Shown here: piece after piece, positions 1-57,987 of the stretch
Numbering within the stretch: position 1 is the first letter of the stretch
Layout of the letters: each line of letters opens with the position of its first letter
Source of the DNA: Intoshia linei
Lineage: Eukaryota; Animalia; Orthonectida
DNA: 57,987 nt
NCBI GenBank assembly: GCA_001642005.1
Contig: LWCA01000082.1
Location: 1-57,987 of the forward strand
Direction of reading: 5' to 3'
Notes under the pieces: generated by a model
Told to the model about the DNA's origin: nothing
The model's input: the letters and a program-made list of their open reading frames with translations, nothing else
Database searches by the model: none
Made by a program: the position numbers and the translations under genes

Positions 1-1925
1 CATCATATAATATTGACATAAAACTGTTTCAAATAATAATATTAAACATTAAAATCATTCTATTAAAGTGAATATTCAAAAATAAAGTAGGAAATCTTTG
101 ATTTTCTCTTATTAATTTTCAACTGTTTATATAATCAAACTTTCATGATAATTGGATAATACAGAATTAAAAATAATATTGACAAAAAAATTATTTAAAA
201 TGAGGATTAAAACCTTTCTAAAAACTAAATATTCAAAAAAGAAAGTAGTATTCAAATGAAAAAATAAACTTTGTTCATTAAATAATGTTAATAGGTTTTT
301 TTAAAAGAAATAAAAGTTACTAGAAACCTACATATCTTTTAATGCTTTTATTAATACTCAATGAAATAAGACTCACATTCTCCAATTAACAGTATGCTCT
401 GTCTTCTAAACAGGGGTCCTATTTTTTTATCGCTTCGCTCATAATATTTAAGGGCCCGGCCCTTTGCTTAGCCCAGGCCTCCGAAGTGGCTTAAGACGGC
501 TCTGATCACATACACCCCTAATATGTATAATAGGGGTCTGAATTTTAGTAGGTTTTTTTTTTTAAACTTTATAGTGCGGGAACGGATAAAAAAATTGATT
601 TTGGAGAATTTTTTGAGGAGAAGCTTGCAATTTTAAAGATCCCATACAAATATGTTCTACAAAAATTAAAATATAACTTTATTTAATGAAATGTTATTAT
701 CTAATGTGTTAGCATGTTTTGAGTGGTCTTATGTTGACCGTCATGTTTGGTTTAGTTTGGTTCACTTTGCATCTTTAAATTCAATTCTACCTCATTAATT
801 ACTGATCTTTGTTTTTAGTGGCAATTCTTATCAATGAAAAATGATAATCTTTATAATATTATAACAACTTTAAACATCGATAGAATAAAAAGTACGAATT
901 AATTTCTGAAAATTACATTTTTATATATAAAACCTCACCCTCGAGAAATTGTATTAGAAATTTGTGGTTTTAAAACTCTATACTTCTTACTTTCTTAAAT
1001 TAATAATTATAAACAAACAGACATACATTTTTAGTTAAAATACTAGTACATGTAGTAGAGATTACTGTATTATGTCAAAAGTCAGTATTTCCAAAAAAGA
1101 ATGAAATATTTCATGTCAAACGAGATTAACATAATTAGGTTAAACCATCTAAGGATATAATAATAGTATATTTTATAAACAATCATAACAATTATAATTA
1201 TAAATCCATTTTTTATTATGTTATTTAATAGTTTATTAATTAATTAATTTAAGTTGCGATTAGTAATTTTTATACAATATATAATTTTATATAACACATA
1301 ATATATTACGTACATCAGTGGTTATCAACCTTATTCAATAATCTCCACTTCCATATTTAATTTTTTACAAGTTTTTATTTAGTTTCAAATTGGATATTGA
1401 CAAATTGTGTTCACTATTTCAGTCTCTAAATTAGCCTATATATTAATTTATTCAATATAGGCCACTATATTTCATAAATAGTTAACATTTTATATCATCG
1501 GTATGATAAAAAATAGTATTTTCAGATTATTTTGATTTGACAAGCTTTAAATATTATAACCATTATCTACACGGCATATCTTAAATAATAAATATATACA
1601 AAACAATAATAACAAACAAACAGTAACTATTAAAAATAATTAAATTTAAAAACATCTAATCTTGGACCATTCTTTCGTCATTGAAAGCCACTTATCTATA
1701 AGTTAAATATAATAAATACCTTATACATTAAATCATAGGACGTAATTACTATATTAAACATAAAATAATCATAGAATATATAATATTTTATATAATTGAT
1801 GTTAACTATAACTAAATACATTAATAACTCTACAATTGGCATTTACTTTTCGCCGATCCCCTAAACCCCATTATTATTTTGGAAAAGGTTTATTATTTTA
1901 ATGAAAAGAGTAGCAAGATATACAT

Positions 1926-2982
1926 TAGGGTGTTAACTTTTACAAAATTTCTCAATTAAAAAAAAGTATATTTCAGTATCTGGGTTTTTTGCTACGCTGA
2001 ACAAAATGGTAATTTTTTTTTTAATTTTGTTAAGAATAACCCTCACGCATTTGCCATTTATCAACAATATATATTAAGTTTATAATATAATATAAGTTTA
2101 TATGAAATAAAGTGAATTTCAGATAAAATTAGTAAGTCACCATCACTATTTGTTTACCCGCAGCCTTGGAATCATGGGACTTGGATTAGTTTCATGTGGG
2201 TAGATATATACTTCGATTAATAATATACGAAAAACTATAGGTGACATATAATAATGTTAGATATCGTACCAATCATCATAGTTAATATTTATAGATTCTT
2301 CAAAAAGTTTAGATAATTTGAAAAACGGGTATGTAAGTTAGGTGTATTTTTGAATGCAGATTCCAATGTTAAAAACAGATTTTCAATAAACTCAATAACG
2401 ACATTGCCTTGAACAATTAAAACTTAATTGTTAAGTATTTAAAAAAATAGCCAAATCTAAGTTTATTTTCGTATTTTTTTAAATTTTTTTATACAAAAAC
2501 TTAAATTCCTGCTTCGTTTATAAAGAAAAATTAAAAATTTTTGTATATTTTAATCAATCATGTTCAGCTTCATCCATGCCACTATGTATAACACTAATAT
2601 CTGTAATAGAATACTAGGGATTTTACTAAAGTGGCCAGAAAAATACGTACTATCACTTCTAATTTATTTGGAATAAATTTTAAGCCGAAAATTTTTATTC
2701 GTCATCATGGATTAGTAGTTTTGACTTTAGATTTAACACCAAATAAACTAAAATTAATAGTACTTATTTTTTCTGGCCACTTTAATTTTACTCGAAATGG
2801 AACTTTATTTTTTGTAACTATTTTATTATATATTTCCTTATAACTTTCCCTATAACTTTTTATGGTTTTGCGCGAGGGTTACGTTAAGAATTGAAGTCTC
2901 ATATTTTACATATTTGTATAGAATACAAAATGAATACATATGGCAAAAATAATTTTTTTTCGTTAACTAGATTAATACCCTA
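1926..2982. mobile_element. Non-autonomous hAT-superfamily (hATm-like) element
   Basis: Termini TAGGGTGTTAA...TTAATACCCTA form imperfect inverted repeats. Perfect 8-bp target-site duplication ATATACAT at 1918-1925 and 2983-2990. No transposase ORF. Confidence 0.8.
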
Positions 2983-4892
2983 ATATACATATAGTGGTTT
3001 ATATGGTTGTTTTTTCCATTTTTCAAAATTATGAAGTCCTTGGGACTTGGGACTCCCACGTTTTGAAACTCAACATTGGATAACTATAAAGAGAATGATT
3101 TACATTGTACGCCAATATCAAACAAAAACTTACATAAAAATAAATAATATTTGTTTTAGAAGTATTAGGTTTGCATTACATAATTTTCCATTTAGTGTTA
3201 CATTTCAATGATAAAATGTAACCTAACTATTAAATTGTAAAATTATAATATTTTTAACTAGATTTTACGTAATTTAAATTAGCTTAATTTATTCAGTATA
3301 ATTATGTACATATAAATATAAAATTTACAATTCAACCTAACCATAGGCTACTGGAGGGATTCTCAACCTTTTTTGAACTATCGCTCCCAGATTAAAAAAA
3401 TGTTAATTATGCAAGATTATCTCTCTCCTTAAAACATGTATGACAAACTCTTTATTCATTAAAATTAAGCAAAATGTTGTTAATCTAATTCTGGGCATTA
3501 TAAAAATTGATTATACATATTATTATACACATTATTGTATAGTAAAGGTTCTATTTAACAGAATTTTTGGAATTTAGCAATTTTCTATGTTGTTAAGGTT
3601 GAATTTTACATTTTCTAACAATAATATATTTTTCCTTTTTTCTTATTAAAAACTCTTTATAATATACATTTAAATGGTTATATTTAATAATATATTACAA
3701 ATTGTAGTTTCATTTTATGAATGTAATACGTATGTGATGTTACATTACATTATATCAAGTCGGCCGAAGGTCGGCAAACTTTTGCATCTTATGGACGTTT
3801 TTATATCCAAAAATTTGACGGACCGTTTTTGAAAATGTACATTAATACATTGCAATTTTAATTAACCAGAAACGGTTATACTATATTCAACAAAATAAAA
3901 TACAGGGCGATTTGAAAATTCTTTATTAAAATGATTATAATGAGCCAATTTTAGTATAAATGTTTAAAACGGTTTTAAAAGTTGAAAAATAAATAATTTA
4001 CATATTTACTCAAAGGGCCACCAAAATTTATTTATTATTATTAATATTGTTTATTTTGAAAACAATTCAACCCTATATTAAACAATCGCCCAGGTTGAGA
4101 ATCGCTTGCTACAGCATGATAACTTATTACCGCAGGATAGACGTGACTAACTAATCCTACCCATAATTCAATTTTATTTATTATTTTTACCATAATTATT
4201 TTTCAATTCAGGGTAGATAAAATATCCTTAAAGCTACATTACATTATTTACAAAATGTTGACTAAAATCAGCATTATTGACCAATTTTATAATATTATTA
4301 AATAATACCATATTAGAAATGATTTAAAAATAAATGTTATTTTTAAAAATTTATAATGTCGATTTGGTGCTTACCATTATCATGGTTGAACTTAATAAAT
4401 TAAAATTATTTTTTAATATAGTTTTCAATTTTAGATTTTTTGGTAAAATATTAAAAATTTGAAAATGCAGTAATGGTTCTAATATTAAGATTATTTTCGT
4501 ATTAAATAATTATTAGTTTTATAAATAAATTAGTAATAATAATATCCATTATTGAGTTGAAACTCACTTTTCAATTTAAATTTTTTTGATTTATTAATAA
4601 CAATACAAAAATTATAAAAAAATGAATAATTTATCACTGTAAATGAATTTCTAATTTTCATAAAATTATTTGAATATGTGATTAATTAAGTTAAGGTTTT
4701 TAGAGTCCATAAATACTTACTTATATTGTGAAAAAACCTTAAATAAATATACTAAAATCTCTGGGATTCTATAAGATTTTGTAAACCTCTAGTGGGCCTA
4801 ACTCTTATCTTGACCTCTGATCTATACTACGAAAAACAGAGCTTTACTGTACTTTAAATAATTATTATATTATCGTTTAAAAATTATTTTAG

Positions 4893-7800
4893 CTCTTCTG
4901 AATATAAGTAATTTTACTAGCTTTAATTGCGTCAATTAAAATTTTCCTGTAATATTTAATACATCGTGATAGCAAAAAAATGATATTTATTGATACCAAT
5001 AAGATGTTTATATTGATTCAATGTTTTCGTTGAATCTCTGGTTAGGTACGTGGTTTTTTACACGCCAACATCATCAGTATGACGAAATCAAACACATCAC
5101 TATGTAACTAAAATACGTGTATAATATACAGTTTATATTATACTGACAGAGATGGGGTATTTTATTTGACTGATTATTTCATGAATTCATCATTCATCAA
5201 TAATTATTTTTAGTTATGCCTAAATCAAGTAAATCATTTATCATAAAATAATATAATCAATGTTGTCAAAAATGTATATTGCACTGTAGGGCTTTTCAAT
5301 TAAACATTTTTTTAATATCAAAGTGGCATATATTATAAACACATTTTACTTTTTTGCAGAATAAAATAAATACGTTTGATTTTGATCCAAAAAACCCAAA
5401 TTTATTGTATATTTTGTTAATCGTCAGCGGACCAATTCATTTGAAAACAACTGATATCTGTGTTTTTATTACTTTTTAATAAAAAATGTAAATTTAGTAA
5501 AACAGAGTAAATTTATAAACCATTGATTTGTGATACGGCAAGATATTTTCATTAATTTGATTAATAATTTATTATTTTAGACTCCAGTAAAATATTAAAT
5601 TTGAAAATTTTTTTTTGAAAATTGTTAATCTTTATACATTTAATTTATTTAGCTGTGGCTGAAAGTAAAAATTTTATTCCAGTAAATAATGTAAATAATA
5701 CCCATTTTTTGTATTGTAATCATTAATATAAAAATTTCATTTTCTTGTCGACTAAATGATTTATAATGTAAAAAAGTAAAGATGTTGATGAAATAAAGAT
5801 GTAAAAATGTATTACAACAAATTCTAAACATTGCAAACTAAAAATAAATATTAAGAATATCGATTCTATTCTTTTACCAATATTATTTTATAAATAATCT
5901 GATAGATGTATTATATACCTAAATAAAATTAGTAATGTATAATGGGGCTATTCCAATTGGTACTTTTTTTTTTAAAATTTAAAAATACATATATAGATAA
6001 TAATAATCTCCAATTAATTTGCTGCAGAATAATATAAATCTTTTTTATTTTTGTCGTAAAAAACCACCGCGTCTTTACCTTTTTCTGTTTTCCTAACATT
6101 TTTTCCGTAGTTGCCTTGCATTTTTTATAATTTTAAGATATAACATATATCATATGACACTAACTATATTAATTAAAAACATCATTAAAAATTCGTTTAT
6201 TTTAGACACAGTTCACAGACAAACTTTTCGTCATGTTTAAAAAAATTATATAATTTTAAAAAAAGACATGAATTTATATGAACTGGGTCAAAATAATTTA
6301 AATACTTCTACTTAAATATTTGTTAAGTATAATATATAATACTATTGTAAAAAAATTATTTTGTTAAGTTTATAATATTAAAAGTAAAACGAATTTAAAA
6401 ATAATAAAATTTAATTCATTAATTTTGTGAATATTTTATTGCCGTACATACTACATATATTTATATTTATATTTCTTAACTATTTTTTTACATAAGTACA
6501 TCTTTACATAGAAAATTGGTACGAATTTAAATTAAATTTGTTTATAGTTTTTGAACATATATTTTCAATTTTAATAATTAATTTACTAACATTATATATG
6601 TAGAAAATGATCTTTCACAAGGTTAAATGGTCATTATTATACTGTTTAATTCAACAAAATATGAAAATATTTTGGACATTCCTTGTTAACTTTCAAATGA
6701 TGAAATCATTTCAATATTAGACATTTTTAAAAGTAATATAAATTCAGATAAATTTAAAATTGGTATTATTTAAATTTATTAACGCGACAACGGATTATTA
6801 AAATTTTCAATAAAATTAACTGAGAAATCATAAAATGAAAACTTTAAACTTCATGACGCGGGGGTTTTTTTGGATAAAAATTAAAAATATGAATATCATT
6901 CTGCAACAAATTAAGAGGCGCTTATTTTCTATATATGTGATTTTTATTAATGAAAAATGAAATAACCATATTGTATAACAATAATTTTAATTATTAAAGT
7001 TGCTAAAATTAACAATGTTTATTGAGCATAATTTTGCATTTCTTGTATTTAAAAAAAATAATGCGAGTAGGTAATAATAACTCATACCTTATACTAACTT
7101 AGTGTAAGGTTAATAAATTTAAAAAGTATATTAGGCTATAATGTAATTATTATAATAGTTGGTAATTTGTTTATACAGATTAAAGACGATTTCAATTTTT
7201 CTGTTTATTCTAAAACAGTGATTCTTAACCTGTGCGCCGCAAAGATTATTTATTTATTTGAGTTTATTTATAAAAAAGTTTTTTTTTTTATTTAAAAAAA
7301 TTTTATAAATTAGTTTTAAACTTTTACATTGACAATTCACTGATTAACATTTTTTAATGTACTATTAAATATAATAATGTATTTATATTTAATAATATGG
7401 TGACCAGATAATATAAATATATACATATATATATACATAACAAAAAATATAAATACATTTTATCAGACATTAATAGTTCTTTGTTAAATTTAAGTTAACC
7501 AAATAAATATATTTTTTTATTATTATTACGATTATATATTTTTATTTGTTTTAATCTTTGTACAATTTCGAATTTGGTGTGCTTTTTTTTTATTAAAATT
7601 TAAGGTGCGACCAAATTTTTATTTATTTCACAATTGCGCCATGAAGAAAAAAGGTTAAGAAGCACTGATGTAAACCAGTGGTTCAAAACTCATTTTGTCT
7701 ACCGCCTTCTTTTTAACAATATATTTTTTCATTGCCCCTTTCATTCGCGTTAAAAAAATTTTCATAGCGATATCGCCCACTTTGGCAACCTCTGGGCTAA

Positions 7801-8963
7801 ACTTTAGCTTGTCTCGTATTTAATTTTATAGAATTAGAATTATAATTAAATTTATTACAATATTACAATAATGATTAATGTCTGTATCAATGATGTCTCA
7901 ATTTTTAAATTTAACAATACTGATGTATGCATAATTTATCCCAAAATTAAATTTGAGCGAAATATCTAAATAGAAAATAACTGGTATTGGCGAGGTAGAG
8001 AGATTTTTTATTTTTATTAAAAAATGTATATTAATGTAAATGTATCTTTAGTTTAAAATTTAGATTTACTATTTGCGTATGAAATTATAATAAATTTTAT
8101 ATTATTTTATAAATATAAATCAATAATTATTGGTTAATAACTACACTGTGCAACATTCGGAAAATGATTATTGATAAAATTTTGGCAAATTACTCTAACT
8201 AATTATATTACAGTAGGAGCTCTATATACTATAATACTTTTTATTGAAATTTCATATAAACATTCCATATACTAAAACACATAATTTTATTTCATAGCGT
8301 TACTATCAAAAAAAAGTACTTTTTATTATTGAAATACTTTTCATTGAAATGTTCTTATTTTAAAATAACGCGTGTTGATTTTTGTATGGAATTTGTTAAC
8401 ATTATTTAAATTTGTTCGAAATTTTTTTAAGTATAAATTTTAACAAGCAACTTGCAATTGAAAAACGCAAAATACTCTTATTTGTTGATAACTGCACAGC
8501 TCATGTTATGAGAAATGATCTACTTTTTATTAAATTGGCTTTTCTTCCTAAAAATACTACATCAGTGTTACAACCTATGGACAATGTCCATTGGACATTA
8601 TTAAAATAATCATAATAATCATTGAAATAAAATATCATTTTAGTATATAGAGCTTCTATTGTAGTTAATATGCCAAATTTAAATAAAATCCGTCATGAAG
8701 TTTAAAGATTTATTGGTTTTAATTATTAACCAAAAATTAATTTTATTTCTATTCAACTGATCATTAAATATCAGTAGTGCGTTATTGATGACTTTGTGAT
8801 ATTATTTTTTAAATGATTTCCGTAATAATTATAATATATGTTATAATAAACATTGTTTATGTGAAAATTTATTTAGTATTTTCATTAAATTTTATGTAAA
8901 AAGTTAAATTTATAATTTCTTTATAGTTTTATTTTTGTTTTTAAAGCAAACGGGATCGAATGA
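4893..8963 (+). CDS. Candidate micro-exon series 1 (separate micro-exon gene, or 5' part of the downstream one)
   Basis: AG/GT-bounded symmetric exons open in phase 1: 4893-4907 (15 nt), 5214-5228 (15), 5581-5586 (6), 5653-5664 (12), 6369-6383 (15), 6604-6621 (18), 6721-6732 or 6721-6762 (12/42), 7135-7161 (27), 7974-7994 (21), and a possible terminal exon 8947-8963 ending in TGA. Joined: xLLNI-IMPKS-NS-TVAE-IYNIK-KNDLSQ-DIFKSNINSDKFKI-GYNVIIIIV-ENNWYWR-ANGIE*. Start exon unresolved. Confidence 0.4.
7216..7794. mobile_element. Two adjacent hAT (Buster/Charlie-type) MITEs
   Basis: Element A 7216-7667 (CAGTGATTCTTAACC...GGTTAAGAAGCACTG) and element B 7676-7794 (CAGTGGTTCAAAAC...TTTGGCAACCTCTG). 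They are separated by an 8-bp nnnTAnnn spacer, ATGTAAAC. Confidence 0.7.
8211..8661 (+). mobile_element. Internally deleted pogo/Tigger DNA transposon with DDE transposase fragment
   Basis: TIRs CAGTAGGAGCTCTATATACTA / TAGTATATAGAGCTTCTATTG flanked by TA. Internal ORF 8412-8609 contains KILLFVDNCTAH and FLPKNTTSVLQPMD, typical pogo/Tigger DDE motifs. Confidence 0.85.
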
Positions 8964-10263
8964 GTATACTTCATATTAAAATCGCTCAAAATTTAACGAT
9001 TTTAGAGATACTTTATGTAATATTCATATTAACCAGTTACTAAAACACTAACTTGAGATCGTTGTAACTTCCATCCTGCACTATAAATTTTTCTTAAAAT
9101 TGATGAGTAGATTTCTATTATGTATATTAACATATTATGAAAATATTTTTGAGATCCCGACTATAATTTTTATTCTAGAATCTAGATTCTAGATCAAGTG
9201 CACAAGTTTTCCACCAATTCAACTAAAAAGCTACTTTTATATTATTATTTTAATTTACTGGCCGCACAAAATTTACTTTGACACTGAGAAAATATTAATC
9301 CATTTTAAGAAAATGGCCAAAGTCAAAAATGTAAATTTTTGATAAAAATATTTTAATTTGCCCTTGAATAAAATCTATTTTAAACTTTTTCAATTCGACG
9401 TAAAATGATACATTTCATTGCACATTAGATTAACCACAAAATTTAAATTAAGTTATTTTGAAAAGATGCCCATTGTACAAATTTACAAAATTATAAAGAT
9501 ACGAAATATTTCGCGTCTTAACAATGCCAACATTTTAATATGCTTTAACTACACACATAAATAATAATGTAAATTTTCTATCGTTTGAAAAACTTCAATC
9601 GGCCCAAAGAGGTCGATTCTTCCATTATTGTGAACCATTGCTCATACAGATCAGTATTTTTACTACTACCTTTAAATGTTTACTGTGGACCTAAATTTTA
9701 GATTTAATAAAAGTGTTTTCTTAAAATTTTAATACATTTTTCAATAGGATTTAATTAATTAGAGAAACTGGGAAAAGTCAAAAATGTTACTTTTAATTAA
9801 AATATTTTAAATGGCCCTTAAATAACATAAATATAATCTTATTCAAACTTTTCAATTTGAAGTGATTTCAAATAATATATTTTATTATGATCACATTGAT
9901 TTTTCACGGCCGCACATAAACGCGTTCACGGGCGCGTGCGGTCGTACGGTTTCAGGTTGTGCACCTTGTTCTAGATGCTAGATTTAGGTGGTCAATTTTT
10001 ATTTTACATAAGAGTACCTTTTAAAGACGAATCGGCAGGATTGGTTATTGAATATTTAATTCATCTCATACAAAAAAAAGTATATACCAAATACCTTATT
10101 TTTTCATGTACAATAGGGTGTCATATTTTTTGAAAAATACAATGTACATTGTACAATGTAGATTAGTATTGATGAGAATAATATATTCTAACATCATTAT
10201 AATCAGAACTTACTGAACTTATATTTAAATTATGTATATATATTATTAATATATTTATATAGG

Positions 10264-13200
10264 ATGCTTGGTTATTTTTTAACATTTAGTTTTTTGTTAT
10301 GTAATCTGTATTATAATTATACTTATTTATTTATATTATAATTATTTAGAATGTAAATTTAAACATGCTTACTCAACTTGCTGATTAATTTAGTTAAAAT
10401 TCCGAAAAAATGAATTATATAGATTTTCATCCATATTTCTTTATTGGAAATGTGTAGACGTTTAATGCACATTTTTTTTGAAATTGTAGGATCAATATTT
10501 ACATTTTCAATTTTTATTTTAATCGAAATATTTGAAAAATATTGGTTGATAATATATTAAAAATTATTTTTTACCGGGAATGGATAAATTTCAGGAGTAA
10601 AAATTTTGTATTTATATCAACTGGAATAAGCTGTATCATAAAATTATTTTTTTTTAAATTATTTATTATTTCACATTTTTTGTTTTTTGTTAATAAAATA
10701 TTTCGGAAAAAAATATATGTATATTAAAGAGCTTTTTTGACAGTTGTTGTCTTTCAGTTGTTTTCAGTATTCTTTTCGGGTTCTTAAGAAGTTTGAATTA
10801 CGCGATAACTGTATATATTGATATTCATATACATATTATAATAAATATATATATTTATTAATCTAGTTTGTAAGTGTTTTTATGTCAAGATTTTGTATAT
10901 GGCATTATGTGTGCCAAATGGACACACTCCATCATAATTTATGTGTAAAATCGAGTATATATAGTATTTGGGTGTATGTGAATAAAAATTAACAAAAACT
11001 TTTTTTTTTGAATCTTAATTTATTTAAAAGTTTTTTTTGTCTAATTTTCATTAGTTTGCTCGTGTTTCATTTATTGACTTTTAATAAAAATATAAATTTA
11101 TAATTACGTTCATAAATGTATTTATTAGTAATTTTATATATTTTAGATGTTGAAAGTAACATTCAATACAATTTATAATTTTGATAAGGTATCACATATT
11201 TATATTAATTTTTAGGACAATTGAAATTTATGATGAAAAGTAATCAAATCTACATTATTATCAAATTCACCCTGTTTAGTCTTAAATATTATTAATATAT
11301 TTTAATCATTTAGACCCAAGTAATTGTCTTATTTAATTACCTTCTGATATATTTATTCCGCATACATTAATAAGTAAAGAGATAACGTCATTTGTCAATA
11401 GTTTTTGTTAGATTTGTGCAATATATCAACATAGTATCAGTGCAGTGGTGCAATTATACCAGTGTTTCTGATACGGTCGGTCCTGGTGTACTAGTGCATA
11501 CAGCAAATTTAATGTGTGGTTTATGTTTTATGCTTATTCCGGGAGAAATTGAAAACGAGATATAGTCCATTTCACTGAGAGTGAGTTAAATCAGACTTTT
11601 TCTTTTTTGTACTGAATCAACTTTGTTTCTTAAATTTTAAAAATTTTTAAATACTTCAAGTACGCCCGATGTAAAATATATTGAGAAACACTGGATTAGA
11701 CTATAATTTCTATTGTATATTGATAGACTATTACTATTATTACTATAGACTATTACTAATATTACAAAAATATTATTGTATTTATGAATTTCATTAACTT
11801 AAAAAAGTTGGACCACGTGTTACAATAAACTGTATTATGCAAATAAATAATATTTCAAAATTAACATTTATTTAATACATGTCGTACATAACGTTTTTAT
11901 TAAACATGTAAGCCTATCTTTTATGTATGGGTGACACTTTTAGGTTGTCGCAAAAAAGTGACAAAATTCAGACCCTTAATGTTTATATTATGGTGTAAAA
12001 GTATATTCATACCATATAAATGTATATAAGTGTATTTATTCTATATTAAAATTAAAACTATTATTTAGATTTCATTTTAACTCCGTGTATGATGATTTAA
12101 AATCAGATTATTACAATATAACCTCTCTAAGTCAAATCCTAGTTAAATCAAAATTATCTCGCTTTAATTTGTAAAAATTTATACAAATTGAAATACAATA
12201 TTGTATCTTAATAACTTTTAATTTTACTACATTCCTATTTTTATATTATCATGACTATCACGTACAAATTGCAAATGCAAATTTACACGAATTTATCGAT
12301 TTGATTTAACGAGGATTAAAATTTTGATAATATTCAAATCGTTATTTAGATTCATTTCTAAGTAATTTTAATTAAATTTATTAAAAATAGTTGATTAAAA
12401 ATATTTATGATTTTAATACATGTATCATTATATATTATTATATATATATTAGGGTGATTCATTTTTGAATTTTTTTTGAATTTCAAAAACTATTTTTACA
12501 TACCATCCCCATTTTGTACAAGTAGGAGCATACCACAAAAAATTTTTTAAAATTATAAAAATTTCCCCTGCCCCGGTAAGGGTAATATTTATTTTTTACA
12601 TAATCTGATTTTTTAGCTTTCGTGTGTTTTTTCTATGCTCTTCGACAACCTGTATCAGGTTTTGTTTAGAATTTTCATTTATGGGTCCAAAATTTTGATA
12701 TTGGTCAATCAATGCCACTACACGTTCTGAGATATCATTGACCACCTAGATTACATTTATATAAAATTTATAAAAAGTATATAATAAACTAGAAATAAAT
12801 AAAATAACCTTTAAAGATGATACAAACATATCAGTTCTTCTAAAAGATTCATGTGAAGACATTTACGGGGTATTGCAAAATATCCAATATGTCCAGAGTT
12901 ATCACAGTGAATCTGGATTCATGTTTGACAAATGAGATTTTAAATTTAGGTTCGTTTTTGACCTTGGTGTAATCTTGACAATATTTATATTAGACGTAAA
13001 AAGTATTTTAATGCCAACAAAGACTTATCTGATTCATATAAATTTTTGCTGAACAAAGCTAATAGGACTAAAGATCCGCTTAGATACCATAAATGTCTCT
13101 TTAATGCTTTTTCTGCCTGAAACGCCATACTATTAGAAATACCTCGAAACAATTGTAAATTCTTATATAGCTGCAAATCACTTAATGCAGCTTCAGTTGC

Positions 13201-16200
13201 GTATATGCAAGTAAACCATTGTGTAACATAAATTGTAGAAAAAAATATACACAGTTCTCTAATTCCTGTTGAAATTTCGTTATCCACTTGAAATTGTTTC
13301 CTAAACATCCACATTTTAATGCAATATATGGCTTTACTCATTCATCTCGCGTAGTGAAAAGCATTTGGACGTTTGAACTGTTTCTTTATAATTCCATGAA
13401 ACATTAAAGATAGCTCTAATAATTACCCGTAATCATCACGAATATCCACATTATGTGAAATATATAATATATACATCTATATACAGTATGTACAGTAGCG
13501 ATGTTTTTCTACATGTATATAAAATGATTGTATTTCAATCAAAAAAAGATAATGTGCTCTAAAATTTTGAATAAACTTGAAAAGAAAAAAAAAATTACCA
13601 TTTTCCTATCGTTTTTAATCTACGTCAATTTGAAGTGTCTATATAACCGCTTATGATTAACGTAAATAAAAATGTAATTAAACGGTTATCATGAAAATAT
13701 ATTTTAAACGATTTAATAGTATATATATATGTTGACATCTAAAAACAACACGGACCAGTTTCTAAAACCGGACCACATTTCTTTCATTCATTTGAATTCA
13801 AAAAATTTTCTCATTAATATTATACGACAATATTTTAAAAAAAATTAAAACTGGACAATGTGAAAAATATTTTAAAAGATTCAATTTTAGAATACATCCA
13901 CGAATGCCCCATAAAAAGGTTTTAAAACAACTTGTTGTTTCAAAAAGTGTGAATACAACACATACAACATTTTTCGTGGTTGTATTTTTTATAATTGAAA
14001 ATATTTCATTATTTATTCACGTTAGTTTATGCTGTACTTAATTTCCGTATTATAACTAATTTCAATTTAGTTAACAACATGATATTTCAAGGTAATTTAA
14101 ATAAAAATTTTTGCAAATGATTATTATTACATAATATTAAATTTGGAATGTTTTAGTTTACAATATGGGTAATTTATTATTTTATAATATTGTACATAAT
14201 GAAAGTTTATTCCAGGTTAAAGGATAAAACATTTTAATTTTATTCATTTTCAGTCAATTTTAATTAAAATAATGGTTAATAATATCAAATATAATTATTA
14301 TAACGATTGATTAACATTGTAAATATATTATTTTAGAATCGAAAGGTAATTAATAGAATAATATCAATATTATTAAGTAAATTTAATTTAAATATAAAAT
14401 TTTGTAATTTTTAATGATATTTTAATTAATTAATAATAATAATAAATATATTATATCATTTTAGCACAATTTATCAGTAAGCTAAATTGATTAATTAATT
14501 TTTTGAATAATTAATAAATAAATTTTGTATTCTATAATTTAGATCCGCACTTTTTGACAAGTAAATCATTATTTCTATCATAGTAAATCAATTAATTTAT
14601 TTAGGACTTAATCAATTTAGTAATTTTTTCTTTTATTGATTAGTTCAATATTTCTTAAATATTCATAAATAAATACTTTTTCAATTGCTCGCAATTATCA
14701 TAAATTTAATGTTTTATGCCACTGCGCAATGTACACCACTGGTATGACACCAGTGGCAAAAATTCTATAATATTATTAAAATTCCGCAGATTCGTCATTT
14801 CTCATTAAAATTTTAGCTGTTGATATTTTTTTTCTATTATTCACATATGCCGGCGTATTATATACTAGTCCGTTTGGTGTACAATTTGAGAAGCACTGCA
14901 TTAACAAGTCCAAAACCAAAAACTTTATAAAAAGATAATTTATTAATCTAACTGTATATCAGAGCCATGTCAATGATACGGTTGGACCTTCAGTCGTAAG
15001 CGTAAGTTCAATGTCAAATTCAAAATGTAAATATAATGATTAGGTCAGGTTTCTCAAGAGGATAAAAAGAATTAAGAAAAAATACCCAAAAATGTGGCAA
15101 AGATATATTTATATATAAAACATAGAACAAAATAGAATTGTTATTTTTAGCGCTCTCTTCAACATACCCTGTAGAAACTACTTTTAGTTCAGCTGTAAAT
15201 ATATTCACAAAGAAGAGAAACTGATTAAATATTGTTAATCGAGGATTAAACCAATGATTAAATCTAACCAATTTGAAATCGGATATAAAAAAATTTCGAA
15301 TACTATGTAATTTAGGCTCTTGAAAAAATATCTAATGAATTTTAAATTGTGTTGGTTCAATTGTAATGTTCATCCATGGATACATATATACATTATTTTA
15401 TTGTATAGGGGGCGTTAATCTAAAAATGGTTGAGCACCCTTCTTTAGAGAATGGACGTCAATAGTAATGCAATGTAAACATCGTGTCATAGTCAGTATTT
15501 TAGATTTTAGTAACAAATTCAGGTATAGATGAATCCAATTTTTTTTTTTACCATAATCGGCATAATTTGAACCTGACACCGTACTGTATACAATTTCTCG
15601 AAAATTGTTTAGATTTTAGGTAGATTTTGTATATTGTCTACTAATTGGTGTTTAGTTTAATTTTTAAGATTTTGAACCTGTCAAACGAAATTAAATCGAA
15701 ATCCTGCAATTTTAATACAATCCCATCATTACTTCTAATAAAATAAAATTCAAAGTTTTCTTGTGTCGCCGTTAATAGTTAACCGTTAATAGATTGTTAC
15801 AAAGGAAAGGGACTCATGATGCAATGACAAACATACTTAAGGGTTATTGGCCACATAAACGCGAATTGTCGAAATGTGCGGGCTCTGGTGTTTCTTTGAT
15901 TGAAATGATTATTTTTATTAAACTTTTTTAGAATCTGGTGATTTTATCAACTTTAAACGAATACAATATTTAAAATGTTTATATTTACATTATTTTAGAA
16001 CGCATGTTGGCTTATTCATGTATATTTATTTATAATCAAAATAACCGGAATTTAGCCGAGAAATTATATATTACATCTTTTCGAATAACCAACATTTATT
16101 TCATAGACCCTCAACTACTAAATACTTTAACTGAAAAGGAAAATTGACTTTAGTCAACCCTCATTCTCTTGAGTTCAAATTTAATTTAAGATCTTTGTAA

Positions 16201-16744
16201 TTGGTGTGGGATAATGAGTAAAAATAAAAATTATTTTAAATTTTGACCTTGACGGAGTAGTCTGTTAGTACGAGAAATAAAAGTTTACAAACCGAAAATA
16301 GGTAAATTATGTTTTACCGAATATGTAGTATATATAGTGAATATAGAATTTACTATATCACATCTATACATAATATCACATAGAAGTAGAATAGTGGGAT
16401 ATATCTATTTTATCGAATATTAATGATTAATTCTTTTTGTAGCTAGAATTATGGGAATGGGTGGAAATACAATGGGAGGTAGTCCATATAATAATGCACA
16501 AATGCCAGGTATGATGCCTCAAATGCCAGGTATGATGCCTCAAATGCCAGGTATGATGCCTCAAATGCCAGGTACGATGCCTCAAATACCGGGAATAATA
16601 CCTGAAGGACCAGATATGATCAATCCGAGGATAAAAGCACCAATCAATAAAGCATCATCTGCAGATTTGCCCAGCCCGGAAGTCGTAGCTGCAGTAGAAA
16701 ACAATAAGGACACGAAAGGTAAATTTGAAATAAAAATAAACTAA
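10264..16744 (+). CDS. Putative micro-exon gene encoding a secreted Met/Pro/Gln-rich repeat protein
   Basis: Exon 10263-10300 (MLGYFLTFSFLL, signal-like). Phase-1 symmetric micro-exons follow: 10867-10869, 11055-11063, 11147-11155, 11216-11239, 11314-11319, 12069-12086, 12350-12361, 14071-14091, 14157-14168, 14337-14345, 14465-14476, 14543-14560, 14605-14619, (15511-15522), (15932-15937), 15999-16019, (16191-16196). Terminal exon 16443-16744 is entered in the correct phase. Protein: MLGYFLTFSFLLFFCSYVERQLKFMMKNPNFILTPYSFLINNMIFQVYNMESKAQFINPHFLTRLNQFKRMLAYSSRIMGMGGNTMGGSPYNNA(QMPGMMP)n... Confidence 0.7.
10420..10720 (-). mobile_element. Inverted partial copy of the Helitron-like interspersed repeat (see 49587-50400)
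   Basis: Reverse complement matches 50040-50345, e.g. GTTGATAATATATTAAAAATTATTTTT and TATTTATATCAACTGGAATAAGCT. Confidence 0.7.
11460..11693. mobile_element. hAT-type MITE
   Basis: CAGTGTTTCT...AGAAACACTG terminal inverted repeats with degenerate 8-bp flanks AATTATAC/GATTAGAC. Confidence 0.6.
12450..13445 (-). pseudogene. Degenerate intron-containing transposase (hATm-like) inside a micro-exon gene intron
   Basis: Motifs RDDYG*LLELSL, PNAFHYAR*MSKAIYCIK, HLWYLSGSLVLLALFS and LK|VVNDISERVVALI...QVVEEHRK, with stops and frameshifts. A 63-nt GT-AG intron lies at 12746-12808. The terminus TAGGGTG at 12450 is like that of the 1926-2982 element. Family assignment is from recalled motifs. Confidence 0.7.
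16499..16603 (+). repeat. 21-bp coding tandem repeat (QMPGMMP x5)
   Basis: CAAATGCCAGGTATGATGCCT: three perfect copies plus two degenerate ones (QMPGTMP, QIPGIIP). Confidence 0.95.
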
Positions 16745-16836
16745 AAATAAACTAAAAATAACGCAGAATAAAGAAAAAACGAATAAAGAATTTCTTAATT
16801 TATTAGCTGAAAAATATATTAATTAAATGTTAACAT

Positions 16837-17106
16837 TTATCCAGATTTGAACAAAAGAATTGCAACTTGGCCAAGATAAAAATAAATGAAATTTTTTGCT
16901 TCGTGAGTACAATAACTTCCAAAATTTCTTCCAACAACGCAATGCCATGTAGGATTGTATTTTTTGTCAAATTCTCGTTTAATATAAGTTGCGATATCTT
17001 TTTCAACGTTAAATTTTTCTAAGGCAGTTGTAGCTACTTCAACCACTTCTTGTTGCATATCCTCTGGCATATCCACATTTTTAAAAATTACATGTCTTTC
17101 AGCCAT
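16837..17106 (-). CDS. DYNLL: Dynein light chain LC8
   Basis: 89 aa with [35 protein letters not shown]...[14 protein letters not shown]. Likely 36-nt 5'UTR intron at 17108-17143. Confidence 0.98.
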
Positions 17107-18010
17107 ACTAAATTAACATATAAACGGTAAATAATTAATTTACTTAATTTTTTAAATTGTTGAAATGATTTTAGTTAATTTACGTTACAGACAATATTAA
17201 ACGTGCTATGGTTATAAATAAATACTACTGATATTTTTATAGCAACGCAGTATCCAACTCTCCATTCCACCGAGACCATTGTTACACAATTGTTGTTAAA
17301 AACAAAAATTTCATAATTTTACCTATACTATAGCGTTGTTTAAAATTGATGTTTGTATTTTTAAGCCAAATTTGTTTATGTAGTGAGAAGTATATGGCAA
17401 CGATTAATTAAAATAATCGTGTTTCTTATGATTAAATTTAAATTTAAAGTTAAGATTAAAATTCACATTTTGACAGTCAAAACGTTTGATTCGTTATTTT
17501 TAATAATTTCGTTTGAATGTTACATTATTTTTTTGTTCCTAGATCAGTGCATTGCATGGACACAACTTATTAAAATATACAAAAATTTAAGTTTTTGTAA
17601 AACAAATTTAGAAAAATACGGAAATAAAATTAAATTTAACCATTTTTTGTTAATTACTTAATTGATAAGCATATTATCGATAACGTGTTTATTTCGACAT
17701 GGTAATTTCTATTGAAAAATATACATTATCTACCTGGGTACTTTTTGAAAAATCGCAAGATTTAAAATAAATGTGATACCCTACTGTGCATTGCAAATTT
17801 TTTTTGAAAAATTTGAGCTAATCACTTCATTTATGGGATGAAGCATTTTGTGTTTTAGATTAGATTCCATGACAGAATGAAATTTTTGAATACAGTGTGC
17901 AATGAATAATTAGCAAAACTTAAAAATATCTTAGCACAGGTTGACAATCATTGATATTTCCCTCAGTATGGTGGGACACAAAAAGTGTACATCAAAAATA
18001 CTCCCTACCT

Positions 18011-18236
18011 CAGTGTTTCTCAACCTTTTTTCGATTGGGCACACTAGCAAATACCAGAATAGTAAACATTTTATAATTTTTAAGTGCTTACTGAAAACAT
18101 TTACTGTAGTTATAAAGTCTTGCAAGGAAAGGTGTAAATTTAACAAAAAAGTATCTTCGGTACCAAAAAAAATCTGAATGACTTCTGTGAAATGGTATAT
18201 AATTTTTCGATGAGGCGTACCAGTTGGAAAACACTA
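18011..18236. mobile_element. hAT-type MITE
   Basis: CAGTGTTTCTCAACC...GTTGGAAAACACTA, with 8-bp TSD CCCTACCT/CCCTATCT. Confidence 0.75.
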
Positions 18237-19764
18237 CCCTATCTCCTAATGCAGCGTTCGGCAAACTTATTTCTAACGCGGGCCACATTGATCATGTCAC
18301 GAGCCGCACAAATTTCGTGAATACACATGAAACAATTTAAATTGATGAAATTCTATTTTGGCTTGTAAATATTAAAGTGTCAAAATTCCATTTGAATAAT
18401 TAACAATTTTTATTTTTAGAGTGCATTTTAATTATTAATTGTGTTTATTATTAAGTTTCAAAATTGTACGTATTTATAATTATATTTATGCAAACAATAA
18501 AAGAAAATTTGATCAAATTTGAACAAAAATTAGCCTATTATTGATAAATAATACTTTTAATCTATTTCGTAAATTGCTAAAATTTTGGAAAAATATTTAA
18601 TTTACATTTAATTTTTGATATTATCAATCAAAAAAATTAATTTTCGTATCATTTTTCTTAGTTTAATTCAATTAAAAATAATCAATTTTTTTATTCAATA
18701 ATGGTTGAGGCAGGAACATTTAATCTAATGTGTAAAAGCTGAAATATTCTTCTTTACAAAAATATATTTTATTGACCAAACAGAATGTTGATACAGTGTC
18801 ATATTTGAAAAAACATTATGCAATAGTAATATCTAATGGAATACCAAAGATATTTTATGACATAGCATAAAATTTGTACTCCACATTAGCTTAATATAGT
18901 TCGGCAAACTTTTTGTTTTCGGGTAACATCGCGGTATGGAAATGCAAAAATTTGAAAATGTTCATTGTGCTCTCAATGTCACCTTAACTCTTAAAAAATC
19001 CTAGGGTATCGCCTCTAAAGTTTTTATCAATGTATCTTCTAACAGAGTTTTAAATCCTTTTTTAATATTTTTTTCTATATTTTGTATTATAATACATAAT
19101 TATGCAACCCAATCTTTCCCGTACATAGAGTACTTTTGCATTTCTCAAAAAGGTGCCAAAATTTTCATCCTGACCCTCAGGTGGATCATTGAAAGAGTGT
19201 AGTTTTCTGTTATAGTGTGCATGTTTTGATTTATCTTACAAAGTATATCATACATGTATAATGAATTGTAATTCATTAATAATACTTAATCATAATAATT
19301 CATAATTACACATTTCATTACATTTATTTTTTTCCGATTCCAAGTCATTCGTCAACCAATCGTCCAAGACTAAATAATTATTTGATACTGTGATCTTATG
19401 CATAATATATCATATGTATATCAAATTCAATAATTTCCATCTATTATGATATCTGATCATTCATCAGTAATCACCAACCTTTGATTAGAGATTGAAACCA
19501 AATCGCTTTGACTTGTTTGATTAGGATCCCCGATACAATCTACTGAAATTATGGTTCCAAATAAATTAATTATCGGTAAAAGATTTGCGAACCACTGATG
19601 AATTATGATCGATTTTACAATATTCATGATAATGGATATGTAATAAACTATAATTTATATTAACATTTAATGACATATATAACAATTATCGATAAAAAGT
19701 GAAATAATTTAATGAAAGTAAATATTAGATCACAGCTTGTATATAATATATATGGCATGAGATT

Positions 19765-22700
19765 TTAAAATTGGGTATCGATGTTAAATTTATTATTAGA
19801 ACATTTATCCTTACATTCATCATCGTTGCATATTTCAACATGAGCCCATGGATCTAATTTACGTTGATCAAATGAAGACAAACTGAGTAATTTATTCATC
19901 AATTGTCCAGTACTATGAATACCATCATTAATAACATTAGCAACATCACTAATACTATTTCTAACACTATTGATCAAAGGTTTTTTGACATTATTTACAA
20001 TATTTTTGCAAAATTGTCCAAAAATATGAAATTTAGATTCATCAGATTCCTTTACCACTTCAAGTCGTTTAACGTTAGAATAATTTTTACCAAAACCAGA
20101 CTTTTGATATCCAATAAGTGATTCTTTAAAAAAGGTATTCTGAGTCTCTTCAACCCACTGTGTAAACTTCCTGTAAATGTTTCGATTAAATTTCCTCTCA
20201 TCGTGAATTACCGATATAGACATTTCAAAATATTGCTTAAAAATTTCAGTAAATTTGTTAGTTATTTTATCAAACATGGATAACCGGAAAAAAAATTCAT
20301 CGTTATCAGTTTCCAGCGATTCGTTTGTTAGTTTCTTTTCAACATTAAGTAAAATCTGGTGATATAAACTACTCAACGGTTCAACCCTACCAGTTTCGGG
20401 CTCAGAAATAATATTTTCAACACTTGCCAACTTTGAAAAAGAATTTGGCAATGATTTGGGATGTCTAGATTCTTCTAGAGCGGATTTTAAATAATTATTT
20501 TCCATAGTTAGCTTTTTAATGTTCATTTTAAAATTATTGGATTCAATGACTGCAGATTGAAACAATATACTCAATTTAGCTATTCGTTCAGTAGCCTTTT
20601 TCATTTCTTTTTTATGAATTGCCATATTTATAGCATTCAAATCATCCAAGTAAATTCGAGAAATTGAATTGGAAGAATTGTCAAAAAAACTCCAGAATAT
20701 ACTGAAAGTTAAGAAAAAAGCCAATAGAGACAAACAATAAATTGGAGCTTTAGGAATTTTGGTTAAATTAATTTTCCCATCAGATTTAAAATTATTTATC
20801 ACTTTTCCTAATAACGATTTTACAGTGTTGAAACGACGTACAACCACATTATTGTCTTGTATGAGTTTATCAAAACGTTTTGTTATTAGAGACACTTCAG
20901 TGCAAAATTTTTCACCCTTTTTTAATTCATTGAATATACTTGAATCTACAAATTCATATTCGTCTTCAGTACTTCTCACACTATTGTGGTCCAAATTTTC
21001 GAAATTTGAAAGTTCCGTAATTTTACTGCACTTTTTCATAAACACTACATTGCTATTTGGCAAATTAAAATCAAAAGTTCCAAAATCGTTTCTTAAAATG
21101 TTTATGCAACTGTTTACCATTCTTGGGTCATTGTTTAAATTGTTCATCATGTCAAAACTATCAAGTTCTACTACTCTGTTGAATTTTTTTATATGCATAT
21201 ATTTTTGCATATTTAGTAATTGAGAAACTCGGGATTTATGCTTTTCATCTATAATTAATATTAATAGTACACTTTTATTTACTTACCTTTTATATTAAAC
21301 ACATTTTTACGGTTTTGTGAGGTTAAGTCTTCTTCAGAATCTTTCCATTCGATCAAATCACTATTCAGCGATTCACTACTAGATTTACAATATTAATTAA
21401 TTTTAAAACCCTACTAAACGCGTATCTAACTAACTCAGGTACACATGAAAGAATACATATTTTAAATGGCATTGATTATAATGATCCATACGCGTGATAT
21501 GTCGTCAATATAATTTCAAATATATTTTGTCAATGTTTACCAAGTTAGTGGGTTACACCCGACATAGACCACCGGGTTACCATCGCCTTAAGAATTGAAC
21601 CACCAAGCTCGAGGCCACCGAAAATCAAACTAGGCCCTTTAAAATAATTTTATATTCGATACGCAGAGTTAAATAGCCTCTATCCATTATGGTCTCGGTA
21701 CGGTAGGTTCGGAATTGGTTGTCGTAGTATAATATATTCAATATAAAAAAAAATAATTAATTTTTAAGATTTTTTGAAATAGTTATTTGCATCATTTTCG
21801 CTATACATGTTCAAAATATATACATAAACATACACAAATACATACATGTATTGTATATTAAACAAATTTTAATAACTTTACATTTTTTAATATTTATTTC
21901 TAAGCATATATTTTGGGGATTTTTTGTAAAATAACATAAAGTAATACTAACTAAAGATGTCATAATTTTTCGTTAAATAAGGATAGTATTAATATTGGCT
22001 ACATTAAAAACTGGCTACAATTTAAAAGTAGACATACAATTAAACTTGTGCAAACTTTAACCCAGATTTCATTTGATTGTTATTAACAAAACCCATCAAA
22101 TAAATAATAATATATCAGAATGAAAAGAATGTGTAATATCGATCATCAACCTTGGAACAATTCCAAATATTTATTTTAAAATTACAATGTAAATGCGTAC
22201 TGTTATTAGTTAGTATATGTTTAGTTAAAAATATTAATGCAATTTATCAAATAATTCGACAAGCTGTTTGTCGCAAACAAAAAAATTTTAAAAATTTGTG
22301 GTACAGATGTTTCAAACACCAATACTTAAAAAATAAACAACAAGCAAAACCACACATCCATACTTATAAGATTATTACAATAAACTACGATTATTATGAA
22401 TCATTTACGAATAGAAATTATGATGATGTTTCTGTAAAGAAATAAAAAAACTAATCTATTGGAAATAATATTCGAAAATTTACAATAATATTTGCTAATC
22501 ATGGTTATACATCAAAAAACAAATATAAAATAAAACAAATTATAAAATATTCAAACTAATAAAAAATATAATTCATCTGTCATCTGTAATAGAATATATT
22601 TCCTGTTTTGAAATCCAAACAGATAAAAATATTGGAAAATTAAAATAAAGTAAATTAAAATTAAATTTGAAAATCGATAGATACAAAATTATCACAGGAA

Positions 22701-23693
22701 ATGATAAATAAAAACTTAAATTTAAATTAAAATGATAATAAAAAAATATTTTACTAAAATGTAAAATATGTACATCATTATGCAGCTAATTAAATCGGGG
22801 TCATTATCTATTTACATTTCTCATTGTTTTCTTTATAGTTAAAAAAGTCTAAATTGAATGGTTCTAATGGTAATTTTTGTATAAGTGGGTGGATGTAAGA
22901 GTATATCAAATGTAGTGATGAAACTATGAGAATCTGCAGTATGTATCAAAATTTACTCAAAACGTAAATGCAAAGAAATTCAATATGGTAAGGTGATGTA
23001 AAAATAATAAAATTATATAATTAGTTGAAAAAAATCGTATAGGGTGCAATGATCATTAATTTAAATTTACTTCACATCTTTAAGTAATTATAGTAGGTGT
23101 TCTACACGCCAAATTAATATATCAAGTCAATATTTACAAATTTGTTAAATTTCAAAAATTGCTTAAATTCTATGTGTTCAACTGTAAACTTAGATACTAC
23201 CTGTAGACCAAAATTTTTTTGTTTTCCATTATTATAAATATACCACAAACCAACGAATTAAGGTAACCTAGGTATAAACCGTTAAATCTTAAATACTAAC
23301 AAAGTCCGCAACCCTAAAGGTCCGGCCATCGAAATGTGGTCCCAAAATTTCGTGATACAGTATTTAAACATGTAAAAATATGCTCAAGTCCCTAGATACC
23401 ATACACCTTTGGAAACGCAGCACCCTATTATACAATAAAATAAACATAAAACTTAAAAAAAACGAAAATAATACCTAACAAAATTTTCATAGCATTTCTT
23501 TTGTACAAGATAATTATTGTTAGTATTGGCAAAACCTAAAAAAATTAAAAAATATAAAATCACTTAAAAAGACCATTATTAGGAAAATGTTGTGTCTAAA
23601 ATAATGTAATTTAAAAATTAAAACAAAAATTTTAAAATAAAAAACCTCAACATCACTTAGATATTCCCATCCATCATCTTCCGAATTGCTCAT
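19765..23693 (-). CDS. CCPG1/PBXIP1-like single-pass membrane protein (N-terminal LIR, TM helix, coiled coil)
   Basis: Exons 23693-23646 (MSNSEDDGWEYLSDVE), 23595-23574, 23535-23475, 21378 or 21375-21287, and 21248-19765 join in frame. TM segment IYCLSLLAFFLTFSIFWSFF is followed by a heptad-like region. Linking the first three exons across the 2.1-kb intron is inferred from phase compatibility. Confidence 0.55.
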
Positions 23694-24663
23694 TCTATAC
23701 AGTGAATATAAATGAAAATTATTAAGGTTGTTTACTTTTAAATTGTATTTTGTAATAGTAACTGAAAACTCAATAAATACTAAATTTAAATTTACAATTT
23801 TATGTGAAATTGAAAGTTGCTTAAAAGTCGCCAATCATTACAATTGAAACTTTTTGACAAAATTTATAGTAATTTGAAGGGAACATGGAAAATACGTATT
23901 ACCTTTAACAAAGTTATAACGCGAGTTGAATTACAGAAAATGTTTAAATGTGTTCCAAATATCTCAATATAAGAGTGTATCAGATATATAGGTCAATATT
24001 ACATATTCCATAGTGAATATATTGCGTATATATCTAAACTCATTTTTGTATTCAATTTTAATTAAATTTAGATTAGTTCTCATTTTCTTTTTATTGCATT
24101 ATATTGATCTATTCATTATATTTATGACATAAACATAGATACAACTTTCATTTATTTCATTTTGTTCCTGTTGTATTAATGTTTAACATGTATTAACATT
24201 ATTTCTGTAAGCTATTAGTCAATTTATAAATATTTTAAATTGCTTATTTTTTGTCATGTTTATTTAAAGTTAGTGTATTATTAACACCAAAACCAAAAAA
24301 TTTTGAAAAAATAAATTTTTAAGTGTGCCGCGAAGCAATATTTTGAGAAACACTATATAATACATAATGTATATATTTTATATTCTAAATCAATTGTGAA
24401 GACATTTTGAATATATAAGATTTGCGAGTTTTTCGTATTTTTGACTCATTCTCTATTTTTCGCCGGATTTTTTTTAGCTTAATGTATTCGAAATGTAAAA
24501 TTATATCTATATTGTCATTAATGTGACAATAAAAGCAAGAAATAAACCAAAATTGAACGTCTACTTTGACTCTAAATTTATACTACTTAGCGACCTCAAG
24601 AAATTATATGAGGAATCACATTCTGAGAATCTAATATCGTTTGGTCAGACATTTTTTTAAAAG

Positions 24664-25059
24664 TGGTCAAACCCTATTATATGAGTTTGAGGTTGTATAA
24701 ATCGAAAGAGAACTTGCCGAAAGTGTCTCTTTTGATGTAGTTGTTGAATAATTTAGTAGAATGAAAACTAGAAAGAAAAATAAATTATTATAGATAAATA
24801 CATTTATGAAAGAGATATACAATATAAAACTTCAAATTTAAATACATTACATGTTATCTTTAATTATATTAGAGTTTAGCCACCTAATAATTATTTCCCC
24901 CCTGGCTGAAAATTCTAGATCCGCCACTGGTATGATATCTTCAAGGGATGAAATATTGTGTACATAAGGAACAATATCGTTAAAATCCAATAACATTACC
25001 GACCGGTCGATCCAACTTAAATAAATTTGAAAATACAATACATGTATTCACTTATACAT
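24664..25059 (-). CDS. Small spliced hypothetical protein, divergent from BI-1
   Basis: AG|C-ATG at 25059, a 36-nt intron, then the open exon (N)WIDRSVMLLDFNDIVPYVH...IIKDN and a further AG-bounded exon near 24767. No family recognised; the 3' end is uncertain. Confidence 0.35.
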
Positions 25060-25303
25060 GCTAAAAAAAGGTCAAATATATAATGTAATATTATGAACAA
25101 ACAACCAATTATAATTATGTTTTGTTCATACTGAAATACAAATGTACAAATGAAAAAAATAGTCATAAATCAAAAACTGCTTTAAATTTTTAACAATCGC
25201 AATTAATTATTATAATACCTAGACATTAGTATCTACACCAATTCTATAGAAACTAAATCAATATATTTATCTGACGTGTTTGTAAAATTTATTTTAAAGT
25301 AAA

Positions 25304-27276
25304 ATGAGAAGACACGAAACTGAAGAAAGTAATGTGTTTTGGAACTATATTACGTCCTTCGATAAATTGTAATTTTTTCCATCAAATGATTACTTGTATT
25401 TATATTGTTAAATTAAGGGTATACAAATTGATAAAAGTTGATAACATTTCCCTAGTGCATTATTTTTATAGTGTGTATGACATACACTGTATATATTTTT
25501 CAAATTAATTATAATAATTATTTTGCTACATTAATAAATTTCCAAACCCCATAACTGTGTCATTTGATTTTAAACATTTATAAACTTTCTTAATTAACAA
25601 AATATATTTTTTTATTTGAAAATTTTAATTCCATTTTATTAGACTTTTATTTGAATTGAGGCTAAAAATTTGAAAATATTTCATATTACTGAATGTCAAT
25701 GAAATATACATTCAACTATTTCAACTTGTAATACAATTTAACTTAAATTTTAAGTTCATTTTATTGAATTAAATGAAATTTGACACCTTTCCTTAATGAT
25801 ATATCAGTTGTTTTCTTGGTTTTGTTTTGTGTGATACTAATTTTGATTGCAAAGATTACTTTTCATTACATTCAATGTATAATGTAAATAAACCTTTTTA
25901 TTATTTCATTAGCTTGGCTTTTTTTACTTTAAACGGTAGCTAGGTTTTGTCGAGGATTAACTGTTTTAATTTTTAACTGACCGACAAAATAAAGTTAAAA
26001 CAATATAATAATAGTTAACTTAAATTAATGATGGGTAAATAACCCTAAAATGAATTTAAATTAACTGAGTTCCACAAAAAATAAAATTGTAATTATCTCA
26101 TTGAATGTGGTTGCAATAGAATAGTAACTTTATCATCACAATGTGATCAATTAATTTGGTATCCTCTTAAACTTTTATCATAAATAAGATATTAAAAACT
26201 ATTGGAATGTTGGTTTTTTAAATTTTAAAACAAACTTGATAAATTGACTTCTAACTCGTAAAAATTATTTCTCAGATCAGTACTGATCCGCGCACCGGCA
26301 TTTGGGAACGCTGCTTTAGACATTTTAAATAATTTCATTTATGTGTGTATTTGAATTATATTTTTAATTTAGAAACTTGGACACACAACATCATCTTAAA
26401 AAGGTCTATGCGACTCTGACTATATCAACATTGGTAGCAATGTTGGGAAGCTATGCATACATAGTCAGTGAATTTTTTAGGGTAAAAAATGTAAATTCAA
26501 ATATATTTTCATTTAGTTTGGAATAATTGCTTTAATAGTGGGAATAGCATCTATTGTCATGTTAATGACGACGAAACATACTAAAAACAATGTGAATATA
26601 AGAACAGGATATTTGATGAGTTTTGCATTTACTTCAGGAATATCTCTTGGTCCCATCATTTCAATTGCTATGCATATTGATGAAACGTAAAAACCATTCT
26701 TAAAAATTAAATTTTTAACTTTAGCATTGTAATGAAGGCATTTGCCTTGACCTGTATTATATTTTTTTGTTTTTCTATGGCCTCCCTCAAATCTGCGAGC
26801 GAAAGAAAATATTTGTATTTGGGAGGTGATGAAATGCTTATTTTTTAAATTAATTTTCTTAAATTTAGGTACAATTTTGACATTGACTAGTGTGGTTTTC
26901 TCATTGTCATTGGCAAATTTGTTCTTTGGATCCATGCTTTTATTTGATATTACACTCTATGCTGGATTAGGAATGTTTTTGATGTACATTCTCTACGATA
27001 CCCAACTTATTGTTTACAAATTCGATAATGGCGATGATGACTATATAAAGTAATATTACAGGGTCAGTAACTTACTATGCGTTTGATATTGACAAAATTT
27101 GAAAGTAAATTTCAGAATGTAAAAACTCGCACGCGAATAGAAAATTTTTAGTCATATCCTAACTATTTATATACCCTTTTAGACATTCTTTGGATCTCTT
27201 TATCGATTTCGTGGCCATCTTCCGAAGGCTCGTTATAATTTTGGCAATGAATAATGAAAAAAAGAGTAAAAAATAG
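25304..27276 (+). CDS. TMBIM6: Bax inhibitor 1
   Basis: Exons 25304-25368, 26373-26481, 26517-26686, 26725-26825, 26869-27049 and 27183-27276 splice in frame. Motifs TQHHLKKVY, RKYLYLGG, YILYDTQLIV, DDDYIKHSLDLFIDFVAIFRRLVIILAMN and a basic tail EKKSKK. Confidence 0.93.
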
Positions 27277-27331
27277 TACAAGAAAATAAATAATAAATTT
27301 TATTCAATACAAAAATATATAAACGAAAATT

Positions 27332-27638
27332 TTACTGAAGAGTTTTTAATTTTTCTAAACCCTCTCCATCTCGATCATCACTGATTAGTTTGAATATATT
27401 TTTATACTAAATTGAAATTTTTAAAATATATTAATGTACAAATCATACAACCTTTTCGATTTTATTGTAAAGGTTATAAATGAAAACGATGTCGTGATCA
27501 ATTTTTTCTTCAATATATTGATATCGAAGTTTTTTCCTTGCTATAGAATATAATTATAATAAAATCAAATAAACCTCTGCAATCTCTTGCAGATTGACGA
27601 CATTTTTCGCGTCTTGTATCATCATTTAATTCATTCAT
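27332..27638 (-). CDS. CREBL2: bZIP protein CREB-like 2 (REPTOR-BP family)
   Basis: Exons 27638-27575, 27540-27452 and 27406-27332 give MNELNDDTRREKCRQSARDCRARKKLRYQYIEEK..., matching the CREBL2 signature RQSARECRARKKLRYQYLEE. Absent from the ORF track. Confidence 0.88.
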
Positions 27639-28823
27639 CAGCCTAGGAATATTTTATCGATAAATATCAAAATTTGCTTACTTGTACAAATATTATAATT
27701 ACAATGTTTTATTTACGTAACAAAATAAATTCAGAGACAAGACTTGTGATTTATCATTTTTAAAAAAATTCTTGTTTAGTGTTATAGAATTTCAAAATTT
27801 AGATGCGTACATTTTAACGTCTAAATTTAAATTTCAATCGATACGTGAACTATATATTTAGGTTGCTATAGAATTGTAAGTTTTTTAAAACTAGAACTAA
27901 TAGATTTAATTTACGCGACGTTTCAGTTTTTAATTTGATTTACTTTTGTGTCAGGTGTAGTCGTAGTTAAGTAAATTAATCTAAATGAATACAAACGTGT
28001 AAAATTAACTTGATAATCAATGGTGGAAAAAATGTATATTTTGATACTTTCCTTCTGGTTTAGTCATCCACGATACATGTTATAAATTACATCTATCGCG
28101 AAATCGAGTAAATATTTATCACAATCAGTGAGTTACATGTGATTGTGAGCCTTGTTGGTTGTTACTAAGCGTTTATTGTATCTACATACATTCAAACTAC
28201 CCCTAATAAACAGAACAATATATGCGTTTACAATTAACTTTATTGTACACAGTGGAAATTTAATTCTGAAAACATTTAATACATACAGCAAATACAAAAT
28301 TTAATTTATATATTTCAAGATAATGTAAAAACTTCACATTGAATTAATATAGAATAGAGTAATCTATGCTATAATTTATTAATTTTATTTTTTAAAAAAC
28401 TGCTTATTTCTTAAAAATACGAAAAGGTCAGTTTATACATAACATACAAAAAGGACCGCAATTTATTAAAATAATGTTTATGAAACAGAAATTTGTTGAA
28501 TATTGTTTATTATCGCGTTTTTAATTTATTAATTAATCATTTAAAAAAATTAAAATTATACAATCATACTGTAGTATACCAGGGTTACAATTATGCGACC
28601 CGCATTATAACAAAATTTTTAACCCATTTTTTTATTTACATAATCTATAAATTAATTTAATGATTTAAGTGAAGATATTTTTTTGTCACATTTGGCCTAA
28701 CCAGGAAATTGAGTCTGATACCCCTTTAGTATACATATATTTAGTGTACTATTATATATTAAATGATGGTGACATAATTTAATCAAGCGACTATAATGAG
28801 AAAGTTTTAAAAATAAATTTAAG

Positions 28824-29378
28824 CTACAAATATTTCGACGTTTTGCCTTGTAATTTTTTTTTGTATTTTTCTAAAAAATCCAACTCTGAGTCAATATCAA
28901 TTTTACTAGACAAGACAATCAATGATTCAACGTTTTTTAAAGCCATATCTATATTTTCTTCATTCTTAGATAGATTATTAGATGGTGGAGTATCCATAAT
29001 TTCAAAATCATATTCTGAATCAAAAGGAAAGGTATCGTTATGTGCAGTTGTAAATTCATTAAACCTATTAACAACATCGATTGATAAATTTGCCGACATT
29101 TAATCGATTTCAATATCATCATTCTGGTCGTTTGTCCTGTTCTTTAAGGTTTTTCTCATTTGCAAAGATTTTTTACTATCGTCACTTCGTTGCAGAATTT
29201 GTTCTTTTTGTCGAGCTATTGTGACAATTGTTTGTCTGGCATATCAAGTTCAACTGCCACCTGCATTAGTTATATCATTTATTTATTTATATTTATTACC
29301 ACTGTGTATGATTTCCCTTCTAACCTCTTGATAATATCAATTTTATCAAAGATATTGATTAATTTTCGTTTAATCGTA
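28824..29378 (-). pseudogene. Tigger/CENP-B-like relic (N-terminal HTH plus C-terminal tail, no DDE core)
   Basis: KRKLINIFDKIDIIKRLEGKSYTV|VAVELDM/RQTIVTIARQKEQILQ resembles the CENP-B-type HTH. It has a 39-nt in-frame GT-AG intron at 29261-29299 and two 1-bp frameshifts. The downstream acidic ORF 28824-29099 resembles TIGD tails. Confidence 0.55.
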
Positions 29379-29883
29379 TAATTAATTTCGTTTTTTTAAA
29401 TTTTAAAAAGATTTGTTCTCGTGTTTAAAGAATTTAAAGAATGCGCTATATTTACTTTATTACTTTTTCATTTTTAAAGTTGTCTTAGTAATAAAAAATA
29501 TTTCATAAAATGTATGTATTGTGTAATTTAGCTGTATGTATTATCAAGATTCCACTCTACAGTAATTTAGGTTCTAGTTAGGTTTGCTTCATACCTGGTA
29601 CAATTCAAGACTGTTTATTCATTGTAACCCAATAAGTCATAGTTAATAGATCATACTTATTTTACACAATTTCGTTGATTGTCAATTCCTAATAATAGTT
29701 TATGAACTACAAATTAATATACTTGGCGTTGATTCAAATTTATAATATAGATTGGCACGATAACAAAAATGGTAGCTAACATTATGTTGTTCAGTGTAAT
29801 ACATGTATGTTTAACTTGACAACGTGAAAGGTTTGAGTTTAAATTTTAAAACATGGTAACAATGATTGTTGTCTAGTATATTA

Positions 29884-29891
29884 TTTGGCGC
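29884..29891 (+). promoter_or_regulatory. E2F-type site upstream of the Ki-67-like gene
   Basis: TTTGGCGC, 68-75 nt before the ATG at 29959. Confidence 0.4.
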
Positions 29892-29958
29892 AATTTACAT
29901 TTATTTATCAACACAGAATTGTTATTAAAATATTTTAAAAATTCAACAACATTTTAAT

Positions 29959-32900
29959 ATGACTACTTATGGTACTTTCATTATGATTAATTCCAACAAT
30001 AATGTCACGTTTGACTCTCCAATAACCAAAAAAATTTATACAATTGGAAGGTAACTAGTGTATGTATCTTTTTTAAATTTTATGTTATATTAGCGATGAC
30101 AGCTGTGATATCAAGTTAAATTCCGATGGAATATCCAAAATTCACTGTGTTTGTAGAATGAAACCTAATGGACAAGTATATTTATTATGTCAATTGATTA
30201 TGTTAAAATTTTCGTACACTACATTAGTTGAAATGTTTGAAATAGGGCTGCGTTACTAAATTTTTATTATCTAAATTAATTGCTAAGATTGTTGCATTAC
30301 ACATGTATACATCTTTTAGATAATATCTATGATATGGATCATTGAACAAGTGTTAATTACTATACAAAGTGTAAGTTATTGCAGCATTTCATTTTCAATA
30401 TGTATACTTATTTTAATACTTGATCACATATTACAATGTTATACAATTATTAATAATTACAATGTAGTATGTATTGAATATAATATTGGAGAGGGAAGGG
30501 TAATAAATTGAAAATTTAATAAGAGAGATGAACATTTAAGATATCAATTAAATGTCATGCTGTGCTGTTTTTTGGATAAAATATGTTTTTAATGTAGGCG
30601 TAATTATTAACTGACGAATATGACTTAATTGTTTATGTTACACTTGGTAACTTATTAGTCTGTTGGTTGACACAAGGATTAGAACGGAATGTCAGATTTT
30701 GATTGTTAACATGTAAATTAAGGCGATATACATTATACATTAAGATGGTCCAAATTCAAGTAAAAAATCAAAAATTAAAAAGTACTTTTTACAGTTAGAT
30801 AAGGGTGGTTACCACCCGATGGTATATAATTATTATATTATAATGACGATTCTCGAAATAATGTTTCAATTCGTGTAAATTTCATCCACCACTATGACAA
30901 TGGTATGACCATTATTATAATATTTATATAATACAGGCTAATTAGTTAACGAAATAATTGGTCCTGAAAAAATCTCATTCCGTCAACGATGAATTTTTTA
31001 TAAATAATGTATATGTTACCGTCTGTTTGGAGTTTCAGTCATTCTTCGGAAAGTGTAAAAAATTTAAAGTGGATTTTTTCCTTGAGGTTTGGTAAAAGTG
31101 AATTTTGGAATGATGGATATTGAAAAAATTAAAGAAAATTTTTCATAATGACTGAAACTCCAAACGGACGGTAACATACATTAAAACAGTCGTTCTCGAT
31201 TGGTGTCCAAAAATATATGCCTAGAGTATTCGATTCGCATAATTATATAGAAAAATTTTGAACAACTTTTGTTTATTTTTATGATTTAGTTTTTAGATGT
31301 TGATTACCCCAAAGCCTAGACGATCGCTACATTATTATTTCAAAAATCACACTTTTATCCCACCATTAATAAAATTTAATAAAAAATACCATTTCAAGCC
31401 CTCAGAAAAAAATTGACTTATACCGATATTTTTTTATCCCACATCGAGTCATAAGTATTATAAGCTTACATCAAACCCAAGTTAAGAATGTATACTAATT
31501 ATTGGAATTATAAGAATGTCTAAGAATGTGTTATTGAAAAATCTATTTTACGAAACCTTATGAAAAAAATCCAATTTTACCAACCCTTAACTCTTTCACT
31601 GTCTGATGCAATTTTATGTACTATTACCACACGTCTGGAATTTATGTTTTAATTTAAACTTGTATTATTTTTAAATTACTACCTATGTGAAAATGTATGA
31701 AAATAAAAGAATAAAGTTTTGCAAAATTATGCTGTGTATAGTATATATATATGTATAGTATATATGTGTATATTATATATATAATAGATACACAGACAGT
31801 GAAAGGGTTAATACGCTTCTTACAATATTTTTTTGAAAAATACGATTTTACCAAATCTTATTAGACAAACCTCTTATTCCAACCTCAACATAAAACTCCA
31901 ATATTACCAATGTTTAAGGGAATGTCCTCTCTTTCAAATTTTATTTTGAAAAATCTTATGAGCAACAACTTCCTCATCTAAAACACAAAATAAAAAATGA
32001 AATTTTACCAATCTTCAATAAAAAAATCATATGTTGAAAACATATATGCGTTTCATGTCATATAATCTACCGTTATTATCATTATTAATCAAGAAGAAAA
32101 TAAAATGTTTTACATACCTAAAACTTAAAAAAGCTTTAGTATAATTATGATGCTAGTCATTTTAAGTTAAAATTAAACTTACAGAATTTTTTTATTTGAA
32201 AAATTCACAGTCTGTTAATCAGGATTTTTTTCAGTTAAACAGGAATTATCCTGTATAAACATTTCAAGGGTAGTTATTATAATTGAGTGATGATTATTAA
32301 TTAATGAAAGCGGCGAAGATTCATTTTATGAAATAATAAATTCATCTAGAATTTGTACTAAACTAAGAACTAAATTCGTCGACCACAAGACCGAAGATCC
32401 TGGGATATTTAACAGAAATTTTATTTTTCATTTATTCCAAAATTTAGACTATAATTAAAAAATTTTAACAATAAGGGTTTATCAAATAAATTTGACTAAA
32501 AATTGTATTATAGTTTTTACTTGTAAATAAATCAAGATTTGGCATTACTAAAGTGAATAAAAGGCATATACCGTATGATTCTAGTGCAAATATTTACGCT
32601 GGTGATATACTGAACGTTGGTACCTATTATTTCAAATATGCAGCCGATAAATCTGCAATTGGAGGATTTTTAAAGCCTTCTATGAACGTTTTTAAACCTG
32701 GACAAAGGATTCCTCGCATCATTTCAAGCACTCCGGTAATTGAATAATTATTATTTTATGTATTATATTTAATGTGATTTTTTAGCAGTATAAATGAAAT
32801 ATATTACCAAAAGATTAGTTTTTAGTAATTTTCCTCTTCCAACTTTTTAAGTGAAAAAATGTTTTTCCACTTTGAGTACTAATCTTAATAGAAGATGGCA

Positions 32901-35900
32901 ATAGCAAAAAAAATCTTTTTTAATGTTTGTCTATAATTTTTCGATCGTTCTAAGGTGGTCTTCCGGTTTTTATTAAGATTAATGTCATAATTTTATTTTT
33001 TATATTGTAGTCTATATAAAAATTTAGGGTGGATTTTAATTTTTATATAATGATGATATGACTACGATATTTGTTGAATTGAGATTTACATTTATACAAA
33101 TACATCTAAATGTTCAATATCTGTTAAAAGGGTATAAAGAAATCAGATTCTTGTTACCAATACTGTGGAGAGTCAATATTGGACCTGGGTGGTAAAATTG
33201 ATGTATCCATTTATTGATTTCTTTCAGCGTTAAGTAAAAAAATTTATAACATTATTTTCAATTCAGAATTGTAGACATCCTGATGAATAGTACATGTTTA
33301 AATATACTAATTTAATTTTTTTCTAATTGGATGTTATCTAAATTATTTGAACTTAATTAAGTTTATTAAAAAATTTAGATGGTTCAATCTAAAAAGATCA
33401 AAAATGATAAACTATTAAATAGAACAGTTAATTTGTCCAAAAGAACATTATTATCAGCTTCTAATGGCTTACAATCTATACCATCTAGTTCAGATAATAT
33501 ACATTGCATGATGTCCCCTAGAAAGGGTAAACTATCGAGAAATATATTGGACGGAATATCTCCAAAAACGTTTTATTCCAATATGGGAAAAGGTAGTTTG
33601 GACACTCCAAAAAATATAGAATATTATAAATCTCGAGTTAATTCAATGTGTAGTAAATTTATTAGAACTCACAAAATTGTTGAAGAAGCAAAAAAATCAT
33701 TTCAAAAATCGGATAAAAATAATAATTTTTCCGTAAAGAATGATGATTTAATGATGAATAAAAAAATGGAAGTTGGTGTAAAAAACAATAAAAAAGGGGT
33801 GAATCCAAAAAGTCTAAATGTAAACATTTTATGTGAAATTGGTAATTATGACAATACGCATGAAAGTAATCATGTTAAATCTGAACCTAATCCTTCTGAC
33901 TTTGAAGATTCTATAATTTTAAATAAAATTGAACATTTATCTCCAAATAAACACATGTCTACTCCATTAAAGGGTGATAATAGTAATGTTACTCAAGAGT
34001 GTAACGTTTCCGTGATTATGAAAAATGATGTAAACAATCAACGAAGATCATATGATTTATCTGATTCTGTATTTAATGTTACAGATATGACCGATGTTAC
34101 TGTCGACGAAAGTTTAGCTAGTGTTACTCTGATAAAATCAAATTTAAATATGGTTGCTCCAAAATTGAAGGAGGCAATGTGTAATCAGGATAGTAAAATA
34201 TTTAACCCGGATAATCTAATTTGTGATGTTGATAATACAACATGCAATATGGATATTTCAATGTCTGATGAAACTAAAATGGACACGGACGAAATGGATT
34301 CCATTAGAAAATCTAGACGTGTACACCAAAAACCGAAACGTTTCAGTTTTTCAATTAAATCACCTAAAAAACGTTTGAAAAAATCTGTAAATAATGTTTT
34401 TCAGCATTCTAAAAGTGCATTAAAATCCCAGACTTTAACTAAGAAACGAGTCGATACTCCAATGAAATCGAATTTGATGACTAACGATGCATTTATACCT
34501 ATAGCTTTAGTTCCATTGTCTAGTTTAAAAGACGGTTCCTTTCAAAATTCCTTTTCTGATGTTTACAATTTGAATAATTTTTATTCTCCTAATGTTAATA
34601 ATAAAATTGCTTGTAACTCCTTTAATGTGCCATCTAACAAAATTAAAAAATCGAAAAAAATTAATAAGACTGTAAATAGTCCAGACACAGTTGAATCGAT
34701 ACCCGAATTTAACACTGGAAGTAAATTTATGGCTGTTAGATCGTTATACGGAAAACATATAAAGCCACGAGTTTCTACTATCAAAAAAATGGATTCTCAC
34801 ATCGAATACTCTGAATTAAACACTCCAAATTATCCTGAACCATATGAAATGGTGTCACCGCTACTTGATGAATCTCGTCAACTGGAGTTTCACCCGTTTA
34901 CTTCTACTCCATTGATTAAGAAAAACCCCGTTGAACCAATTATCATTTCTCAACAAGGTACGTCCAATGTGTCTTTGTCGGATTGTGAATTTGACTATCA
35001 AAATATTAGTCAAGTACCTTTAATTAAATTACGTAAATTCTACATTAAACATGCTAGAAAAATAAAAATGACGAATAAAATTCAAGGAAATAAAACTGTG
35101 AATGTTAGCGGGTGCTCTAAATTGTTTGATACTCCCAAAAAGTCGGTCACTTTTAATTTAAAAAAGAATACAATACGTGATGCCGTTGCTGTTACTGAAC
35201 CACGACGTTCAAAACGAATGAGAAAGCCTACGTTTAAGAATGTTAATATGACAAGTACTGAAAAAAAAAAAAATACACTAGTTATTAGTAAGAAAGTTGT
35301 TAAAAAATCTAAAAAAAAAGTTAATAAAGTGTCCAAGAAAGGTAATTTTTTTTATTTGTATTGTTATTTTATTATTTAGCTCCCGTTAAAATAAAAAAAG
35401 CTAAAACTCAAACCGAAGCTAAGGGTATACTAAAAAACAATGTGATTGTTACAATTTTGTCTGATGATGAACCAAAAATAAAAAATAGGAAGCGTACTTT
35501 TTCATTTTTTAAACATAATGTATAATTAATATTTTGTATACTATTTGAATTCAAAGTGATATTTGTAGTAGTCACGTAAATTTATTTCTAGGTTTTTTAA
35601 TTTTTAAACTTTTTTGACGGGATAGAAAACCTTGTTTTAATATATAGATTAGTAATCTAGGCACACGGTTTTTAATTTATTGGATCCAAGTTGTATATTT
35701 ACATGGTGAAACTATAAGAGTGCGAAATTTTATCAATTATTGACTTAAATTTTAATATAAACTATTTAGCCGTAAAGTCTAAATATAATACTAAAACTGG
35801 TACAAAAAAGAAAACTGTGGCTATTCCTATTAAATCTAAATCAAAAAAACCGACAGCGAAAGGCAGTAAAAAAAATGGTATGTTGTTTGGTGTATTAATT

Positions 35901-35978
35901 TAAATTAAAATTTTAGTTTTTGATATTCTGGATGACACTCCAAAAAGAGTAACACGGTCGTCGACTCGAGTGATTTAA
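29959..35978 (+). CDS. Ki-67-like protein: N-terminal FHA domain, long basic disordered region, PP1-docking motifs
   Basis: Exons 29959-30050, 30094-30175, 32514-32735, 33379-35341, 35380-35493, 35770-35877 and 35917-35978 are phase-compatible. FHA motifs YTIGSDDSCDIKL, ISKIHC, TKVN and GDILNVG. Also KSVTF (RVxF), KGILK (SILK-type) and many S/T-P-x-K sites. The 666-aa ORF is an internal exon. Confidence 0.7.
31005..31183. repeat. Inverted repeat of about 37 bp (MITE-like hairpin) in an intron
   Basis: ATGTTACCGTCTGTTTGGAGTTTCAGTCATT at 31013-31043 versus AATGACTGAAACTCCAAACGGACGGTAACAT at 31147-31177. Confidence 0.8.
31591..31807. mobile_element. piggyBac-like MITE
   Basis: TTAA on both flanks; TIRs CTCTTTCACTGTCTG / CAGACAGTGAAAGGG. 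Confidence 0.8.
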
Positions 35979-36638
35979 TTTGTTTTTAGTCATGTTTATA
36001 GATATTTAATTAAATTCAACTTTATTTACTATTTTGTATATAATCTGCCCAATGGATTTCCACTATCTGAACATTGATTTTTAGTTTTTGTTAATCCTTA
36101 CTTATATAAAATGCTTTGTTTGTTATCGTTTATTTCAATATCTACGAATCTTAGAATTTTATAAAGTCCATATTTCTATTACAGTTTTTTCCGATGAAAG
36201 TAAGATAAGTTTCAACCTCCGAATTTCACATTCTTCTTTCAAAAATCCCAATTTTCTTTTTTTTTTTTAAAAATTAAACTGGTTTAAGAACTATGTAAAC
36301 ACCATAAAATGTTATATTTTGGTCGGTTTATTTAAATAGCAACGTTAAAATATATTTGTGAGGTGATTATTTATCCCACCCGAGTAGTTACGTATTAATT
36401 TACAAATTAATAAATATCAAATCTCTTTGATCTGATTACGTTTTCAATCAATCGTATTTTATTATAAAGATTGTAACTTGATTTCAATTTCAACAGAATA
36501 TTTCATTTTTTATTAATTTCAATACGGAATGCGTTACAGTTAGGGAACCGAAACGATCCAAATCGACTTGAGTCGACTCTTTATTGACAATTTTTTATTC
36601 CATGACAATTCGATTAATATATAAAAAATTTGCGCAAA

Positions 36639-38961
36639 ATGGAAATAATAGTTCATAATTATGTTGCAGGTAATTTCAATATTTTGTATTTTTAAAAAAA
36701 ATAATCAATGTTAAATGGTCATTGAAATGAGATAATGATATAATATGATGGTCTACAATTGTAATTGGTAATTTATTTTATTAGATTATCTAAAAATAAA
36801 CAATCCAAAATCTTACAAGCAATTTATCACGGAAAATAATTTGTCTCGATTTGACAAACCAAATTTGGAATTTTCTTCTTTAGAACAAATTTTGCATGAT
36901 GTGTACATTTTGAAAAAATTGGGTATTTTTAATAAAAGTCAAATATAAATCACATATCTTAATAGCTTGTCAATGGTGTAATTTTGATAATTTTGACTTG
37001 GTAGAGAATTTGAATTCACTGAAACTATATATTATTAATTTTTGATATTACATTTTATACTTCTTCAATAAAATAAACATTTACAATAAATTAATGACAA
37101 CCTAGAGCAGCAATGGGAACCTGTTACCCGCCGCTAAAATATTATACACTTGTATCCAGGGATTGGAAATTTGTATTTGCTAAATATTAATTTTTCAATT
37201 AATTGAAAAATGAAAAAATAATTTTCGTAATAAAAGATAGTATTAAATAAAGATGAAAAAATTAATTAAATTTTTTTATGTAGTTTAAAAATTAAATTAA
37301 TAATTATACACTATAATTTATAATAATACAATATTGAGGTGTCAAGTTGACACTGTCAACACTCGTTGTCGCGTATCACAGTCCCACCATTCTTTATTTA
37401 TTTCCTTGTTCGAAGAAAGAAATAAAATAAATATTATGAAAATATTTTCTAAATACTATTTTGCAAATAAAATATTATCAACTTTTCATTATTCTATGCA
37501 ATTTTAGAAAAATAGAAACGCGTTTGTCACCAGAAAAATGATGTATTTAACCTACTAACTTGACTTTTATGTACTTCGAACAAAGTGCATCCTAGTATTC
37601 ATTATAACCACATGACATTTTTTAAAAATGATTATGATATTGTTATCAATTTTCAATTGATTGAAATTTTTTATTTTTTATAAAGCAATTAATTGAAAAA
37701 TAATTTTTACCAATTAATTCCAATCCCTGCTTGTATCTATTATTATCATTATAGCTATTACCTCATAAGTTTCGGTCTACTGAAATAGGGAATTGTAGAG
37801 AATACTATATTGTTAATTTAAATTTTTAGATAAAAAGGCTAAATTATTTTCAATAATGAAAGATAAAGTGAACTGTTTAAAATTAGAGACTAAAAAAATA
37901 TTTACAGATTTGACCGAGTTTGAATTAAATTTAATTGAATTTTCTTCATTTTATCAAGAAATAAATATACCCTCCAAAACTAAGAAATGTAACCAATGCA
38001 TTCAAACCGAAAATGTTGACGTTGATAGTGTTAAGGTGGTTTTTTTCATTTAATATTTAAATTAATTACTAATTTGTAGTTTTGACATTACTAATTTTAC
38101 TAATCATAAAAAATTAAATTATATCATGATAATAATATAATTGAAGAGTCAATATTCTACTGTATTAGATTTTATTAAAATGATTTATCTGTAAATATAA
38201 TACGGCTAATGCAGTTTTATAATTAGAATTCAAAATTTTAGAATTTTTTTGACCATAAAGATTTGGCTCAAGACGTTGGAAAAATTAATAATTTTATAGA
38301 CTCAATAAACAAATCAAAAATGGTAGATTCATCATTAAAAGAAAAGGTAATTTGTAAATATATTTTGGTTTGTACCAATTTAATAATAATTGTTTTTAAA
38401 AAGAATCAAGAACTTAAAGGTATACTTTCTGGCTTTGAAAACACTGAAACGATGGAAAAAATGGCTCACGCTTTACAAAAACTTCCGTACATAAATTTGG
38501 ATGAATGTAACTTTACAGTTCCAAGTCATTATGAACAAATGTTGAATGAAAATGAAAGATTACTTAAAAATCCTCTAGATGTAAACTGGCAATTTGATAA
38601 TTCAAAAGTGGAACATTTTGATTTTTTTAATGTAACTGGAAAAAAAAGAATGTCAACTATAAAGGGAGATTTGCAATGCAAATATGTTAAAAATTATGAC
38701 AACGTTGGTGAAAATGTTGGTTCTTCCGGTAAAATGGCAAATGATTTAAATGTACCAAATTACAAAATACCAATTTCATATATTCACTGCGATGAAACTA
38801 AAAATTGTACTATTTTTTCAAATTCCAAAACTGCTATTCAATCAAACCATCCCAAAAATATTAAACCCAATCAACCATTTATATCAAATCAAATTGTGAC
38901 CTCTGTAGAAATAACCCACGTTGAACCAGCCTTGTCACCTCTGTCTGATAATATCGGTTAG
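36639..38961 (+). CDS. LisH-domain nuclear protein, NPAT/Mxc-like
   Basis: Exons 36639-36669, 36785-36922, 37830-38036, 38242-38346 and 38404-38961 are in frame. N-terminus MEIIVHNYVADYLKINNPKSYKQFITE...SSLEQILHDVYILKK is LisH-like. ETMEKMAHALQK resembles the NPAT LQEKLAENINK block. Confidence 0.5.
37157..37729. mobile_element. hAT MITE in intron 2 of the NPAT-like gene
   Basis: TIRs CAGGGATTGGAA / TTCCAATCCCTG and a perfect 8-bp TSD CTTGTATC. Confidence 0.88.
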
Positions 38962-39451
38962 TCTCATGAAACCTGAAAATAGTTATTTGAAATCTCTACA
39001 ATTACGTACATATGTATGTATGCTCTATTAAAAGTTTTTGTGATATGCCTTATTAATTTCGTTATCGTGTTAGGTGTTTTCAAAATAGAAGATAATACAT
39101 TACTTTAATGAATTTTTTACAAAATTCACCCAAAAGATTCGCGCCAAGGGTGATACAAGAATCTCTAAACGTGAAGCGAGATTTGGAGAAATTGTCTAAA
39201 TAGCAACATTGGTTGTATTTAGGTTTCATATTTCAATATTTTAGTAGGTCATGACGAAGCCAGAGCCATTTATCCTTAGTGACCATACTACCTTTCAAGC
39301 ATCTTTAATATTACTTTTAAATATGAGACATTCGTTACTCGTATTCATTCATTAAATTATTTTCAGAGCTGATGGGATCGTCAAATAATTATTACAAGAC
39401 TCAAACTAAATTACATAACAAATTTCAATTACACTTTATTTTTCATAAATA

Positions 39452-40186
39452 ATGACGTCCTTTTGGGATAAAATTACTTTTCCACGAACTGATGTTTTGA
39501 TTTTTACTGGAGTGGCACAAATAAATTTGTATGCCGTTATCAACAATCTTACGGCTATGAAAAGATGTATGATCGTTTTCTTGTATATTTTATATATATT
39601 TGGGTGGCCATTATTTTTTAGTAATTGTATCGATAAAAACCATTTTGAAATTCTCGATAACTAGTATATTTTGCAAACGTGCATTTTTTGTAATGTTCAT
39701 ACAATTGTTAAAAAAATTAAGAATTGTCTAGAATCCAAAAAAAATTAAAAATGTCAAATTTCACCTGGGCCATACCATGTGAATCATGATCTAATAGTGT
39801 TGCCAATGTATCAAATTAAATTTTTATATAGCCTATTTATTTGCTTGTTTATTGCCTATTTCTTATGGAATATCATATTATGGTCACTTGGCATATATTA
39901 AACATTGTGTCAATGAAAGATTATTGGTTGCAGATTACGTCAAAAATCACCCTGAAGACTTTCCAGAATTAAGTAATTACTTTTGTACAATTTGATTGTA
40001 ATTAACACTAAATATACATCTTTACGAGATTTGGAATGAATTTTACATCATTACAAATCACTCATTTTTTGGATAATACTTTGTTAACATTTCAGTCAAT
40101 ATTTTATTATTCTTTTTTTAGAAATAAAGAAAAAGAAAATTGGAGAGATATATGAACCTTGGATTCCAGTTAGAGGTGGTTGGTAA
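39452..40186 (+). CDS. NDUFC2: NADH:ubiquinone oxidoreductase subunit C2 (B14.5b)
   Basis: Exons 39452-39566, 39832-39972 and 40122-40186. The C-terminus ADYVKNHPEDFPELKIKKKKIGEIYEPWIPVRGGW* matches the NDUFC2 signature HPEDFP...YGEI.E.W.P.R. Confidence 0.85.
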
Positions 40187-40208
40187 AAAATAAAAATTAA
40201 TCGATATA

Positions 40209-43200
40209 TCATTTATTTGTAAAATGGTTTTTAATCACTTTAATTGAAGCAATAAGAGGTATAGCAAGTGGTAAAAATAGTGGAATATATATACCATATC
40301 TAAATAAAATAAAATTACAATATAAAAATTTACATTCCAGTGATCCAGTACTTCTAAAATTGATACGCTTGTAAAAAAAATTTAAAATTTCTACAACTAC
40401 ATTAGTTTCCTAACATTAGCGTGTAATACGAAAAAAAAAATTGGAAAATCTTCATTTGATGTAAAATTTTAAATTAATTTTGTCACGTCTCAGATTTAAT
40501 CGGAAACTTGATAGATTTATCTAGTGTCCATAACCCATATTTGGAACTATACTATACGTTCTAAAGAACTTTTTTATTTTTGTTAATTAACGGAAGTTGA
40601 CATCTGGATATGATAAATTAATTATTTATTTTAATTACTTTTGGTCCTCCGGAAAGTACAAACTCTTTGTCAATAATGGATCCATCATTAGTTTATCTAG
40701 ATTTAATTCAAATCATTAAAAAGAAATAATTATAAATCAGGCGTTCACACACTTTTTGCACGGCGGACCGGTAATTAATTATAAAATTTATAGCTGGCCA
40801 TTAAAGTGGAATTACTAGGGAAATACAAAAAATTATAAATAAAATATACAAAAATTTTGATCAAAAAAACTCATAAATTTGTAAAAACATTTTCAGACAT
40901 TTACGTCTCCATGAGAAGGGCAAGTATAAGTTAATTTTTTATATGTTAATTAGCATGCAATTCCAAGCATGATCATAGCAATATTATGTTTATTAATTAG
41001 CTAATTAAAATTTTATAAAGTCATTTTATTTTTCTAAAAGTTAATAAGTAATTTTTTTGAAATTGAAATTGAAAATAAACACTTCTATTTCATTCTAAAA
41101 GTTTCACTTTTACAGATAAAATTTTGATCATCACGAAATGATGTCAATAACTGATGTAATGACGAATAAACTGAACAACCCTAAAATTAAGGTTTTATTT
41201 AATGAATGGGTAAAACATTGCCATCTGAAAGTTCATGTCGTGGCAGAGCGGATAATTTAAATTCAAACAAATCCCAATATTATATAATTTTCTAAGGAAC
41301 GCTCCTTCTACATAAAAAATTACCCTACTCATCAGTGATCATCACTAAAAAATGAGATACCGCGTCAGTAGACACTGTAAGGTGTACGCCGTACATAGTT
41401 TTTCTATTTTAAAAATACACAAATTTAGAGCTTATTTCCCATCAAATGGTCAAAATTTCCAAAAAATGTGACACCCTAGTGCAGGGTGGTAACCAGTGGC
41501 CCACATAATAATTTTGGTAGTCCTTTGAGTAAATTATTAATTTTTTCATTTTAAACACCGTTTTAAATAGTTTCTAATATAATTAGCTCATTATAAAATA
41601 TTTTAATATTGAATTTTCAGATCGCCCTGGACTTTATTTTGTTCAATATACGGAACCGTTTCTCTTCAGTTAAAAGTTAGAATAGAATTGTCAAAAAGGG
41701 TTAATGTTAATATATCCAAAATGGTACATGATATTGATTATAGTCTACGGATCGTAGTCAAATAAACAATTTACGGCGGGTATAGGCGAATAAAAAAATT
41801 ATAAACGACGGACTGGTGAACGGTTAAGAATTGAAGGATGACAGTAACTATACTTAACTTGAACGCGAACTTCAAATTACGCTTCGGTCTATTTTTCAAA
41901 CGTGTACTAAGTATTGTATATGTAATATTTAGTTACCTGCAAATTCTTTGCAAATTATTGAATTTTTATAAGCTTCATCGATATTTGAGGCTAATTTCAT
42001 TTTGGTGTAAATAAAATATTTATTGGTATTCTTAAGCTAAATTATACATTATTACACAGTGAATGAAAATTATTAAGCTTAAATGTTATCGCAACCCACG
42101 TTATTCCCCTTACTGGCACGTGGATCGCAAATTGTATAAATTTAAACAATACATATTGACTAATTTGGTCTGAAACAGGTATCACACTAATTGTATCAAT
42201 GAGGGAGAAAAATGATTTGATTATGTGTTGACTGTGTATTAAATGGTTTACTGTCTTTTCTATCAACCATTGATGTACAAGCTAGAAAATAGTGAAATGA
42301 TGTAATGTAATAACTCTCTAGATATACCCACAGGTAAACGTATATGTCAGTAATGGCAAAAGATATGTTTTTTGTGTTAAAAATGCACACTTGACGTATT
42401 TTTTAACTCTTAAAAAAATTAAATTTATCAGTAAAAACAAAAGAAATAGATTCCATGATTAAACAAGGGTCACTTCGTATCATTGAAATTTACAAGCTTT
42501 GGACCATATCCACTTCATTAAAAAATTTGCTAAAAAATGTTACTCATTTTCACTCATACATTTGGTTAGGTAAGAAATTTAGCTTTTGTTTCAATTTGAG
42601 AGGGTGATTAACAATTTCTTTTACTAGGAAACACCAGAAAACAATTTTCGAATACAATCTCAACACTAACACAACATTTGATTTGGTTAACATCACTAAT
42701 ATAGGTTATTTATTTAAAATGCTTATTTGGGAAAAACTGAGGCACAACTTTACAAACATTTTGTAGAGGATGGTTTTAAACGGTTTCATACCGTAGGTTC
42801 GGCTCTATAGTATATATTCTATTATAAAATCGATCATATACTATTTTGCTAAGAATTACCATATTTGAAATGAAATTTTTGTGCATTTTCGCGAAATTTT
42901 CATTACACTTTACAGACTAAATCAACAATAATATTTATAACATAATATATAAAAGAAACAATTACTTTGAAAAGGGTGTCTATTTAAATACAACCATTTT
43001 TACTAAAAATCAAAATTTATCAAACCCTTAAGGGAAAAATCCATAACTGTATATTATATAAAACTAGGAAAGTAATAATTGAATTGTTCTTTTCATTTTC
43101 GTTAAAAACTTGACAAATTACTATTTTGTAAAGTGACATTTTTCATCTTTTATGAAATAATTTATGTAATTTTATAAATCTTGCGTAATTATATATTTAT

Positions 43201-46200
43201 ATAAATTCACAGTAACCCGTACAATACATAAAATATACACTTTTTCAATTAAATAAGTAATTTTAGTTTATTTGGATACTCTGCAATTCGATAAAATTGG
43301 ATATTTCCTTTAAGGGTAGGTAAATTAATTTTTAATAAAAATGTTTGGATTTAAAATAAATTGTAAATGCATAAATTTCATCAATCACCTCATTCTGACT
43401 TATAAATGTTAAAATTAATAATAAAATTACTTGCAGGCCAAGAAAAAATAAAAGCTGTTTTGAAAATATTTTCATGATTCTGTCATATTCTTCATATTCA
43501 TTAAATGTCTCATTTACATTTAAAGAATATATTCCTCCCCAATCTGGACTAATTATGGTATTGCTAACATTTTCTAAACATTTAACCAAATTAACGTGTA
43601 AATATAAACATTTTAAAAAATGCATAAACGTACTATACGTAGTATACACCGTGATGAAAAATTTTTTAGCTTACGTTTACATGAATGTCAACATGAATAA
43701 TTGTCATATTGTAGTCATAATCCTTTACTTATAAAATTGAATGTCGGTGTATTACCTTTTATTTAATAAATTTTAAAAAATTAAGTCCGATTATTAAAAA
43801 AAACACAATTCCTAATAAATGTTTTCGAGTGTGATGTTTTTATGTAAGTTTTATATTCATAAATTGAGACCTTCAGGTCAGAAACTCCATTTCCCTTTTT
43901 TTAAAATCTAAATAAACCCCTACAAATTAAAAAAAACATAAATTCTGGGATAGTTTTGAAAATCTTAAAAACAATATTTATATTATCATAAATCGCCACC
44001 TGAAAAAAGTGCATTTTAAAGATCAATACCACAGATTACTTTTTTTAAAAATGAAAAGTCCTAAAATTGAAAAAAATTACAGTTCAAAGATTTATTTATT
44101 ATTACTAGTTTTATATACTAAAAATTAAATATTACACTACACAACAAAATGAAAACTTTTTTCAAGATCTGAATGAGACAATTAAAAATATGACATTTTT
44201 GTTATCGATATGATACTGCTATTTTTAATTTTACAGTTCGCTATTAAAAGATATTAGTTGACAACATCATAGCAACTAAGTTATTTCAATTAATTTTAGT
44301 TTCTTAATATGTAATCTAATTAGAGTTTTAAATGAGATATTTCATTTTTTTTAATAATTTTTAGTATTAATGTTATGTATGCAATTTTAGCAGATAATTA
44401 CGTAATCATATTTAAATTAACATGAAATAGTGATTGTGATTTCCCAAAAATGACAAAAGTCAAGAACTTTTTAAATTTAATTACAAGAATTCAAGAAAAA
44501 ATTTTTTATTCATATATAATATAGAAGCATTGAAAATTTTAGAGACCTTCATTAATTTTAGAAACAAAAAGAAATTTAATGGATGAAATAACACGAATCT
44601 AGATTGAAATTTACAAATTTAGTTAGAAAAAAAATTATTCATTTTAGATTGTTGAAAAAGTGTTTCAAAATACACATAATATTGATAGATTCGTGTTTTA
44701 AACGCGTTCTACGTTTTGTAACGAAATTAGAAGCAGTATAGAAATTTCTTTCACTTTGTGTTGACTTAGGTTAAACGGTCATAAGGGCTTCCTTTAAATT
44801 TAACAATCTTGATGATAGCGTCCCAGTTCGTAATAACTCATAATATTTTTAAAAATAATATTGGGGAAAAAAGGATAATTACCTCAAGCGTTAGTAATTT
44901 GTGGTTGGAATAAGTGGTTTTTAAAAAAAGTATTGAAAAAAGAATATTTTTTCATTAAGATTTGGAAAATTAGATTTTATATGATTATAATATAAAATCT
45001 AGAGATTATAATAATTTGTCAATTCTAGTATTAAAGTGAAACTTTTTTATATTTTTGTAATATTACAAGGTTTAATGAATGTGGTATATGAACAAATACT
45101 GATGAATAGTATATATCATTGAAATCAGCTTTAAATTATCTACAAAATCGTATTATTTTTATGCAAATCTACTTTTCAGTTTTGACTTGATAACTTATCA
45201 TTGATAACACTAGTCAATCTTAATTAACTATTTGAGTTTAATAATGGTTTCTCAATTTTGTATTTAAAATGAGACATTTGAGTCATGATAATAAAAGATT
45301 GTAAAATCAGAAAATCATGTTTGGGACCCAAACATTGGGTAATTTCTAAAATGAAATGTGTCAGTTAGTCATGTCAACCTCAAGATAAGCAGAATTAATG
45401 TATATATCAGGGTAATAATTAATGTTTGGGGTCAATTTAAAAATATTTATACCCAAGAAAGGTTAAGGAAGTTAACGAGTAAAATACTGTTAATATTTAT
45501 TAATTTTGTTTAAAATTAAGACAAAAATTGGATACACGCAAATTAACATAATATAATTTTGTGGCTCCAGTCGCTACTTTGCCTCCCATATATAGAATAT
45601 ATTATAAATAATTATACCTCCCTGCCGAAATTTAATAGGTTTCATTTTTTCATTGACAACATTTTCCAAAATGACAAAATTTATTACTTCATTTAAAGAT
45701 ATTTGTGAACCTAAAATAAAAATTGATACATACTCTCAAAGTTAGCCTAAATTGGTGTAATTAATGATGATTTTCAAAATCTTTTTGATATGTAATAAAC
45801 TATATATAAATTTAAATAATACTAACGATAAATTAAACAATGATAATTGGTGTTTGACCATGAAGGTGCAAATTTCAAGTAATATAATATACGTATGTGA
45901 TTGGATTAACCCTAATAAAATGTATTGAATGTTTTATTTTAAAAAAGAAGTAATTTTGGTTTTTGATCGTGAAAATGGAAATATCTGAGAGTCACTTTTA
46001 TCCTAATTGCTACACCGGAAAAAATTAACTTAAAATTTATGTTTTATAAATTTCGGGCACGGTAACTTTTCTAAATAAATGGTTACATACCTAGACAAAC
46101 ATTTATACGAGTTTTAACTTATATTATATACATTAAGTTATATTATTTTTAAAAATGGTTTGAAAAAATCGCACCATTTTAATATCATCTAAAACTTACG

Positions 46201-49200
46201 ATTATTAGATATTTGTTATTCCAACACAACATTTATTAACATTAAGTAAATAATAAATTAAAGTATTATTAATTAAGTAATACATTATAATGTGTTATAA
46301 TAAAATTATATTACTAAATTGATTTACTGATCATCTCTCGGTGATAGTCAAAATTGGAAAATGAATTAATAGAAAGTAAATAATAAATAAAAAAATACCT
46401 ATAAAATTGTAAATTGAATTTAAGATAGGCGACAATGTTTCAAGATTGAGTACATTATAATTGGCATCTTGTGTATATTGTAAATTTAACCAACTTGCAC
46501 GATGACGCTAATATAATCATAATTTTTTTATTACATGTAAATTATTTATAATAAAAACAAAAAATAACTAGTTTATCTAAAAAAATAAATAATTTATTTA
46601 AGCTAGTGACCAAAAACCGCGGTTCAATAAGTAAAAAAATAAATGTTAATGAGTTTATATGACAATAGATTATGCAAAAAAATTATCGCTACCTGAATAT
46701 AAACATCGAAATTAATGTATTTTTCAAGTGCTCGAGTATATTTTAGAAATGACGCTAAAAATAAAATATTAACATGTAATGCAAATCAATTTTTCTTGAA
46801 CGCGATCTACATATTCAGGAATTTTATGATATATAATTTTGTAAAATGACCACATAATGTCATATTAGATTTTAGGGAGACATTAGTAATTGATCATTAT
46901 TTTTTATCCCCCCTTCCATCTATGCCTTTTCGGTAAATCCCGTATTCCCGTAAAAAACAAAAAATGTAATTTTTTAGTTGTAATTATCACATTATGTGTA
47001 AATAAATAGATACATTAAATTCCTGAATGTGATGAAATAATAATTCTATAAAAAATGTATCATAACATATTTTATGAGAATCAAATGATTTATACCGATA
47101 CATAAACTGAACCAGTTTACAAAATTTGCTACCGCCACCCAAAATATTAAACCAAAAATATTATTGAACTAAATCAATACAACCAAAAAAAGTTAATAAC
47201 AATAAAACAAAAAACATACATTTATATTGACTAAAGGTTCCAATATTAACATTTTCTGATGATTTCAGAATTATAAAATTTAAATTAAATTTTTGAGATA
47301 AATTCCATTGAATATCTTTACCCTACATAAAAAGGTACATTAAAATTTAAAATAAAAAAAACATTACAATTACAGAATTTTCAATATTCATATTTAAATG
47401 TAACCAAATGATCAATTTTTCCATTTCTAAATTAATCACATAATAATGTCATTTCCAATCAAAACAATGACTGATAATTGTCATGTATATTATCCTAACT
47501 TATATAATATGACACGCGATTTTTGTTTGTGTGTCTGTGTGTGTGTTCAGCTTTATTTAAATAACTGTCTTATAATTTTTATAAAGACCACATTCCAATT
47601 ACAGTTTTTTTCAAGACGTATATTAAGATACATTTCAACCTTTCAATTTCACATCTTAAGGGTCAAAAACCCCCGTTGTCCCTCTTTTTGATTAAACTAG
47701 TTGCAGTATTTAAAAAAATATATACGCTGATGCGGATTTTAAAATCATAAACATTACCATAATTTTAAATTAAAAAAAATTATATCTTCAGGGCCAAAAA
47801 CCACAAATTACCTTTTTTTTTAATGAAAACAGCCCTAGAATTTTAAACAATTGACAGGTGGTAGAGTTGTATCATGTTAACACACATAAAAAAATTCAAT
47901 CCGAATAAGTAACGACTTCACGGTCAAAAAAGCATTTTAGTATTCATATTTTTTTTTCCGAAATATTTTATTAAAACAAAAAATATGAAATAACTAACGG
48001 TCCGAAAATTTAAAAAAAAAATTATTCTGATAGAGCTTATTCCAGTTAATATAAATACAAAATTTCAAAAAATCATAAATTCTGGGACGCGTTTTAAAAT
48101 GATTAACACCTGGTAAATGTCAGCCTCAAAAACTTACATCTTCAAGGTCAAAACCATAAATTAATCTTTTTTTAAAAATGAAAAAAGTACTAGAATTTTA
48201 TATCACATAAATACTTGGATACTTAGATTAAAACCTTATTATTACTTGATTATTACCTTTTTAAAAAAAATATACAGCTAATAGTTATTTTCAGCTAACA
48301 TACACAAAAAATTTCCATCTCGCAAAGAAACGCCTTTACGGTCAAAAAAGTATGTAGTACGGTATTTAGAAGTTTATTTTATCTGAAATTTATGTTATTT
48401 ATGACCATTTTTTAGGGTTTTAAGATTATACAATTATTGCCTATAATCAAGGGTGTTACCAGCAAAATTAAAAAATTAGTTTATTTTTGTAAAGTAATTT
48501 ATTATCTAATAAATCCAACCTTTATCCCACCATTAATAAAAAATAACATTTCAAGTCCTTCAGCTAAAAATCCCCTTTTTCTGATATTATTTTATAAATT
48601 TAAAAATTTTTTCGATATTATATTAAACAATCGAAAAATAAGACTAAATAAATAATAATTACTTAATTATATTTATATTAATGTATAAATAGTTAATTTT
48701 TTAATTAAATTATTTTTTTTTACTTTAGTCTAGGTCAGTGGTTTTCAACCTTTTAATGTTCGCGACCCCCTTATAAACATAAAAATTTTTCATGTCCTAA
48801 ACATATATGTACTCCAAACATCTTATCAATTCACATAAATGAAAATATTAAAGAAACATATTCAGTTTTATTTATATTTTCTACTGTGTTCAAATTCTCA
48901 CGACCCCCCGGTTGAAAACCACTAATCTAGGTGAATTGATAAATTTTACATTAAATTGGTCACTTTAAATTCTTCATAATGCATGTACTTTAGGGTGCCA
49001 CCAATAGCGGATCTAGGTGGATTGCATAGTGCATGGGGTTATAATCATTGAAAATTTCTCAGAGTCACTAGCGTCATTGCATTCGGTTTCGAAATCAACC
49101 GGCAAATCGACCACCCTAGCTTATAATCAATTAAAAAATCGGTATCAGCAGAACTCGCTGCTGTTTGTACTAACACTTGGTAAAGTACATAAAAGTCATG

Positions 49201-51668
49201 CTATATCATATAAAAATTTCTAAAAGCATTACACGTTGATAACGGTTGTATTATATATGAAGTATAGGTTACTTGTTTCATTCATACAACTCACAAATCG
49301 TGAGTAACGACATCAATAAACAACAACAACAACAACAAAATTTACCTGCAAAAGTCGAAACATATGCATTGCAATTTAAGCAAGAATGCGACAATATTTT
49401 GAACGAAACAAAAAGATGCACATTATGATTTTCTGCCAATTGGCAAATATTTTGACAAATATCTAATAAAAGATAAAAGTATAATATGTAAATAAAAAAT
49501 TAATTTTATATTTGAAAATTTAATTGACATTTATTATAAAAATATTTATGTATATCAATATCCTGATGTATAAGTATATATATCTTAACTTGTATATTAA
49601 ACTACGTGATTTTTGTTTGTATGTGTGTGTTTAACTTTATTTAAATAACTACCAGTCTTAGAATTTTATAAAGTCACATTTCAATTACAGTTTTTTCCGG
49701 GACGTATAATAAGATAAATTTCTACCTCCCAAACTCACATCTTACGGGTCAAAAACCCTTAAAAGTCCCTCTTTTTGAAAATCCAACAAGTTAGAGAATT
49801 TAAAAAAATATATACGCTGATACGGATTTTAAAATCATAAACATTATCCATAAATTTAAATAAAAAAAATTATATCTTCAGGGCCAAAAACCACAAATTC
49901 CCCTTCCTTTTTTTTAAACAGCCCTAGAAAATCAAAAAATTTACAGGTGGTACAGTTTTATCCTGTTATCACACATAAAAAATTTCAATCCGAATAAGTG
50001 ACGACTTCACGGTCAAAAAGCATTTTAGTATTTATATATTTTTTTTCCGAAATATTTTATTAAAACAAAAAATGTAAATAATTAAAGGTCCGAAAATAAA
50101 AAAAAAATTTATTCTGATAGAGCTTATTCCAGTTGATATAAATACAAAATTTCAACCCCAGAAATCAACCATTCATAGTGAAAAATAATTTTTAATATAT
50201 TATCAACCAATATTTTTTAAATATTTCGATTAAAATAAAAATTAAAAATGTAAATATTGATCCTACAATTTTAAAAATAACTGTGCATCGAACATCTACA
50301 TGTACACATTTTCAATAAAGAAATATGGGTGAAAATCTATATAATTCATTCCTTCGGAATTTTTTTTATTGGTACGCAATTTTTAAATCTCATATTCTCA
50401 TTATATAAAATACTATTATAAAAAATGACTATCAATTATGTAATTTGATATATAAATCAGCCGAGTGAAAAAAATTTATATATCAACTTTGTTTGAAGTT
50501 TACTCAAAGGAAAGGAGTTTTCAATATAAAAATTCATAATAATAACTAAAATAAATTTAAATTCTGTTTTTTCTTTAGTTCAATTTTAACTTATAATCCA
50601 TACATTTTATTTTTGTTGTTATTGGCAACATTTACAAACCCTTGTAAATTATTTTATTAAATATTTAAGTATTCGCTAACATATTTTCCATTTTTACCTG
50701 GCTGATTCATTTTATAAAACGTTTCATTTTTTTCAATGACGAAATTCGTTTTGAATTGAGTATTTTTCATTTTGGAATCCTTTAAAAAATCTAAGTTTAC
50801 AAATGTATACCATATAATTTTTAAATTTTATCGAAACGTAAAGACATAAATTATGAATATTCTTAGAATCTTTAAAGAACCCTAGTATAATAGAATACAA
50901 CTACAGTATTCTCTCCACAACTCGCCAACTTTTTCTAAATCCCAAGAATGGCGAGTTATAGAGAGAATATAACAGTGATTATAAACCATTCCTTGAATAT
51001 TTTATGAAAATTGATTGAAAAAAGTGAAACGCGACGTTTTGAGATCACTGTTTTTTGTATTTATTACATGCAAAATTTCATAAAACATTACTTAAAAGAT
51101 TTAATTTATAAAAAAATATAAAAACGTACCAAACACGTGTGTTTCGGAAATTTCATTAGGAATATGAATTGTAATTTCTATTAATTGTTGAATCTAAAAT
51201 GAATTTAAGATAAAACTATACTAGTGATAAGAAATTTTTTTCCTCGTATTTCCCATGATTCACCAATAATCTCAAAATTTCTACCATACATAGGGGTATG
51301 TATGAACCACCTTGATGACCTGAACTATACGAATAAAATGTTTTGAAAAATAAACAGAATAACCAACTTTAACTTTAAATATAAAATTGGAAGAGGCGAA
51401 TCTTCATTCAAAAATACATTTTGTTTCAATTAAAAAGCGATGGATCAAAAACAGTTGAGAATTTCTGATTTAGTTTGTTCACATTAGAACGGTGATTTAT
51501 AAATAAAACTATTTTTGCGATTACCTTCTCATTTAAATATTTTTCAGGTAAACTCTGTAAGTGTGGTCTATATACACGTGTTGTATAATACCAGGTTGGC
51601 AATCCGATAAAAATTGATATAAAAATGTATAATAACGAAATAATGCATTGTAAAGTTATTTTTTTCAT
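40209..51668 (-). CDS. PIGS: GPI transamidase component PIG-S (multi-exon, TE-expanded introns)
   Basis: N-terminal IGLPTWYYTTRVYRPHL (51668 exon), ISPDWGGIYSLN (~43530), SLIDTISVIPVSDQIS (~42180), DPLLTKSLYFPEDQK (~40660) and terminal YGIYIPLFLPLAIPLIASIK...* (stop at 40209). Not all internal exons were delimited. Confidence 0.9.
47497..48400 (+). mobile_element. Helitron-like non-autonomous interspersed repeat with internal subrepeats
   Basis: Begins TATATAATATGACACGCGATTTTTGTTTGTGTGTCTGTGTG and carries repeated GGTCAAAA(C)CACAAATTACC-polyT-AATGAAAA units. Near-identical to 49587-50400. Confidence 0.65.
48736..48924. mobile_element. hAT (Buster/Charlie-type) MITE
   Basis: CAGTGGTTTTCAACC / GGTTGAAAACCACTA, with TSD GTCTAGGT/ATCTAGGT. 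Confidence 0.85.
49587..50400 (+). mobile_element. Helitron-like interspersed repeat, second copy
   Basis: Long near-identity with 47500-48070 and 55080-55575. Confidence 0.7.
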
Positions 51669-51844
51669 TTCAATTTTATTTCCAAATGACTCGTTTTGAA
51701 GTTTATTGATGGATTTTGGCGTTTATCACATAGATTTGACGAATTAATAACTTTTATGTTAATATATAGACCAGGGTGCAGTAGTTGATAATACTGCCTA
51801 GTTGTCATTATTTTTGCGGAAATTTAATACAAAATCATTTACGT

Positions 51845-52137
51845 CCGTGATTCCCAAACTTATTATATATACCATTTATATATTTTGTCGGCGCCTCTGA
51901 AATAATTATGTAAATTAGATGTGTTTTGACTTTAAACACATTGCGAGTGAGGGCCAAAAATACATTTTTCAAATTTCGCGGGCCGCAACAAATATTTTTG
52001 AATCAATTATTTAATCATTCCTTCTATCTTGGTTTTTTGCTTTTTTTATAAGATTATAATCTTAGCACCGCTGATTATTATTGTTAATATTTTATAAATT
52101 TTAAAAAGTTTGGCGACACACCGGTTGGAAAGCACTG
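51845..52137. mobile_element. hAT-type MITE
   Basis: CCGTGATTCCCAAAC...GGTTGGAAAGCACTG termini. Confidence 0.55.
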
Positions 52138-52701
52138 CGTTAATTTATATTACGTTACAAGTGAACCATTCATAATCTCTGAATTTAATAGTTAAATATT
52201 TGTTTGATTCGCATATATATTTGTTTTTGTATTTAGGTAATATTAGTATTAGTGTAATTTATATTTTAGGACTTTTTGACTTTATAAAAAAGTAACTTGG
52301 ACTTTTAGTTGTGAATCTACCAATTTTTGAGTTGAAATTAATCTTTTACTGAATTTTTGTTTTTGAAATATTTGAAAAATCACAGCTTTCTCAATAAATA
52401 GTTTCACATTCATTTTTAACAACAATTTATATACATTTTATGTAAATTGTAAAATTCAAAAATTTTTCAATATTTAAGTGGCCCCTTGGATTTATAATTT
52501 ATCCCACAACCCCTCAAATATTTCGATTTAATTAAAATTTACTAGAAATTGAAATAAGATGTTTAAATATTTTAACTGCAATTTTATTCTGTTGAATATC
52601 TTATATCCATATTGCAAAGTTAATTTGAAAAATGTAAATATTTAAATTTTTACTTTTCAAATAGTAGCTAGAAATTCATTTGCAATAATATTGAATAAGA
52701 C

Positions 52702-54578
52702 ATGTTTACATTAAGTATAAATTTATAAAATCCTTCTATAATATTTAAAAATTGGCTGTTATACTTTGTATGGCTGTGTGCATCAGCATAGTGGGTAAAT
52801 AATTTAAATATATATGCATTGCCGTGATAGGAAGACTTTTTAGTTGGTCTGTCAAAAAAATGTTTGCTGTTTTCTTTTTTAGTTGCGTGTCACTTTTAAA
52901 TGATAAATAATTTTAGGTACTTTTACGTGTGTATTTTGCTTTTATTACACACTTTTGAATTATTACACTGGTGACAAGTATGTCATATTCTTGCCATCAT
53001 TGCCCTAATGTATATTTATCTCTATCAAATTATAATTTAATAACCTAATATATATAATATGAACCTAACAATTATTATTTAAGAAAGTGTACTACAGAAT
53101 GAAGTTAACATTGTATCCAACTGTGTCAAGTATGTAGATGGAAAGTGTTCTGATTGTAGAACTCATTATGGACTGTTGAATAATAAATGCTACCGTATGC
53201 CTTATTTTGGGGATTTATAATTATATTTAGCTTGTGAGGATAGTTCTTGTTTAAATTGCAGTCAATACAAATGTCTACAATGCGTGGTTGGTTATGGAAT
53301 TAAAGGAAAATATTGTTTCGGTTAATTATATATTATGAATGTTTTAATGTTTATTAGATTGTAATATATCACACTGTATTTCATGTTATCTAAAACGTTA
53401 TTGTAGTGAATGTGAACATGGATATGGACGATTTTATGGTTTCTGCTATAGTATTTATTTCATTTTAATGAATCAATTAATGATTGCATAATGCAAACTA
53501 CTTTATTATTAGACACCTTGACTGTTAAGTAGGGTAGCGTCACAGTGTGGAGGGGTGTGGTCCTTTCTTAGTATTGATGATGGCTTCCCAAACTTAATTT
53601 GTCTACCCTCCCCTTTTTAGCAATATATTTTTTTACGCCCCCTTGAAAAAATGTACTTAATAATTATTATTGCATAATTAAAGTGATTATGAGATATTTC
53701 CAAAGTCCATGTTTAATAATAAAGAAAATTATATATTTATTGTCGTGTGGGCAGACGACGATCGCCGTGACACGACATTTTAAAATTATTTCAATAATGT
53801 AATTCTCTCTTTCCTACATTATCTGCCTCACTCTACTATTTTCAGCTAAATAATTTTATATAAGTAAGGATGTATATAATATTCATTTAAATATTAATTA
53901 ATTGATAGAATGCTCTTTTTCAAATTGTTCGGATTGCAATAATAAGTATTGCACAAGATGTTATCCAGGGTACGGCATAGATGCATTTGGAAATTGTAGA
54001 AGTAAATCGCTACTTATGTTTATTATTACTTATTTATTTAGAATGTATGATTGGAAAATGTTCTTTTTGCAAAGGAAGCATTTGTTATAAATGTTTACCT
54101 AGTTACTATCTTAAAGCCAATTATTGTAACGGTATTACTAATTATTATTTAATTATGAAATAAATTAAGCATATTATAATTTCCAAAGTATGTAAATTGA
54201 TAGATTTTAAAGATGTACAAAAAATCATGATTATATTGATGAATTAATTTAATATGAAACGGGGAATTATTTTAGTAAAAATTGAGGGTAGTCATAAAAA
54301 AAATTTCTGATCTCTTTATTGAATTATTTTGTCGGGCACAGTGTGCACACCTGACTGGTGAACCGATTAATCCATTTGCCATGTATAATGTGTGTATTAT
54401 GAATACATTGGGTTTAATAAATTTACGTTTAGCATGTCACACTGGATGCATTGACTGTATGCAAATTACTGTTATAATTGCAAAAATGGATATAATAGAA
54501 TCAAAGGAATTTGTTACAGTAAGATTAATACATTTTTATTATTTTATCATACATATTAATAACATTTTAGGAGTATAA
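52702..54578 (+). CDS. Secreted cysteine-rich CxxC-repeat protein (furin-like/VSP-like repeats), possibly a recent pseudogene
   Basis: Signal-like MFTLKLAVILCMAVCISIVES from exons 52702-52714 and 52750-52794. One repeat per phase-1 exon follows: 53084-53194, 53231-53320, 53358-53450, 53909-54001, 54042-54131, 54433-54518; the last exon is 54571-54578. Consensus Cx4Cx2Cx4-5Cx2Cx2GYx5-6C. Confidence 0.75.
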
Positions 54579-54645
54579 AGATAGCTATATTTTTCCAAAT
54601 ATGTAGTTATTATTAAACATTACTCAACGTAGTTCTTAAATTCTT

Positions 54646-55580
54646 TACTCATATAAAAAAGAATGTTTGTGTGTGTGACCATTTATTTATTTATTTATTA
54701 TTATTACATTTATTGAAAAATTGACAGTCGAGAATTTAAAAAAACCCAATTTCTAATACTGTTTTTACCAGAGCGTGTTTTTATCTATTTTTGACTTTCA
54801 GAATTTGAGTCCTTCATGGTCAAAAATACAATTTTCCCTTTTGTTTAAAAAAAAATCAGCCCAACAATGTAATTAAACATACATTCTGAGACACATTTTA
54901 AAATTATTCATATTGTAGTTAATCTTAGCCTCAGACACGCATATCTTCATGGTCAAAACCACAAATTACTCTTTGCTTTAAAAATAAAACATGTCCTAAA
55001 ATGTTATTAAACATAAATTCTGGGATAGTTTTTAAAATCATAAACATTATAATAAATGGAAACCTCAAAAAAAATAATTTTCACGATCAAAACTCCACAT
55101 TACTTTTTTTTAAATGAAAACACCCCTAGAATTAAAAAAATTACACATGGTACAGTTGTATCCTGTTAAGACACACAAATAATTTCAATCTGAATAGGTG
55201 ACGCCTTTACGGTCAAAAAAGTACTTTAAAATTCATTTTTTTTATTTCGAAACTATTTTATTAACAGAAAAATTGAAATAATTAATAGTTCTACAATTAA
55301 AAAAAATATTAGTCGGATAGATATTATTCCATTTAATATAAATACCAAAGTTCAATACCAGAAGTCTATCTATTCCGGTGAAAAATAATTTTTAATATAT
55401 TATCAACCAATATTTTTCAAATGTTGGATTAAAATGAAAAAGTAAAATAATCATCCTACCTTTCAAAAAAATGTGCATTGAACGTCTACACTTTTCCAAT
55501 GAAGAAATATGGATGAAAATCTATATAATTCATTCATTCGAAATTTTTTTCATTGCTACGCAATTTTTAAATTTCAAATT
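54646..55580 (+). mobile_element. Helitron-like interspersed repeat, third copy
   Basis: Same TGTTTGTGTGTGTG head, GGTCAAAA subrepeats and 3' block as the 49587 copy. Further partial copies lie at ~43870-44075 and 57915-57987. Confidence 0.65.
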
Positions 55581-56127
55581 ATCATTTTCAAAACATTTTG
55601 TTTCAAATTTTAACTACAACAACGAAACTAAAAGTAATACAACTTTGTTATTATCATTTTTATATTTATTACAATCCTTTGCAATATTGATAAAATTCGA
55701 CTGAAATGTTTATAAATTGAAGATTCAGTTAATTATTGATACACAATTGGTATTTTTAAGTATTTATTAAATTGATACTGAATATATATTATCACATTGA
55801 AAATAAGAAAATAGGTTTTTAAAATTTTATTTTTTCTGGAATTTATGCTATTTATGACTATTTTTAAGATTGAACTGTTTTAACTTTATTTTTAATATTA
55901 TACACACATTCTGTCTAATAAATTAAAAAAATAGGATAACAATTGTTTTTAAAATGCTTTACACAAAAGTGAACAAAACAAAATTAAGATGGAATAATTC
56001 TCTTCAAAGTAAAAAGTAATGTGATATGATGGTTCCACCTGAAACAAGTTTGGAAATTACTCCTTTGAAGGATTTTTAAATTAGATTTTCAACGTGAATT
56101 TATTTTTTAAGTTTAATAAAAATGTGC

Positions 56128-56533
56128 CCTCGGCAGAGCTAGGTAAAAATTTACGAGCTAGGTCCTGTTTGTACGTAGTGTATAACAGTCAACCTACAAT
56201 TAGTAGTAACTATTATAATAGTATTCTGAAAAGTTTTCAGTAAAAATATAGTCACAAAACGTACATACAATATACATTTTTATATATTTATTATTTAAAT
56301 ATATCTTTTTTCTTGTGGATCCTTATTTGAGAAAAATAATAATTCAGGACTCCTGATTAATCGAAAATAAAATCTGTTTTTGGATTATTCGCATTTTTTC
56401 AAATCATTCTAATAGAAACATTTATTTCATTTCATATTTCATAATTAAGTACGAAAATTAAACAAATGTATACAATTAATTACAGCTTGAATGCTACGTA
56501 CTTCGTAAAAGCAGTACCTAGCTCTGTAGAGGT
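56128..56533. mobile_element. MITE with CAGAGCTAGGTA inverted repeats
   Basis: CCTCGGCAGAGCTAGGTA versus TACCTAGCTCTGTAGAGG. Confidence 0.55.
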
Positions 56534-57654
56534 GCTTTTAATTCTACCAAAAATATATATAGTATATTTTACATATAAATGCTACTGTTCACTATTTCCA
56601 ATCATCTCAATGAGTGGTTCCTGAACTTGTTTCAACATTTTTTAATGCGTTTTTTTAATTGAACTTTTTTTCCACCACCCATATGAAATATCGATATTTA
56701 TAGAGAAATTCATCTATTTGAATGGGGTCTGAACGTATTGTCATGCACTGGAAATGTATATTAGAACCTAAATCCTCGACAGAACTAGCTACTGTTTGCG
56801 TGAAATACATCATAGACAAGCTAGTAATCAGGTAAAATATGATTAATCAATATCGAGACAACGACACAGTGATTGAGAGACATGAAATGGAATCATTGTA
56901 ACAATAACAAAAAATGACATTGTTTGCAAATTAGGTTACAGTTGAAATTGATTTGAATTTATGTATTTACGAAAAATGTTTATAGTAAATATCCTTAAGT
57001 TAGTTATTTTGTGGGTAGGACTATTGGTTACATGTATTTCAGGTATTTTATAGTAATTTTGTATGTATAAATCATGTACTGTATTGTGTTTACTTTTCGA
57101 TTTTGATTAAATCACACGACAAAAGGAACTAAAAAACAATTTAAACCTACATTTTAACAAAATTTTGATCTAAATACATATAAAATATATATATACCAGC
57201 GTGGGACTATTTTTTTCCAATTTCATTGAGAAATTTTCAATTAATTAAATTTGTACATGAAATGTTTGTTTATTTTTATAATTAAAAAATTATAAAATTA
57301 GTACTTGATAGGATTAATGTTTTCCGTCATTTTAAATGTGAATCAGCTCCGTTGTCTATTTTTTGCAATTTTTATGTTTAATAAAACGTCTCATAGCATG
57401 GTATCGTGAATTGTTTTAATTAACACAGTAGTCGTTGATATAAAGCACACCATTTCGATAAAGGGTTTAAATCCTTGTGAAAATGAATACTATGAATAAT
57501 TAGTGTATTATGATAATTACTAATTTTGTTATATTTTTGACATTTCAGATAGACTTGAAACTGAAATTTCAACGGTTATTGGGATCATTGCAATTTTTTG
57601 ATATACATATGTAGTATATAAATTGGGTTAAATTTATATGGTGTTTTTATTTAG

Positions 57655-57839
57655 GTTTTAGTGACAAGGTTGAATTGGCAAATGTACCTGTTTTGACTTT
57701 TTCAAAAGGTATGTACACTAGCGGACGCCGCTCCAAACCTTTATCACAATTAAAATGCATTTCTGGTGCATGTGAGACGCGATTTATGCCACATTCTGTA
57801 CAATGTTATAATCGTGGGGCGTCTTACAATGATATTAAC
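57655..57839 (+). CDS. SARAF: Store-operated calcium entry-associated regulatory factor (TMEM66), partial; runs off the window
   Basis: Exon FSDKVELANVPVLTFSKGMYTSGRRSKPLSQLKCISGAC...PHSVQCYNRG...DIN matches the SARAF luminal domain pattern T.RR..P.PQLKC.GG...P..QC.NKG. 5' exons unresolved. Confidence 0.85.
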
Positions 57840-57987
57840 GTAATTTTTTTTATATCTTAGACCCGATTTTGATTTAATTTTAATATAAAATAATCAAATC
57901 AATTGAGTTAATAATTAAGCCCCAAAATTACCTTTTTTTTAATGAAAACAGCCCTAGAATTTAAAAAAATTTACAGATGGTACAGTT

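What the first reader, a model, noticed from the sequence alone, without database searches (positions are those of the whole stretch)
10263..16744. Hidden micro-exon gene: ~14-17 symmetric 3-24 nt phase-1 exons between a signal peptide and a repeat-rich terminal exon
Seen in sequence: T-rich acceptors (mostly TTTAG) are followed a few bases later by GT donors (mostly GTAA/GTAT). Core exon lengths are 3, 9, 9, 24, 6, 18, 12, 21, 12, 9, 12, 18, 15 and 21 nt, all multiples of 3. All read open in phase 1 and enter the orphan 16451 ORF via TGTAG|CT AGA ATT ATG in the right phase. The first exon encodes a hydrophobic signal-like peptide. Established knowledge: signal exon plus many symmetric micro-exons plus a conventional last exon defines the micro-exon genes (MEGs) of Schistosoma, which generate variant secreted proteins by exon skipping. 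Inference: this is an independently evolved MEG-type protein-variation system in a different, tiny-intron animal genome, invisible to ORF and gene finders. Caveat: exons were picked by eye in AT-rich DNA, so selection bias is possible.
Basis: partly seen in the sequence, partly recalled or inferred. Interest (0 to 1): 0.95.

Follow-up and report, generated by a model that had tools for sequence, protein, structure and literature searches.

The report
Expressed micro-exon gene, exons 3-33 nt
This AT-rich stretch hides a real, transcribed gene assembled from at least 14 exons of only 3 to 33 bases, two of them just 3 bases long, a layout known mainly from blood-fluke micro-exon genes; the proposed signal-peptide exon is wrong and its function is unknown.

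Summary
On the + strand of 10263-16744, TTAG|3-40 nt|GTAA/GTAT segments number 36. Of these, 23 are 3n long and all 23 are open in phase 1 (0 stops in 93 codons). Shuffles and 156 kb of control DNA never exceed 13 and 10.

Contigs of public runs hold the spliced form. One contig (depth 231) joins, in order, exons of 13(end)-8-3-3-9-24-6-18-12-21-12-9-12-18 nt. Other contigs join 16301|16443, the predicted entry into the QMPGMMP exon.

Corrections:
- The "signal" exon is not used. ATG 10264 sits in an 8-nt internal exon (10263-10270).
- That exon is joined upstream to 8064-8076, and the mRNA runs at least 219 nt further 5'.
- A 33-nt exon (16269-16301) was missed.

Secretion and exon-skipping variation remain untested. 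The terminal exon has no homologues, is predicted disordered, and differs about 6-fold more between samples than the introns do.

The genome size (41.6 Mb) fits the orthonectid Intoshia linei. First readers of this scan noted similar arrays elsewhere in this genome (unchecked). The joined protein was not searched.

The parts
7838..7883 (+). Candidate start exon (unverified). ATG at 7871 gives MINV and ends in phase 1; an in-frame stop lies at 7847.
   Evidence: Sequence only. The donor is GTATCA. This is the only upstream ATG-to-donor segment I found by eye that fits phase 1. No transcript evidence.
8064..8076 (+). 13-nt exon, phase 1 in and phase 2 out
   Evidence: Its last 7 nt (TATTTGC) are the first letters of the 30-nt loose end of the X1 spliced contig. 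It is the only TATTTGC+GT site upstream.
10263..10270 (+). 8-nt exon GATGCTTG, phase 2 in and phase 1 out.
   Evidence: Present in the X1 contig loose end. The word is unique in the window and is flanked by AG and GTTATT.
10350..10352 (+). 3-nt exon AAT
   Evidence: X1 contig reads GATGCTTG-AAT-TTT-ATGTTGAAA. It is one of only two AG|NNN|GT sites in 10271-11146.
10867..10869 (+). 3-nt exon TTT
   Evidence: Same contig. It is the second of the two AG|NNN|GT sites, in the right order. No 6-nt AATTTT exon exists in that interval.
11147..11155 (+). 9-nt exon
   Evidence: These are the last 9 letters of the loose end before 11216 in the X1 contig.
11216..11239 (+). 24-nt exon
   Evidence: Aligned piece of the X1 contig (depth 230.7); joint 11239->12069.
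11314..11319 (+). 6-nt exon
   Evidence: The six letters between joint 11239->12069 are ATCCAA; the reference reads ACCCAA, a synonymous variant.
12069..12086 (+). 18-nt exon
   Evidence: Aligned piece between two joints of the X1 contig.
12350..12361 (+). 12-nt exon
   Evidence: Letters ATTCATT stand between joint 12086->14066. The remaining TCTAA was laid over TTTAG at 14066-14070.
14071..14091 (+). 21-nt exon
   Evidence: Aligned piece of the X1 contig. Its acceptor is also used in the 14033|14071 joint.
14157..14168 (+). 12-nt exon
   Evidence: First 12 of the 33 letters between joint 14091->14543.
14337..14345 (+). 9-nt exon
   Evidence: Letters 13-21 of the 33 letters between joint 14091->14543.
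14465..14476 (+). 12-nt exon
   Evidence: Letters 22-33 of the same insert, with one T>A difference that changes Phe to Tyr.
14543..14560 (+). 18-nt exon. Its acceptor is confirmed; its donor is predicted.
   Evidence: The joint lands at 14543. The donor GTAAAT is read from the sequence.
14605..14619 (+). 15-nt exon, predicted only
   Evidence: Strict TTTAG/GTAATT sites, 3n length, open in phase 1.
15999..16019 (+). 21-nt exon, predicted only
   Evidence: Strict sites, 3n length, open in phase 1. X2 and X3 contigs read through it unspliced.
16269..16301 (+). 33-nt exon. Its donor is confirmed; its acceptor is inferred.
   Evidence: Joint 16301|16443 (141-nt GT..AG intron) is seen in X2 and X3, and X1 contig 7 ends exactly at 16301. 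Among the AG sites after the in-frame stop at 16250, only the acceptor at 16268 gives phase 1 (read).
16443..16744 (+). Conventional terminal exon: five QMPGxMP-type repeats plus a tail, with the stop at 16742-16744.
   Evidence: The acceptor is confirmed by the joints in X2 and X3, and the X1 contig ends at 16443. It is an ORF of 97-105 aa. No homologues, no Pfam family, Atlas model pLDDT 0.25.
12440..13460 (.). Dispersed repeat inside the 1709-nt intron
   Evidence: At least 30 copies in the genome at 72-94% identity. Several diverged contigs lie on it.
13904..14033 (+). Cryptic or alternative 5' exon. An ATG-initiated 130-nt ORF ends in phase 1 and is spliced to 14071 through a 37-nt GT..AG intron.
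   Evidence: Joint 14033|14071 is seen in low-depth contigs (X1 12.1, X2 5.7) that also read 13214-14033 unspliced. ORF.

Best explanation
This is one real, transcribed protein-coding gene with an extreme micro-exon architecture. At least 17 exons of 3-33 nt lie spread over at least 8.7 kb (8064-16301), followed by a conventional 302-nt last exon.

Shown:
- Splicing uses the genome's ordinary GT-AG signals (TTTAG acceptor, GTAAxT donor).
- 16 of 17 introns in the model are in phase 1. The one exception is a 13-nt + 8-nt exon pair that together restores phase 1.
- Two consecutive exons are only 3 nt long.
- Two long introns contain dispersed repeats.

Inferred:
- Each intron is recognised on its own (intron definition, as expected in a genome whose normal introns are 30-60 nt), so exon size is no obstacle.
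- The run of symmetric phase-1 exons arose by serial exon duplication. Recurring NPxF(I)LT-like and NxM/QF motifs point that way.
- The product is a lineage-specific protein of at least about 180 aa, with an aromatic/Met-rich front half and a disordered Met/Pro/Gly/Gln repeat tail that evolves fast.

Its cellular role, and whether it is secreted, are unknown. The 5' end lies upstream of the reported interval.
For: Statistics: 23 of 36 strict segments are 3n long and all 23 are open in phase 1. This exceeds every one of 1000 shuffles and every one of 286 control windows. The signal is strand-specific.

Transcripts:
- The X1 contig (depth 230.7) has joints 11239->12069, 12086->14066 and 14091->14543.
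- The letters between those joints are exactly the 6-, 12-, 12-, 9- and 12-nt exons.
- A 5' loose end of at least 255 nt ends in a 30-mer that tiles uniquely as 8064-76 / 10263-70 / AAT / TTT / 11147-55.
- Joint 16301|16443 is seen in X2 and X3.

Other support:
- The joined 27-mer is absent from the 41.6-Mb assembly.
- There is no second copy of the terminal exon.
- The whole joined model is open from 8064 to the stop at 16742.
- The splice consensus equals that of tubulin introns.
- Repeats lie in the long introns.
- The terminal exon differs at 12 of 272 nt, plus 27 gap letters (a multiple of 3), while introns differ at 22 of 3331 nt. Five changes are nonsynonymous and one synonymous, plus an in-frame RIKA>NV replacement.
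Against: - The runs are not on record as RNA. Their RNA origin is inferred from the spliced contigs and from the very uneven depth.
- Exons 14605-19 and 15999-16019, and the acceptor at 16268, are predictions. The link between the micro-exon contig and the terminal exon therefore rests on matching phase and on continuous unspliced coverage, not on one spanning molecule.
- The start codon and 5' exons are unknown.
- Only contigs were available, not reads, so isoforms and strand cannot be seen.
Confidence: 0.88

Rival explanations
1. One reading: a convergently evolved MEG-type system. The gene would encode a secreted or surface protein of the parasite, and in-frame skipping of the symmetric micro-exons would produce protein variants.
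For: - The architecture matches the MEG definition in several respects: many symmetric exons of 36 nt or less, long introns and a conventional last exon (PMC5825161).
- The coding sequence evolves fast while the introns are conserved.
- 125 of 136 conceivable skip junctions stay open.
- The likely host genome is a parasite's (41.6 Mb, PMC9218549).
- First readers noted other micro-exon arrays in this genome (unchecked).
Against: - The proposed signal exon is not used.
- The confirmed N-terminal part (..LLFAMLEFYVERQ..) carries charges and is not a classical signal peptide.
- Only one isoform is seen.
- Stop-creating skip junctions number 11 of 136 against about 12 expected from composition, so there is no sign of selection for skipping.
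- Micro-exons make up 44% of the known coding sequence, not about 80%.
Confidence: 0.3
2. There are two separate transcription units. The micro-exon transcript would end between 14560 and 15999, and the QMPGMMP ORF would belong to another short gene starting near 15977-16269 or at ATG 16451.
For: No single contig is shown to span 14560 to 16443. X2 and X3 contigs read 15977-16301 unspliced before the last intron, and unspliced depth is higher in 14543-16301 than further upstream.
Against: - Both halves are in phase 1, and the three connecting exons have perfect signals, 3n length and an open frame.
- An unspliced read into 16269 meets a stop at 16250.
- Transcribed coverage is continuous across the gap.
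Confidence: 0.1
3. It is chance AG..GT pairs in AT-rich DNA, or a DNA artefact (a retrocopy or misassembly) rather than splicing.
Against: - All shuffle and genome controls are exceeded.
- The collinear joined contig has GT..AG at every junction.
- The joined word is absent from the assembly.
- Depth is 231 for the spliced form against 12-68 for the unspliced form, and 1728 for the neighbouring dynein contig. That spread is typical of RNA.
Confidence: 0.02

Closest known systems
Micro-exon genes (MEGs) of Schistosoma and other schistosomatids
   Same: Ten or more very short exons, mostly multiples of 3 and symmetric, separated by much longer introns and closed by a conventional last exon. The product has no homologues and is rich in sticky hydrophobic and aromatic residues. 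The coding sequence evolves fast. The gene is missed by automatic annotation (PMC5825161; 10.1101/2023.06.21.545858; PMC4350168).
   Different: - The phylum is different (probably Orthonectida).
- No sequence similarity was detected for the terminal exon.
- Exons go down to 3 nt, twice in a row, and there is an asymmetric 13+8 pair.
- Only 44% of the known coding sequence lies in micro-exons.
- A signal peptide and alternative splicing are not shown.
Neuronal microexons of bilaterians (3-27 nt, SRRM3/4-dependent)
   Same: The exon size range (3-27 nt), the strong bias to 3n lengths, and frame preservation.
   Different: Neuronal microexons are single regulated exons inside ordinary conserved genes and depend on UGC-containing enhancers next to the acceptor (own knowledge). 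Here 17 micro-exons form most of the gene, and 0 of 18 acceptors have TGC within 40 nt upstream, against a 22% background.
Modular phase-1 exon genes of extracellular proteins (exon-shuffling class 1-1 modules)
   Same: Near-exclusive phase 1-1 symmetry, which suggests growth by exon duplication.
   Different: Those modules encode whole folded domains of 100-300 nt. Here the modules are 1-11 codons and no domain is recognisable.

Membership tests
Schistosome-type micro-exon gene (MEG) organisation | A run of about 10-20 very short exons (6-36 nt, up to 81), most with lengths that are multiples of 3 and symmetric | tested here: met
   17 exons of 3-33 nt. Fifteen are 3n long and phase 1-1. About 10 are confirmed whole in spliced contigs and 4 more at one end or in part.
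Schistosome-type micro-exon gene (MEG) organisation | Micro-exons make up about 80% of the coding region | tested here: not met
   237 nt of micro-exons against 299 coding nt in the last exon, which is 44% of the known coding sequence. The 5' part is unknown.
Schistosome-type micro-exon gene (MEG) organisation | Introns much longer than the exons (0.1-5 kb) | tested here: met
   Introns are 44-2186 nt, and nine of 17 exceed 140 nt. The genome's tubulin introns are 32-37 nt. At least two long introns hold dispersed repeats.
Schistosome-type micro-exon gene (MEG) organisation | N-terminal signal peptide, giving a secreted or membrane-anchored product | tested here: inconclusive
The candidate N-terminus MINVYLLFAML.. 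is only moderately hydrophobic. No signal-peptide predictor is available, and the joined protein was not submitted to any tool.
Schistosome-type micro-exon gene (MEG) organisation | Protein variants produced by alternative splicing (exon skipping) | not testable with these tools
   Only assembled contigs were available, and they drop rare isoforms. One isoform was seen. Junction analysis was neutral.
Schistosome-type micro-exon gene (MEG) organisation | Sequence homology to a named MEG family | tested here: not met
   The terminal exon finds only itself. In an exhaustive HMMER search of 1.84 billion representatives it finds only low-complexity QMPG-type matches. The micro-exon part is too short to search exon by exon.
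SRRM3/4-dependent neuronal microexons | UGC-containing enhancer close upstream of the microexon's 3' splice site | tested here: not met
   0 of 18 acceptors have TGC in the 40 nt upstream, against a 22% background.

The most novel reading that the evidence does not exclude
Orthonectids, minute and highly reduced parasites now placed in or near annelids, would have convergently evolved a schistosome-like micro-exon gene system. It would be a set of genes built from symmetric phase-1 exons as short as one codon. In-frame skipping and fast-evolving repeat tails would diversify secreted or surface proteins at the interface with the nemertean host. This locus would be the first transcript-verified member, and the other arrays noted in this genome would be further members.
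Probability: 0.25. Interest if true: 0.9.

Novelty: new variant of a known kind. Interest (0 to 1): 0.75.

Why it matters
Micro-exon gene organisation is treated in the literature as an innovation of parasitic flatworms (PMC4398949) or even as specific to schistosomatids (10.1101/2023.06.21.545858). I found no paper that links orthonectids with micro-exons.

A transcript-supported gene of this kind in a genome outside the flatworms matters in three ways:
- It shows the architecture can arise independently.
- With two consecutive 3-nt exons and an 8-nt exon, it is a demanding natural test of how a spliceosome defines exons far shorter than a single splice-factor footprint.
- It shows that ORF-based and standard gene finders miss such genes entirely. 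Here only the last exon was ever called, so the gene count of this famously 'minimal' animal genome may be underestimated.

Tried and rejected
- RNA runs: the look-up of sequencing runs listed no run on record as RNA. The three listed runs nevertheless hold spliced contigs.
- Homology of the terminal exon: the word-index search found only itself. The exhaustive HMMER search gave 75 hits, all on the repeat (query residues about 13-70), so they reflect low complexity. Pfam found nothing. The ESM Atlas gave no feature hit and its own model has pLDDT 0.25.
- Paralogues: DNA of 13990-14660 finds only AT-rich scraps, and the terminal exon is single-copy.
- Existing annotation: a lookup through the neighbouring dynein LC8 protein found nothing on record.
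Controls are therefore limited to 156 kb.
- 5' exons: a position-weight scan trained on this gene's own sites did not resolve them.
- The upstream run at 4893-6732: 7 of 7 3n segments are open in phase 1, but only 7 of 18 segments are 3n, so it is not significant on its own.
- Selection for skip-compatible junctions: 11 of 136 junctions create stops against about 12 expected, so no signal.
- UGC enhancer: absent.
- Resemblance of NPxF/Met-rich stretches and 'LPSPEV' to the STI1/UBA-linker regions of ubiquilin, Rad23 or Hip: I considered this from memory and dropped it. It is not testable without searching the joined protein, and the FYMINK-rich composition is expected at 24% GC.
- Candidate exon 14026-14046 is rejected. 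It lies 24 nt from 14071 and is not in the transcript.
- Left out by rule: no homology, family, structure or signal-peptide search was made with the joined (spliced) protein. All exons except the last are below the tools' minimum length. Only two short junction words copied from the reads tool's output (16 and 27 nt) were searched, and only in the window and the own genome.
Full report
**Setting.** The window is contig C242 of a 41,603,068-base, 3,520-contig assembly with about 24% GC throughout. The size equals the 41.6 Mbp quoted for the orthonectid Intoshia linei, a parasite of ribbon worms (PMC9218549; lineage). Short introns are reported for that species (median 57 bp; PMC6543705). The identification is an inference from size and composition only. 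Homology-anchored tubulin introns of this genome are 32-37 nt. Their donors are GTAAAT, GTAATT, GTAATA or GTTTGT and their acceptors TTTAG.

**Is the observation more than chance?** I scanned for TTAG | L | GTAA or GTAT.
- With L = 3-30, the + strand of 10263-16744 has 30 segments, 22 of them 3n long. The minus strand of the same region has 8. The rest of the + strand has 75, of which 28 are 3n.
- With L = 3-40, there are 36 segments and 23 are 3n. All 23 are open in phase 1, with 0 stops in 93 codons. Phase 0 has 14 stops in 116 codons and phase 2 has 7 in 93.
- In 1000 Markov-1 shuffles of the region the means were 16.8 segments, 5.8 of 3n length (max 16) and 3.65 open in phase 1 (max 13).
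- In 156,207 control bases of the same genome, both strands, 34.7% of 588 segments are 3n and phase-1 codons are stops at 6.7%. The best of 286 sliding 6.5-kb windows scores 10 against 23 here.

The signal is real and strand-specific.

**Direct evidence of splicing.** No run is on record as RNA. Even so, the contigs of three runs from one study, laid on 10800-16799, include spliced forms.

One X1 contig (depth 230.7) shows three joints:
- Joint 11239->12069 has ATCCAA between its sides. This is the 6-nt exon 11314-19 with one synonymous change.
- Joint 12086->14066 has ATTCATT between. This is the 12-nt exon 12350-61, whose last five letters were laid over TTTAG.
- Joint 14091->14543 has 33 letters between. 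These are exactly exons 14157-68, 14337-45 and 14465-76, with one T>A change (Phe to Tyr).

Each of these exon words, with its AG and GT, occurs once in the window, and they are collinear.

The same contig continues at least 255 nt to the 5' side. Its last 30 letters there end in ATGTTGAAA (exon 11147-55), preceded by TATTTGC-GATGCTTG-AAT-TTT. An exhaustive tiling with AG|x|GT segments gives one sensible solution:
- the end of a 13-nt exon at 8064-8076;
- an 8-nt exon at 10263-10270, a word unique in the window and followed by GTTATT;
- the 3-nt exons at 10350-52 and 10867-69.

These two are the only AG|NNN|GT sites in the whole interval, and no 6-nt alternative exists.

X2 and X3 contigs carry the joint 16301|16443 (a 141-nt GT..AG intron). 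X1 contigs end exactly at 16301 and at 16443.

A 27-nt junction-spanning word is absent from the whole assembly, and the terminal exon is single-copy. The joined form is therefore not a retrocopy. Depths of 231 (spliced), 12-68 (unspliced) and 1728 (the contig shared with the neighbouring dynein gene) are what RNA gives, not DNA.

**Gene model.** The exons are 13, 8, 3, 3, 9, 24, 6, 18, 12, 21, 12, 9, 12, 18, [15], [21], 33 and 302 nt. Brackets mark exons that are predicted only; the 33-nt exon has only its donor confirmed and the 18-nt exon only its acceptor.
- Sixteen of 17 introns are in phase 1. The 13+8 pair makes a phase 1->2->1 detour.
- The joined frame is open from 8064 to the stop at 16742.
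- Introns are 44-2186 nt. The 1709-nt intron holds a dispersed repeat with at least 30 genomic copies. The 749-nt intron holds another with at least 22 copies.
- Micro-exons are 27% GC, introns 24% and the last exon 41%.

1. The hydrophobic 'signal' exon (10264-10300 or 10264-10307) is not used. With the 10300 donor it would even create T+AA = stop at the 3-nt exon. The ATG is an in-frame internal Met, or at best a start with no signal peptide behind it.
3. The second '9-nt' exon is the 3-nt TTT.
4. Candidate 14026-46 is not an exon.
5. A 33-nt exon at 16269-16301 precedes the last exon.

**The product.** The last exon has no Pfam family and no homologue apart from low-complexity repeat matches. 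The Atlas model of it is unstructured (pLDDT 0.25).

Between the reference and the sampled animals, introns differ at 22 of 3331 positions (0.66%). The last exon differs at 12 of 272 positions (4.4%) plus 27 gap letters. Those gaps are one 21-nt repeat unit and a 6-nt net loss that turns RIKA into NV. Five interpretable changes are nonsynonymous and one is synonymous. X3 carries a third allele at the same hotspot. This points to rapid or diversifying evolution, or to relaxed constraint plus repeat instability.

The start is unresolved. One candidate is ATG 7871 in a 46-nt exon (MINV.., moderately hydrophobic). If ATG 10264 is the start, the N-terminus is charged.

Low-depth contigs also splice a 37-nt intron (14034-14070). 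This joins a 130-nt ATG-initiated, phase-1 ORF with a strongly hydrophobic core (13904-14033) to exon 14071. Because the same contigs read 700 nt further upstream unspliced, I take this for cryptic splicing of the pre-mRNA rather than a second promoter. It could instead be an alternative hydrophobic N-terminus.

**Comparison with known systems.** The architecture matches schistosome MEGs in exon size, 3n symmetry, long introns, a conventional last exon, lack of homologues and fast evolution (PMC5825161; 10.1101/2023.06.21.545858). It fails or leaves open the signal peptide, the about-80% micro-exon share (44% here), alternative splicing and sequence homology.

It is not of the neuronal-microexon type, since 0 of 18 acceptors have an upstream TGC. 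Junction codons show no depletion of stops for hypothetical skips, with 11 of 136 against about 12 expected. Skipping would mostly stay in frame, but there is no evidence that it has been selected for.

**What was left out.** Raw reads were not available, so isoforms, strand and transcript ends could not be seen.

**Verdict.** It is a new, more extreme variant of the micro-exon gene kind, probably in an orthonectid. The secretory and variation-generating function remains a hypothesis, at about 0.25-0.3. First readers of this scan noted several similar arrays elsewhere in this genome. Those notes are unchecked and are leads only.

Noticed in passing
window 16837-17106 (-): An intronless dynein light chain LC8 gene (Pfam PF01221, E 1e-40) lies tail-to-tail with the micro-exon gene, 93 nt from its stop. 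An X1 contig (884 nt, depth 1728) starts at 16443 and runs on about 640 nt beyond 16714, presumably into this gene, so the two 3' ends probably overlap or abut.
   Followed up: partly
window 12440-13460: A dispersed repeat with at least 30 copies (72-94% identity) in the genome. It carries a minus-strand 118-aa ORF (12985-13341) with no Pfam match. A 'skips 64, CT..CC' joint at 12745->12810 looks like a copy-to-copy indel, not an intron.
   Followed up: partly
window 11546-11640: A second short dispersed repeat (at least 22 copies, 72-89% identity) inside the 749-nt intron. Similar GC-richer 'gaagcactg / ggttcaaaac'-like scraps recur at about 7640-7700 and 14880-14920 (by eye).
   Followed up: partly
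window 8440-8600 (+): A short open frame reads like the end of a pogo/Tigger-type DDE transposase (..NCTAHV..FLPKNTTSVLQPMDN..). This is by eye only and was not tested. It lies inside the 2186-nt intron.
   Followed up: no
window 14034-14070 and 13904-14033: A 37-nt GT..AG intron is spliced in low-depth contigs of X1 and X2. It joins an ATG-initiated, phase-1, hydrophobic 43-codon ORF to exon 14071. This is either cryptic splicing or an alternative N-terminus.
   Followed up: partly
window 16499-16640: There are at least three alleles of the terminal exon among the reference, X1/X2 and X3. They differ by loss of one 21-nt QMPGMMP unit and, at 16629-16640, an in-frame RIKA>NV replacement in X1/X2 and two substitutions (Ala>Val) in X3.
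   Followed up: partly
window about 50800-57282 (+): This is the only other place in the controls with an excess of 3n, phase-1-open TTAG..GTAA segments (9 of 18).
   Followed up: no
L010, L012, L013 (tubulin loci of the same genome): Tubulin genes are interrupted by 32-37-nt introns with GTAAxT..TTTAG signals. Several tubulin copies exist on different contigs.
   Followed up: partly
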